Source of the DNA: a virus
Taxonomy: Duplodnaviria; Heunggongvirae; Uroviricota; Caudoviricetes
Length of the DNA: 4,475 nucleotides
Direction: 5' to 3' (one strand)
Virus record (IMG/VR): IMGVR_UViG_2565956708_000012
Shown: in pieces, positions 1 to 4,475 of the stretch
How positions within the stretch are numbered: the stretch's first letter is position 1
How the letters are laid out: each line of letters opens with the position of its first letter
Notes under the pieces: generated by a model
The model's input: only the letters and a program-made list of their open reading frames with translations
Told to the model about the DNA's origin: nothing
The model's database searches: none
Translations under genes and position numbers: made by a program

Positions 1-186
1 CTTTACAAAGCGGAGGTAATACACCGTAAGAGCTGGAAAAACCGTGCAGAAGTGGAACTGGCCACACTCACGTGGGTGGACTGGTATAACAATCGACGAT
101 TGCTGGAAAGGCTGGGCCATACTCCTCCGGCAGAAGCAGAAAAAGCTTATTATGCTTCCATCGGAAACGATGATCTGGCAGCCTGA
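1..186 (+). CDS. IS3-family transposase OrfB (integrase/rve domain), C-terminal fragment
   Basis: Open frame from window start to TGA at 184..186, translating as LYKAEVIHRKSWKNRAEVELATLTWVDWYNNRRLLERLGHTPPAEAEKAYYASIGNDDLAA. The WxxWYNxxRxHxxLGxxPPAE motif is a typical C-terminal signature of IS3-family OrfB. Confidence 0.85.
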   Translation, partial: LYKAEVIHRKSWKNRAEVELATLTWVDWYNNRRLLERLGHTPPAEAEKAYYASIGNDDLAA

Positions 187-228
187 GTTCACAGATAAAA
201 CACTCTCCAGGAAACCCGGGGCGGTTCA
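1..228 (+). mobile_element. IS3-family insertion sequence (IS629/IS1203-like), right end, 5'-truncated by window edge
   Basis: Frame-1 translation of 1..186 gives an IS3-family OrfB C-terminus, and the element ends at ...CCCGGGGCGGTTCA (228). The last 25 bp (204..228) are the inverted complement of 4382..4406, matching 23/25. The IS629 name is from memory, not a search. Confidence 0.85.
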
Positions 229-462
229 GAGTAGCTTACGAAGCTTACCATCAGCGGCAACCATGTTCATATGAACACAGTTGAATTTGCTAATCTGCTT
301 CATGAGTTTTGTTTGCTGCGTTGACCAGCTCATTCCGAGGTTTTCAACGATTGGCTTCATCGCAACATATGCAACTCCGGCAGCCATGGCGGTGATAATT
401 TGCTGACCGTTGAATGGCACGTAAGAGGTGTTCACTGCTTCTAAAATTGCTATACTATTCAT
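226..462 (-). pseudogene. ant: Antirepressor (Ant/AntA-like) N-terminal fragment, 3'-truncated by the IS insertion
   Basis: ATG at 462..460 sits 9 nt after a GGAG (complement of 473..476). The 78 native codons ([44 protein letters not shown]...) resemble an AntA-type antirepressor N-terminus. The frame ends in a TGA formed by the IS terminus (complement of 226..228), and Ant proteins are normally several-fold longer. The 528 GTG start in the ORF track is an unsupported upstream extension. Confidence 0.55.
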
Positions 463-545
463 GTTGGTTTTTCTCCACGGATTTACCGACAACCGAAGCC
501 CTGACTGTTCCAGCAGTTGGGGCTTCACTGTTTTGATTTCTTTGC
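463..545 (+). ncRNA. Putative sar-like antisense RNA covering the ant ribosome-binding site
   Basis: Extended -10 TGcTATACT at 448..456 on the + strand predicts a start near 463. The transcript would be complementary to the ant SD and start region and end at the 495..526 hairpin plus T-rich tract. This is inferred from sequence and the P22 sar paradigm only. Confidence 0.25.
495..545 (+). terminator. Hairpin with downstream T-rich tract (intrinsic terminator candidate, + strand)
   Basis: A 13-bp stem (495..507 pairing with 514..526, two G-U wobbles, loop ttccag) is followed by actgTTTTgaTTTcTTT at 527..545. The T tract exists only in the + orientation. Confidence 0.35.
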
Positions 546-694
546 CGCATCAAGCATCACTTCTGAAAACGTGCGCTTGCCACTGAATACTCTTTCTCTT
601 CTCAATTTTTCGTTCGTGCCAAATGATTCGCCATGAACAAAATTTGGTCTTAAAATGGTAATCGCAATCTCTTTGACTACTGCATCCAAGCGAA

Positions 695-847
695 TCACAC
701 CGTTACCCCCTCTCTCTTCAGGCTGTCTATCAGGCGCTTGATAACCTCTGAGTTAAACGACCTGCACTCTTCCTTTGCCCTGCTACCGATAGCATCCTTT
801 AACGACTGCGGCATCCTTACCAAAATCTTACTTATTTCTTTCTCCAT
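695..847 (-). CDS. arc: Arc-like ribbon-helix-helix transcriptional repressor (50 aa)
   Basis: ATG at 847..845 follows GGAGGG with a 5-nt spacer. The product MEKEISKILVRMPQSLKDAIGSRAKEECRSFNSEVIKRLIDSLKREGVTV fits the Arc/MetJ RHH pattern (basic beta-strand xVRMPxxL, then RSxNSE helix) and P22 Arc length. It lies upstream of and co-oriented with the ant fragment. The 883 start in the ORF track is an unsupported extension. Confidence 0.7.
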   Translation of the reverse strand: MEKEISKILVRMPQSLKDAIGSRAKEECRSFNSEVIKRLIDSLKREGVTV

Positions 848-961
848 GTTACCCTCCACGCAAACAACTCTTTTCGAATACAAAAGATAGCAAAGTGAGT
901 ATATCTAGTCAAAATTTTTTTGCATACACTTTGCTATCAAATTGAATACCAAAGGTGTTAT
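848..961. promoter_or_regulatory. Divergent promoter/operator region between the arc-like and mnt-like genes
   Basis: 114-bp intergenic region. On the minus strand, a candidate -35 TTGACT (912..907) and -10 TATCTT (889..884) with a 17-bp spacer face the arc-like gene. On the plus strand, TTGCAT (920..925) is a possible -35, but the matching -10 is unclear. The region contains the inverted repeat listed next. Confidence 0.45.
886..938. promoter_or_regulatory. Perfect 12-bp inverted repeat GATAGCAAAGTG ... CACTTTGCTATC (candidate RHH operator half-sites)
   Basis: 886..897 and 927..938 are exact reverse complements, with centres about 41 bp apart. The left copy overlaps the predicted -10 of the minus-strand promoter. 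Confidence 0.5.
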
Positions 962-1210
962 ATGGCAAAGGGTGTGTCAATTTCTCCAACTACGGTAAGA
1001 ATCCCTGAATCTTTACGCGAGGCTCTTGCTGTCAGAGCATCAAAAAATGGTCGCTCTGTTAACTCCGAGATCGTCATGATTTTGCAAGCCGCGATTGATG
1101 AAGATAGGTCGCCAAAGTCAGTTGAGTCATTTGCTCAGCAAGAAGCTGATAAATTCAAAGAGGCGCTACTTGAGACGCTAAAGACCATGTATGCTAAGGA
1201 TGAAAAATAA
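962..1210 (+). CDS. mnt: Mnt-like ribbon-helix-helix repressor (82 aa)
   Basis: ATG at 962 is preceded by AAAGG. The product MAKGVSISPTTVRIPESLREALAVRASKNGRSVNSEIVMILQAAID... has an N-terminal RHH (GRSVNSE motif) and a C-terminal helical tail ending ...LETLKTMYAKDEK, the same size and architecture as P22 Mnt as I recall it. It is divergent from arc. The 920 TTG start in the ORF track is an unsupported extension. Confidence 0.6.
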   Translation: MAKGVSISPTTVRIPESLREALAVRASKNGRSVNSEIVMILQAAIDEDRSPKSVESFAQQEADKFKEALLETLKTMYAKDEK

Positions 1211-1746
1211 TGCTGCACACAATTCATTTCTTATGCCCTGTTAACACTGCCACTGTTGGGCAACTTCAGAACCACTGTCTCACCGCATTATCTCAAGGCG
1301 CAACTGAATTAAATATCCATATATCAAGTCAGGGAGGGGAAACTGCTGCTGGCTTTACTGCGTATAACTTTCTTAAGTCACTCCCTGTTACCGTTAGAAC
1401 TCACAACATAAGCAATGTTGAATCCATAGCTAATATCGTTTTCCTGGCTGGCTCAGAACGTTTCGCAAACCCATTATCAAGATTCCTGTTACATCCTCTA
1501 TTATGGTGCTTTGCCTCCCCAGCCGCCGACCATGCCAGATTGAGAGAGTACGGGAAATGCCTCGATAACGATCTTGATCGCTTCGTTGAGACGTTCAATA
1601 TCGACATCGGAACCCATATTAGGTGGGCATCCCTGATAGCAGACTCGACCATTTTGGATGCTAACAAGGCTCTTGAGCATGGCATAATTAATTCCATAAA
1701 AACTGCAAGGCTGGCATCCAATCAGGCAAACTGGTGGGTTGTTTGA
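1210..1746 (+). CDS. ClpP-fold (peptidase S14-like) serine protease homologue, 178 aa
   Basis: The start overlaps the upstream stop (TAATG at 1208..1212). By eye the translation aligns with E. coli ClpP: NIHISSQGGETAAGFTAY vs YINSPGGVITAGMSIYD, SNVESIANIVFLAG vs GQAASMGAFLLTAG, LLHPL vs MIHQP, and LEHGIINSI vs VEYGLVDSIL. Candidate Ser/His/Asp triad positions are occupied. It lacks the ClpP N-terminal segment. Confidence 0.6.
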   Translation: MLHTIHFLCPVNTATVGQLQNHCLTALSQGATELNIHISSQGGETAAGFTAYNFLKSLPVTVRTHNISNVESIANIVFLAGSERFANPLSRFLLHPLLWCFASPAADHARLREYGKCLDNDLDRFVETFNIDIGTHIRWASLIADSTILDANKALEHGIINSIKTARLASNQANWWVV

Positions 1747-1777
1747 TGGGTAAATCATGATTACTCCTTATAAAAAA

Positions 1778-1796
1778 CCCACCTGACGGTGGGTTT
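1778..1796. terminator. Bidirectional intrinsic terminator between convergent genes
   Basis: aaaaaaCCCACCtgacGGTGGGttt: a 6-bp GC-rich stem (1778..1783 with 1788..1793) and 4-nt loop, flanked by an A tract upstream and a T tract downstream. It sits between the ClpP-like stop (1746) and the YafO-like stop (1795..1797). Confidence 0.6.
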
Positions 1797-2244
1797 AGTC
1801 AAACATAGTGTTTCTAAAGTCTCTCGCATACCCTGCTAACACTCTCATTCTATTATGATTGTTAGCAGACATGTGAGCTACAGGATGAAAAAGAGCAATC
1901 AATGAATACCTGTTCTCATCAAAAAGATTTTGTGCATAAACGAGAGCGGTATTGGATGTTTTATGCCACTGCAACTTTTGCGGTGTGCTGATATCTGTGC
2001 CATTTTTTATTGGCTCAAATTTATTTTCACCAATTGCTAAATGAAGGTGCATAAGGCCTGCATCTTCAATATCAGGAGGTCGATGATAAGAGGTGTCTCT
2101 GCCAAAATAGCTGGGCAACGTTCCCGTAGACTTGTAGATGATAAAATCATCTACAAGTGTTTGTTTTAAATCAGGAAACTCAACAAAAACCGGGGAGAAA
2201 AAATAGTCAAAACTATCCTGATTATATTCCACGGTTACTTGCAT
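1795..2244 (-). CDS. YafO-family toxin (ribosome-dependent mRNA interferase family), 149 aa
   Basis: ATG at 2244..2242 follows GAGG with a 6-nt spacer. The translation aligns with E. coli YafO as I recall it: DFIIYKSTGTLPSYFGRDTSY vs DFISYKRDGVLPDIFGRDALY, HLHLAIGEN vs HIHLANEN, ALVYAQNLFDENRYSLIALFHP vs HLVYCQGAFDEQAWLLIAILKP, and a C-terminal NNHNRMR...ARDFR vs DNNQMHK...AEAFR. Confidence 0.7.
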   Translation of the reverse strand: MQVTVEYNQDSFDYFFSPVFVEFPDLKQTLVDDFIIYKSTGTLPSYFGRDTSYHRPPDIEDAGLMHLHLAIGENKFEPIKNGTDISTPQKLQWHKTSNTALVYAQNLFDENRYSLIALFHPVAHMSANNHNRMRVLAGYARDFRNTMFD

Positions 2245-2252
2245 GTTTTACC

Positions 2253-2819
2253 TCAGTGGAAGTTACCAGAGTGAAACACACGAGTCCCGTGCTCAGCAAG
2301 CGCACGCAAACCAGCCATATCTACGGAACTATCAAAAACAACCGGAACACATGAGCGTTGTTTAATAAGACTATTCAGGTTGGTTACGGCAGATCTGGCA
2401 TCAGCAACAACGATATAGATATCTCTTGCGATCTCTTTAAAATCAGCAGAAGCTTCTTTGAATACCGATTTCATTGCCCCTTCAAGTCCTCTCAATTGAT
2501 GCTCTATCAATCGAGACTTTTCTGGTTCAATGATAGACAACACATTGTCTACATTCTCATCGGTAGCGTTTGCAAGAACACGATAAGCGTATTTCAGCAT
2601 TCGAGACAATTCTTTAATCGAAGACACCGCCTCATGAAGCTCATCATTAGCCCGTTCACTGCTGAATGAGGATTGATGGTAAGCGTGCTGAACGTTATCA
2701 GTAACAACCACCTCACAACTGAACGCAGAAGCTTGCTGTAATAGCAAACCTATTGCGACTCCAGCTTTGGCAGCGTTCAAGCTAAACATTTCATCAATCC
2801 CATTAGTCTCATTGCTCAT
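2253..2819 (-). CDS. Hypothetical protein (188 aa), upstream operon partner of the YafO-family toxin; putative non-canonical antitoxin or regulator
   Basis: ATG at 2819..2817 is preceded by AGGAGG with a 5-nt spacer. The stop at 2255..2253 lies 8 bp before the YafO-like ATG. I recognise no family. The TTG start at 2849 in the ORF track is less likely than the RBS-supported ATG. Confidence 0.55.
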   Translation of the reverse strand: MSNETNGIDEMFSLNAAKAGVAIGLLLQQASAFSCEVVVTDNVQHAYHQSSFSSERANDELHEAVSSIKELSRMLKYAYRVLANATDENVDNVLSIIEPEKSRLIEHQLRGLEGAMKSVFKEASADFKEIARDIYIVVADARSAVTNLNSLIKQRSCVPVVFDSSVDMAGLRALAEHGTRVFHSGNFH

Positions 2820-2886
2820 ACAAACCTCCTTCTTATCGGAGATTATCAATAGCTATGCATCCATTGAATACACGCTATGCGCAATA

Positions 2887-2915
2887 AGTTTACGTCACGT
2901 GATATCATTATGCAA
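2887..2915 (-). promoter_or_regulatory. Candidate sigma70 promoter for the partner/YafO operon, with a palindrome in the spacer
   Basis: On the minus strand, -35 TTGCAT (2915..2910), a 17-bp spacer, and -10 TAAACT (2892..2887). The spacer contains the palindrome TCACGTGA (2895..2902) overlapping GATATC (2901..2906). Confidence 0.35.
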
Positions 2916-2994
2916 CCACCGTTCTATCACCGACTAACTTTACTCCCACTCCTATACATCATCTGGTATCCTGCGCAAAACTAAGGAGGTTGGT

Positions 2995-3345
2995 GTGAAT
3001 GCTCAGTCTGTCATCATGGTTTTCCTTGGGCTGATTGTCGCAAAACTATATCCAGACTGGTGGAAAGGGGCATTAGCTACTGTCGCCATCTATTTGCTTT
3101 TATCCATCGTTAAGCGATCACTCGCTGAGACCGTAAATCAAGCAAAACGTTTCTCATTTAAGAGTTTAATAAACTATGTTACTGGGCTTATTTTTTGCCT
3201 TTCAATTCTGATCGCTTCGGCTTTTTTGCCCGTATCAATAGCTAATTTTTTTGGCGCACCATATGAGGTAGGTTATCTATTCTCTGTTTCCTGTCTTGCC
3301 ATTGCTCTTCTTTACCTGTGGACGAGATCAAAGAATAAAAATTAG
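2995..3345 (+). CDS. Small integral membrane protein, 116 aa, about four predicted transmembrane helices
   Basis: GTG start at 2995 is preceded by a strong AAGGAGG (2983..2989) with a 5-nt spacer. The translation has four hydrophobic stretches (about residues 5-19, 25-39, 58-78, 92-109) separated by short charged loops, with a basic C-terminus. The gene is AT-rich relative to the flanks and divergent from the partner/YafO operon. Confidence 0.6.
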   Translation: MNAQSVIMVFLGLIVAKLYPDWWKGALATVAIYLLLSIVKRSLAETVNQAKRFSFKSLINYVTGLIFCLSILIASAFLPVSIANFFGAPYEVGYLFSVSCLAIALLYLWTRSKNKN

Positions 3346-3362
3346 CCATCCGTGGCTGCCAG

Positions 3363-4381
3363 TTATTGAGCTTCTTTTTGTGATGCCTGTGCGACTCTGG
3401 TGAGCGATTGTGTGACCGTACTGATCGCTCTGTCATATGCTGTGCTACCTTTTGGCGTATTTGCCAGACGTAACAAGGCATTTCGTATAACAGGGCTTTC
3501 GTATGCCTTCGCAGCTCCTCCTACGACACCAGCAGCAGGAACAACAAACGCAGCCGTTTTTAGCATCCCCGCTAATACTGCTGCGTTTATGATGCCACCA
3601 CCAACTAACAATCCATAAAGCTGCTGACCATTTAAGTTTTGAACGTTCGCTTTTGCCGCGTGTCTTGTATCGTTGAGGTATTTAATAACGCCGTCCAGTT
3701 CCTTTCCATGTACGCCTTTAAAGAAAGTTGCTGATTGCTTCCTGTTCCGGTGTAACGCATTAATAAACTTTTCAACACTAATATTTCCAGACGGATCAGT
3801 CGCCTTATCTACAGCATTCTGAACTATGGCTGCTCGTGCGTTTTGCCTACCATTGTCATCCAGAAGCCTGTAAAGCTGAGAACGTTCTGATGGGTTTTGG
3901 CTAAAAACGAGTTTTGTTACATCCTCAGGTGTAGCCTTGCCGCTGGCTATTGCCTTTTGAACGCGCGTTCTTCCCATCATGTCATTGAATCTAGCCCATG
4001 AGCGATCAACCCTAGACATATTGGCAGCTTCTTCTGAGCCTAGTTTTTGGGATACTGCTTTTTTCATATCCGCTGTATATGCCTTGTAGACAATATCGCT
4101 GGCTTTCTGGAGCGTGTCTTTATCAACAGTCTCGTTTGAATTCATGAACCGCTTTCGAAGGTCAGTTCTGTTTTCTCTCGCCAGACGCAGGTCATTGGGT
4201 CCGCTGGTGATATCGTCTTTAAATTGCTGCAAGACTTTTACCGCGGCTCTATCCTGAGATTTGCCCGGGCGGCTTAACACGGCAATCTGATTGTCGATAG
4301 CTTTTACCGTGTTTGAGAGATCGACAGGGGTATCCCCCATAGCGTCAATTATGCGGTTATATCGCTTTCCTGCTGCCTCAA
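3363..4381 (-). pseudogene. Large protein, 5'-truncated by IS insertion; possibly a phage DNA-ejection/internal protein (gp16-like by synteny)
   Basis: The minus-strand frame is open from the TAA stop (complement of 3363..3365) through the IS junction at 4381/4382 and on to a stop inside the IS. The first ATG (4340) has no SD. The product has a glycine-rich hydrophobic segment (LLVGGGIINAAVLAGMLKTAAFVVPAAGVVGGAAKA). The gp16-like call rests only on its position relative to mnt. Confidence 0.4.
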
Positions 4382-4475
4382 TGAACCGCCCCGGGAATCC
4401 TGGAGACTAAACTTCCTGAGAAAGAGGTAAACAGGATGACTAAAAATACTCGTTTTTCCCCCGAAGTCCGTCAAC
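4382..4475 (+). mobile_element. IS3-family insertion sequence (IS629/IS1203-like), left end, truncated by window edge
   Basis: Terminus TGAACCGCCCCGGGAATCCTGGAGA (4382..4406) is the inverted repeat of 204..228. It is followed by an RBS (GAGG) and the orfA start. It has the same orientation as the copy at 1..228. Confidence 0.85.
4436..4475 (+). CDS. IS3-family transposase OrfA, N-terminal fragment (MTKNTRFSPEVRQ...)
   Basis: ATG at 4436 is 7 nt after AGAGG. The N-terminus MTKNTRFSPEVRQ is the characteristic start of IS3-family OrfA (helix-turn-helix protein) of the IS629 group, from memory. Confidence 0.8.
   Translation, partial: MTKNTRFSPEVRQ

Follow-up and report, generated by a model that had tools for sequence, protein, structure and literature searches.

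Genes and features of the locus

The window, i.e. the whole 4,475-nucleotide stretch of DNA analysed here, contains 4.15 kb of a P22-like (CUS-3-like) Escherichia coli prophage, enclosed by two IS629 copies running in the same direction (Table 1). It corresponds to an entire contig located between two N-gaps of the draft scaffold KI538675.1 (assembly GCA_000494955.1), where it is the reverse complement of locus L005 5988-10462 with flanking N-runs of 1125 and 1090. Since the contig is bounded by scaffold gaps on both sides, the window ends are interpreted as collapsed IS repeats.

Table 1. Features of the 4,475-nucleotide window and the evidence for each.
Feature	Position	Strand	Evidence
Left IS629-isoform copy, 3' end	1..228	+	IS positions 1083-1310, 100% match to reference copy
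ant, truncated (first 78 of 300 codons)	229..462	-	Pfam P22_AR_N, E 2.9e-18; translation; S88 Ant, 300 aa
sar antisense RNA, immI region	463..529	+	Rfam RF00262, full length, 83.9 bits (gathering score 43), E 2.7e-17
57-aa phage ORF, hypothetical in S88	525..698	-	phrog_17642, E 1e-43; sits between arc and ant
arc-like repressor gene, 50 aa	695..847	-	Pfam Arc, E 5e-12
mnt-like repressor gene, 82 aa, divergent from arc	962..1210	+	Pfam Arc / FitA-like RHH
ClpP-like serine protease family gene, 178 aa, phage accessory	1210..1746	+	Pfam CLP_protease, E 2e-11; phrog_94
YafO-family toxin-like gene, 149 aa	1795..2244	-	Pfam YafO_toxin, E 3e-22
188-aa gene directly upstream of the YafO-like gene	2253..2819	-	phrog_8416, E 2e-96
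Small gene, 116 aa from GTG 2995 (S88 annotation starts at 3016)	2995..3345	+	ORF list
gp16-type DNA ejection gene, 3' part (C-terminal 338 of 670 codons)	3363..4381	-	phrog_770
CAA, 3-bp target-site duplication of the right IS (inner copy)	4379..4381		Flank sequences; S88 mapping
Right IS629-isoform copy, 5' end	4382..4475	+	IS positions 1-94, 100% match to reference copy

The DNA between the two IS pieces begins with a secondary immI region (mnt, arc, sar and the truncated ant'), the main repressor region being situated elsewhere. Its organization is that of the immI region of phage P22 (mnt-arc-sar-ant), with divergent mnt-like and arc-like genes, the sar RNA and the N-terminal domain of ant found in the same order, and the whole placed between gp16 and the tailspike gene. 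It differs from P22 in that ant is cut after codon 78, its stop codon being supplied by the IS end (complement of the terminal TCA at 226-228), in the additional ORF between arc and ant, and in the interval from mnt to gp16, occupied here by the ClpP-like gene, the YafO-like gene and two unknown genes. In that interval P22 carries sieA.

Searches with the two unknown genes gave no Pfam family for the 188-aa product and no family match in Pfam, PADLOC or phrog for the 116-aa one, whose translation, read by eye, is rich in hydrophobic residues. Among the accessory genes PADLOC found no credible match to a defence system, the sole hit being ZorA (E 0.004). The gp16 fragment aligns to positions 312-667 of the 668-position profile of the phrog_770 DNA transfer protein; the full gene of S88 measures 2013 nt, and the N-terminal 332 codons are found directly past the right IS in the scaffold. 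The first-pass annotation, made from the letters of the window, had noted that each IS junction cuts a phage gene, ant on the left and a large minus-strand ORF on the right, and both cuts were recovered, the latter ORF being the gp16 fragment.

The same annotation had called for a comparison with an intact prophage. Such a prophage exists in S88, where positions 20003-24155 are string-identical (100%) to the 4153-bp block and colinear with it. On the evidence of annotated genes and Pfam matches in S88, SCU-116, FY26 and the source scaffold, the block belongs to the P22-like (CUS-3-like) prophages of argW, which combine ejection, head-completion, coat and portal genes of P22 type with an immI region, an endosialidase tailspike and an intS gene beside tRNA-Arg. 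The location next to tRNA-Arg and intS, the ejection genes, the immI region and the tailspike, together with a neuO-type acyltransferase, are shared with CUS-3 and the CUS-3-like prophages integrated at argW-dsdC in E. coli K1, and phages of this type at this site are prone to decay (PMC9659370). The best match to the block among phage records was phiv205-1, with 38% coverage, so that the accessory half appears to be absent from the free phages of the searched collection. CUS-3 itself was not among the phage records matching most of the block; "CUS-3-like" is thus a name given by architecture and locus rather than by direct sequence comparison.

Identity and ends of the IS629 copies

As the first-pass annotation had proposed, the two IS copies bracketing the 4.15 kb lie on the + strand in the same orientation. 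We compared them with a 1310-bp reference copy of the IS3 family (locus L001 6002-7311). In the left piece, the orfB/transposase reading frame runs to its stop at 184-186, ahead of the right terminal inverted repeat (204-228); the right piece opens with the left terminal inverted repeat (4382-4406), and the start codon of orfA follows at 4436. The boundaries of these repeats had been correctly placed: the 25-nt ends are imperfect, of the TG...CA type, and TGAACCGCCCCGGGAATCCTGGAGA agrees with the complement of 204-228 at 23/25 positions. Allowing up to three mismatches, this 25-mer occurs in the window at these two sites only, and was found in none of 200 shuffles.

The assignment to IS629 is based on the length of 1310 bp and on a DNA identity above the isoform level (about 95%) with named IS629/IS1203 copies, namely 96.1-96.2% over 1310 bp with pO157 copies annotated as IS1203 family and 99.2-99.6% with Shigella plasmid copies. 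IS3411 is itself an isoform of IS629, whose target duplications measure 3-4 bp and are retained by only 21/47 of the O157 copies, 62% being located in prophages (PMC3271280); duplications of 3 bp each were found here for the right copy and for a further copy in the coat gene. The element studied here resembles the IS629 copies of E. coli O157:H7 prophages and O-islands in its length, its 3-bp duplication and its prophage location, and also in that the duplication is missing from some copies, which mark deletions between copies (PMC3271280, PMC3064760). It differs in residing in a CUS-3-like phage of K1-type E. coli, instead of an O157 lambdoid prophage or ter island, and its junctions (S88 20003 and 24153-24155) are absent from 5426 complete genomes.

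Insertions in gp16 and in the coat gene

Both outer ends of the IS copies, whose search the first-pass annotation had recommended, were located past the scaffold gaps, and all four IS ends are present in direct orientation. The outer IRL is preceded by tailspike DNA, and the outer IRR, after which the second copy of CAA stands, is followed by CAATGAATTT, the remainder of gp16. On S88 the flanks of the right IS fall at 24153 and 24155 and so overlap by 3 bp, at a target that in uninterrupted form reads CTGCCTCAATGAATTT. The right copy is a simple insertion in the ejection gene gp16, with a 3-bp duplication CAA.

Past this IS, gp16 continues at once, and after it come gp20, gp7, the head-completion genes and the coat gene. 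The latter is interrupted, 6.8 kb further on, by a third IS copy, whose flanks at S88 30970 and 30972 again overlap by 3 bp and which shares the orientation of the other two. The description of the window as a prophage remnant reduced to its immunity and accessory genes was therefore wrong, gp16 and structural genes extending beyond the right IS. A cluster of IS junctions between S88 24153 and 24301 in loci L010-L019 was considered as a possible IS629 hot spot in gp16 and was rejected as ascertainment bias, because these loci had been retrieved by an exact 325-aa ORF, which is called only where a break in gp16 lies directly before it.

A single assembly carries both junctions, and in it the inside of each bracketing copy is an N-gap, so that the completeness of the IS copies and the order of the contigs rest on scaffolding. 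The arrangement could in principle be an assembly or scaffolding artefact, in which contigs ending in collapsed repeats have other IS copies as true neighbours, be it through an inversion, a translocation or a circle of 5.46 kb joining one IS to the block. This would fit with the window being exactly one contig bounded by N-gaps, with the 11-27 copies of the IS per related genome, and with an IS-mediated inversion of the same block in L014. We nevertheless regard it as very unlikely, since the contig beyond the right gap opens with the IS end and goes on with the exact gp16 continuation and the 3-bp duplication, as a simple insertion predicts, and past the left gap the scaffold resumes with this prophage's tailspike 3' end, with a junction (S88 16804) also present in closed genomes. 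Moreover, the gap sizes are compatible with one IS, at 1090 and 1125 N for an expected 988 and 1157 bases. We thus favour the scaffolded order, in which each gap probably holds one complete IS.

Loss of 3198 bp at the left copy

The left IS has a different history. Its flanks map to S88 16804 and 20003, 3198 bp of the S88 sequence being absent, and it stands in place of the 3' part of ant and most of the tailspike gene. The lack of a target duplication is explained by this deletion. In the complete chromosome OZ040687.1, this same ant junction is occupied by a complete 1310-bp IS, and when two direct IS copies of this chromosome are crossed over in silico, the left IS results exactly, with both of its junctions. 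Each half-junction is common to other genomes but with different partners: 20003 is joined to 18973, 18484 or 16804, and 16804 (tailspike 3' end) is elsewhere paired with 17669, 18219 or 19767, or, in AH19K002, with a fourth ant endpoint that the span of the piece places near 19741, about 262 bp past that of the window. No genome with an ancestral simple insertion at 16804 or 20003 was found.

The 3198-bp loss most likely originated in homologous recombination between direct IS copies that were present earlier. The loss might instead have been made by the transposase, by one-ended adjacent deletion or by local transposition followed by resolution, possibly with help of the IS-excision-enhancer type. 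Deletion endpoints nested around the fixed junctions 16804 and 20003 would agree with such a process, and both IS629-associated deletions and an enhancer protein have been documented (PMC9943667). We consider this origin rather unlikely, if still worth weighing: the crossover model yields the junction pair exactly from an existing genome.

IS3-family elements transpose by a copy-out-paste-in mechanism that leaves the donor in place, which would again speak against a transposase-made loss. As causes of the 3198-bp loss, recombination, transposase-driven adjacent deletion, and local hopping followed by recombination are not distinguishable here.

Is the IS-flanked block a composite transposon?

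IS3411 flanks the citrate transposon Tn3411 as direct repeats. The window shares with composites of the Tn3411 type two complete-looking direct IS copies whose IRL and IRR face outward around a cargo, and the first-pass annotation had taken it for a composite-transposon-like unit able to move. The geometry stood: the outer ends are both there, intact and correctly oriented, and in related genomes identical IS copies are complete and annotated with a frameshifted orfAB and a pseudoknot. The movement found no support. In contrast with Tn3411-type composites, there is no unit-level target duplication, the outer flanks being CCA and CAA, the latter matching the flank on the inner side of the right IS, within gp16, and not the far outer flank of the unit; the two IS copies have separate histories, and the cargo sits in its ancestral context, base-for-base colinear with S88. 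The block was found in a single genomic context, the CUS-3-like prophage. A search of 72,556 plasmids gave no IS-flanked or near-complete copy of it, nor did one appear elsewhere among the complete genomes with matches, where the inspection of the locus covered the records retrieved. In addition, the transposase genes of both bracketing copies lie in the unsequenced part. Because of the colinearity with S88, the missing unit-level duplication and the negative plasmid search, the composite geometry, although real, would have formed in place, and a functional composite transposon, made of the IS copies and the block and having moved or able to move through its outer IRL and IRR, is in our view extremely improbable.

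The other fate that had been suggested, deletion of the block by recombination between the IS copies, appears realistic, the left copy being most likely the footprint of such a loss, and recombination between IS629 copies is known to cause deletions in O157 (PMC3064760). The proneness of the block to deletion finds good support by analogy, and the block may prove unstable in future. The predicted product itself, joining tailspike 16804 to gp16 24153 through one IS, was not found among 5426 complete E. coli genomes; its left outer junction alone occurs in four or five of them, and neither junction of the window is present in the set as one piece.

Probable prophage decay by IS629

That multicopy IS629 inserts into prophages and then deletes them piecemeal is already known. 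Taken together, our results very probably reflect prophage decay in place, in which separate IS629 events surrounded a segment of a CUS-3-like prophage and the left copy marks a loss. We propose that the segment belongs to a P22-family prophage that occupies tRNA-Arg (argW) in an E. coli strain with an active IS629 isoform; it spans the 5' end of ant, the immI genes, four accessory genes and the 3' half of gp16. The right copy would have entered gp16 by copy-out-paste-in, with duplication of CAA; the left copy would be a hybrid remaining after the loss of the 3' part of ant and most of the endosialidase tailspike gene, most likely by homologous recombination between earlier direct copies; and the coat gene is interrupted by the third direct copy. 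The composite-transposon geometry would then be a by-product of decay, and the block would more likely be lost by RecA-dependent crossover between the 1310-bp repeats than transpose as a unit. For readings made from sequence alone, contig ends that stop in IS repeats can mimic a neat composite unit.

The block survives base-identical between IS copies in relatives without most of the prophage (among them SCU-116, L010, L013 and L016). That the mnt-arc, ClpP-like and YafO-like block is kept by selection seems improbable to us; if true, IS629 erosion would carve out of a decaying phage a toxin- or defence-type accessory module, which could in principle be mobilised by the IS pair. On the reading of decay in place, the defect of the prophage in this strain would be explained at the base-pair level, with tailspike, ant, gp16 and coat genes all disrupted, and the left copy would provide a concrete example of one IS copy recording an earlier IS-IS deletion.

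Identity of the IS copies and limits of the window

An IS3-family element of 1310 bp (reference copy, L001 6002-7311) matches both ends of the window at 100% identity: its positions 1083-1310 match the first 228 bases and its positions 1-94 the last 94, both fragments lying on the + strand. The element shares 96.1-96.2% identity over its full length with the pO157 copies annotated as IS1203 family, and 99.2-99.6% with copies on Shigella virulence plasmids. Isoforms of IS629 include IS1203 and IS3411, and its subtypes diverge by 4-5% (PMC3271280). The "IS629-like" label of the first-pass annotation is therefore correct, as is its reading of two direct copies bracketing the block. The terminal inverted repeats that it had paired, 204-228 and 4382-4406, are complementary at 23 of 25 bases; with up to 3 mismatches allowed, the terminal 25-mer occurs in the window only at these two arms, and in none of 200 shuffles. 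In the L004 genome, a variant of the IS with 97.9% identity (L004 2552-3861) lies in the same prophage beside copies that match at 100%, so that this genome has two coexisting IS629 subtypes; the IS copy on the S88 plasmid shows the same 97.9% identity.

One record, scaffold KI538675.1 of GCA_000494955.1 (L005 and L019), has both junction-specific fragments (78-aa Ant and 325-aa gp16). The window is the exact reverse complement of L005 5988-10462 on this scaffold, a contig flanked by N-runs of 1125 and 1090. At 1090 and 1125 N, these gaps approximate the 988 and 1157 bases required for one complete IS. The window ends are thus no biological boundary: a short-read assembly stopped there inside collapsed IS repeats. 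The transposase genes of both copies are N-gaps, contig order around the window depends on scaffolding, and neither window junction was found in any closed genome (5426 complete genomes searched).

Content of the bracketed block

The block, 229-4381, is string-identical to L020 20003-24155, L020 being the P22-like prophage of E. coli S88, which is intact. It adjoins tRNA-Arg and intS and has an acyltransferase and an endosialidase-type tailspike, the architecture and locus given for CUS-3-like phages (PMC9659370). Both ant and gp16 are partial in the block, therefore each junction cuts a phage gene, as first proposed.

Features of the block between the two IS copies
Feature	Position	Strand	Remarks
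ant, first 78 of 300 codons			Pfam P22_AR_N; stop codon provided by the IS end
sar antisense RNA	463-529	+	Rfam RF00262, 83.9 bits, full-length
57-aa ORF			function unknown
arc-like and mnt-like genes			divergent
12-nt inverted repeat	886-897 / 927-938		perfect; GATAGCAAAGTG / CACTTTGCTATC; arc-mnt divergent promoter region
ClpP-family gene	within 1210-3345
Hairpin	1767-1797		AAAAAACCCACCTGACGGTGGGTTT; between convergent ClpP-like and YafO-like genes
YafO-family toxin-like gene	within 1210-3345
188-aa gene	within 1210-3345		function unknown; upstream partner of the YafO-family gene
116-aa gene	within 1210-3345		function unknown; many hydrophobic residues
gp16-type ejection protein			C-terminal 338 of 670 codons

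The sar RNA thus outlives its target gene, ant, which is cut after codon 78. The 12-nt inverted repeat overlaps a minus-strand promoter-like site (912-884) and is probably an operator arrangement of the Arc/Mnt type. The hairpin looks like a bidirectional terminator and is absent from the output of a simple terminator scan. P22 carries sieA between mnt and gp16, the site of the ClpP-family, YafO-family, 188-aa and 116-aa genes here. This accessory region may represent an exclusion module or a toxin-antitoxin module; its genes match no PADLOC defence model, and free phage records match the ant-to-ClpP half only (phiv205-1, 38% of the block).

The right copy

Scaffold sequence past the right gap begins with IS positions 1252-1310 and runs on into CAATGAATTTTTG; the block-side flank ends in CTGCCTCAA, and S88 without the insertion reads CTGCCTCAATGAATTT. 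The flanks map to S88 24153 and 24155, a 3-base overlap with CAA on both sides, thus the right copy is a simple insertion in gp16, its right terminal repeat (IRR) and target duplication both in place. The CAA fits the 3-4 bp expected for IS629 (PMC3271280). An apparent cluster of IS junctions in gp16 (S88 24153-24301) is due to ascertainment, the loci having been retrieved via the exact 325-aa ORF.

Beyond this IS lie the gp16 N-terminal part, gp20, gp7, head-completion genes and the coat gene. The coat gene is interrupted by a third, like-oriented IS629 copy (L019 562-1861; S88 30970-30972), which has flanks overlapping by 3 bp and lies 6.8 kb past the right copy. The prophage thus has several segments bounded by IS copies, the bracketed block among them. 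Since structural genes extend for at least 10 kb past the right IS, this genome does not contain the remnant "reduced to its immunity and accessory genes" that had been proposed. As for immunity, the block has the secondary immI region only, the S24-peptidase repressor gene lying elsewhere in the prophage (read in L010). The description does fit some relatives: in SCU-116, L010, L013 and L016 an IS at gp16 adjoins genes of the early or replication type, the entire morphogenetic region having been lost.

Origin of the left copy

Past the left gap, tailspike DNA ending at S88 16804 (GGATTGGAGCCA) is followed by IS positions 1-94, which locates the left terminal repeat (IRL); the inner flank begins at S88 20003 (GAGTAGC). 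Comparison of the two flanks revealed no target duplication. Relative to S88, 3198 bp are absent: 222 ant codons, the spacer and the 2946-nt tailspike gene except for its last 517 nt.

Both half-junctions occur in other genomes with other partners. Across the IS, the IRR-ant junction at 20003 is joined to tailspike positions 18973 (L004, L006), 18484 (L003) and, in the window genome, 16804; the tailspike-IRL junction at 16804 is joined to 17669 (L003), 18219 (L004), 19767 (SCU-116 and three more closed genomes) and, in AH19K002, an ant endpoint placed by piece span ~262 bp beyond that of the window. The complete chromosome OZ040687.1 (L003) has two direct IS copies, 16804-IS-17669 and 18484-IS-20003, enclosing a tailspike fragment; an in-silico crossover removing this fragment and one IS yields both window-genome junctions at one-IS spacing. 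In O157, fresh IS629 insertions recombine with older copies, deleting the intervening DNA (PMC3064760), and fewer than half of the copies keep a target duplication (PMC3271280). Formation of the left copy by recombination between direct IS copies matches this behaviour; we consider it less likely that the loss was instead an adjacent deletion driven by the transposase.

Mobility and decay

The geometry is that of a composite transposon, with direct copies and IRL and IRR facing outward, but the evidence says that the unit was assembled in place and not moved. Cargo position and order are ancestral with respect to S88, the right IS carries its own duplication within gp16, the outer flanks differ (CCA vs CAA), and a plasmid search did not find the block; genomes with most of it have it inside this prophage at every locus inspected. 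That the block is deletion-prone is plausible, since a stretch of 12 kb contains three identical 1310-bp repeats in direct orientation and a footprint of this kind has been demonstrated beside the block, at the left copy, but the predicted product, 16804-IS-24153, had no match in 5426 complete genomes.

Relatives exhibit other rearrangements. In GCA_037080135.1 (L014 8504-16333) the same block is inverted, with IS copies of opposite orientation on its two sides, between which a 3-bp duplication (S88 24299-24301) is split; this marks an IS-mediated inversion. IS629 can also strike the accessory block: in strain FY26 (L002 10038-11347) it interrupts the ClpP-like gene (duplication S88 21009-21011), a junction also present in L017 (13107-13325). 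In CP121347.1 (L012 9471-10001), the gp16 fragment and an early gene of the Ead/Ea22 type are ~0.5 kb apart and no IS was detected between them, which suggests a large deletion without residual IS, or later excision of the IS.

The original observation is therefore correct, and the phenomenon is IS629-driven decay of a CUS-3-like prophage, an ordinary and well understood process, already known in kind.

Follow-up and report, generated by a model that had tools for sequence, protein, structure and literature searches.

The question raised by the stretch of DNA analysed here (4,475 nucleotides, hereafter the window) is what kind of control region is formed by its two small genes for ribbon-helix-helix (RHH) repressors beside an ant gene cut by an insertion sequence (IS), and why both repressor genes should be intact next to a broken antirepressor gene. 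The segment 226–1210 is, with a probability of about 0.85, the immI (immunity I) control region of an Escherichia coli prophage of the P22-like type. Its second question concerns a gene for a ClpP-like protein that is coupled to one of the repressor genes; the conserved operon formed by these two genes is the only lead worth following at this locus.

Identity and layout of the immI module

The three genes that an earlier note on this DNA had placed in the segment—a truncated ant, arc and the divergent mnt—have all been found at the claimed places (Table 1), each with a match far beyond chance. The 78-residue Ant fragment (Ant′) is indeed Ant-like, exhibiting 71% identity to residues 1–75 of P22 Ant (E 8e-37); the identity to the respective P22 protein is 39% for Arc (E 9e-10), which scores 45.9 bits with the Pfam family PF03869, and 36% for Mnt, in this case over 74 of 82 residues with the C-terminal tail included (E 7e-14). 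Concerning the subfamily of the two RHH proteins, their best Pfam and solved-structure matches are Arc and Mnt, not the CopG/ParD antitoxins, the top structures being variants of Arc for the former and 1MNT for the latter, and no antitoxin appearing among them. It should be noted that DNA binding and regulation by the two proteins are predicted here from the 36–39% identity to characterized proteins.

The host prophage is of the P22-like (Lederbergvirus) type, and its lineage is the one present in an intact form in the ST95 strains S88 and APEC O1 and in the Escherichia phage phiv205-1 (MN340231), the latter being 98.9% identical to the window over 227–1796. The synteny of these intact relatives is gp16 ... 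mnt / arc–orf57–ant–tailspike, with the tailspike gene coming next after ant in both S88 and phiv205-1. The module is placed in the 'ant moron', i.e. with the ejection gene 16 on one side and the tailspike gene on the other, and this location, as seen in the intact relatives, agrees with the immI-type module proposed in the earlier note. The region has been described as a highly variable 'ant moron' with immI, the APEC O1 prophage being listed there (Villafane et al. 2008; PMC2629481); the ClpP-like gene, orf57 and the operators are not named in the parts of that article available here.

With the immI of P22 (mnt / arc–sar–ant), characterized by Sauer, Susskind and colleagues, the module shares the genes, their order and orientation, the genomic position at gene 16 and the tailspike gene, the sar RNA with its promoter, the N-terminus of Ant and the layout of the Pant promoter with the −35 element at the same offset. 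It differs from P22, apart from the low identity of both Arc and Mnt, in the arc–mnt intergenic region, which is longer by ~24 nt (114 vs 90 nt) and has a 12-bp inverted repeat where P22 has the 17-bp Omnt palindrome, in the extra orf57 between arc and sar, in the truncation of ant, and in what follows mnt—the coupled ClpP-like gene in the window vs orf59a/sieA in P22. The immI layout of P22, which has neither orf57 nor the ClpP-like gene, is seen also in epsilon34. As to the gene order suggested previously, arc does lie upstream of ant′, but the actual order is arc–orf57–sar–ant′ rather than arc–ant′. The sar RNA and the 57-codon open reading frame (ORF) were absent from that description.

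An immI switch in a decaying P22-like prophage is of a type already known from the maps of the 'ant moron' and matters little as such; the main use of its identification lies in the annotation of sar, orf57, the IS junctions and the defective prophage.

Table 1 Features of the window with their positions and strands
Feature	Position	Strand	Description
3′ end of IS3-family element, presumably IS629/IS1203 type	1..228	+	orfB tail, stop at 184–186; right terminal repeat ends ...CCCGGGGCGGTTCA at 228
ant′	226..462	-	codons 1–78 (229–462) plus TGA stop (226–228) made at the IS junction
Psar (putative, by position)	427..456	+	inside ant 5′ end; extended −10 TGcTATACT at 448–456
sar antisense RNA	463..529	+	RF00262, full-length model match; complementary to ant ribosome-binding region
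orf57 (putative)	525..698	-	57 codons; between arc and sar/ant
arc	695..847	-	Arc-type RHH repressor, 50 aa; first gene of ant operon
Pant-like promoter (predicted)	884..912	-	−35 TTGACT (912..907), 17-nt spacer, extended −10 TGcTATCTT (892..884)
Perfect 12-bp inverted repeat	886..938		GATAGCAAAGTG (886–897) and CACTTTGCTATC (927–938), flanking conserved core AGTCAAAATTTTTTTGCATACAC
mnt	962..1210	+	Mnt-type RHH repressor, 82 aa, C-terminal coiled-coil tail; divergent from arc
ClpP-like serine protease paralogue	1210..1746	+	178 aa, truncated N-terminus; second gene of mnt operon
Hairpin CCCACC-TGAC-GGTGGG	1772..1797		flanked by A6 and T3; hairpin itself at 1778–1793; read directly from the sequence
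P22 gp16-family DNA-ejection gene, 3′ half	3363..4381	-	~339 of 670 codons; phrog_770, phrog_29117
Second copy of the same IS, 5′ end	4382..4475	+	direct orientation; left terminal repeat TGAACCGCCCCGGG; orfA start at 4436 (MTKNTRFSPEVRQ)

The IS copies, the age of the truncation and the mnt–ClpP-like pair

The window is bracketed by two ends of the same IS, for which we take the names IS629 and IS1203 to apply. Both termini, with the terminal inverted repeats beginning TGAACCGCCCCGGG, were read directly from the window; the orfB tail of the left copy matches rve_2/rve_3, and its terminal 79 nt are identical to those of an annotated IS1203 copy. The same element is annotated in RefSeq as 'IS3 family transposase, programmed frameshift' and covers ~1.3 kb (locus 3001–4310) in SCU-116. 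A match of 76 nt between the junction and IS1203 copies of EHEC consists of the IS end and a flank similar by chance, i.e. it marks no shared insertion site, and a composite transposon was rejected as the explanation of the IS-bracketed 4.15-kb segment, which is carried by no plasmid in PLSDB.

Gene 16 is 2013 bp long in S88, where RefSeq names its product 'P22-gp16 family phage DNA ejection protein'. In the window, the second IS has taken away the 5′ half of the gene, the prophage homology ending at 4385, and the prophage is therefore defective and should yield no infectious virions. Whereas the copies in APEC O1, S88 and phiv205-1 have the full 300-residue Ant and an intact gene 16, both genes are cut by the IS in the window. 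Bases 227–4385, i.e. the 4159 bp between the IS copies, are 100% identical to many complete genomes, the intact ST95 prophages of S88 and APEC O1 included, without a single substitution, and the truncation of ant must therefore be recent; at least 80% of the window is contained in 47 of 5,426 genomes.

Both repressor genes are intact, as noted previously, being identical base for base to their copies in the intact prophages. The idea that they have been retained for another role is, however, unnecessary, since so complete an identity means that decay has had no time to occur, and a truncation this recent leaves the intact repressor genes in no need of a special selective explanation. The role suggested, control of the ClpP-like gene, would correspond to domestication of the regulators, with selection keeping arc and mnt after the loss of ant as regulators of the ClpP-like gene or of some other cargo. 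Several ST95 genomes do keep an island of immI, the ClpP-like gene and a YafO-like gene between IS copies with the flanking structural genes truncated or gone, and the ATG of the ClpP-like gene overlaps the stop codon of mnt (TAATG) in a pairing that is conserved. The zero substitutions in 4159 bp nevertheless give no signal of retention beyond recency, and the coupling predates the IS event, being standard in intact phages; the pair is present in the plaque-forming phiv205-1, EC.P3 and PhiR12_1, which makes a new role superfluous. Domestication is thus considered quite unlikely.

The conservation of the pair is extensive: in each of the 47 immI-linked loci that were examined, the ClpP-like gene lies 3′ of mnt, the stop/start overlap is present in every case inspected, and the gene is found, with at least 97% identity, behind at least seven Mnt specificity types, its hosts including intact phages and one lambda-like siphovirus. 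Because the coupling is standard in intact phages and occurs with many Mnt types, it is best regarded as ordinary co-transcription from the mnt promoter with no new role in the window. Being translationally coupled to mnt, the ClpP-like gene would therefore be expressed in the prophage under Mnt-dependent control. The hairpin downstream of it, which resembles the terminator of sroH with a score below the threshold, probably ends the mnt–ClpP-like operon and may terminate the convergent YafO-like operon as well.

The ClpP-like protein matches PF00574 with 44.4 bits (cut-off 20.2) and falls far below the NCBIfam cut-offs for ClpP equivalogs. A canonical ClpP has a Ser–His–Asp triad and docks ClpX/ClpA by means of N-terminal axial loops. 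Its closest characterized relative, matching over the full length, is PpClpP1 from Pseudomonas plecoglossicida (PDB 9UXT; E 1.6e-35; PMC12900304); in the alignment, Ser72 and His95 coincide with its catalytic residues Ser73 and His96. Both proteins have a truncated N-terminus, ~25 residues being missing in the ClpP-like protein, and a non-canonical third position of the triad, occupied by proline in PpClpP1 vs Ser146, adjoining Asp145, in the window. PpClpP1 is atypical, does not bind ClpX and co-assembles with ClpP (PMC12900304); the ClpP-like protein differs from it in its phage origin and in the coupling of its gene to that of an immI repressor.

An atypical ClpP paralogue that follows mnt across immI specificities, the one in a lambda-like siphovirus included, suggests an undescribed function expressed in the prophage. 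In about a quarter of the sister modules, the interval from arc to ant encodes a mini-protein similar to the zinc-binding domain of ClpX. It is conceivable, albeit rather unlikely, that a hidden layer of proteolysis is carried by the immI modules of P22-like and lambdoid prophages in enterobacteria, of which the prophage-expressed arm may be the truncated ClpP paralogue translationally coupled to mnt and the infection-expressed arm may be the ClpX zinc-binding-like mini-protein. If the phage ClpP were to co-assemble with the host ClpP in the way of PpClpP1, the specificity of ClpXP/ClpAP in the lysogen would be remodelled, and if so, the remodelled proteolysis could serve superinfection exclusion or stabilization of the switch, in the present case outlasting the loss of ant. 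Among the articles available here, a literature search found no paper joining Arc, Mnt, antirepressor, ClpP and prophage.

The sar RNA, orf57 and the truncated ant gene

The RF00262 model recognized the sar RNA with 83.9 bits (gathering score 43; E 2.7e-17). It directly abuts the ATG of ant at 462, a terminator scan places its terminator stem at 495–526, and the stretch assigned to Psar aligns with the annotated Psar of epsilon34 (L002 4202–4230).

Concerning orf57, its GTG start overlaps the stop codon of arc (GTGTGA) and is preceded by a Shine–Dalgarno-like run GGGGG. It matches phrog_17642 over the full length (E 1.3e-43), corresponds to the RefSeq protein WP_000620145.1 and has counterparts in the equivalent place in Klebsiella aerogenes and on one metagenome contig; a search for homologues returned near-identical proteins only. 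The comparison of the window with Klebsiella, counting 3 synonymous and 8 non-synonymous codon changes, exhibits no sign of purifying selection, and the coding status of orf57 is equivocal. In other phages with the same arc, its slot is either empty or occupied by unrelated small ORFs. No match to orf57 was found in Pfam, NCBIfam or PADLOC, hence no toxin family or defence model; the PADLOC models likewise returned nothing for Arc, Mnt, the ClpP-like or the YafO-like protein, and a weak PADLOC match of a 188-residue protein to ZorA (E 0.004) was disregarded.

These observations bear on the view that the RHH genes could be antitoxins of toxin–antitoxin (TA) systems—arc with orf57, mnt with the ClpP-like gene, or both—instead of immI repressors. 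The RHH antitoxins of type II TA systems (CopG/ParD/FitA) do resemble Arc and Mnt in the fold, in the small size and in the overlap with a downstream ORF, since each of the two RHH genes overlaps the next gene in the style of a type II TA operon; moreover, Mnt passes the threshold of FitA-like_RHH (34.4 vs 27 bits) and Arc gives weak matches to FitA/VapB antitoxins. The best family and structure matches are, however, those to Arc and Mnt; the Arc consists of only 50 residues and is devoid of a toxin-binding extension, and the Mnt has the full-length architecture common to P22 Mnt. The orf57 slot is variable or empty next to the same arc, orf57 itself matches no toxin family, and more distant homologues of the ClpP-like protein occur with no RHH neighbour. 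With no recognizable toxin and with sar and ant in a phage immI locus, the TA assignment is very improbable, and the immI repressors remain the preferred identity of both proteins.

As for the ant gene itself, its ORF spans 226–528 on the minus strand, homology supporting the ATG at 462. In the alignment of the junction with phiv205-1 and epsilon34, the homology to ant ends at 227/228, the end of the IS terminus ...CCCGGGGCGGTTCA, and the native codon 79, TGC, is changed to TGA. The third base of this stop codon, the complement of T226, comes from the IS alone, and the other two, the complements of C227 and A228, are common to the IS and ant. The earlier claim that the IS terminus supplies the stop after codon 78 is thus borne out by the TGA seen at 226–228. 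Whether the event was an insertion, as was also claimed, is a different matter: the IS does abut ant, but the cut may represent an IS-associated deletion instead, the outer side of the IS lying beyond the window. Complete genomes with a prophage from this lineage, SCU-116 among them, carry the same IS between a C-terminal fragment of the tailspike gene and fragments of ant of ~157, 167 and 256 codons. The junction of the left IS with ant is present also, independently, in another IMG viral contig (L017), the gene 16 of which is intact. Neither of the two exact IS junctions occurs in complete E. coli genomes, the full-coverage matches being joined pieces with other junction positions, and the exact string of the left junction was not found in the GTDB species representatives.

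The intact allele of ant in E. coli S88 encodes 300 residues with both the P22_AR_N and P22_AR_C domains. Ant′ matches P22_AR_N (PF10547) with 66.5 bits, covering only the profile positions 2–66 of 115, and it has lost 74% of the length. Because ~43% of the N-terminal domain and the whole C-terminal domain have been removed, no functional antirepressor is expected, and its inactivation, asserted previously, appears probable from the domain content. That Ant(1–78) might still be active, as a mini-antirepressor or a dominant-negative decoy by which the IS event modifies the switch, is very improbable: the ORF is in frame with its start, ribosome-binding site, sar control and promoter intact, but so partial a domain lacking P22_AR_C is unlikely to fold, and the other truncations in the lineage resemble unselected end-points of deletions.

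The arc–mnt intergenic region and the proposed working of the module

By homology with P22, the immI module would work as follows. A strong leftward Pant would drive arc, orf57 and ant, with Arc, the first product, turning Pant off soon after infection; a full-length Ant would inactivate the primary repressor. The sar RNA, transcribed from the promoter within ant, would pair with the ribosome-binding region of ant and block its translation. In the lysogen, Mnt made from the divergent promoter would hold Pant off, not only in the resident prophage, but also in phages with the same type of immI that enter the cell. On this model, Arc would repress in both directions, and Mnt would repress Pant and raise Pmnt. 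After the truncation, the remaining intact repressors, antisense RNA and promoters would still regulate arc–orf57 and mnt–ClpP-like, and the ant gene of a superinfecting phage with the same immI type would still be silenced.

The Pant-like promoter was predicted from 9 of 12 matches in the promoter scan plus the TG of the extended −10 element. When anchored on the −35 element, it has the same offset and layout as Pant of P22, with 25 of 42 bases identical over 876–917. The consensus promoter scan did not place Pmnt; candidates for it are TGcTATCAA at 932–940, from which the mnt transcript would start near 946, and the P22-like TATCTA at 902–907, with a start near 914.

A P22-type immI has competing divergent promoters, the Arc operator being in the spacer of Pant and the Mnt operator over its start. 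Concerning the operators, the Oarc and Omnt sequences of P22 are absent from the window at up to three mismatches, and the 15–19-bp palindrome seen upstream of arc with P22-like Mnt types is absent from the immI type of the window; the operators of this type thus probably differ from those of P22. The spacer of Pant is identical to P22 Oarc in 14 of 21 positions at the same offset, a score that does not exceed chance when the anchor on the −35 element is dropped. The Omnt-like palindrome CTTTTCGAATACAAAAG (870–886) was rejected as a firm operator, since its left arm varies among relatives with an identical N-terminus of Mnt. With both repressors only 36–39% identical to those of P22 and the operator region built differently, the module would offer a natural specificity variant for studies of RHH–DNA recognition.

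The two arms of the perfect inverted repeat may be operator half-sites, twin extended −10 elements or both. A length of 12 nt was reached in only 1 of 2000 shuffles, and in the haplotypes of the window type the n of TGn, at 890 in one arm and at 934 in the other, is the commonest variable base.

The immI module and its prophage

Two incomplete copies of a single insertion sequence (IS) flank 4.16 kb of P22-like prophage in the window (4475 bases), all 4159 inner bases (100%) being identical to prophages of many complete ST95-type Escherichia coli genomes, including the intact ones of strains S88 and APEC O1. At least 80% of the window is present in 47 of 5,426 complete genomes, and the Lederbergvirus phage phiv205-1 shares 98.9% identity with positions 227-1796. 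The intact relatives exhibit the gene order gene 16 ... ClpP-like gene, mnt / arc, orf57, sar, ant and tailspike, the position of immI being that found in P22 and epsilon34. The region has been named the "ant moron" by Villafane et al., the APEC O1 prophage being listed among its types (PMC2629481). The interval is an immI module, i.e. a known kind of system in a specificity variant, residing in a recently IS-damaged, defective prophage.

Features of the window
Feature	Position	Strand	Remarks
Left IS copy	1-228		transposase tail (rve_2/rve_3 matches); terminus ...CCCGGGGCGGTTCA
Prophage piece	227-4385
immI module	226-1210
ant'	ATG at 462	-	78 codons
sar	463-529	+	antisense RNA, complete
sar terminator stem	495-526
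orf57	525-698		57 codons
arc	695-847		50 aa
Candidate palindrome	870-886
12-bp inverted repeat	886-897, 927-938		perfect
mnt	962-1210		82 aa
mnt/ClpP-like overlap	1208-1212		TAATG
ClpP-like gene	1210-1746
Hairpin	1772-1797		CCCACC-TGAC-GGTGGG; A6 and T3 flanks
YafO-like gene	1795-2244	-	149 aa
phrog_8416 gene	2253-2819	-	188 aa
Membrane protein gene	2995-3345	+	116 aa
Right IS copy	4382-4475		begins TGAACCGCCCCGGG; orfA start

The genes ant, arc and mnt named in the earlier note are all real. The truncated ant (ant') exhibits 71% identity to residues 1-75 of P22 Ant (E 8e-37) and also matches P22_AR_N, whereas the identity is 39% for Arc and 36% for Mnt (over 74 residues, the C-terminal tail included). 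The fragment is thus Ant-like. For the two repressors, the best solved-structure matches are Arc variants and 1MNT, respectively, CopG, ParD and other antitoxins being absent from the matches listed; they do not belong to unrelated RHH subfamilies. The proposed order ant-arc-mnt holds as far as the presence of the genes is concerned, but arc does not directly adjoin ant, orf57 and sar being located between them.

The antisense RNA sar scores 83.9 bits with RF00262 (gathering score 43), and its promoter stretch corresponds to the sar promoter, Psar, annotated in epsilon34. The GTG start of orf57 overlaps the arc stop and its 3' end lies inside the sar terminator. Whether orf57 is a gene is equivocal: it belongs to a PHROG family of unknown function, is also a RefSeq protein and keeps its position after arc in a P22-like prophage of Klebsiella aerogenes and one metagenome contig; on the other hand, the homologue search yielded near-identical proteins only, and of the codon changes between the window and Klebsiella, 3 are synonymous and 8 are non-synonymous. 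Sister phages that share this arc have other small ORFs in the slot, or none.

Insertion sequences and the truncation of ant

The terminal 79 nt of the IS match an annotated IS1203 copy exactly; in RefSeq, the identical element, ~1.3 kb long there, bears the annotation of a transposase of the IS3 family with programmed frameshift. The homology of ant, in the alignment with phiv205-1 and epsilon34, stops exactly at the IS terminus, where the native codon 79, TGC, becomes TGA. Because the last base of this triplet is the complement of T226, exclusive to the IS, the previous statement that the IS terminus supplies the stop after codon 78 is literally correct. The intact allele encodes 300 residues with P22_AR_N at 14-125 and P22_AR_C at 200-272, of which ant' retains profile positions 2-66 of the 115 of P22_AR_N and no more. 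Delivery of P22 DNA requires gene 16. The second IS has removed the 5' half of this gene, leaving ~339 of 670 codons, and the prophage is therefore defective regardless of ant.

It was also suggested that the repressors had been retained for another role. There are, however, no substitutions in comparison with the intact prophages; the IS event is thus recent, and therefore the intact arc and mnt need no selective explanation.

In other genomes of the lineage, complete ones among them (L003 from SCU-116, L091 from FDAARGOS_1301, L092 from AH19K002, and L052), the same IS is found between a C-terminal tailspike fragment (516 or 207 nt) and an ant fragment (471, 501 or 768 nt), junctions that resemble IS-associated deletions whose end-points vary. 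The junction at codon 78 represents a fourth end-point, found independently in one IMG contig (L017) with gene 16 intact. The junctions in the other genomes suggest that IS-mediated deletions around the ant moron are recurrent, the event in the window being either a simple insertion or a deletion, with the outer IS flank outside the window. The two copies in the window flank the 4.15-kb immI-ClpP-YafO island as direct repeats and truncate ant and gene 16, a layout like that of a composite transposon; none of the PLSDB plasmids carries the segment. In SCU-116, the second IS copy is inverted and cuts gene 16 at a different point.

Promoters and operators of the arc-mnt spacer

The spacer between arc and mnt (114 nt) contains a good predicted leftward promoter, TTGACT and TGcTATCTT separated by 17 nt, its -35 element being at the same offset as that of Pant, the P22 ant-operon promoter. 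With the alignment anchored on this element, P22 shares 25 of 42 bases, and the promoter spacer is identical to the Arc operator, Oarc, at 14 of 21 positions, a score at chance level if unanchored; a search of the window allowing up to 3 mismatches found none of the P22 operators. The clearest feature is the inverted repeat, matched in only 1 of 2000 shuffles, which encloses a core also kept in the otherwise different spacer of the PhiR12_1 type. Its arms can be read as extended -10 elements, TGnTATCTT leftward and TGnTATCAA rightward. Because the commonest variable base of each arm among window-type haplotypes is exactly the n of TGn, the pattern favours a role of the arms as putative twin promoters no less than one as operator half-sites. 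Mnt types near that of P22 have, immediately upstream of arc, a palindrome of 15-19 bp; the window type has none. The best candidate, at 870-886, was not accepted as a firm operator, since its sequence differs between phages whose Mnt N-termini are identical.

Clp-related passengers and neighbouring genes

Relatives of the ClpP-like protein were collected from 80 viral contigs, 47 of them with an immI-type RHH gene (L008-L056, L006). In all 47, an Mnt-like gene directly precedes the ClpP-like gene, whose product is at least 94% identical to that of the window in 46 (80% in L049), and the stop/start overlap is present in every locus inspected. The Mnt N-terminal DNA-binding parts are of at least seven types, with a common C-terminal tail. 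The gene likewise follows mnt in phiv205-1 and EC.P3, while PhiR12_1, a lambda-like siphovirus, carries a complete ant-arc / mnt-ClpP-like cassette between tail genes K and L. Since it follows mnt across these Mnt types and phages, the ClpP-like gene is a moron now regularly carried along in the mnt operon. Control by Mnt, proposed earlier, thus applies as ordinary co-transcription only, and not as a result of ant loss. More distant homologues (52-75% identical) adjoin lysis genes, no RHH neighbour being detected with Arc/Mnt queries. Those of L057-L087 (52-58%) neighbour the spanin, endolysin and holin genes that form the lysis cassette of other prophages, and are usually encoded on the other strand; some loci (L079, L083) have an unannotated 182-aa ORF ahead of the ClpP-like gene, on the same strand. 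Two different mnt-like genes precede the ClpP-like gene in tandem in L022 and L028, and in L056 it is split by a ~1.4-kb insertion.

The closest characterised relative is PpClpP1 (PDB 9UXT; E 1.6e-35), whose triad is Ser-His-Pro; this N-terminally truncated ClpP forms tetradecamers and mixes with canonical ClpP, without binding ClpX (PMC12900304). Ser72 and His95 of the window protein align with its catalytic residues, the third triad position aligning with Ser146, beside Asp145. PADLOC defence models gave no match. In 12-14 sister loci, about a quarter (L010, L008, L032, L033, L048 and others), the slot of orf57 between arc and ant holds a Cys4 zinc-ribbon ORF of 60-75 aa, the L033 version exceeding the Pfam threshold of the ClpX zinc finger (PF06689, 43 vs 27 bits), so that a ClpX-ZBD-like and a ClpP-like gene occur together in some immI modules. 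That such passengers, a ClpP paralogue after mnt and a Cys4 mini-protein on the other arm, remodel host Clp proteolysis is conceivable, albeit unlikely.

The hairpin that separates the ClpP-like gene from the convergent YafO-like gene has a sub-threshold Rfam match (19.5 bits) to the terminator part of sroH; it was rejected as an sRNA and is a terminator. The gene for the predicted membrane protein, which could be assigned to no family, occupies roughly the position of sieA in P22; its RefSeq version is shorter, at 330 nt. The YafO-family toxin-like gene (PF13957, 78.9 bits) follows, at a distance of 8 nt, that for the phrog_8416 protein of unknown function, the PADLOC result for the latter being a weak ZorA match only; the two, in the same moron, might form a pair of the toxin-antitoxin-like or defence kind.

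Follow-up and report, generated by a model that had tools for sequence, protein, structure and literature searches.

Does the plus strand opposite the start of the antirepressor gene ant, in the remains of a P22-like prophage, hold a sar gene? The small antisense RNA sar was among the first antisense regulators described (1987), and the P22 RNA is said to have been studied by Liao et al. (1987), Wu et al. (1987), and Schaefer and McClure (1997). A preliminary description of the locus, made from its letters alone, had proposed a sar-like RNA that starts from an extended -10 element, ends at a hairpin with a T-rich tract and is organised as in P22. We analysed the whole stretch of 4,475 bases in which the locus lies (hereafter the window), and found that positions 448..~533 of the plus strand very probably represent a sar gene in intact form, whose product is the cis-encoded antisense RNA known from the immunity I (immI) region of P22-like phages.

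The prophage fragment and its immI region

What the window contains is part of a broken, P22-like (Lederbergvirus) prophage of the E. coli type, with a copy of an IS3-family element on either side. Apart from sar itself, it holds the following features.

1..228, plus strand: 3' end of the left IS3-family element, which truncates ant ('IS3 family transposase' in matching genomes; the phage-type match begins at 227)
229..462, minus strand: ant', the first 78 antirepressor codons (Pfam P22_AR_N, E 2.9e-18, profile positions 2-66 of 115 only)
525..698, minus strand: orf57, 57 aa, between arc and ant (from the ORF list; phrog_17642, function unknown, E 1.3e-43)
695..847, minus strand: arc-like ribbon-helix-helix repressor, first gene of the Pant operon (Pfam Arc, E 5.1e-12; 39% identical to P22 Arc)
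884..912, minus strand: Pant-like promoter (TTGACT, 17-nt spacer, TATCTT, with TG), a consensus match only, from the promoter scan
962..1210, plus strand: mnt-like repressor, divergent from Pant (Pfam Arc / RHH, E 9.5e-11; 36% identical to P22 Mnt)
1210-1746, plus strand: ClpP-family gene, 178 aa (Pfam CLP_protease, E 2.2e-11; PHROG 'head maturation protease')
1795-2244, minus strand: YafO-family type II toxin gene (Pfam E 3.4e-22)
2253-2819, minus strand: 188-aa ORF of unknown function preceding the YafO-type gene (phrog_8416)
2995-3345, plus strand: small membrane ORF
3363-4340, minus strand: C-terminal part of a DNA-injection protein gene, cut by the right IS copy
~4382-4475, plus strand: right IS3-family copy, in the same orientation as the left one

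The gene order of mnt-like (plus), Pant-like (minus), arc-like (minus), sar (plus) and ant' (minus) is the P22-type immI order, with an extra ORF and a truncated ant. In relative position, the Pant-like promoter agrees with the Pant of P22 and of epsilon34, and as predicted it would yield an arc-orf57-ant' mRNA, the target of sar. The protein encoded by ant' is 71% identical to the N-terminus of P22 Ant; its stop codon (226-228) is supplied by the IS end, and related genomes annotate it as an incomplete pseudogene. The extra ORF, annotated as 'hypothetical protein' WP_000620145.1, gave no match in a Pfam search. Its start and the arc stop share an ATGA overlap, and its own stop codon, TGA (527-525), is within the base of the sar terminator stem.

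In a comparison with E. coli genomes, several proved to contain intact prophages that match window 227..4385 at 100% identity; there, ant has its full length of 903 nt and the tailspike gene comes next. The copies of the sar sequence in E. coli ATCC 11775 (DSM 30083) and MS7163 are likewise 100% identical. The exact IS/ant junction of the window was absent from complete E. coli RefSeq genomes, where eight apparent full matches each consisted of two separated pieces, and a 30-nt pattern spanning the junction was not found in species-representative genomes. In eight genomes the IS lies at other ant offsets (spans of 372, 398 and 669 nt), and ant has thus been truncated beside the IS at several points. 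The terminal sequences of the IS3-family element presumably resemble those of IS629/IS1203.

Several observations concern the region beyond mnt. The ATG of the ClpP-family gene follows immediately after the TAA of the mnt-like gene, which is an odd site for a protease gene (an ant 'moron' in a P22-like prophage). Between the convergent ClpP-like and YafO-like genes, the sequence AAAAAACCCACCTGACGGTGGGTTT (~1773-1800) forms a hairpin with an A-run on one side and a T-run on the other, and by eye it looks like a bidirectional intrinsic terminator. The 188-aa ORF could be the partner of the YafO-type toxin, making the pair a possible toxin-antitoxin system or defence cargo in the moron region.

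Family, extent and promoter of the candidate RNA

The sar gene and its target site comprise the following elements.

428..433, plus strand: -35-like hexamer GTGTTC of Psar (2/6 matches to TTGACA), 17 nt upstream of the -10
448..456, plus strand: extended -10 element of Psar, TGCTATACT (TGcTATACT), inside ant codons 2-5 (N-S-I-A)
463..529, plus strand: sar RNA within the limits of the Rfam match (E 2.7e-17 for RF00262 at model positions 1-68 of 68; 83.9 bits, with a gathering score of 43)
463..490, plus strand: stem-loop 1, with a 6-bp stem pairing 463-468 with 485-490 (Rfam structure line, minimum-free-energy fold and covariation)
473..476, minus strand: ant Shine-Dalgarno sequence GGAG, the target of sar, 10 nt upstream of the AUG (read from the sequence)
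495..526, plus strand: stem-loop 2, an intrinsic-terminator hairpin of 14 pairs (7 G-C) with the 4-nt loop UCCA (terminator scan)
527..544, plus strand: U-rich tail ACTGTTTTGATTTCTTTG (eight-phage alignment), with the presumed termination point

Through an Rfam covariance-model search, which the preliminary description had suggested, we found that RF00262 is the sole Rfam match in the whole window. The match spans the full model in 67 nt (463-529), one base of the consensus being deleted immediately after the stem, and its score of 83.9 bits stands well above the gathering score of 43. The same model gave 97.8 bits for P22, 95.6 for epsilon34, 87.7 for vB_EcoP-611R6, 83.9 for both phiv205-1 and the prophage of E. 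coli MS7163, 77.3 for S.Kent 1-2-1 and 57.5 for Cronobacter phage ES2. Together with the annotation of epsilon34 described below, these scores bear out the proposed likeness to the organisation of P22 sar.

The minimum-free-energy fold of 463..545 (-32.4 kcal/mol, z = -5.43, with none of 200 shuffles as low) is the two-hairpin structure of Rfam, a small 5' hairpin followed by a long 3' one. The loop of the first bears the anti-Shine-Dalgarno sequence CUCC (473-476). The second, directly followed by ACTGTTTTGA, lies exactly where the preliminary description had placed a hairpin and T-rich tract, and the terminator scan counted 14 pairs in it instead of the 13 given there. Since the RF00262 match ends at 529 and a U-run follows at 530..533, an RNA of about 67-72 nt is likelier than a transcript reaching 545; of the length of 70-80 nt first proposed, the lower figure fits this estimate and the upper one, with an end at 545, does not. 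By analogy with the P22 RNA, the length of which is 69 nt (PMC3134472), the 3' end probably falls within the U-run at ~530-534.

The extended -10 element announced at 448..456 is indeed there, with TG at 448-449 and TATACT at 451-456, and the ant ATG is the reverse complement of the CAT at 460-462. Psar was not listed by a generic sigma-70 promoter scan that required at least 4/6 matches in the -35, because its -35 is poor (2/6). As the scan demands that much of the -35, we set its missing entry aside as an argument against an extended -10 promoter, a promoter type that a poor -35 fits. In epsilon34, the annotated promoter feature spans 29 nt and, by alignment, begins with the counterpart of GTGTTC. 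A single TGNTATAMT motif is present in the window, with 0.27 occurrences expected and at least one match in 50 of 200 shuffles; at a quarter of the shuffles, the bare motif is therefore no evidence alone, and the -10 owes its significance to its position, its conservation and the Rfam match.

Conservation was examined in two sets. Alignment of eight phages and prophages showed variable flanks, but no variation in TGCTATACT, in the CAT or in the first RNA bases. A separate set of 126 loci was gathered by hairpin sequence alone, and 101 of them carry TGCTATACT as the -10. The other 25 have TGCTACACT (seven loci), TGCTAAGCT (seven), TGATATACT (five), TGCTAAACT (two) or one each of TGCTAAATT, TGCTACATT, CGCTACAAT and CTGTACACT. 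TAnnnT is kept in 126/126 and the TG extension in 124/126, and the distance from ATG to hairpin stays at 30-34 nt across the set, over several unrelated ant N-terminal contexts.

These results bear on an alternative in which the structure at 495..526 is a mere terminator for plus-strand read-through, either antisense transcription over ant or read-out from the IS, and TGCTATACT is conserved as Ser-Ile-Ala codons. The -10 does lie within coding sequence, its -35 is weak, and the orientation of the left IS would send read-out towards the hairpin; part of the -10 conservation could be protein constraint, the conserved S-I-A codons overlapping the element. However, the variants that replace Ile by Leu or Val (TAAACT, TAAGCT, TACACT) still keep positions -12, -11 and -7 as well as the TG, which points to selection for the promoter in addition to the protein, and the rare codons AGT-ATA-GCA persist over unrelated downstream coding contexts. 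Intact phages, moreover, encode nothing upstream on the plus strand that would need a terminator, and Psar of P22 was reportedly characterised in vitro by Liao et al. in 1987. We consider this alternative highly improbable, and read the element as Psar.

Covariation and strand assignment

For the structure test, we used 28 distinct sar-like RNAs that had been gathered by the promoter/ATG anchor, independently of the RNA body, and aligned by MAFFT without a structure reference. RNAalifold recovered the 5' stem and a 13-pair 3' hairpin from this alignment. Standard pairs occupied 96.2% of the cells, as against 24-50% when the partners were slid by 1-3 columns, and seven pairs had changed on both sides; the covariation score was 0.363, compared to 0.204 in shuffles, and was reached by none of 500. 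One of the inner pairs of stem 1 is GC in 13 RNAs, AU in 10 and UA in 2. In stem-loop 2, four of the 13 RNAalifold pairs had changed on both sides, with 97.2% of the cells paired. The outer three pairs of stem 1 were not counted because they are out of register in the MAFFT alignment; by eye, they are kept in each class (GUUGGU/ACCGAC, GUCAAU/GUUGAU, GUCGU/ACGAU and GUCAGU/ACUGGC). Both hairpins are thus supported by compensatory changes in the aligned sequences.

Because the two members of an antisense pair share their Watson-Crick stems, covariation alone cannot assign the strand, and wobble pairs were used for that purpose. What had to be weighed here is whether the hairpins are structure of the ant mRNA leader only, a translational or processing signal on the minus strand with no separate plus-strand RNA. 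In favour of this, the minus strand also forms a version of the large hairpin, and the Watson-Crick evidence above is blind to strand. The wobble test, however, counted 80 G·U cells versus 2 A·C cells in the 28 RNAs, so that wobbles are tolerated only in the plus-strand reading, and stem-loop 2 has two internal G·U pairs on the plus strand only. So large an excess of G·U over A·C indicates that the fold was selected on the sar strand and not on the ant leader.

The folding energies point the same way. The plus strand gave the more stable fold in 28/28 RNAs (mean -29.3 versus -19.4 kcal/mol), the minus-strand fold being weaker by about 10 kcal/mol, and in the window the values were -32.4 kcal/mol for the plus strand versus -22.4 kcal/mol for the minus strand, with z of -5.43 and only -1.94, respectively. 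The T-run 3' of the hairpin exists on the plus strand only, and the conserved extended -10 stands upstream at a fixed distance, also on the plus strand. A structure that serves the ant leader alone, the finding that the preliminary description had named as fatal to its proposal, is therefore a most remote prospect, and the hairpins are best read as those of a plus-strand RNA.

Target, distribution and comparison with known systems

Complementarity between the sar RNA and the ant leader is perfect over leader positions -1 to about -67. With the RNA starting at 463/464, directly after the CAT, the Shine-Dalgarno sequence and the leader are covered and the AUG is not; the preliminary description had the transcript complementary to the Shine-Dalgarno sequence and the initiation region, which applies to the former and to the leader but not to the start codon. 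The P22 record X01916 annotates a ribosome-binding site at the homologous place. Family, structure and complementarity were all observed directly on this copy of sar.

For its start, its 3' end and its repressing action, P22 serves as the model. Psar, embedded in ant codons 2-5, would start transcription at 463/464 beside the ant start codon and give a sar RNA of ~67-72 nt, in which a 5' stem-loop with the anti-Shine-Dalgarno CUCC would be followed by the 14-bp terminator hairpin and the U-run, with termination expected a few nt into the run. The RNA would pair with the ant mRNA leader and occlude the ribosome-binding site, and translation of Ant would be blocked; as in P22, repression would also operate in trans. 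P22 sar binds the ribosome-binding site of ant (PMC7968456, PMC10732415) and has been reported to be active in trans (PMC10732415), and small-RNA sequencing of P22 gave reads across sar during infection (PMC13397905).

Whether this copy still does anything is a separate matter. We see an even chance that it is a true sar by descent and yet a silent relic here, untranscribed or without effect because ant is destroyed, a state that is compatible with membership of the family. Since the IS3-family element cut ant after codon 78, sar has no productive cis target; its biological activity in the remnant may be nil, and at most it could act in trans on another phage with an identical ant leader. The remark in the preliminary description that the element has survived the truncation of ant is true and uninformative: with 227..4385 identical at 100% to intact prophages there has been no time for decay, and the intactness of sar reflects a recent insertion and not purifying selection in the remnant. 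Against silence, the entire ant leader is intact, as are mnt, arc and Pant, so that transcription of sar and of its target leader could still occur; P22 sar, moreover, reportedly acts in trans.

The element as such is already known, with an existing Rfam family, an annotation in epsilon34 and identical copies in many E. coli prophages. We found the sar region in 340 of 5,426 complete E. coli genomes (~6%) and in 57 phage records, mostly of Salmonella. Prophages of Entomohabitans, Tatumella, Lonsdalea, Pluralibacter, Pectobacterium and Xenorhabdus also scored above the Rfam threshold; among the genome-contig matches to the hairpin pattern, only these six Enterobacterales loci passed it. In E. 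coli RefSeq prophage records (e.g. NZ_CP026853.1 and NZ_CP033092.2) sar is unannotated, with 'hypothetical protein' and 'Ant' entries under the match. The practical point is that sar goes unannotated in records of E. coli P22-like prophages despite carriage of ~6%.

Two groups of candidates were not accepted as sar. The hairpin core AAGCCCTGACT...AGTCAGGGCTT also occurs in genome contigs of Muribaculaceae, Paenibacillus, Catenulispora, Hymenobacter and other distant taxa; several of these hairpins are perfect palindromes that match both strands, and we read the distant matches as probably convergent generic palindromic terminators. Six loci with the same promoter/ATG anchor and different terminator-ended bodies were judged chance matches and not sar analogues, the frame that opens at the ATG being an implausible protein of 14-94 aa. 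In one further contig (IMGVR_UViG_3300026549_000014), the anchor TGCTATACTnnnCATGT opens a different antirepressor-type ORF (MESIAQVIRVDEDSMTISARDLHEALGV...), and the opposite strand carries an unrelated short body ending in GCCGCCG...CGGCGGCTTTTG; this single case may be a sar analogue outside RF00262.

The sar gene lies at a mosaic boundary. Homology with epsilon34 (98.7%) and with P22 (87.8%) stops at window 527/528, the 3' end of sar, and the N-terminus of Ant is 71% identical to that of P22 while Arc and Mnt reach 39% and 36%, which marks the terminator hairpin as the mosaic joint. In viral contigs, three different 5' classes are joined to the window-type tail and several to the P22-type tail; the 5' stem-loop falls into at least five sequence classes with compensating stem changes, and the terminator hairpin is nearly of one kind. 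From these sequence patterns, the near-invariant hairpin appears to mark a recombination joint between ant modules and arc/mnt modules, and the 5' classes may be specificity types matched to different ant leaders. With orf57 here and an unrelated 73-aa ORF in vB_EcoP-611R6, the arc-ant junction is a variable cargo slot. Two further ideas come from sequence comparison only. In one, the 5' domains, each fitted to its own ant leader and Shine-Dalgarno region, would be exchangeable specificity types and the hairpin would also serve as a recombination hot spot; in the other, a mnt/arc/sar remnant without ant would shield resident prophages from the antirepressor of incoming phages of the same class. 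We regard both as unlikely. Modular 5' domains on a constant terminator at a mosaic boundary are mildly interesting in comparative terms.

Compared with P22 itself, the window copy has the same promoter element TGCTATACT in ant codons 2-5, a start next to the ant ATG, the same two-hairpin architecture and terminator stem sequence, and the same complementarity to the ant Shine-Dalgarno sequence and leader. It differs in loop 1 (CCACGG in the window copy, CCAAGG in P22), in one stem-1 pair (G-C in the window copy, G·U in P22), in loop 2 (UCCA in the window copy, UACC in P22) and in one base deleted after the stem. Its tail (ACTGTTTTGATTTCTTTG; ACUGUUUUGAUUUC; ACUGUUUUGAUUUCUUUG) is richer in U than that of P22 (AACTTTACGCGCC; AACUUUACGCGCC), which makes it, if anything, a better intrinsic terminator. 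Unlike in P22, ant is truncated, and the gene upstream of the terminator is orf57 instead of arc, which lies one gene further away. The sar gene is thus not directly in the arc-ant intercistronic position of the P22 map; that position is not part of the Rfam definition, and other sar-positive phages also have an extra ORF between arc and ant.

Among annotated genomes, epsilon34 (NC_011976) is 98.7% identical in DNA over window 227..527 (ant' and sar). At the homologous site, between arc and ant, it annotates a misc_RNA 'sar: small antisense regulatory RNA', together with a promoter 'located by similarity with P22 Psar', and its genome paper assigns sar to the immI region (PMC2629481). Beyond sar comes a P22-type arc in epsilon34, but orf57 with a diverged arc/mnt module in the window. 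The E. coli Lederbergvirus prophages, phiv205-1 and vB_EcoP-611R6 carry sar in identical or near-identical form, together with a full-length ant and an extra ORF between it and arc, and their records leave sar unannotated; in vB_EcoP-611R6, the slot between arc and ant holds the unrelated 73-aa ORF (phrog_11805) and not orf57. Lambda OOP, directed against cII, and the N15 CA RNA, directed against an antirepressor, are likewise short terminator-ended antisense RNAs that repress post-transcriptionally (PMC10732415, PMC3134472), without sequence relationship to sar. OOP depends on RNase III, which cleaves at the 3' end of cII, and the CA RNA is processed, whereas sar covers the ribosome-binding site.

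Follow-up and report, generated by a model that had tools for sequence, protein, structure and literature searches.

The nearest solved relative of the protein considered here is PpClpP1, a truncated ClpP of the fish pathogen Pseudomonas plecoglossicida (PLoS Pathog 2026; PMC12900304). PpClpP1 is a tetradecamer with an axial pore of 42.7 Å, and its weak peptidase activity requires the catalytic Ser and His but can dispense with the third residue (PMC12900304). It does not bind ClpX and, on its own, degrades neither casein nor GFP-ssrA; together with canonical ClpP it forms a hetero-tetradecamer of higher activity (PMC12900304). Deletion of the Pseudomonas homologue impairs growth (PMC12900304).

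A second point of reference comes from phage P22: in its immI (secondary immunity) region, the mnt operon runs opposite arc-ant and its terminator lies beyond orf59a, so that the second position of the operon can be read as a cargo slot. Here we analyse a stretch of 4,475 nt, called the window below, from a virus record of the Caudoviricetes (IMGVR_UViG_2565956708_000012). The original prediction described within it an RHH gene and a ClpP-like gene as a candidate two-gene toxin or defence module, and held that no such system had been described. The latter statement is outdated, since a homologue with 38% identity, PpClpP1 (PDB 9uxt), was characterised in 2026.

The immI region of a P22-like prophage

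Judged by its genes and their order, the window corresponds to immI of a P22-like prophage from ExPEC/APEC E. coli: homologues of Mnt, Arc and Ant lie between the ejection-protein and tailspike genes, with mnt diverging from arc and ant. P22 and the window phage have in common their gene order, homologous Mnt and Arc proteins, a cargo gene 3' of mnt and ahead of a terminator, and a membrane-protein gene that converges with gene 16 and occupies the sieA slot; overlapping promoters that diverge, as in P22, are putative here. The 116-aa membrane protein of the window phage, however, has no similarity to SieA. Where P22 carries the 59-aa orf59a, the window phage has the ClpP-like gene; it also has an additional small ORF between arc and ant, and its putative operator sequence is different.

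On the minus strand, the antirepressor gene ant is represented by its 5' portion (226–462; the N-terminal 78 aa; Pfam P22_AR_N, 66.5 bits; phrog_245, anti-repressor Ant), which an IS end truncates near position 229; an intact ant of 903 bp is present in APEC O1. The leftward ant operon is led by arc (695–847, minus strand), which encodes a 50-aa RHH repressor with 45.9 bits to Pfam Arc and 39% identity to P22 Arc. The small ORF between the two (525–698, minus strand; 57 aa by ORF call) matched phrog_17642 at E 2.5e-43 in a profile scan that took its last 56 codons. RefSeq labels this ORF as hypothetical; the corresponding place in P22 is taken by the sar antisense RNA.

The rightward operon is led by mnt (962–1210, plus strand). 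Its 82-aa product scores 41.8 bits against Pfam Arc (cut-off 20.4 bits) and shares 36% identity with P22 Mnt over 74 aa (residues 11–79), the C-terminal tetramerisation part included. The Pectobacterium orthologue also matches Pfam Repressor_Mnt, and the position of the gene opposite arc-ant is syntenic with P22. Homology and synteny identify the RHH protein as a Mnt repressor of the P22 type, predicted to silence ant in the lysogen.

The ClpP-like gene (1210–1746, plus strand) follows directly. The stop codon of mnt (TAA, 1208–1210) and the ATG (1210–1212) share one base in the motif TAATG, and an AAGGA Shine-Dalgarno sequence (1196–1200) located inside the 3' end of mnt lies 9 nt ahead of the ATG, which together make up a coupling junction at 1196–1212. 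ORF calls and the RefSeq annotation of APEC O1, which holds the same pair of genes, bear out both reading frames and their overlap; both are real genes rather than chance ORFs. The 1-nt overlap is also found in Pectobacterium and in phage PhiR12_1, and Providencia has a 29-nt gap instead. Translational coupling of the two genes in the window phage, with predicted co-transcription, is thereby supported at the level of sequence.

A consensus scan placed a Pant-like promoter at 884–912 on the minus strand (TTGACT, 17-nt spacer, TATCTT, upstream TG; 9 of 12 matches). It is positioned relative to arc as Pant is in P22, which suggests promoter function. A repeat search returned a perfect 12-bp inverted repeat (886–938), with the arms GATAGCAAAGTG (886–897) and CACTTTGCTATC (927–938) being 100% complementary, and direct reading of the sequence places a TGcTATC extended -10 element in both arms. 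The putative extended -10 element of Pmnt (TGcTATCAA, 932–940, plus strand) lies 22 nt 5' of the mnt ATG and mirrors the Pant -10 element on the opposite strand; it was read by eye, and the strict consensus promoter scan gave no match for Pmnt. The inverted repeat probably lies at the heart of the divergent Pant/Pmnt control region; it is a candidate repressor site, perhaps an operator.

At the other end, a GC-rich hairpin of 9 bp (AAACCCACC-TGAC-GGTGGGTTT, 1775–1796) separates the convergent ClpP-like and yafO-like genes. RNA folding gave -17.6 and -18.8 kcal/mol (z -2.5 and -2.9), a U6 tract follows on the minus strand, and an identical 42 bp carries a terminator annotation in Salmonella phage Emek. 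The hairpin is probably a bidirectional terminator that is stronger on the minus strand; this call is based on folding, and the strict terminator scan missed it. The ClpP-like gene comes second in the mnt operon, in the slot of P22 orf59a, between ant-arc-mnt and the gp16 ejection gene. Its placement beside the immunity region and away from head morphogenesis had been correctly predicted.

A short ClpP-like protein

The 178-aa product is a ClpP-family serine peptidase. Pfam CLP_protease (PF00574) matches residues 24–165 at 44.4 bits (cut-off 20.2 bits), and the AF2 model has a ClpP fold (pLDDT 88, pTM 0.84) that matches more than 1500 PDB ClpP chains at E<=0.001, with TM 0.70–0.91. With both Pfam families above their cut-offs and AF2 and Foldseek agreeing on ClpP, the fold assignments of the original prediction stand for both proteins.

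The best Foldseek match is PpClpP1 (9uxt_A; TM 0.91, 38% identity, rmsd 2.0 over 180 columns), to which phmmer aligns the protein over its whole length at E 1.6e-35; a Pseudomonas orthologue shares 40% identity. The two proteins are of similar size (178 and 183 aa) and have the same N-terminal truncation, their Ser72/His95 and Ser73/His96 are equivalent, their third triad residue is not Asp, and both are labelled merely as generic ClpP. They differ in the identity of that third residue, which is Pro151 in PpClpP1 and Ser146 here. They also differ in setting: PpClpP1, like its orthologues in Pseudomonas, is encoded on the chromosome next to KGG stress-protein genes, whereas the ClpP-like gene is prophage cargo in an mnt operon. 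The biology of PpClpP1 may therefore not transfer to a phage-borne gene. That PpClpP1 might itself be prophage-borne was ruled out by the conserved chromosomal neighbourhoods of the Pseudomonas orthologues.

Compared to canonical ClpP (E. coli, MEROPS S14), with which it has about 24% identity, the protein keeps the CLP_protease fold, the GG oxyanion motif, the handle region, and Ser72 and His95 in register with ClpP Ser97 and His122. These two residues are invariant, as are G42 and G43. However, the position of ClpP Asp171 is Ser146 here and Ser, Ala or Thr in the family, so that a full Ser-His-Asp triad is not present. Of the plausible Ser/His/Asp positions proposed earlier, Ser and His were confirmed by alignment and the Asp was not. 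Asp107 was considered as a replacement third residue, a role that we do not claim for it; it is invariant, with His108, in the enterobacterial clade, yet kept in 46 of 134 representatives of the wider family.

In E. coli ClpP, 40 precursor residues precede the point aligned to residue 3 of the ClpP-like protein, which begins at strand 1. It lacks the 26 mature N-terminal residues of canonical ClpP, comprising the axial loops and helix A, and the predicted absence of a ClpX/ClpA docking segment is borne out. Five E. coli ClpP residues that we take, from ClpP-ADEP structures, to form the ClpX/ClpA-loop pocket (Y60, Y62, F82, I90, L114) are replaced by N/Q, H, S, H and N across the family (N, H, S, H, N here), which makes the IGF/LGF-loop pocket polar. 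Among the 134 wider-family representatives (50% clustering), Ser is kept in 132 and His likewise in 132, and most have 12 or fewer residues ahead of strand 1, as against the 40 of E. coli ClpP. The protein is a member of a broad clade of short ClpP-like proteins in which axial loops, helix A and the hydrophobic ATPase-loop pocket are missing, the oxyanion-hole GG motif is retained along with Ser and His, and the third triad position is occupied by a residue other than Asp. From 97% to about 33% identity, homologues agree in length, start and Ser/His pair, which argues for purifying selection on the gene.

No NCBIfam model reached its cut-off with the ClpP-like protein, ten family representatives or the Pseudomonas orthologue, and the housekeeping ClpP models (TIGR00493, PRK00277 and others) gave the ClpP-like protein 19–40 bits, against cut-offs of 228–361. 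Head-maturation proteases (NF045542, NF045540; phrog_94) are likewise phage-borne and have a ClpP fold without the ATPase-docking N-terminus, at 24–32% identity (tblastn). Unlike them, the ClpP-like gene is neither fused nor adjacent to scaffold or capsid genes and runs antisense to the late operon. The profile check for an ordinary prohead protease gave 49.3 bits with NF045542, below the family threshold of 120.

Genomic settings

Among homologues at 50–80% identity, mnt is found upstream solely in immI cassettes, and the pairing is not obligate. It is kept in Pectobacterium, Providencia and the lambdoid PhiR12 phages, and also in the phiv205-1 prophage, whose copy of the ClpP-like gene GenBank labels as head maturation protease. 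At least 12 further prophage settings have the gene by itself, antisense to late genes. These stand-alone copies come from lambdoid and myovirus prophages of Leclercia, Klebsiella, E. coli, Serratia, Citrobacter, Rahnella, Enterobacter and Chromobacterium. The sites include the junction of lysis cassette and terminase, the interior of myovirus tail genes and a myovirus-type prophage of Chromobacterium; the gene also occurs within a lambdoid tail cluster, there accompanied by an immI cassette. The same gene is thus present at differing sites of unrelated phages, oriented against the flanking operons or set apart from them, as is typical of a moron (a self-contained passenger gene). In Pseudomonas and Massilia, the homologue is an ordinary chromosomal gene in a housekeeping or stress context. 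The conserved co-occurrence with an RHH gene that the original prediction proposed to check did not emerge from our survey, in which the RHH neighbour was restricted to immI cassettes and absent from the other prophage and chromosomal contexts.

The cargo adjoining the gene is variable, as a hotspot would predict: the window phage has a YafO pair there, and phage E212 has a DUF4065-like pair. The allele is carried by 128 of 5426 complete E. coli genomes (about 2%), on the chromosome every time, and its carriers include the ExPEC/APEC strains APEC O1 and S88. Simple promoter scans 5' of the stand-alone copies showed few consensus promoters, and we therefore assume their independent transcription from orientation and spacing.

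In the transcriptome of the LF82 prophage 'Gally', mnt is up 40-fold in macrophages; Gally has no ClpP-like gene 3' of mnt, so this induction is not expression evidence for the ClpP-like gene. For phiv205-1, biofilm and adhesion phenotypes are described for the whole prophage and are not gene-specific, and a review credits them to the endosialidase gene.

Possible roles in the lysogen

On balance, we think it probable that the ClpP-like gene encodes an accessory ClpP expressed in the lysogen and carried as a moron in a P22-like immI region. From the divergent promoters, arc, the small ORF and ant would be transcribed leftward and mnt rightward. Mnt would hold ant silent in the lysogen, and the 178-aa gene behind it would be a passenger in the orf59a slot. 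In that position, with transcription from Pmnt and translation coupled to that of mnt, it would be made in the lysogen. By homology with PpClpP1, we expect the protein to assemble into a ClpP-type barrel whose pore is wide and ungated, and to be a weak peptidase dependent on Ser72 and His95. Binding of ClpX or ClpA by the protein itself is not expected; the ability to stack onto a host ClpP ring is, and the resulting hybrid would be driven through the host ring. We note that 38% identity to PpClpP1 is no guarantee of a hybrid with E. coli ClpP. The pay-off could be an altered Clp proteolysis that favours the lysogen, either via host fitness or via interference with incoming phages.

Alternatively, as a single-gene superinfection-exclusion or anti-phage effector, the ungated barrel would degrade proteins of incoming phages, such as unfolded ejection proteins or early proteins, alone or with host ClpP, and so protect the lysogen. 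We regard this as possible but rather unlikely. The gene lies in the P22 mnt/sieA neighbourhood, the site of the superinfection-exclusion gene sieA, and elsewhere it occupies the lysis-terminase junction and other moron sites antisense to late genes. Toxin-antitoxin-like pairs adjoin it in the window phage and in phage E212, and a pore as wide as that of PpClpP1 could let in unfolded chains without an ATPase. However, PpClpP1 alone is inactive on casein and GFP-ssrA, and the orthologues in Pseudomonas and Massilia reside in housekeeping or stress contexts. When the nine window proteins were searched against PADLOC-DB v2.0, the ClpP-like protein had no family at E<=0.1, and the RHH protein had a chance-level BrxA match only. 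Our literature searches on ClpP-like defence genes or morons of prophages found nothing relevant, and no paper on the phage-borne form. The 'SDH family Clp-fold proteinase' and the 'HP_SDH_sah' defence system were considered as relatives and dropped, as neither was matched by a model and a search of the literature on SDH_sah came back empty.

It is tempting, if more speculative still, to extend this to the Enterobacterales, whose temperate phages would have captured an ungated ClpP isoform and be spreading it as a moron expressed in lysogens. Acting as a hybrid with host ClpP, or alone on unfolded incoming proteins, such an isoform would exclude or cripple superinfecting phages. If true, this would be a prophage immunity based on protease rewiring, which is absent from current defence catalogues.

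A role within immI, as a safeguard of lysogeny, seems improbable. Since the gene shares its operon with Mnt and lies beside ant, in four independent immI cassettes, the protease could degrade leaked Ant (or Arc) and thus add a post-translational layer to Mnt repression. Yet most family members are found in phages at sites unconnected to immI.

We give even less credence to the RHH protein as an antitoxin or dedicated regulator that restrains a toxic protease in a toxin-antitoxin or abortive-infection module. The TAATG coupling and the order of a small RHH gene and a larger gene overlapping it downstream do resemble type II toxin-antitoxin systems with an RHH antitoxin, and the pairing is retained in the Pectobacterium, Providencia and PhiR12 cassettes. 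But Mnt is a phage repressor with a known job of its own and its own target, arc-ant, adjoining, and the ClpP-like protein matches no toxin family. The partnership is not conserved, with the RHH neighbour absent from the 12 or more stand-alone prophage contexts and all chromosomal ones; in phage E212, the protease gene is intact and IS remnants take the place of mnt. Deletion of the Pseudomonas homologue harms growth rather than relieving toxicity. Moreover, the N-terminal, DNA-reading part of Mnt is variable (64% identity overall) where the protease of the same comparison is 98% identical, which fits cassette shuffling and not the co-evolution of partners. This distribution largely refutes the two-gene toxin-antitoxin or defence module of the original prediction, the RHH protein being Mnt and the pairing limited to immI cassettes.

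Least credible is a displaced or decaying ClpP-type prohead protease without a function of its own: the weak similarity to head-maturation profiles (49 bits for NF045542, 76 bits for phrog_94) and the GenBank name of the phiv205-1 copy would agree with it, but the score is far under the curated cut-off of 120 bits, P22-like phages require no prohead protease, the gene is located away from the head genes, a cellular ClpP paralogue rather than a prohead protease is the closest relative of solved structure, length, start and Ser/His are conserved down to about 33% identity, and frequent frameshifts or Ser/His losses were not seen among the homologues.

The proposed toxin or defence pair thus resolves into two understood parts, a Mnt repressor and a cargo gene, and the database labels can be corrected, as the latter is neither a usual ATP-dependent Clp protease subunit nor a head maturation protease. 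The truncated PpClpP1 is a member of a large clade, which in enterobacteria has been spread by temperate phages into classic sites of lysogenic conversion. Should the phage copy and host ClpP join in hybrids, in the way of PpClpP1 and its canonical partner, prophages could tune a central host protease, with effects on lysogeny control, toxin-antitoxin turnover and competition between phages.

The gene pair and its immI setting

Both open reading frames are real genes. The ribbon-helix-helix (RHH) frame opens with ATG at 962 and stops at 1208–1210 (+ strand, 82 aa); the ClpP-like frame, from 1210 to 1746 (+, 178 aa), overlaps it by a single base (TAATG), with a ribosome-binding site (AAGGA) read at 1196–1200 (+). 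The identical stretch in E. coli APEC O1 has both genes annotated in RefSeq, in agreement with the overlapping layout originally predicted. The predicted folds were upheld as well: the RHH protein matched Pfam Arc (41.8 bits) and also a FitA-like RHH, the ClpP-like protein matched CLP_protease (44.4 bits, cut-off 20.2), and an AlphaFold model of the latter (input alignment of 25 homologues, mean pLDDT 88) is superposable on ClpP structures.

The central 4.15 kb of the window matches, at 100% identity, a P22-like prophage of ExPEC/APEC strains, including APEC O1 and S88, whose integration site adjoins tRNA-Arg/intS. In this prophage, the gene order is tailspike, ant (antirepressor), a small ORF, arc, a divergent control region, the mnt-like RHH gene and the ClpP-like gene, followed by a converging YafO-like toxin gene, a 189-aa protein, a small membrane protein, the ejection genes gp16/gp20/gp7 and the head genes. 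As first proposed, the ClpP-like gene sits outside a head-morphogenesis setting, flanked by immI (the secondary immunity region) and the YafO-like gene. In the window, ends of an IS3-family element cut ant and gp16 at ~229 and ~4380; positions 1–229 and ~4380–4475 are its 3′ and 5′ ends, in the same orientation, bracketing the 4.15-kb segment. We take this element to resemble IS629/IS1203. Complete genomes such as SCU-116 have a single IS copy near the region, located in ant, so the source of the window has two copies or a rearrangement.

The layout matches the immI gene order of P22, whose annotated map reads gene 16, sieA with its own promoter, orf59a and mnt directed at gene 16, overlapping Pmnt/Pant together with the operators for Arc and Mnt, and beyond these arc, ant and gene 9. 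Over residues 11–79, a span that takes in the C-terminal part beyond the RHH domain, the RHH protein shares 36% identity with P22 Mnt, and its Pectobacterium orthologue also matches Pfam Repressor_Mnt. On the opposite side, a 50-aa protein is 39% identical to P22 Arc, and the next large gene beyond arc encodes Ant (Pfam P22_AR_N). Judged by this identity and synteny, the RHH protein is Mnt, an already known repressor, rather than the antitoxin or dedicated regulator it had been suggested to be. The small ORF between arc and ant (525–698, −; 57 aa by ORF call) overlaps the arc stop and is conserved (phrog_17642, E 2.5e-43), whereas P22 has no gene at this position, only the sar antisense RNA.

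A promoter scan placed a Pant-like promoter at 912–884 (−), and a repeat search found a perfect 12-bp inverted repeat (886–897 and 927–938), each arm of which bears TGcTATC, an outward-reading extended −10, one per strand; the right arm provides a candidate Pmnt at 932–940 (+). Because the P22 mnt terminator is located past orf59a, the slot behind mnt is a cargo position in a lysogen-expressed operon, and in the window the ClpP-like gene fills it. By RNA folding, a 9-bp GC hairpin (1775–1796) separates this gene from the converging YafO gene; in the annotation of Salmonella phage Emek, 42 bp including the hairpin are a terminator.

Distribution of the protease gene

Homologues of the protease at 50–97% identity, all ~180 aa, are common in Enterobacterales. 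Among the neighbourhoods inspected, only immI cassettes have mnt immediately ahead of the gene: those of E. coli, Pectobacterium (same 1-nt overlap) and Providencia (29-nt gap) and, between tail genes L and K, an immI-like cassette of the lambdoid phage PhiR12_1. Elsewhere the gene is solitary and antisense to flanking late genes. It separates the lysis cassette from terminase in Leclercia, Klebsiella (three different backbones), E. coli, Serratia, Citrobacter, Rahnella and Enterobacter; Rahnella also has it in a Mu-like tail module, flanked by tape-measure and DNA-circulation genes, and the Chromobacterium copy has lysis genes on one side and tail-fibre genes on the other. No Arc/RHH domain was found in the genes adjoining the lone protease at those prophage loci. 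Phage E212 has an intact protease gene with IS remnants in place of mnt and a different two-gene pair as downstream cargo, and in the Massilia members (40–44% identity), as throughout the Pseudomonas clade, the gene is chromosomal and outside prophages.

The two genes do occur together in 128 of 5426 complete E. coli genomes. The allele is at least 95% identical in nucleotides (mostly at least 99%), so this tight pairing reflects one recently shared allele, not independent conservation. In PhiR12 phages, identity is 98% for the protease but only 64% for Mnt, with the divergence in the N-terminal DNA-reading half of Mnt, a pattern that fits cassette shuffling rather than partner co-evolution. 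A toxin-antitoxin or two-gene defence pair, as originally predicted, is thus contradicted both by the survey of co-occurrence and by the identity of the RHH protein as Mnt: the RHH–ClpP-like module is not a real unit.

A better candidate for such a pair occupies 1795–2822 (−), where the YafO-family toxin gene (149 aa; Pfam YafO_toxin, 78.9 bits) lies 8 nt downstream of the 189-aa protein (phrog_8416, no known function, not YafN-like). In E212 the same slot holds proteins of 149 and 140 aa, the former with an N-terminus that by eye we take to be DUF4065/Panacea-like. A multi-pass membrane protein (2995–3345, +; 116 aa, or 109 aa per RefSeq) is convergent with gene 16 in the slot of the P22 superinfection-exclusion gene sieA; BLASTP detected no resemblance to SieA (E 0.29), and the protein matched no family.

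Several individual loci also stand out. In PhiR12_1, the complete cassette at 3606–5618 (ant, small ORF, mnt, ClpP-like gene) lies between tail genes K and L of a lambda-like siphovirus, and its annotation shows no arc separating the small ORF from mnt. The complete genomes of E. coli E10, FY26 and NCTC11151 have the region split by an IS3-family element; in E10 the match to the protease gene begins at gene base 27, placing the IS at the extreme 5′ end (window ~1210–1236), so the gene is dispensable in those strains. A 24-kb Rahnella prophage contig (JAEMGT010000087.1) is reported to have two short-ClpP paralogues, 57% and 51% identical to the query, only one of them within the 12 kb examined. 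A Klebsiella homologue is annotated at 238 aa with the conserved MIHTVHF start at residue 61; its extension is probably a mis-called start.

A truncated ClpP

Alignment to E. coli ClpP, with residue numbering verified, confirmed the predicted loss of the N-terminal ClpX/ClpA docking segment: the protein begins at ClpP strand 1, and all of the 26-residue mature N-terminal stretch, which comprises axial loops and helix A, is absent. The predicted Ser/His/Asp triad stood in part. The GG oxyanion motif, Ser72 (ClpP Ser97) and His95 (ClpP His122) are in register and invariant, but the ClpP Asp171 position is Ser146 here and Ser/Ala/Thr across the family. In E. coli ClpP the IGF/LGF-loop (ADEP) pocket is formed by Y60, Y62, F82, I90 and L114; N/Q, H, S, H and N stand at these positions here.

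Searching 1.84 billion cluster representatives with a profile gave 66 clusters at E ≤ 1e-30, then a continuum. Among the best 134 of comparable length, Ser and His are each present in 132, the third triad position is G/A/R/P/S/Q, and most have at most 12 residues ahead of strand 1. Short ClpP-like proteins with a Ser-His dyad are, on these alignments, a large clade; no NCBIfam model covers it, the ClpP and head-protease models all falling far under their cut-offs.

The original prediction knew of nothing similar, yet Foldseek against the PDB placed 9uxt ('ClpP1' of Pseudomonas plecoglossicida, PpClpP1) far above all canonical ClpPs (TM 0.91, 38% identity, E 1.5e-21), with a full-length sequence match (E 1.6e-35). 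Characterised in 2026, PpClpP1 is N-terminally truncated and forms a homotetradecamer with a 42.7 Å axial pore (PLoS Pathog 2026, PMC12900304). In its 'triad' Ser73-His96-Pro151, with which Ser72, His95 and Ser146 align, Ser and His are indispensable, unlike the third residue; its peptidase activity is ~13-fold below that of the canonical paralogue, and it bound neither ClpX nor ADEP (PMC12900304). With canonical ClpP it forms a stable hetero-tetradecamer that is more active and ClpX-driven via the canonical ring (PMC12900304). The window protease adds a new, phage-borne member to this truncated kind. In several Pseudomonas species, chromosomal PpClpP1 orthologues adjoin small KGG-repeat stress proteins and a DUF6555 protein, which hints at a stress-related neighbourhood, a point absent from the 2026 paper (PMC12900304).

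Possible roles of a phage-borne short ClpP

The analysis establishes which genes these are, their architecture and distribution, the fold and the pattern of residues; the most interesting possibility left is a single-gene exclusion effector. Insertion at such sites (mnt/sieA neighbourhood, lysis-terminase junction, tail-gene gaps), an antisense orientation and variable TA-like neighbours typify lysogenic-conversion or exclusion cargo, making a role in phage-phage competition plausible but unproven. The protease matched no PADLOC model, and we found no paper on the phage-borne form. Degradation of Ant as a lysogeny safeguard is compatible with the immI copies but not with most loci. Purifying conservation, genomic context and nearer kinship to a cellular paralogue all contradict a reading as a relic prohead protease.

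For the short ClpP as cargo behind mnt, we propose that in the lysogen Pmnt would yield Mnt and the protease by coupled translation, and that the latter would form a ClpP-type barrel whose ring would not dock an unfoldase by itself. Most likely, this ring would join the host ClpP ring as a hybrid with E. coli ClpP, altering ClpXP/ClpAP capacity or output; alternatively, it may act as an ungated, low-activity peptidase. We infer a selective benefit from a prophage handing its host a second, ungated ClpP.

Follow-up and report, generated by a model that had tools for sequence, protein, structure and literature searches.

Three accessory modules in the ant moron of a P22-like Escherichia coli prophage

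The immunity-I core and the layout of the locus

The window, by which we mean the whole stretch of 4,475 nucleotides that was analysed, contains five intact genes between positions 962 and 3345, as the first-pass annotation had described: two on the plus strand, two on the minus strand and one divergent. The plus strand operon comprises an RHH gene and a ClpP-like gene, and the minus strand operon comprises a gene encoding a 188-aa protein and a YafO-family toxin gene. These two operons converge on one hairpin (1775-1796), the gene for a membrane protein is divergent, and the cargo forms three transcription units in three orientations. Each of the five ORFs has homologues (30-80% identity) with invariant motifs, and they are real genes rather than chance ORFs. 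Their GC content is low (0.38-0.45).

Upstream of the cargo lies an immunity-I region resembling that of phage P22. The antirepressor gene ant is represented by its N-terminal 78 codons (226..462, minus strand; Pfam P22_AR_N, 2.9e-18), whose product matches the first part of the S88 Ant protein (300 aa) at 100% identity. It is followed by the sar antisense RNA (463..529, plus strand), matched over its full length by Rfam RF00262 (83.9 bits against a gathering score of 43) and containing a terminator-like hairpin at 495-526. A 57-aa ORF (525..698, minus strand; phrog_17642, 1.3e-43) lies between ant and arc, a position taken by other small ORFs in other P22-like loci. The arc homologue encodes an RHH repressor (695..847, minus strand; Pfam Arc, 5.1e-12) with 39-42% identity to the Arc proteins of P22 and epsilon34. 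The divergent control region (884..938) combines a Pant-like promoter on the minus strand (TTGACT-17-TATCTT, 912-884), located by a simple promoter scan, with a perfect 12-bp inverted repeat (886-897 and 927-938) that, because of the P22 immunity-I layout, may provide the operators. The first gene of the plus strand operon (962..1210; Pfam Arc, 9.5e-11) encodes a homologue of the immunity-I maintenance repressor Mnt, with 36% identity to P22 Mnt over 74 residues (E 7e-12; 82 versus 83 aa), and it has the position and orientation of mnt in P22 and epsilon34, divergent from arc.

Insertion sequences bound the locus on both sides. The 3' end of an IS3-family element (1..227, plus strand) removes the C-terminal part of ant, and in strain SCU-116, from which most of the prophage is gone, the corresponding place carries a RefSeq annotation for an IS3-family transposase with programmed frameshift. 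At the other side, the C-terminal half of the ejection-protein gene 16 (3363..4381, minus strand; phrog_29117 and phrog_770, 'DNA transfer protein') is truncated by the 5' end of a second IS3-family element (4382..4475, plus strand), recognised from the end of the intact-prophage match and from IS3-family annotation in related genomes. In S88, RefSeq names the product of gene 16 a 'P22-gp16 family phage DNA ejection protein'. The part of the window shared with intact prophages runs from about position 227 to about 4385, and the window appears to be what is left, between two IS elements, of an E. coli prophage that had integrated at tRNA-Arg.

In S88 the order of genes is tailspike, ant, arc, mnt, cargo, gp16, gp20 and gp7, and the interval between gene 16 and the tailspike gene holds intact copies of the island in S88, APEC O1 and other genomes; layout and gene order in P22 and epsilon34 are parallel. 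This places the region between homologues of P22 gene 16 and the tailspike gene 9, next to the immunity-I elements mnt, arc, sar and ant as identified by Pfam, Rfam and comparison with P22 Mnt. The content varies among syntenic relatives, and its absence from many of them suggests that it is dispensable for morphogenesis. The region at 962-3345 is thus the variable island already described as the ant moron of P22-like phages, here loaded with three accessory modules. The name was given by Villafane et al. (2008; PMC2629481), who distinguished ten types in sixteen genomes and whose Figure 3 already includes the APEC O1 and UTI89 prophages, and the idea of a hotspot at this site is therefore not new. 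A paper on the LF82 prophage 'Gally' and a preprint on capsule and prophage deal with different prophages and have no bearing on the genes considered here. In P22 the order is sieA-orf59a-mnt-arc-sar-ant (PMC2629481). The P22 ant moron shares with the window its position between genes 16 and 9, its mnt/arc/sar/ant core, its orientation and a gene in the sieA position convergent with gene 16, and in both cases the content differs widely among P22-like phages. Unlike P22, in which the cargo consists of orf59a and sieA, the window carries a ClpP paralogue, the 188-aa/YafO pair and an unrelated membrane protein, and IS elements have cut short its ant and gene 16. The cargo had been placed between the immunity genes and gene 16; this position agrees with that of the hotspot, but the interval as drawn includes mnt, itself an immunity gene.

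The arrangement of a convergent operon pair sharing one terminator, with a divergent gene beside it, was borne out. The hairpin common to both operons (AAACCCACC-tgac-GGTGGGTTT, 1775..1796) has a perfect 9-bp stem and a 4-nt loop, with A6 before it and, read on the minus strand, U6 after it, and folds with energies of -17.6 and -18.8 kcal/mol (z = -1.9 and -2.8). It is a canonical intrinsic terminator for the minus strand operon and a weaker one for the plus strand operon. A second, weak hairpin (3344..3357), in the gap that separates gene 16 from the membrane gene, has a folding energy no better than that of shuffled sequences. Separate promoters had also been proposed for the modules, and here the evidence is divided: comparative conservation favours them, but a consensus promoter scan returned the Pant-like promoter as its sole find and none for the cargo modules. 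The cargo promoters are accordingly candidates put forward only from comparative conservation. That of the 188-aa/YafO operon (TTGCAT-17-TAAACT, 2887..2915, minus strand) keeps its hexamers in loci L014-L016, in which the spacer has diverged.

Variability of the interval and assortment of its cargo

The first-pass annotation had suggested comparing the same position across P22-like prophages, and had said that a hotspot would be contradicted by finding one set of genes with structural or lysis roles in all of them. Genes 16 and 9 lie between 201 and 5159 bp apart in the 78 related loci surveyed, and in six of these the distance is 201 bp only. Content is highly variable, and no such conserved set was found across the P22-like loci. 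We judged variability by interval length, by the presence or absence of named modules and by the 12 families defined by a common leader (see below), since the 60 'architectures' counted in the 78 loci are a product of naive ORF calling that includes spurious antisense ORFs. In this survey the ClpP-like gene occurs in 15 loci, the 188-aa/YafO pair in four and the membrane gene in three, in differing combinations; among 5426 complete E. coli genomes the corresponding numbers are 128, 55 and 229. The 188-aa/YafO pair is found without the ClpP-like gene (L070 and L014) or with a different gene in the first slot (L024), the membrane gene accompanies other cargo (L037), and in phiv205-1 the same mnt and ClpP-like genes are followed by other cargo. 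Thus, the three modules assort independently. The complete five-gene block is 100% conserved in about 47 complete E. coli genomes, which are nearly clonal, S88- and APEC O1-like strains.

Candidate functions of the cargo modules

The gene downstream of mnt (1210..1746, plus strand) encodes an N-terminally truncated ClpP paralogue belonging to peptidase family S14 (PF00574, CLP_protease; 2.2e-11, 44.4 bits against a cut-off of 20.2). The Pfam match begins at profile position 37, the N-terminal part being absent, and the scores with the housekeeping ClpP equivalogs (TIGR00493 and related models) are 19-40 bits, below their cut-offs of 228-361. The closest solved relative is PpClpP1 (PDB 9UXT), similar along its full length (E 1.6e-35, residues 3-175). 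Ser72 and His95 are invariant in an alignment of 26 homologues, and no Asp is conserved at the third catalytic position. PpClpP1 of Pseudomonas plecoglossicida is a truncated ClpP of low activity that forms mixed complexes with housekeeping ClpP (PMC12900304). The two proteins are of similar size (178 versus 183 aa), both are without the N-terminal axial region, and both keep the Ser and His positions with no conserved Asp in the third, which places the window protein in the PpClpP1-like class. Unlike PpClpP1, it is encoded by a prophage moron coupled to mnt. Its ATG overlaps the mnt stop codon by 1 nt (TAATG), and the same junction is present in all 15 P22-like loci that carry the gene, with four classes of Mnt allele. 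This constant attachment leaves a small chance of a functional link to Mnt, and translational coupling to mnt means that the ClpP-like protein should be made whenever the lysogen makes Mnt. By homology to PpClpP1, it would assemble into a tetradecamer with a wide pore and an active site of Ser and His. This assembly would not dock ClpX itself, but it could mix with host ClpP rings and so alter Clp proteolysis.

The minus strand operon contains the toxin and partner that had been noted from the first reading of the sequence, and the pair is real. The toxin (149 aa; 1795..2244, minus strand) matches PF13957 (3.4e-22; 78.9 bits against a cut-off of 25) and phrog_1651 (1e-47) but scores 79 bits against a cut-off of 153 with the NCBIfam YafO equivalog NF007377. 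It is thus a member of the YafO family, as judged from these profiles, and not an orthologue of E. coli YafO. Its gene is preceded, at a distance of 8 nt, by that of the 188-aa protein (2253..2819, minus strand; phrog_8416), which is modelled as all-helical (pLDDT 70). The 188-aa protein has no Pfam family, no NCBIfam antitoxin match and no detectable DNA-binding domain; a profile search of its family against PDB sequences gave no match, and a fold search of its model against the PDB returned generic helical bundles only (best E 0.06). A phmmer search of the YafO homologue against PDB sequences likewise gave no match, and its AlphaFold model is poor (pLDDT 53.6). The 188-aa family is rare, with 24 representatives among 1.84 billion proteins. 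Typical type II antitoxins are only about half as large as this protein.

Pairing and the 8-nt gap are kept in every context examined, that is, in P22-like loci with differing neighbours and in five non-P22 phage contexts, including gp17-gp18 of HK639. The pair is a mobile two-gene module that occupies several other moron sites in temperate phages. In the lambdoid coliphage HK639 it is a moron consisting of a gene for a 190-aa homologue (38% identity), 8 nt and a YafO-family toxin gene, located at another site, in the tail cluster between tape-measure/lipoprotein genes and minor tail genes; a conserved promoter and a hairpin leader belong to the module there, both of which are missing from the P22-like copies. 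The partner evolves faster than the toxin (34-36% versus 55-71% identity). In E. coli YafN-YafO (Christensen-Dalsgaard et al., 2010; PMC2814082), as in the window, a protein with the Pfam YafO_toxin domain is encoded directly downstream of its partner in an operon. The window module differs in being encoded by a phage and not in the dinB operon, in the score of its toxin under the YafO equivalog cut-off, and in its partner, a helical protein without a Phd/YefM or other antitoxin domain where the YafNO type II arrangement has the Phd/YefM-like YafN upstream. What the 188-aa protein does share with antitoxins is its place in a tightly linked, co-oriented gene pair that is constant across contexts, and it probably represents a new antitoxin family, a role assigned from its position only. 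The toxin would act as a translation-dependent mRNA nuclease, and the 188-aa protein, in place of the usual YafN, most likely neutralises it through a highly conserved C-terminus; the payoff would probably be abortive infection or retention of the prophage.

The third module is a gene for a 116-aa protein (2995..3345, plus strand) that occupies the sieA slot and is convergent with gene 16. Hydropathy predicts three to four hydrophobic helices, in agreement with its earlier description as a membrane protein. It is preceded by a PsieA-type leader (2964..2997, plus strand), an exact match to a 33-mer that includes the extended -10-like element TGGTATCCT, the RBS AAGGAGG and the GTG start, and that is also present in P22 upstream of sieA. 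The conserved 33 nt stop exactly at the GTG of the membrane gene; the start at GTG 2995 is backed by the leader alignment, in place of the ATG at 3016 chosen by RefSeq. We counted 153 exact copies of the leader in the loci examined, always ending in a start codon and preceding 12 unrelated ORF families; in 11 of these the N-terminus is hydrophobic or TM segments are present. Among the 12 is SieA, the experimentally proven superinfection-exclusion protein of P22, which exists as types A-C with the motif FxRYPxEAxxFNK and has a putative promoter, PsieA, within 85 bp of its start (Leavitt et al., 2024; PMC10883804). The leader may carry a promoter, as its conservation suggests.

No family was matched by the membrane protein in Pfam, NCBIfam, PADLOC and PHROG profile searches, BLASTP against P22 SieA found no match, and tblastn against 50,697 phage records found none. 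We considered a divergent SieA and rejected it, as there is no similarity and the motif is absent from the 116-aa sequence. Its likeness to SieA lies in the slot beside gene 16, the orientation, the identical leader up to the GTG and a small multi-pass product, and amounts to functional analogy only; unlike SieA (162-164 aa), it is shorter and unrelated in sequence. The membrane protein would be expressed from the conserved sieA promoter/leader cassette and would most likely act in envelope-level superinfection exclusion or conversion, analogous to SieA.

All three modules seem to be placed for expression from the prophage, and would be expressed in the lysogen. The biological functions that we infer for them are tentative, each specific proposal ranging from somewhat doubtful to about an even chance. 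The modules had been presented as effectors: the modules themselves are present, but a search of PADLOC-DB 2.0 with all window proteins gave no significant match to a known defence family (the best was ZorA, 0.0039, to a coiled-coil stretch of the 188-aa protein), and the term effector is to be taken as provisional.

Competing readings of the island and its significance

With gene identities, architecture, mobility, independent assortment and the conservation of junction and leader as observed here, we consider it highly probable that a variable hotspot lies here, with the immunity-I genes on one side and gene 16 on the other, that it holds three independent accessory modules as the cargo section of the ant moron, and that these would have been acquired and exchanged independently of each other. 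The protease had instead been given an RHH partner, and the two could form a dedicated system of regulator or antitoxin plus protease effector; the constant 1-nt overlap across four Mnt classes, and the fact that each of the nine window-type Mnt alleles surveyed is followed by the ClpP-like gene, would fit such a system. However, the RHH protein is a full-length Mnt homologue (74 of 82 residues aligned) at the canonical mnt place, and 62 of the 77 mnt genes surveyed have no ClpP-like gene downstream. Outside P22-like phages, none of 28 ClpP-like loci has an Arc/Mnt-type RHH gene within 1.5 kb upstream or 2.2 kb downstream, and the homologues in Klebsiella and Proteus prophages are lone morons on the opposite strand. 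The supposed partner is therefore Mnt itself, and a dedicated two-component system is unlikely. Still less probable is a joint anti-phage system made of all five genes. The genes are close together and the block is completely conserved in about 47 genomes, but these genomes are nearly clonal and elsewhere each module occurs without the others; unequal genome counts and the separate transcription units and orientations also argue against it. Cooperative action of the modules, which had been left open at the outset, is unlikely given that they occur apart and in other combinations.

It is likewise very improbable that the island is inert debris of a decaying prophage. The IS3-family elements that truncate ant and gene 16, and the loss of most of the prophage in SCU-116, point that way, but the five cargo ORFs are intact and identical to the copies in complete prophages, catalytic and C-terminal motifs are invariant in family alignments spanning 30-80% identity, and where the prophage copies examined are degraded, it is the cargo that has stayed intact. 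The least credible of the alternatives is that the cargo serves the phage's own lytic cycle, for example with the ClpP-like protein as head-maturation protease, which is how the phiv205-1 gene is annotated. Weak matches to ClpP-related head-maturation proteases exist (NF045542, 49.3 bits; phrog_94, 7e-21), but the NCBIfam score is far below the cut-off of 120, the gene lies outside the head cluster on the strand opposite to the late operon, it is absent from most P22-like phages (six loci have only the 201 bp between genes 16 and 9), and its nearest solved relative is a cellular-type ClpP paralogue. A prohead or head-maturation protease was consequently rejected on score, location and distribution. 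Maturation of P22-type procapsids is not known to need a protease, which also speaks against a lytic role.

As a hotspot carrying independent modules, the island is textbook P22 biology and leaves the understanding of P22-like phages unchanged; its value lies in testable candidates. One is the pairing of a phage-encoded YafO toxin with a non-canonical partner, which is met again at several moron sites. The second is a ClpP paralogue encoded by the prophage; its solved homologue mixes with housekeeping ClpP, suggesting that phages may tune host proteolysis. The third is a sieA leader common to 12 unrelated genes, mostly for envelope proteins, as a sequence handle for candidate injection-blocking proteins. 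A bolder combination, in which the gene 16 slot is a dedicated expression cassette, the 188-aa protein belongs to a new antitoxin family and Clp proteolysis is reprogrammed, strikes us as speculative, and we rather doubt that all its parts hold together. If it were true, the leader at 2964-2997 would let P22-like phages swap at least 12 unrelated envelope genes exactly at the start codon, yielding a varied set of DNA-injection blockers; SieA is the sole tested example among them, and the 116-aa protein of the window would be a candidate new type. The 188-aa protein would then found a new antitoxin family for YafO-type toxins and the ClpP paralogue would reprogramme host ClpP in the manner of PpClpP1, so that one island would hold three new mechanisms of exclusion or abortive infection. 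Among the bacteria that carry the modules are ExPEC and APEC lineages of clinical importance, for example those of S88 and APEC O1.

A variable interval between genes 16 and 9

The 4475-bp window is part of an Escherichia coli P22-like prophage: positions ~227-4385 are 100% identical to the intact prophages of S88, APEC O1 and many related ExPEC/APEC genomes, in which the corresponding region lies between the tailspike gene 9 and the ejection genes 16/20/7. The integration site of the S88/APEC O1-type prophage adjoins tRNA-Arg. IS3-family sequence truncates ant at one end (1-227) and gene 16 at the other (4382-4475), so that two IS3-family copies flank the island, as they do in comparison locus L125. 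Strain SCU-116 has lost most of the prophage, comprising almost all structural and early genes, around such IS copies, with the five cargo genes still intact.

Analysis of ORFs together with family scans recovered every element that the first-pass annotation had named within 962-3345. On the plus strand, an 82-aa RHH protein (962-1210; Pfam Arc, 9.5e-11) is followed by a 178-aa ClpP-like protein (1210-1746; CLP_protease, 2.2e-11). The minus strand encodes a 149-aa YafO-family toxin (1795-2244; PF13957, 3.4e-22) and, preceding the toxin gene by 8 nt, a 188-aa protein without family assignment (2253-2819), and a 116-aa membrane protein with 3-4 hydrophobic helices is encoded on the plus strand at 2995-3345. 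The two convergent operons meet at a hairpin with a perfect 9-bp stem and 4-nt loop (1775-1796). On the minus strand a U6 tract comes after it and none of 200 shuffles folds as well (z = -2.8); on the plus strand the hairpin is weaker (z = -1.9).

The interval between genes 16 and 9 has been named the 'ant moron', for which ten types, including the six-gene types of the APEC O1 and UTI89 prophages, were described in sixteen genomes and said to be in 'rapid flux' (Villafane et al., 2008, PMC2629481). The region is thus a hotspot already published as such, and the concept, covering this prophage type, is not new. To compare the same position across P22-like prophages, we retrieved 80 P22-like loci from IMG/VR via the conserved tailspike head-binding domain and measured the interval in the 78 with a placeable gene 16. 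Its content is variable, as had been anticipated, with lengths from 201 bp, where the moron is absent, up to 5159 bp; the 60 crude 'architectures' counted include spurious ORFs and do not amount to a precise number. The exact gene order of the window recurs in two of these 78 loci, whereas the ClpP-like gene is present in 15, the 188-aa/YafO pair in four and the membrane gene in three, combined variously with one another and with other cargo. In phiv205-1, mnt and ClpP-like genes 99% identical to those of the window are followed by different genes. The ClpP-like gene is carried by 128 of 5426 complete E. coli genomes, the pair by 55 and the membrane gene by 229, in every case on the chromosome. 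The proposal of a moron hotspot carrying three modules therefore stands, and the modules are independent; their cooperative action, which had also been suggested, is unlikely since they occur in different combinations. None of the three matches a catalogued defence system in PADLOC.

Other cargo at this site includes a SocA/Panacea antitoxin with a toxin, a PIN protein with a partner, a P63C protein and lipoproteins; pairs resembling toxin-antitoxin systems thus occupy the hotspot repeatedly. The SocA/Panacea-domain antitoxin (Pfam, 2.1e-24) precedes a protein of 140-160 aa that weakly matches NsnC in PADLOC (1.8e-7), and the partner of the PIN-domain protein is 239 aa long (comparison loci L031, L066, L101 and L002:7572-8438).

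Mnt and the ClpP-like gene

The layout of the window agrees with that of epsilon34 and with the gene order of P22 in the same orientation, 9(-) ant(-) arc(-) mnt(+) orf59(+) sieA(+) 16(-). The RHH protein had been taken as a partner of the protease. It is, however, equal in length to Mnt of P22 and epsilon34, with 36-38% identity over 74 of 82 residues, its gene and that of an Arc homologue (695-847) are divergently oriented, and sar antisense RNA lies nearby (463-529, plus strand; Rfam RF00262, 83.9 bits). On these grounds the RHH gene is mnt, an immunity gene, rather than a partner dedicated to the protease. The modules had been placed beyond the immunity genes, which fails for part of 962-3345, as this interval contains mnt and so overlaps the immunity region. 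Because the sar RNA is full length, the immunity-I circuit is complete except for the IS-truncated ant.

A naive promoter scan of the window returned a single match, a Pant-like promoter at 912-884. Its -10 is overlapped by the left arm of a perfect inverted repeat, with arms of 12 bp, between arc and mnt (886-897, GATAGCAAAGTG; 927-938, CACTTTGCTATC; 29 nt apart), whose arms are candidate Arc/Mnt operators with a specificity unlike that of P22. Between arc and ant lies a 57-aa ORF (525-698, minus strand; phrog_17642), the 3' end of which overlaps the sar RNA by 5 nt. P22 has no ORF there, and other P22-like loci carry different small ORFs at this position, including 67-74-aa Cys-rich, zinc-ribbon-like proteins; the arc-ant gap would be a third variable slot within the moron.

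The ClpP-like protein scores far below the equivalog thresholds of housekeeping ClpP and of ClpP-related head-maturation proteases. Its nearest solved relative is PpClpP1, a truncated ClpP of Pseudomonas plecoglossicida (PDB 9UXT; E 1.6e-35, residues 3-175), which lacks more than 15 N-terminal residues, has a Ser73-His96-Pro151 'triad' and forms a homotetradecamer with a 42.7 Å pore; its peptidase activity is low and depends on both Ser and His, no binding to ClpX occurs, and with canonical ClpP it forms heterotetradecamers that boost ClpX-dependent degradation (PMC12900304). The aligned residues of the window protein, Ser72 and His95, are invariant in 26 family members down to 31% identity, whereas the third triad position varies across these members. 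The sequence-based tie between a prophage ClpP-like gene and this structurally characterised class appears to be new relative to the literature that we found.

Homologues with 54-57% identity are lone opposite-strand genes at classical moron sites, located between the lysis genes and terminase in Klebsiella lambdoid prophages and adjoining gene N in Proteus prophages. An HMM of Arc/Mnt proteins detected no RHH ORF near the ClpP-like gene in any of 28 such non-P22-like loci, 20 of which came from a scan of reference genomes. In all 15 P22-like loci with the gene (L024-L101), the mnt stop codon overlaps the ClpP-like ATG by 1 nt (TAATG, 1208-1212), and the Mnt alleles upstream fall into four classes with 98-100%, 64%, ~43% and 38% identity to that of the window. 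The constancy of this junction despite such divergence suggests recombination within or just upstream of mnt, and since it is invariant across the four classes, the ClpP-like gene may be expressed via the lysogen-active mnt transcript and translational coupling. The invariant junction could alternatively, though less probably, reflect a functional tie to Mnt.

The 188-aa/YafO pair as a mobile moron

Although the toxin belongs to the Pfam YafO_toxin family, it is not orthologous to E. coli YafO (79 bits against a cut-off of 153). The canonical protein, a RelE-related mRNA interferase whose action depends on translation, has YafN as its partner (PMC2814082); here, in contrast, the upstream partner is the 188-aa protein, in which Pfam and NCBIfam profile scans found neither an antitoxin domain nor one for DNA binding. 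AlphaFold models this partner as an all-helical bundle (pLDDT 70), and a fold search against the PDB returned no informative structural neighbours. The family is tiny: clustering at 50% leaves 24 representatives of it among 1.84 billion proteins.

The pair, with the same 8-nt gap, is found in other P22-like ant morons beside different neighbours. YafO homologues with 55-71% identity are always preceded by a ~190-aa homologue with 34-36% identity, and these partners share the motifs IGLLxQQ, QLRGLEG and a C-terminal HGT.VF.SG.FH. An antitoxin role for the 188-aa protein would fit, because the partner diverges faster than the toxin and its C-terminus is strongly conserved. The non-P22 contexts are mutually unrelated: in one siphovirus the pair separates head genes from tail genes (L018), in L020 it is flanked by the Q antiterminator and holin, in L021 it is embedded in an immunity-I-like module of a siphovirus tail cluster, L023 is a further locus, and the isolated coliphage HK639 has it as gp17-gp18. 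Relative to the literature found, the description of this toxin and its non-canonical partner as a mobile phage moron is new.

A candidate promoter of the operon (2915-2887, minus strand; TTGCAT-17-TAAACT) retains its hexamers in three other P22-like loci, in which the spacer has diverged. Non-P22 copies (L018, L020, L021, L023 and L124) have a conserved block of their own ~30-70 nt upstream of the 190-aa gene, with a promoter-like TTGCTCAAAAATGAGCAATGGTATTA element and, just before the RBS, a GC-rich hairpin with a T-run that resembles a leader terminator or attenuator; this upstream block is missing from the P22-like copies.

The membrane protein and the sieA-type leader

No match to the membrane protein was found in protein family scans or among 50,697 phage records. 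Its gene occupies the exact position of P22 sieA, convergent with gene 16; the protein has no sequence similarity to SieA, the P22 superinfection-exclusion protein, and lacks the FxRYPxEAxxFNK motif common to SieA types A-C (Leavitt et al., 2024, PMC10883804). A 33-nt leader, GGTATCCTGCnCAAAACTAAGGAGGTTGGTGTG (2965-2997), is identical upstream of P22 sieA and epsilon34 gp14/hkcB. Across the comparison loci there are 153 exact copies, always ending in the GTG start, and they precede 12 unrelated protein families in the slot adjoining gene 16, 11 of which have a signal peptide, an N-terminal anchor or several TM helices. That one leader is common to 12 unrelated families suggests that the DNA from the leader to the end of gene 16 is exchanged as a cassette. 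The conserved block starts at TGGTATCCT, similar to an extended -10 element, and the leader looks like a conserved promoter/RBS cassette boundary. Its being common to a dozen envelope-protein genes is likewise new relative to the literature found. The sequences upstream of the leader fall into several unrelated classes; the leader is also present at L003:4402-4422 and L004:6344-6364, and one IMG/VR contig (L185) carries two sieA-type leaders 1.77 kb apart (2340-2372 and 4105-4137).

RefSeq starts the membrane gene at the ATG at 3016 (109 aa); since the leader always ends in GTG, our comparison supports GTG 2995 as the probable start (116 aa). Conservation of the leader, together with the finding that sieA plus 85 bp of upstream DNA, which includes the putative PsieA promoter, sufficed for exclusion (Leavitt et al., 2024, PMC10883804), supports a predicted prophage-type promoter of its own. 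SieA prevents the injection of DNA, and phages escape it through mutations in the C-termini of gp16 and gp20 (Leavitt et al., 2024, PMC10883804). In the 78-locus survey the window's membrane gene occurs only beside S88-type gene 16, an association for which simple linkage accounts equally well.

Copies of the membrane gene in E. coli O111:H8 (L246) and E. coli 042 (L245) have 93-94% identity. The former (4962-5351) adjoins ykgL, and gene 16 is no longer present there; the latter lies beside a gene resembling gene 16, and neighbours of the PerC-family, HTH and Doc-toxin kinds replace mnt/arc/ant. Both homologues are annotated with another, longer start.

Follow-up and report, generated by a model that had tools for sequence, protein, structure and literature searches.

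The two adjacent genes described here, which lie in a 4,475-nt stretch of viral DNA (the window), are probably a bicistronic module of the type II toxin–antitoxin (TA) kind, which a P22-like prophage carries as a moron (accessory cargo) and in which a YafO-family toxin would be paired with an upstream helical partner as its cognate antitoxin. The best reading of the partner is that it represents a new, putative antitoxin family that does not bind DNA. The prophage belongs to pathogenic E. coli and has the pair at a moron locus between gene 16 and mnt/arc/ant, so that the prophage accessory-region setting proposed by an earlier sequence-only reading is borne out.

The partner gene (2253..2819, minus strand) begins with an ATG at 2819, ends with a stop codon at 2253-2255 and encodes 188 aa, a putative antitoxin whose family (phrog_8416) is uncharacterised, while the toxin gene (1795..2244, minus strand; ATG at 2244, stop at 1795-1797) encodes a 149-aa, long-form YafO-family protein with a RelE/HigB-type fold. 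Both open reading frames lie where the sequence-only reading had placed them, on a strand which it had left unstated, and its description of an upstream gene only 8 nt away with a strong ribosome-binding site of its own also holds. As read directly from the sequence, a Shine-Dalgarno motif AAGGAGG (2825..2831, minus strand) lies 5 nt 5' of the partner ATG, and an 8-nt spacer (2245-2252) follows the partner TGA stop (spacer and stop together 2245..2255, minus strand). In addition, a GAGG motif (2251-2254) overlaps this stop codon, which is the layout expected for translational coupling between the two genes. The spacer is 8-18 nt long in homologous loci, and in Pseudomonas the two genes overlap. 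Downstream, an intrinsic terminator (1771..1796, minus strand) with a 9-bp stem, a GUCA loop and a U-run begins within the toxin stop codon; its RNA fold reaches -14.9 kcal/mol (z=-3.37), 0/200 shuffles folded as well, and it is common to the toxin operon and a convergent ClpP-like operon. The arrangement is that of an operon, with co-oriented adjacent genes, the putative antitoxin first and one terminator after the toxin.

The operon promoter should be located in the intergenic region (2832..2994), between the pair and a divergent gene for a 116-aa membrane protein. A consensus promoter scan upstream of the operon returned no minus-strand promoter, and no operator logic was identifiable there. 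By eye, a weak promoter-like TTGCAT-17-TAAACT is present at 2915-2887 with the palindrome TCACGTGA within its spacer, and direct repeats TATGCA(T/A)CCA occur at 2854 and 2909. A hidden small antitoxin was rejected, as neither the 8-nt spacer nor the 175-nt leader contains a plausible open reading frame on the minus strand; the sole leader frame, of 20 aa at 2846-2908, is unsupported. Likewise, an antisense RNA or terminator inside the toxin gene was considered for a 13-bp perfect palindrome (2130-2158) and discarded, its synonymous sites being unconserved in the 83%-identical homologue from another P22-like prophage (L008); the codons for LVDDFIIYK probably gave rise to the palindrome as a by-product.

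The YafO-like assignment made by the sequence-only reading survived the profile searches. The toxin matched Pfam PF13957 with 78.9 bits (cut-off 25, E=3.4e-22) over profile positions 3-101 of 101, matched phrog_1651 with E=1e-47, and aligned with K-12 YafO over the full length at 34% identity. Against the K-12 YafO equivalog NCBIfam NF007377, it scored 79 bits, which is under the 153-bit cut-off, and it is therefore a member of the YafO family and not an orthologue of K-12 YafO; it appears from these comparisons to belong to a distinct long-form subfamily. All family-invariant residues are kept, including the three histidines H66, H68 and H124 as well as Y53, Y103 and others. The AF2 model of the toxin, which is of high confidence, has a RelE/ParE-type (BECR) fold with structural matches to HigB2, HigB1, YafQ, RelE and YoeB, Mtb HigB1 being the second-best, while a PDB sequence search with the YafO-like protein (E up to 1) found no solved relative. 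The protein is accordingly predicted, on family and fold, to be an mRNA endonuclease that inhibits growth, with presumable toxicity.

As the sequence-only reading had stated, canonical YafO is preceded by a short YafN; in K-12 the yafN gene, for a 97-aa protein, ends 2 nt before yafO. The partner is of another kind. It has no Pfam match, and neither has any of 30 homologues (E<=0.01); no NCBIfam match rises above noise, the only PADLOC match is a noise-level one to ZorA (E=0.0039, 14 bits), and the partner-family profile found no match among PDB sequences and hence no solved relative. A known antitoxin or DNA-binding domain was therefore rejected. The partner does match phrog_8416 with E=2.2e-96, its PHROG matches all being of unknown function, and at 50% identity a set of 1.84 billion proteins contains only 23 representatives of the family. 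Its AF2 model (pLDDT 75.9) is all-helical, with a single helical bundle and terminal helices; it showed no DNA-binding fold, no RHH, HTH or AbrB match and only generic structural matches, and a Foldseek search against viral structures gave nothing at E<=0.001. The earlier impression of a 188-aa protein lacking an RHH, HTH or Phd signature was thus upheld, and the remote-homology and structural comparisons which it had recommended found no known antitoxin family with a DNA-binding domain. The sensor–antitoxin fusion that it had also suggested finds no evidence in a model with one bundle, terminal helices and generic matches. A position outside all described antitoxin families, without a DNA-binding domain, is supported for the partner.

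Within the partner, the helical-bundle core (codons 54-156; 2352..2660, minus strand) contains LRGLEG and VAxARSA...LN motifs, while codons 157-188 (2256..2351, minus strand) form the most conserved segment, which has the top regional identity (54% and 40%) and is the proposed toxin-binding region. This segment follows the pattern F-x-S-x-(I/V)-D-x-x-G-L-R-x-L-A-x-H-G-T and ends in F-H at the C-terminus. Across 27-30 homologues, Q154, L171 and L174 are invariant, and S164 and T179 are nearly so.

The sequence-only reading had called the partner atypical, which is not sustained: a homologue lies directly upstream of the toxin in 29/29 intact non-K-12 YafO-like loci examined, the K-12 yafN-yafO arrangement being the sole different one among the sampled loci, and the partner is no oddity of the window. 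These loci occupy different backgrounds, including phages and prophages (P22-like prophages in the window and L008, siphovirus HK639, Proteus myovirus-type prophages, a P2-like element, lambdoid PhiR40_1, and Pseudomonas phages and prophages), plasmids (an SSU5-like phage-plasmid and Klebsiella IncFIB plasmids) and chromosomes of Photorhabdus, Pantoea, Phytobacter, Yersinia, Citrobacter, Halopseudomonas and Pseudomonas. Besides the gene 16–mnt position, which we take to be that of sieA in P22, the pair occupies other sites: sipho- and myoviruses have it among their tail genes, the P2-like element has it beside an OLD-family nuclease gene, and it adjoins ParDE in a Yersinia prophage. No third conserved gene stood beside the pair in any context examined, and the close P22-like relative phiv205-1 has other genes at the pair's position; the pair moves as a unit. 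Among complete E. coli genomes, 55 carry the pair intact and at an identity of >=99%, one case being an IS-eroded prophage remnant.

Even distant partners are homologous by hhalign (E=1.7e-29, 5.8e-12 and 2.1e-9), and partner and toxin co-diverge (r=0.68, Mantel p ~2e-4). In 99% of comparisons the partner has diverged more than the toxin, with a mean identity of 29% vs 46%, and such faster evolution is typical of antitoxins. Across the sampled loci, the partner occurred with no toxins other than YafO-like ones and is therefore not promiscuous.

In the proposed mechanism, the YafO-family endoribonuclease would arrest translation through mRNA cleavage, while the 188-aa helical partner would be made first from the common transcript and the toxin would be translated by coupling to it. 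The partner would then neutralise the toxin, most likely by binding it directly with the conserved C-terminal half, that is, the last bundle helix and the C-terminal helix ending in the conserved aromatic-His; the co-divergence of the two proteins lends such neutralisation indirect support. For the prophage, the module might be an element for addiction or retention, a defence by abortive infection, or the two at once. Because neither the sequence nor the predicted fold of the partner contains a DNA-binding domain, autoregulation of the operon by the partner is improbable; type II systems do not all require it. Because the pair has no match above noise in PADLOC-DB 2.0, a defence role is a conjecture drawn from its context.

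A complication absent from the sequence-only reading is the signal-peptide-like N-terminus of the partner family. In the window partner, a conserved hydrophobic segment of this kind, MFSLNAAKAGVAIGLLLQQASAFSC, covers codons 11-35 (2715..2789, minus strand) and begins with an M11 that almost all family members share. Most partners have a short n-region, a hydrophobic core of 9-14 residues, an AXA-like site and a linker rich in P/A/Q/K. By a home-made crude rule for flagging signal peptides, which is not a dedicated predictor, 36/45 partners were flagged, together with 10/10 known signal peptides, 1/17 toxins and 35/177 background ORFs. Export or membrane association of the partner is therefore conceivable. 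It might be an exported protein, periplasmic or possibly a lipoprotein in the E. coli/Salmonella subgroup, with an envelope role such as superinfection exclusion, the RNase being controlled otherwise or the two proteins forming a trans-envelope sensor–effector pair. If real, export would leave the partner unable to hold a cytoplasmic toxin, which counts against the TA reading. Canonical Sec features with a low-complexity linker after them are seen in N-termini such as those from Photorhabdus (MNLSLRNCLAVVLFGGVLSVPSFSA/G), P. mosselii (...LALAIAAVCALMAGSAAWA/DAP), Pantoea (MNPFNAITFAALCGPLAQPAAMA/QDF) and a Pseudomonas phage (MARTKVPFSKVAMLSLALSVSTSCAQLAAA/T). Moreover, the N-terminal helix of the AF2 model (16-41) is of low to moderate confidence (pLDDT 53-69), with a disordered linker after it, and both the insertions among tail or ejection genes and the P22 sieA position are classic sites of exclusion genes. 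In the window partner, LLLQQASAFSC also conforms to the core of the PROSITE lipobox pattern; only 9/43 members, this protein included, have a lipobox-like sequence, and lipoprotein character was rejected as a trait of the family.

We nevertheless regard export as unlikely. The toxin, which has no signal sequence, co-diverges with the partner and is apparently translationally coupled to it, and members without a hydrophobic N-terminus, such as the L012 type (the SSU5-like background, found in several Klebsiella phage-plasmids) and P0024, remain paired with the toxin, which points to a cytoplasmic core function. In the window partner the n-region is acidic (net -2) and the strong Shine-Dalgarno motif lies at M1, while the hydrophobic cores of its clade are short and weak (9 residues, Kyte-Doolittle hydropathy 1.4-2.2). 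Within this closest clade, segment 11-35 is as conserved as the C-terminus (52% mean pairwise identity), which is unusual for a mere export signal. If the signal-like N-terminus is functional, it would be an unusual control of a cytoplasmic toxin. It might act as the trigger, the antitoxin being a Sec or chaperone client (SecA, SecB or SRP) which is exported continuously or depends on a chaperone, so that toxin release would be coupled to export or proteostasis state or to continued synthesis, and not to Lon/Clp proteolysis; we hold this version to be quite doubtful.

It is very unlikely that the pair is not a TA system at all, with the YafO-like protein as a non-lethal or regulatory phage RNase and the partner as its adaptor or specificity factor. 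Such a view could appeal to a partner devoid of any hallmark domain of known antitoxins, to the score under the equivalog cut-off, and to the mostly acidic toxins of the sampled loci (pI 5.3-6.4), the last of which also counts against the TA reading. However, the invariant residues kept in the toxin are those of the experimentally toxic K-12 YafO and its fold matches bona fide toxins, while the gene order, tight coupling, faster-evolving partner, presence on plasmids and ParDE neighbour fit a TA module. Finally, a three-part module in which a ClpP-like protease (1210-1746) degrades the partner and thereby releases the toxin is extremely improbable: the protease gene lies 48 nt from the toxin stop in a convergent operon with the common terminator, and its product has Pfam and NCBIfam matches and an apparent Ser/His/Asp triad (by eye), but each unit is found without the other. 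The pair is missing beside the Arc-ClpP-like operon of phage phiv205-1 and others, the protease is missing beside the pair in L008 and in every non-P22 context, and the neighbour was rejected as a third component on this distribution.

The two-gene TA module would have consequences for annotation. YafO is among the least understood RelE-superfamily toxins, and in the papers and records checked phage-borne YafO genes are listed as toxins without an identified antitoxin, their upstream genes being called "hypothetical". In the literature searched on YafO with prophages, anti-phage systems and exported antitoxins, no description of the partner family was found, the supplementary tables of a Photorhabdus TA survey (PMC13617665) being outside the scope of this search. 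The label 'YafM antitoxin' was found solely as an annotation string. A conserved, unannotated helical partner of ~180 aa in every sampled long-form YafO-like locus would define a new antitoxin family and would correct 'orphan toxin' annotations in prophages and plasmids of E. coli, Salmonella, Klebsiella, Proteus, Photorhabdus and Pseudomonas. In ExPEC/APEC lineages, among them the E. coli type strain, the pair is also a candidate module for addiction or defence by a prophage.

Compared with known systems, the pair resembles moron exclusion and defence genes (the P22 sieA locus, HK97 gp15-type genes and the P2 old/tin hotspot) in its insertion sites, whereas those proteins have no homology to the pair and the pair has no PADLOC match. 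With YafN-YafO, the type II TA system of the K-12 dinB operon, it shares the toxin family PF13957 with its invariant His/Tyr/Asp, the antitoxin-first order and the very short spacer. It differs in the partner, which is all-helical and lacks a Phd/YefM or other DNA-binding domain, while YafN/Phd-YefM-type antitoxins have fewer than 100 aa and a DNA-binding N-terminal domain; in the toxin, a long form of 142-149 aa with an extra N-terminal strand and two helices; and in its setting, as prophage or plasmid cargo, the K-12 module lying in an SOS operon. The antitoxins of other RelE/ParE (BECR) systems, HigBA, DinJ-YafQ and YefM-YoeB, likewise have HTH, RHH or Phd domains and autoregulate, and the partner has none of these domains. 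PanA/Panacea is reportedly a mid-sized, mostly helical antitoxin domain which can act without a DNA-binding domain, and in these respects the partner is similar to it; however, the partner and its 30 homologues have no DUF4065 match (Pfam, E<=0.01), and the partner keeps to one toxin family. Toxin–antitoxin–chaperone (TAC) systems with SecB-like chaperones, such as HigBA-TAC, have a toxin of the same RelE/HigB fold, and PMC11980606 mentions a TAC that acts in abortive infection. No SecB-like gene lies beside the pair in any locus examined, and TAC antitoxins have a C-terminal chaperone-addiction tail, unlike the N-terminal, signal-peptide-like segment of the partner. This hydrophobic segment, resembling a client of export chaperones, could nonetheless confer chaperone or export dependence, any reliance on SecB or SecA of the host being pure conjecture. 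If the N-terminus does act as a trigger, the logic of the module would be TAC-like with no chaperone of its own, and would represent a new way to arm an abortive-infection toxin.

The downstream gene of the pair (minus strand, ATG at 2244, stop at 1795-1797) encodes a 149-aa protein that can be solidly assigned as YafO-like, which bears out what had been judged by eye from the sequence. It scores 78.9 bits against Pfam YafO_toxin (cut-off 25), matches phrog_1651 (E=1e-47) and can be aligned over its whole length with K-12 YafO (34% identity). All columns that do not vary across a diverse set of 39 family members are kept, H66, H68 and H124 among them. [quoted passage not shown] Since it falls under the NCBIfam equivalog cut-off (79 vs 153 bits), the toxin belongs to a long-form YafO subfamily, distinct from K-12 YafO equivalogs; this long-form family comprises at least 206 clusters at 90% identity, with nearly all members among the matches listed being 138-150 aa. 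We infer that the YafO-like protein is toxic.

The upstream partner, a 188-aa putative antitoxin on the same strand (ATG at 2819, stop at 2253-2255), is preceded by AAGGAGG 5 nt before its ATG. The spacer between the two genes is 8 nt, a GAGG motif overlaps the partner stop codon, and a stable hairpin followed by a U-run (-14.9 kcal/mol, z=-3.4) begins within the toxin stop codon; the pair therefore looks like a single short operon with translational coupling. The sequence-only reading was right on both ORFs and the 8-nt spacer, only the strand (minus) being unstated. A promoter scan of the 175-nt leader gave none assignable for the pair. The leader also contains direct repeats TATGCATCCA / TATGCAACCA, 55 nt apart (2854-2918), and a palindrome TCACGTGA at about 2896-2903, which could be candidate operator sites for a phage regulator. 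An inverted repeat in the toxin gene (2130-2158, LVDDFIIYK codons), whose 13-bp arms match perfectly around a 3-nt loop, was marked terminator-like on the plus strand; as a functional element it was rejected and is probably incidental, because its synonymous sites are not preserved in an 83%-identical homologue.

The chief result is that the same two-gene order was found at every locus searched via either protein. The pair lies between tape-measure and minor-tail genes in phage HK639 (gap again 8 nt), amid tail and baseplate genes in Proteus prophages, next to an OLD-family nuclease gene in a P2-like element, at the same position as in the window in another P22-like prophage (L008), near cI or int in Pseudomonas phages, immediately upstream of the tape-measure gene in a Halopseudomonas prophage, right after a ParD-ParE pair and an additional parD-like gene in a Yersinia mollaretii prophage (L030 1328-3438), and at the prophage end in Citrobacter. 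It is also present in lambdoid PhiR40_1, in an SSU5-like phage-plasmid, on Klebsiella IncFIB plasmids, where it is flanked by IS5, and on chromosomes of Photorhabdus, Pantoea, Phytobacter and Pseudomonas. The Y. mollaretii ParDE and partner/YafO genes form a small TA-cargo cluster in the tail module, flanked by the tail-tube gene on one side and the tape-measure gene on the other. In the Proteus prophages and the P2-like element (L004-L007), a tRNA_anti-like (PF12869) or DUF4431 gene sits just upstream of the pair and may be more variable cargo of the same hotspot.

With K-12 excepted, a partner-family HMM match was found directly upstream of the YafO-like gene in 29 of 29 intact loci, and the most distant partners are homologous by profile-profile comparison (E=1.7e-29, 5.8e-12 and 2.1e-9). 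The only sampled locus without a partner homologue is the textbook K-12 yafN-yafO, so the partner, earlier called atypical, is in fact the usual one: among sampled long-form YafO-like loci, its arrangement is the rule and the YafN arrangement the exception. Across 14 non-redundant pairs, partner and toxin co-diverge (r=0.68, Mantel p about 2e-4), with the partner evolving faster in 99% of comparisons. In a close relative, the P22-like phage phiv205-1, different cargo fills the pair's slot between 99%-identical flanks; hence, the pair is a mobile unit. Among 5,426 complete E. coli genomes, 55 carry it intact and at least 99% identical; an IS-eroded remnant of a prophage is among these cases.

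Positions 227-4385 of the window are 100% identical to complete E. coli ExPEC/APEC chromosomes (S88, APEC O1 and others). The S88 counterpart belongs to a P22-like (Lederbergvirus-type) prophage integrated beside tRNA-Arg, with DNA-ejection gene 16 on one side and the mnt/arc/ant immunity-I genes on the other. The window ends, both on the plus strand, are the 3' end of an IS3-family (IS629-like) transposase (1-226, left) and the start of an IS3-family (IS629-like) orfA (4386-4475, right). These IS pieces cut short ejection gene 16 (3363-4340) and the antirepressor gene, of which the P22_AR_N part alone is left (226-462). Strain SCU-116, whose prophage has suffered extensive deletion, still has this accessory block, with an IS copy on each side.

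On the plus strand, the stop of an Arc/Mnt-like repressor gene (962-1210) overlaps the start of a gene (1210-1746) for a 178-aa ClpP-like serine protease, whose Ser/His/Asp triad seems intact by eye; a protease in the immunity-I region is unusual for a P22-like phage. Divergent from the pair, a plus-strand gene with its own AAGGAGG (2995-3345) occupies the position of sieA in P22; its 116-aa product has no family match and contains several hydrophobic stretches. L008 has a 107-aa gene (3518-3841) in the equivalent position. Between arc and ant, a 57-aa minus-strand ORF (525-698), "hypothetical" in S88, matches phrog_17642 (function unknown, E=1.3e-43).

The partner matches phrog_8416 (function unknown) along its full length. 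Pfam matched no family to it or to 30 homologues scanned singly, NCBIfam and PADLOC gave nothing above noise, and the partner-family profile found no solved structure. The family is rare and fast-diverging, with 6 clusters from a word-indexed search and 23 representatives at 50% identity, nearly all 167-190 aa, from an exhaustive profile search of 1.84 billion proteins. The AF2 model is all-helical (pLDDT 75.9), with a helix of modest confidence (residues 16-41), a disordered linker (37-53), a confident helical bundle (54-156) and a C-terminal helix (168-184); conservation is highest from the last bundle helix through the C-terminal F-H.

A type II-like toxin-antitoxin module is the best-supported reading of the pair. 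The partner would be synthesised first, coupled to toxin translation, and would neutralise the RelE-fold RNase by binding it, probably through that most conserved stretch; having no DNA-binding domain, it would not autoregulate. The spread of the module over phage moron sites and plasmids would fit a role in addiction, abortive-infection defence, or both, as would its intact retention at such high identity in E. coli; PADLOC does not list the module.

Most partners have a Sec-signal-peptide-like start, consisting of a short n-region, a 9-14-residue hydrophobic core and a small-x-small site, followed by a Pro/Ala/Gln/Lys-rich linker that is disordered in AF2. A crude home-made rule flagged such starts in 36 of 45 partner proteins, 10 of 10 known signal peptides, 1 of 17 YafO-like toxins and 35 of 177 background ORFs. 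The window partner's segment, MFSLNAAKAGVAIGLLLQQASAFSC, from near-invariant M11, conforms to the core of PROSITE's lipobox pattern, which occurs in only 9 of 43 members. A Cys at about residue 35 in the numbering of the window partner, right behind the hydrophobic segment, is kept in the E. coli/Salmonella, HK639-like and Proteus groups and not in others, and may serve in lipidation, disulfide formation or metal binding. An exported partner acting in the envelope is a possible though less likely reading, and several features speak against simple export: the window partner has an acidic 10-residue extension ahead of M11, with a perfect SD at M1, and a short hydrophobic core, and members without the segment (L012 type and the family protein P0024) are still paired with a toxin. 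Moreover, conservation of the N-terminal segment within the window's clade matches that of the C-terminus (52% vs 54% identity; bundle 31-45%), which is uncommon in a segment that merely directs export. A literature search turned up nothing on antitoxins that are exported or anchored in the membrane. A non-TA role for the YafO-like RNase is less probable still, and a three-part system of the pair with the neighbouring ClpP-like protease is disfavoured by their independent distribution, the protease also occurring apart from the pair in phages phiv205-1, EC.P3 and PhiR12.

The toxin-antitoxin module would be more noteworthy if the N-terminal segment makes control of the toxin depend on the state of export or of chaperones. 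Phage surveys name these YafO genes as toxins with no antitoxin identified (PMC10449497). The partner bears a name, "YafM antitoxin", solely as an annotation label, used by a single phage record and a single comparative-genomics paper; no experimental basis for it was found. Whereas the toxin's family is known, the partner is in no described antitoxin family. It is neither a YafN/Phd nor a Panacea antitoxin, and the module is not TAC because the chaperone gene of TAC is absent from the pair's loci; the partner may represent an undescribed family, as the sequence-only reading had suggested.

Follow-up and report, generated by a model that had tools for sequence, protein, structure and literature searches.

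The window analysed here, a 4,475-nucleotide stretch of viral DNA (IMG/VR record IMGVR_UViG_2565956708_000012), is the "ant moron" of a P22-like prophage of the APEC O1 / S88 type, truncated at both ends by IS629-like elements (Table 1). The 4.15 kb between the IS ends are 100% identical to a region of P22-like prophages at tRNA-Arg/intS in K1 ExPEC strains (S88, APEC O1), and the presence of arc, an mnt-like gene, sar and ant corresponds to the APEC-1 type of this region. The S88 prophage is complete, and its late operon runs portal, scaffold, coat, gp4, gp10, needle, DUF2824, gp7, gp20 and gp16, followed by the region of the window, the tailspike, an acyltransferase and intS. The prophage of the window is defective, yet the open reading frame studied here, ORF116, is intact. 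The ant moron, which lies between genes 16 and 9, has been known from P22-like phages since 2008, with the APEC O1 prophage as one listed type (Villafane et al. 2008; PMC2629481). According to that paper, this is the one place where the morphogenetic cluster accepts inserted genes; different phages carry different genes there, and most of these have no assigned role. For the ORF116 gene, its accessible part offers neither a function or family nor an analysis of the slot.

The initial annotation described a 116-aa reading frame on the plus strand, transcribed divergently from a toxin operon, and the program-made list of reading frames contains it as described. It diverges from the minus-strand operon of the YafO toxin and 188-aa protein genes, a module that spans about 1797-2975, and lies tail-to-tail with a gene 16 fragment across a 17-nt gap. 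This fragment, whose N-terminus was removed by the IS element, is 32% identical to residues 294-592 of P22 gp16. It spans the equivalent of P22 gp16 residues 532-546, the site of SieA escape mutations; the escape position G532 is conserved and adjoins a Gly/Ala-rich hydrophobic segment. The gp16 stretch of interest for escape corresponds to window positions 3558-3629. The gene 16 product is the presumed target class for proteins encoded in the sieA slot, the position that ORF116 occupies.

Base composition was originally read as a sign that the gene is a separately acquired moron, with the neighbouring large reading frame put at about 53% GC. The actual value for the gene 16 fragment is 46.3%, and the argument thus rests on a wrong figure for the neighbour. 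At 39.9% GC (37-45% in 60-bp windows), ORF116 is AT-rich for E. coli, as had been claimed, but it barely differs from the 43.3% of the stretch between the IS ends, in which the YafO gene has 37.8%. Because the contrast is one of 40% against 46% within an island of 43%, it is weak evidence, and we reject GC content as a sign of separate acquisition.

Table 1. Features of the window, with strand and basis of assignment
Feature	Position	Strand	Basis or remark
IS629-like (IS3-family) elements	1-228 and 4382-4475	same orientation	window starts and stops inside them
ant, 5' end	229-462	-	
sar antisense RNA	463-529	+	Rfam, 83.9 bits
57-aa ORF	525-698	-	
arc	695-847	-	
Arc/Mnt-like repressor	962-1210	+	
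ClpP-like protease	1210-1746	+	
YafO-family toxin gene	1795-2244	-	operon with 188-aa gene
188-aa protein gene, no assigned function	2253-2819	-	operon with YafO toxin gene
Candidate extended -10 element (TGaTATCAT), poor -35	2900-2908	+	lenient promoter scan
Leader, Shine-Dalgarno and GTG	2964-2997	+	33/34 bases match P22 sieA region
ORF116 CDS, 116-aa four-helix membrane protein (predicted)	2995-3345	+	ORF list, dN/dS, conserved GTG, homologues
First helical hairpin, TM1 (aa 5-16) and TM2 (aa 25-39)	3007-3111	+	hydropathy; AlphaFold
TM1/TM2 turn K17-L-Y-P-D-W-W23, predicted periplasmic	3043-3063	+	alignment; positive-inside rule
Basic loop aa 40-57, five K/R and one E, predicted cytoplasmic	3112-3165	+	charge positions
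Second helical hairpin, TM3 (aa 58-85) and TM4 (aa 92-109)	3166-3321	+	hydropathy; AlphaFold pLDDT 70-78 here
Basic C-terminal tail TRSKNKN	3322-3342	+	
Hairpin AGCCATCCGTGGCT	3344-3357	.	in the gap between convergent stop codons
P22 gene 16 type ejection protein, C-terminal 325 codons	3363-4340	-	PHROGs matches; PGAP name 'P22-gp16 family'

A small membrane protein family linked to gene 16

ORF116 encodes the protein UniProt B7MGX2_ECO45, of which the PGAP version (WP_011703616.1, 109 aa) begins at an ATG at 3016. The ribosome-binding site, previously called strong, proves stronger than claimed: the Shine-Dalgarno sequence TAAGGAGGT (2982-2990) is complementary to the 3' end of 16S rRNA over all nine bases and stands 4 nt before the GTG. 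GGAGG and the GTG start are kept in five divergent close-family contexts, including Yersinia (dS about 1.3), while the sequence further upstream diverges. One homologue has Ile instead of Met8, and all four relatives at 37-38% identity share the N-terminus MN.Q. The GTG at 2995 is favoured over the PGAP start because of this conservation, the Ile8 homologue and the MN.Q starts. Pairwise dN/dS ratios of 0.12-0.47 (0.14 against the Yersinia copy) identify ORF116 as a real coding gene, and the gene is translated and under purifying selection. Signals for transcription are fainter. The candidate -10 element in Table 1, a weak match, is the only promoter-like sequence on the plus strand upstream of ORF116 in a lenient scan; a stricter scan finds no plus-strand promoter in the window, and sequence comparison shows that the P22 PsieA promoter region is not conserved upstream of ORF116.

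The predicted four-helix architecture of the initial annotation agrees with hydropathy scans and structure models. Scans on the Kyte-Doolittle and Hessa scales place four hydrophobic segments at about residues 5-17, 25-39, 58-85 and 92-109, and two AlphaFold runs, both of low confidence (pLDDT 56.6 and 64.4), model helices at residues 3-18, 22-48/49, 55-85 and 90-114/115. TM1 and TM2 are short (12-15 residues), and TM3 and TM4 are linked by a short GAPYEV turn. In the family alignment, relatives as distant as 37-38% identity still share K17-L18-Y19-P20 without exception, and A16 almost without exception. Basic residues are concentrated in the loop 40-57 (five K/R) and the C-terminal tail (three), with two in the turn 17-24 and none in the turn 86-91. 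By the positive-inside rule, this distribution predicts an N-in/C-in topology with the KLYPDWW and GAPYEV turns facing the periplasm, and the protein probably resides in the inner membrane in this orientation. The short first helix could alternatively be a cleaved signal peptide with IVA|K as its end. Since the protein consists of four hydrophobic helices with no soluble domain, any action would be expected at the membrane.

ORF116 belongs to a small family without recognised relatives. A word-indexed search of 5.8 billion proteins returned only relatives of at least 71% identity, all named hypothetical, and a HMMER profile search of 1.84 billion representative proteins gave seven matches, all from one small family; four of the seven were new, with 37-38% identity and lengths of 115-120 aa. 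The hosts are Enterobacterales: E. coli, E. albertii, Salmonella, Edwardsiella, Yersinia, Serratia fonticola and Pluralibacter gergoviae. Among 5,426 complete E. coli genomes 229 carry the family (about 4%), including 61 copies at least 99% identical to that of the window and 167 copies at 90-95%, with enrichment in ExPEC ST95-type K1 strains such as S88 and APEC O1. A tblastn search of 50,697 phage records found no match to the protein among cultured phages, a motif-pattern scan of genome contigs gave no confirmed ORF116 locus, and a literature search found no paper on the protein.

Library searches likewise place the protein in no described family. Pfam and PHROGs give no significant match, NCBIfam gives far sub-threshold matches only, and the sub-threshold library matches are to a holin, DUF2070 and LIC10906. 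Foldseek, run against BFVD and the PDB, returns nothing better than E 0.5; its matches (holins, transmembrane domains of pLGICs) were dismissed as not meaningful. No defence family in PADLOC-DB 2.0 matches at E values up to 1, a negative that carries little weight because P22 SieA itself is not represented in that library. Homology to a housekeeping membrane protein, or to a holin with a lysis cassette nearby, had been named at the outset as evidence against a role in exclusion. The searches reveal no housekeeping membrane homology and only the sub-threshold holin match, and no lysis cassette lies nearby.

The one constant partner of the family is gene 16. In 26 of the 26 loci examined, which span several genera and include two IMG/VR contigs at 39-40% identity, a convergent gene 16 lies about 20-40 nt downstream of the ORF116-family gene, and the gene 16 homologues at these loci have the same C-terminal type. 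The linkage persists even where genes 7, 20 and 16 are all that an element retains of the virion set, capsid and terminase genes being absent. The upstream neighbour varies: the YafO module in the window, a same-strand ClpP-like gene at locus L006, other small ORFs in Yersinia and at locus L027, and in the dinD island about 900 bp without an annotated gene followed by an ImmA/IrrE gene. A functional partnership with the YafO operon was rejected, as the module is missing from B4103-1, Yersinia, Edwardsiella, L006 and L027 while the gene is kept; a functional link to the ClpP-like gene was rejected for want of consistent co-occurrence.

Shared signals and allelic exchange at the sieA slot

The position of ORF116 had been likened to that of sieA in P22-like phages, and the comparison holds: ORF116 has the same place and orientation as P22 sieA, beside gene 16. 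In P22, sieA lies between genes 16 and 9 and is convergent with gene 16 across a 22-nt gap (P22 map; PMC10883804), and type B sieA of prophage HS1 has the same convergent arrangement. The similarity extends to the translation signals. Window positions 2964-2997, tggtatcctgcGcaaaactaaggaggttggtGTG, differ by one base from the P22 sieA leader, Shine-Dalgarno and GTG; the HS1 sieA leader has CAAAACTAAGGAG and caaaactaaggag in common with the ORF116 leader, and a sieA-like gene of E. coli CX21 has the same Shine-Dalgarno sequence and GTG. At the other end, the hairpin AGCCATCCGTGGCT is kept 3' of every ORF116-family gene, including the Yersinia copy, and of the CX21 sieA-like gene, and a related form, GCCGTCCTTGGC, follows P22 sieA. 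By score, the hairpin is terminator-like on the minus strand only.

The clearest evidence comes from two dinD-yicC islands, those of E. coli B4103-1 (locus L002) and CX21 (locus L029). Their flanks are 97-98.5% identical on both sides, over 500 bp upstream and 4 kb downstream, and the sole difference lies between the shared GTG and the stop codon/hairpin. There, B4103-1 carries an ORF116-family allele and CX21 a gene for a 204-aa protein that ends in NRYPGEARRARK, has 34% identity to HS1 SieA (E 2e-9) and matches phrog_7745 ("superinfection exclusion SieA-like") at E 4e-4. ORF116 and a SieA-family gene replace each other exactly, start codon to stop codon, in near-identical islands. The CX21-type allele is present in 102 complete E. 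coli genomes, the ORF116 family in 229, and both alleles occur in serotype O111:H8. The slot admits other occupants as well: phage N7, whose gene 16 is the nearest among cultured phages (56% identity), has another unrelated protein there, of 106 aa with a single N-terminal TM.

Despite the shared slot, sequence and profile comparisons indicate that the ORF116 protein is not a SieA homologue. The comparison, which had been proposed in the initial annotation as a way of checking the exclusion idea, covered type A, type B (HS1) and CX21-type SieA, and it reveals no homology. BLASTP against P22 SieA gives E 0.29, and hhalign probabilities are 1.6% against type A SieA, 0.1% against HS1 SieA and 0.3% with both profiles broadened. 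Pfam was rejected as a test because the library used is without PF26849 and P22 SieA itself finds no match in it; phrog_7745 was used instead, with positive controls. These are recovered (P22 SieA 9e-109, HS1 SieA 6.5e-21, CX21 type 4e-4), and none of the six ORF116-family members scanned gives a match. The motif FxRYPxEAxxFNK, the one strongly conserved motif of SieA, C-terminal and cytoplasmic (PMC10883804), is present in the P22, HS1 and CX21 proteins; all ORF116-family sequences lack it and have a short basic tail at the end. The genes show no similarity in any reading frame, nor at the DNA level inside the coding sequences, and the ORF116 protein has 116 aa against 162-212 aa for SieA proteins.

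Set beside the known exclusion proteins, ORF116 is alike in context and different in the protein. Like the gene for P22 SieA (type A; PF26849 / phrog_7745), it lies in the slot that separates gene 16 from gene 9 in a P22-like prophage, converges on gene 16 at a distance of about 20 nt and is oriented against the late operon; 33 of the 34 bases of leader, Shine-Dalgarno and GTG agree, and the hairpins that follow are related. Each encodes a small polytopic membrane protein without a soluble domain, located in the inner membrane as shown for SieA (PMC10883804) and as predicted for ORF116. Unlike P22 SieA, which has 162-164 aa, three TM segments and a loop of about 55 aa, the ORF116 protein has four short helices predicted to form two hairpins and an 18-aa basic loop. 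Types B and C of SieA have one further N-terminal TM relative to type A, giving type B four predicted TMs (PMC10883804), and the 2+2 helix layout of ORF116 is only loosely similar to type B. HS1 type B SieA (EcHS_A0321) and the CX21-type protein WP_000087355.1 are encoded in the same slot of E. coli P22-like elements, the CX21-type gene being the exact allelic alternative to ORF116 with identical flanks, Shine-Dalgarno, GTG and hairpin; they carry NRYPGEAR(K/R) and match phrog_7745, two features that ORF116 lacks, and ORF116 has roughly half their length. HK97 gp15 and T4 Imm, both cited in PMC10883804, are small prophage- or phage-encoded exclusion proteins, with a demonstrated or predicted inner-membrane location, that act on the entry conduit and thereby halt the passage of DNA across the inner membrane. 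They are comparable only by analogy, as the mechanism class proposed for ORF116; they belong to long-tailed or contractile phages and to other genomic contexts, and PHROGs and Pfam searches return no match of the ORF116 protein to families of this type.

A candidate exclusion protein and its alternatives

The initial annotation proposed ORF116 as a candidate exclusion or abortive-infection protein. As a membrane exclusion protein it stands as the best hypothesis, because ORF116 uses the sieA leader, Shine-Dalgarno and GTG, precedes the hairpin and replaces a SieA-family gene CDS for CDS; kinship of the protein with SieA does not stand. More specifically, the protein would stand in functionally for SieA without being its homologue and would keep the DNA of P22-like phages from entering. 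We hold this with moderate confidence, and it is the best-supported reading because the protein consists only of membrane helices and short loops, is preceded by the translation signals of sieA, alternates allelically with a SieA-family gene and has gene 16 as its constant neighbour. Counting against it, homology to SieA and the SieA motif are missing, the protein is shorter than SieA proteins, the promoter scans give no convincing promoter and the structure models are of low confidence. Position in a variable moron is also only guilt by association, and swapped hotspot cassettes can differ in mechanism, the single-TM protein of phage N7 being yet another unrelated occupant.

The analysis establishes the slot, signals, selection and membrane character of ORF116; its expression, localisation, topology, target and phenotype we infer as follows. 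The protein would be made from the prophage and insert into the inner membrane of the lysogen, N-in/C-in, as two helical hairpins, with the KLYP turn (KLYPDWW here) and the GAPYEV turn at the periplasmic face. SieA has been proposed to act on the gp20/gp16 conduit or on a host factor such as YajC (PMC10883804). The ORF116 protein may similarly disturb the assembly or the operation of the trans-envelope conduit that gp20 and gp16 of superinfecting P22-like phages form, or alternatively may target an inner-membrane host factor that the conduit needs. With the conduit disturbed, incoming DNA would be kept out and the lysogen would survive.

We consider five alternatives. The protein could be an anti-phage membrane effector of another kind, aborting infection by depolarising or permeabilising the inner membrane once infection is sensed, or excluding another phage group or acting at another entry step. 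A small polytopic protein with no enzymatic domain would suit such a role, as would a variable, prophage-expressed moron beside defence-like cargo (the YafO toxin module, the ClpP-like protease); the lack of sequence relationship to SieA and the several unrelated membrane proteins housed in the slot fit it as well. We judge it unlikely: no PADLOC defence model is matched, no partner or sensor gene travels with ORF116, given that upstream neighbours differ in each context and gene 16 is the sole constant partner, and the wide occurrence of the gene in lysogens, in intact form, does not point to high intrinsic toxicity. A membrane protein serving lysogenic conversion or host fitness (stress tolerance, transport modulation or virulence) that hitch-hikes in the one site of the late operon open to insertion is rather improbable. 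It would accord with the insertion tolerance of the ant moron and the mostly unassigned genes found there (PMC2629481), with the enrichment in ExPEC ST95-type K1 strains and with a gene left intact in a defective prophage. That ORF116 and a SieA-family gene alternate exactly, each preceded by the same leader, nevertheless argues for an equivalent selective role, as does the gene 16 linkage in an element without capsid or terminase genes, and the searches brought up no homologous family of host membrane proteins.

The phage's own ejection proteins offer a further reading, in which the ORF116 protein shields the producer's inner membrane from newly made gp16 and gp20 or serves as a membrane chaperone. 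The constant link to the 3' end of gene 16, even where only genes 7, 20 and 16 remain, and the up-regulation of P22 sieA on induction (PMC10883804) speak for it. It is nonetheless improbable, as ORF116 has its own Shine-Dalgarno sequence and is oriented against the late operon, most P22-like phages do without it (it is absent from the phage records searched), and SieA, with which it interchanges, is not needed for growth and works alone in exclusion. That ORF116 encodes a strongly diverged, shortened true homologue, a "type D" SieA, is very improbable. The slot, leader and terminator are those of sieA, the 2+2 helices loosely recall type B, and hhalign gives a single weak local alignment, FSxxxxxNx[IV]T, immediately ahead of helix three (E 0.031). 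That alignment has a probability of 1.6% and is lost, at 0.3%, when both profiles are broadened; phrog_7745, which finds type A, type B and CX21, finds none of the six family members, and the SieA motif and any reading-frame similarity are missing. A holin or other lysis protein, finally, is scarcely credible. The Pfam match to Phage_holin_3_6 (E 0.065) reaches 13.7 bits, far under the gathering threshold of 28.4 bits, and the Foldseek holin matches are low-ranking (E 0.8 or worse). Lysis cassettes of P22-like phages lie upstream of the terminase genes, and none is present in the roughly 15 kb of virion genes up to the S88 terminase; ORF116 runs against the late operon, and its neighbours are gene 16 and moron cargo. 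The genomic context effectively refutes the holin reading.

The non-homologous replacement of SieA can be extended into a broader proposal, which we offer more tentatively. ORF116 may found a new, SieA-unrelated family of inner-membrane exclusion proteins that block the gp16/gp20 conduit through the periplasmic KLYP turn. It would do so at a true cassette locus, where a conserved leader, Shine-Dalgarno sequence and GTG together with the hairpin let unrelated exclusion genes (the SieA types, ORF116 and the N7 protein) swap CDS for CDS.

The place of sieA in this region has been known since the 1970s, and the action of SieA since 2024. To our knowledge, SieA is the only exclusion system of a short-tailed phage with a target traced to the ejection-protein conduit. 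That the region holds variable genes without assigned function has been on record since 2008 (PMC2629481). What appears to be new is a distinct, selected, gene 16-linked family unrelated to SieA, and its use of the sieA leader and terminator with an exact swap against sieA-family genes at the CDS boundaries; the literature search gave no paper on any of these points. The precise swap at conserved boundary sequences is a clean example of phage moron exchange. ORF116 would not greatly surprise a specialist, and its value is as a comparator for the mechanism of SieA. For the authors of the 2024 study it was difficult to account for the fact that SieA proteins sharing only 24% identity exclude phages whose gp16 and gp20 differ greatly (PMC10883804). 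If the proposal is true, an unrelated 116-aa four-helix protein with the same expression signals would be a minimal second solution to compare with SieA, and if the same phages are excluded, a site in the membrane or a host factor would be a likelier common denominator than a specific fit between proteins. With ORF116 in about 4% of complete E. coli genomes, K1 ExPEC among them, its function would also matter for how susceptible such strains are to P22-like K1 phages.

Immunity circuitry and accessory genes of the moron

Judged from its sequence, the window shows conservation of the P22 immI circuitry, because the sar RNA, arc, the mnt-like gene and ant are all present. The pair formed by the Arc/Mnt-like repressor and the ClpP-like serine protease lies on the opposite strand to the late operon. 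PHROGs suggests a head maturation protease for the ClpP-like protein, an assignment that is unlikely because the gene is located outside the virion gene cluster. The gene ahead of the YafO-family toxin encodes a phrog_8416 protein rather than a short YafN-like antitoxin. In a related prophage (L006), the entire YafO module (window ~1797-2975) is absent, and the ClpP-like gene stands immediately ahead of the membrane-protein gene.

Two IS629-like elements have taken away the 3' portion of ant as well as the 5' portion of gene 16, which leaves the prophage of the source strain defective; the moron cargo genes in the window are all intact. The placement of the pair around the region resembles that in a composite transposon.

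Features of the window and of related loci
Feature	Location	Strand or orientation	Remarks
IS629-like (IS3-family) element ends, two	window 1-228 and 4382-4475	same orientation	flank region on both sides
sar RNA (RF00262)	window 463-529	+	Rfam, 83.9 bits, E 2.7e-17; antisense to ant start region
Arc/Mnt-like repressor and ClpP-like serine protease (178 aa) genes	window 962-1746	+	translationally coupled
YafO-family toxin gene	window 1795-2244	-	within 1795-2849 (-)
188-aa protein gene, phrog_8416	window 2253-2819	-	precedes YafO-family toxin gene
Escherichia phage N7 ORF14	L032 (N7 locus) 4100-4420	-	convergent with gene 16; 106 aa, one N-terminal TM helix
Integrative island, ~15 kb	L002 / L031, E. 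coli B4103-1		site between dinD and yicC

Membrane proteins of the sieA slot

RefSeq/PGAP places the start of the membrane-protein gene at the ATG at 3016 (WP_011703616.1, 109 aa). Against this start stand the conserved SD and GTG at 2995, an Ile8 variant and distant relatives, which together indicate that it is seven codons too late and that the GTG at 2995 is probably the true start. The protein encoded by N7 ORF14 is unrelated to SieA and to the ORF116 family (homologues of the window's membrane protein) alike, which makes it a third type of membrane protein encoded at this position.

A capsid-less island with ejection genes

The ~15 kb of the E. coli B4103-1 island include genes for an integrase, HTH, AntA/AntB, a TOPRIM-DUF927 primase and DUF2824. 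P22-type genes 7, 20 and 16 are present as well, together with ImmA/IrrE, PerC and the gene in the sie slot, but the island lacks genes for capsid, portal and terminase. A comparable set, comprising a primase, gene 20, gene 16 and a slot gene, occurs in Edwardsiella tarda (L005). The B4103-1 island looks like a satellite-like element with its own ejection-protein genes. Of the 167 E. coli genomes whose allele is 90-95% identical to the window's, many and perhaps the majority appear to hold it in this island.

Follow-up and report, generated by a model that had tools for sequence, protein, structure and literature searches.

Probable dead remnant of a P22 gp16-type DNA ejection gene split by IS629 in an Escherichia coli prophage

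Introduction

The window, which is the whole 4,475-nucleotide stretch of DNA analysed here, ends on the right with a junction between phage DNA and an insertion sequence (IS). The minus-strand frame of a large truncated gene stays open across this junction. The question is whether the portion of the gene left beside the IS could still be expressed or is a dead remnant. An earlier note on this DNA, made from the letters alone, left both options standing and made expression dependent on an outward-reading IS promoter together with an alternative start. The answer requires the identity of the gene, the nature of the junction and an account of the signals from which the remnant could be transcribed and translated.

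Structure and source of the window

The window is composed of three parts: the end of an IS3-family element (1..228), phage-type DNA (229..4381) and the start of an IS copy (4382..4475). The boundary between the phage DNA and the right-hand IS is 4382/4381. The features that bear on the truncated gene are the following.

3363..4340, minus strand: 325-residue ORF that begins at an internal Met346, ends at the native stop and represents the C-terminal half of a DNA ejection protein of the P22 gp16 family
3501..3620, minus strand: Gly/Ala-rich hydrophobic segment LYGLLVGGGIINAAVLAGMLKTAAFVVPAAGVVGGAAKAY, residues 586-625 of the intact protein
4341..4381, minus strand: native gp16 codons 332-345 before the first ATG, containing no ATG, GTG or TTG
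4379..4381, minus strand: copy of the 3-bp target-site duplication next to the remnant, reading TTG on the minus and CAA on the plus strand
4407..4409, minus strand: in-frame TAG inside the IS, closing the gp16 frame 8 codons past the junction
4382..4475, plus strand: left end of IS629 (IS3 family), equal to bases 1-94 of the full copy in the related genome L013
1..228, plus strand: right end of a second, identically oriented IS629 copy, equal to the last 228 bases of the full copy

The window is the exact reverse complement of positions 5988-10462 of locus L015 (scaffold KI538675.1, assembly GCA_000494955.1), where it is flanked on both sides by runs of N that lie within the IS copies. This scaffold was located through the truncated Ant product of 78 residues, which is unique. 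The window is a single contig of a draft scaffold, broken at two collapsed IS629 repeats; since the break falls within the repeat, only part of the IS is present at the right-hand end. Both bounding copies point the same way, and the 4.15-kb segment could thus be lost by recombination between them. When the window was compared by megablast with 5,426 complete E. coli genomes, positions 227..4385 were found as an uninterrupted block of 100% identity in many strains (S88, APEC O1 and others). The exact window junctions had no match in the same 5,426 genomes, and the junction in the truncated gene, at gene nucleotide 995, was seen only in the source scaffold.

The truncated gene

The uninterrupted gene in S88 encodes a 670-residue 'P22-gp16 family phage DNA ejection protein' (WP_000868966.1) and lies downstream of the gp7 and gp20 homologues. 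The remnant shows 100% identity with this protein over residues 331-670 (346-670 when counted from the ATG at 4340), and its DNA is also 100% identical to the intact allele. The ATG at 4340 corresponds to Met346 of the 670-residue allele. The estimate of about 340 remaining codons made in the earlier note agrees well with the 339 native codons found (residues 332-670); the missing N-terminus, defined by the comparison with S88, comprises codons 1-332, which are separated from the remnant by the IS. The same note had reasoned that an intact homologue starting at the 4340 ATG would place the IS upstream of a complete gene. None of the uninterrupted homologues that were compared begins there.

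The assignment to the gp16 family is established by several comparisons. The remnant matches PHROG 770, 'DNA transfer protein', with an E-value of 4.9e-98, the match covering positions 325-667 of the 668 in the profile. In BLASTP against P22 gp16, the intact allele shows 30% identity (E 1e-53). Full-length homologues were found in 60 phage records, the closest being that of phage N7, where the gene is one CDS of 668 amino acids. In the precomputed Pfam assignments of the sequence collection, PF26808 is weakly assigned to the remnant and clearly to the N-terminal half; a search of gp16 against the local Pfam, NCBIfam and PADLOC libraries gave no match. The gene order, gp7 - Inj_translocase (gp20) - gp16 followed by the Arc-family repressors (arc and mnt-like), ant and sar, is found in L001, L013 and L015.

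The E. coli allele shares with P22 gene 16 its place after genes 7 and 20 and before immI. The two proteins also have in common a C-terminal YES..RN.LLRLANT motif and a hydrophobic Gly/Ala-rich segment. The glycine-rich membrane segment proposed in the earlier note is supported by hydropathy, with 19-residue Kyte-Doolittle means of up to 1.86. P22 gp16, at 609 amino acids, is 61 residues shorter than the intact E. coli allele, and its internal Met294 aligns with Met346.

P22 gp16 is packaged in the virion and is required for DNA entry across the cytoplasmic membrane (bioRxiv 10.64898/2026.09.03.749273; PMC10461980). It forms the cytoplasmic-membrane section of the injection channel, acts in trans, and is membrane-associated without a strongly predicted transmembrane helix; its N-terminal residues 1-205 have been modelled against the gp20 plinth (bioRxiv 10.64898/2026.09.03.749273). 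The substitutions G532W and P546S, which allow escape from SieA, lie in the C-terminal region of P22 gp16 (PMC10461980). G532 and P546 align with G583 and K606 of the E. coli protein, beside and inside the Gly/Ala-rich segment, respectively. In the window, the N-terminal half, including the part that corresponds to the region modelled on the plinth, lies beyond the IS. A complete polypeptide of about 600-670 amino acids is not encoded here, since only the C-terminal 339 residues (332-670) are contiguous, and the remnant is a fragment of a gp16 family member rather than a functional member.

The insertion element and the junction

Comparison of the sequences assigns the inserted element to IS629. 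The full copy in L013 is 1310 bp long and its ends are identical to window positions 4382-4475 and 1-228; it is 99.6% identical over 795 bp to the RefSeq 'IS3-like element IS629 family transposase'. Identical copies elsewhere carry the annotation 'programmed frameshift' and an AL1L pseudoknot. The terminal inverted repeats are imperfect and have TG...CA ends, with 23 of the first 25 positions matching. The left inverted repeat (IRL) begins with TGAACCGCCCCGGG at 4382, and the ATG of orfA is at 4436; the second copy ends with GGCGGTTCA at 228. The element at the right-hand end lies antiparallel to gene 16, with the IRL abutting the remnant.

In the uninterrupted S88 sequence, identity with the phage part of the window ends at the junction, the exact point being blurred by four shared bases, TGAA. 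The other half of the gene is present in the same scaffold. Gp16 codons 1-332 lie just across the right-hand IS, preceded by gp20 and gp7. The N-terminal side ends with AAATTCATTG (TTCATTG directly before the IS) and the C-terminal side begins, directly after the IS, with TTGAGGCAG (TTGAGG). The trinucleotide TTG is single in the intact S88 gene and is duplicated around the IS in L015. Duplications of 3 bp were seen both here and at an independent IS629 insertion, in L011, where the duplicated bases are AAC. The TTG duplication is a transposition signature and therefore indicates a simple insertion. Together with the presence of the N-terminal half across the IS, it establishes that the gene was split at this point and that the IS did not insert upstream of an intact gene.

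The breaking of E. coli prophage genes by IS629 (= IS1203v) is known, with the same element and the same outcome as in the window. In such cases the label given by PGAP, the NCBI annotation pipeline, is 'injection protein, incomplete, missing N-terminus', and it annotates the equivalent remnants in related genomes as pseudogenes. In gene 16 of relatives of this prophage, IS629 is found at five further positions, none of which is the junction of the window (nt 995).

The open frame across the junction

Translation of the minus strand from 4475 to 3363 reproduced the open frame described in the earlier note: no stop occurs between the TAG inside the IS (4409..4407) and the stop at 3365..3363. 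The ATG at 4340 is preceded by 22 codons of this frame, 8 derived from the IS and 14 native to gp16, which read TCT CCA GGA TTC CCG GGG CGG TTC ATT GAG GCA GCA GGA AAG CGA TAT AAC CGC ATA ATT GAC GCT. None of the 22 is ATG, GTG or TTG, and the ATG at 4340 is the first canonical start. A fusion protein beginning inside the IS is ruled out, the frame having a TAG 8 codons in and no ATG, GTG or TTG before 4340.

The native codons 332-345 are open because they are coding sequence by descent, and the chance that 8 random codons contain no stop is about 0.68. The other two minus-strand frames over the junction are open for 30 codons and for at least 31, both longer than the gp16 frame. The openness across the junction is thus real but does not exceed chance, and it carries no signal.

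Expression signals of the remnant

The ATG at 4340 had been described as lacking an SD sequence, and the calculation is in accord: its duplex with the anti-SD has an energy of +0.7 kcal/mol, weaker than at 84% of arbitrary positions, and nine other starts in the window have energies from -3.9 to -12.7 kcal/mol. The ATG lies 66 nt downstream of the in-frame TAG and has no upstream cistron for translational coupling. Initiation without an SD does happen in E. coli, at low efficiency.

Met346 is invariant in seven homologues of 27-72% identity. In S88, N7 and P22, however, the equivalent Met has no SD before it. For this reason the conservation is attributed to the residue and not to a start, and the idea of a conserved site of internal translation initiation was rejected.

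Two regions were searched by consensus scans, which miss weak or non-sigma-70 promoters: the minus strand from 4340 to 4475, and both strands of the complete IS629 copy. Neither contained a sigma-70-like site. By eye, one candidate was noticed below the scan threshold, a TTGACG (5/6) at 4474..4469 on the minus strand, separated by a 17-nt spacer from a poor -10 sequence, GAGTAT (3/6); it might act as a weak antisense promoter. Hybrid promoters of the IS3 family, as in IS911 and IS2, have their outward -35 in the right inverted repeat, IRR (PMC9330008). In the window it is the IRL, not the IRR, that faces the remnant, unlike in four related strains (L003, L006, L010 and L002), where the IRR does so. 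An outward IS promoter for the remnant was accordingly discarded, none being predicted and the wrong IS end facing the gene. Read-through of an antiterminated late-operon transcript, from the upstream half of gp16 across the IS on prophage induction, is conceivable.

The two elements on which expression was said to depend, an outward IS promoter and a usable start, therefore find no support, and of the two options given in the earlier note the dead remnant is the better one. With the absence of predicted expression signals established, the remnant is presumably not expressed.

Recurrence of the 325-residue reading frame

Gene calls for an identical 325-residue product occur in 88 or more blocks of the public collection, and a 95%-identical version exists as well. 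The lesions behind these calls vary from case to case. IS629 junctions are found at gene nucleotides 849, 867/868, 872, 960 and 995, the last being that of the window. Insertions at 867/868 occur in both orientations, one of them with an AAC duplication. In total, the nine loci concerned (L002, L003, L006-L008, L010-L012, L015) have six or more distinct IS629 junctions between nucleotides 849 and 995. Several of the junctions adjoin motifs of the TGAA(C)/GGAACC type, which resemble IS ends. In related prophages as many as four copies of IS629 occur within 17 kb, and the DNA between copies has undergone inversions and deletions.

A second kind of lesion is found at a run of seven T residues in the hairpin GAGTTCC-T7-GGAAC, at about nucleotides 850-875 of gene 16 (about 8275-8300 in L001). 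T6 and T8 variants of this run split gene 16 in independent assemblies (L004, L005, L009, L022-L027), including cases of a 93%-identical allele without an IS. These variants could be due to slipped-strand mutation or to sequencing error.

A look-up by the 325-residue product selects any lesion that lies just upstream of Met346, and the clustering of the lesions is for this reason largely a matter of ascertainment. Among 408 complete genomes carrying the gene, nine have it broken within the 351-bp stretch. A hot spot for IS629 in gene 16 was considered and is not established, given that the product look-up favours nucleotides 849-995 and that only these nine of the 408 genomes are broken there.

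PHROG 29117 is a profile of 327 positions with the label 'head morphogenesis', and it begins exactly at Met346. It might be taken to represent a natural stand-alone gene. This was rejected, as N7 has the single 668-residue CDS and every inspected call of the 325-residue product lies downstream of a lesion. No stand-alone gene for 325 residues was found at high identity in phage records, and no diverged stand-alone C-terminal family was found. The only stand-alone form with full coverage is the 95%-identical cluster of 325 residues; the others are either proteins of greater length or incomplete calls, for the most part on short contigs. PHROG 29117 probably derives from prophage copies shortened by lesions. 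The case shows why gene callers, and apparently also PHROG 29117, hold a spurious 325-residue 'protein' that is the tail of gene 16.

Proposed history and alternative readings

The most coherent history begins with an intact gp16-type gene of 670 codons in a P22-like prophage of an E. coli strain, encoding what would be the cytoplasmic-membrane part of the DNA-injection channel. A 1310-bp IS629 would have transposed into codon 332/333, antiparallel to the gene, and generated the 3-bp TTG duplication. That the frame continues for 8 codons into the IS before a stop would be mere coincidence. Left with no promoter of its own, no outward promoter from the IS, no fusion partner and no ribosome-binding site at the only canonical start, the C-terminal portion would have become an untranslated pseudogene fragment that has so far accumulated no mutations. 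The 100% DNA identity with the intact allele implies that the insertion is recent, and it leaves no divergence in which selection could be tested. That gp16 was split by IS629 and that the remnant is a dead, recent pseudogene fragment is thus very probable.

Three other readings were weighed against this one. A low level of the C-terminal half might be made from Met346, by read-through or from a weak antisense IS promoter, and act as a decoy-type exclusion factor, a membrane-associating fragment that disturbs channel assembly by superinfecting P22-like phages. The whole of this argument starts from the SieA-escape positions, which lie next to and inside the retained hydrophobic segment. Action of gp16 in trans, its unaided association with the cytoplasmic membrane, the invariance of Met346 and the recurrence of the same ORF in at least 88 blocks by way of different lesions would all suit this reading. 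The recurrence, however, is accounted for by ascertainment and by hitch-hiking of the fragment with immI and toxin genes next to it; only nine of the 408 complete gene-carrying genomes are broken in the stretch, and a diverged C-terminal family is lacking. The start has no SD (+0.7 kcal/mol) and no predicted promoter, the SD is not conserved before the Met in N7 and P22, and the region modelled to contact gp20 is absent from the product. Production of such a fragment as an exclusion factor is accordingly very unlikely. Even more doubtful is the stronger form, in which the Met346 product in lysogens is a dominant-negative decoy and disruption of gene 16 upstream of Met346 has been selected rather than being accidental. 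If true, it would be a new route to superinfection exclusion.

The split gene might instead be in a reversible off-state, from which precise excision of IS629 over the TTG duplication would restore gene 16. Both halves and a perfect 3-bp duplication are there, the remnant matches the intact allele, and precise excision of IS629 promoted by IEE (IS-excision enhancer protein) is documented (PMC9330008). Yet the prophage has at least one further IS629 lesion, which cuts ant at codon 78, and the region past the ant-cutting IS is rearranged in related strains, so that restoration of gene 16 would not restore a functional phage. Moreover, no complete tailspike gene was called in L015, whose N gaps could conceal one. 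An off-state of this kind is highly improbable. It is hardly credible that the junction is an artefact of assembly at a contig end in a repeated IS. The contig is indeed bounded by IS repeats, the IS interiors of the scaffold are N gaps and the exact junction is missing from the 5,426 complete genomes. Nevertheless, 94 bp separate the junction from the end of the contig, the next contig of the scaffold contains the reciprocal junction, where the matching TTG occurs at exactly the adjacent gene nucleotide, and finished genomes have analogous IS629 insertions in the same gene.

Insertion followed by loss of expression, the preferred reading, makes the locus a case already known in kind, an ordinary IS629-split pseudogene in a decaying P22-like prophage. 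It is a textbook example of a prophage decaying through IS insertion and is in itself of little importance. Its value is for annotation: 3363..4381 should be recorded as a pseudogene fragment, and the ORF from Met346 should not be counted as a gene.

The neighbouring immI region

The phage segment of the window is the immI region of a P22-like prophage. In addition to the large ORF, the minus strand carries a 188-residue ORF with a YafO-family toxin gene, an Arc repressor gene, a small ORF and the start of ant. The plus strand carries a hydrophobic ORF of 116 residues, the gene of a Mnt-like repressor of the Arc family, a ClpP-like ORF and the sar antisense RNA. The following features were delimited.

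226-462, minus strand: ant (antirepressor), cut after codon 78 of 300 by the second IS629 (junction 228/229)
463-529, plus strand: homologue of the sar antisense RNA (Rfam RF00262, 83.9 bits against a gathering score of 43)
962-1746, plus strand: Mnt-like Arc-family repressor gene and ClpP-like ORF of 178 residues (PF00574, E 2e-11)
1795-2849, minus strand: YafO-family toxin gene (PF13957, E 3e-22) and 188-residue ORF (phrog_8416)
2995-3345, plus strand: strongly hydrophobic ORF of 116 residues with a near-perfect SD, AAGGAGG, convergent with gene 16

As in P22 immI, the sar homologue is located on the strand opposite to ant, immediately upstream of its start. The stop codon of the truncated ant, TGA, is supplied by the terminal TCA of the second IS629 copy. 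The same ant lesion is present in 33 blocks of the collection, some of which have an intact gene 16 (L013, L016), and it is therefore older than the insertion in gene 16.

In P22, the place of the 116-residue ORF is taken by sieA. Similarity to P22 SieA was not detectable (E 0.29), and searches of Pfam, PHROGs, NCBIfam and PADLOC produced no match; the ORF may encode an unrelated membrane or exclusion protein of the prophage.

The YafO-family toxin gene is located 9 bp downstream of the 188-residue ORF, and the pair looks like a moron of the toxin-antitoxin type. The pair may explain the retention of the segment in many degraded prophages.

The ClpP-like ORF is an unusual partner for an immI repressor. 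It overlaps the stop of the Mnt-like repressor gene by TAATG, and the two genes therefore appear to be co-transcribed.
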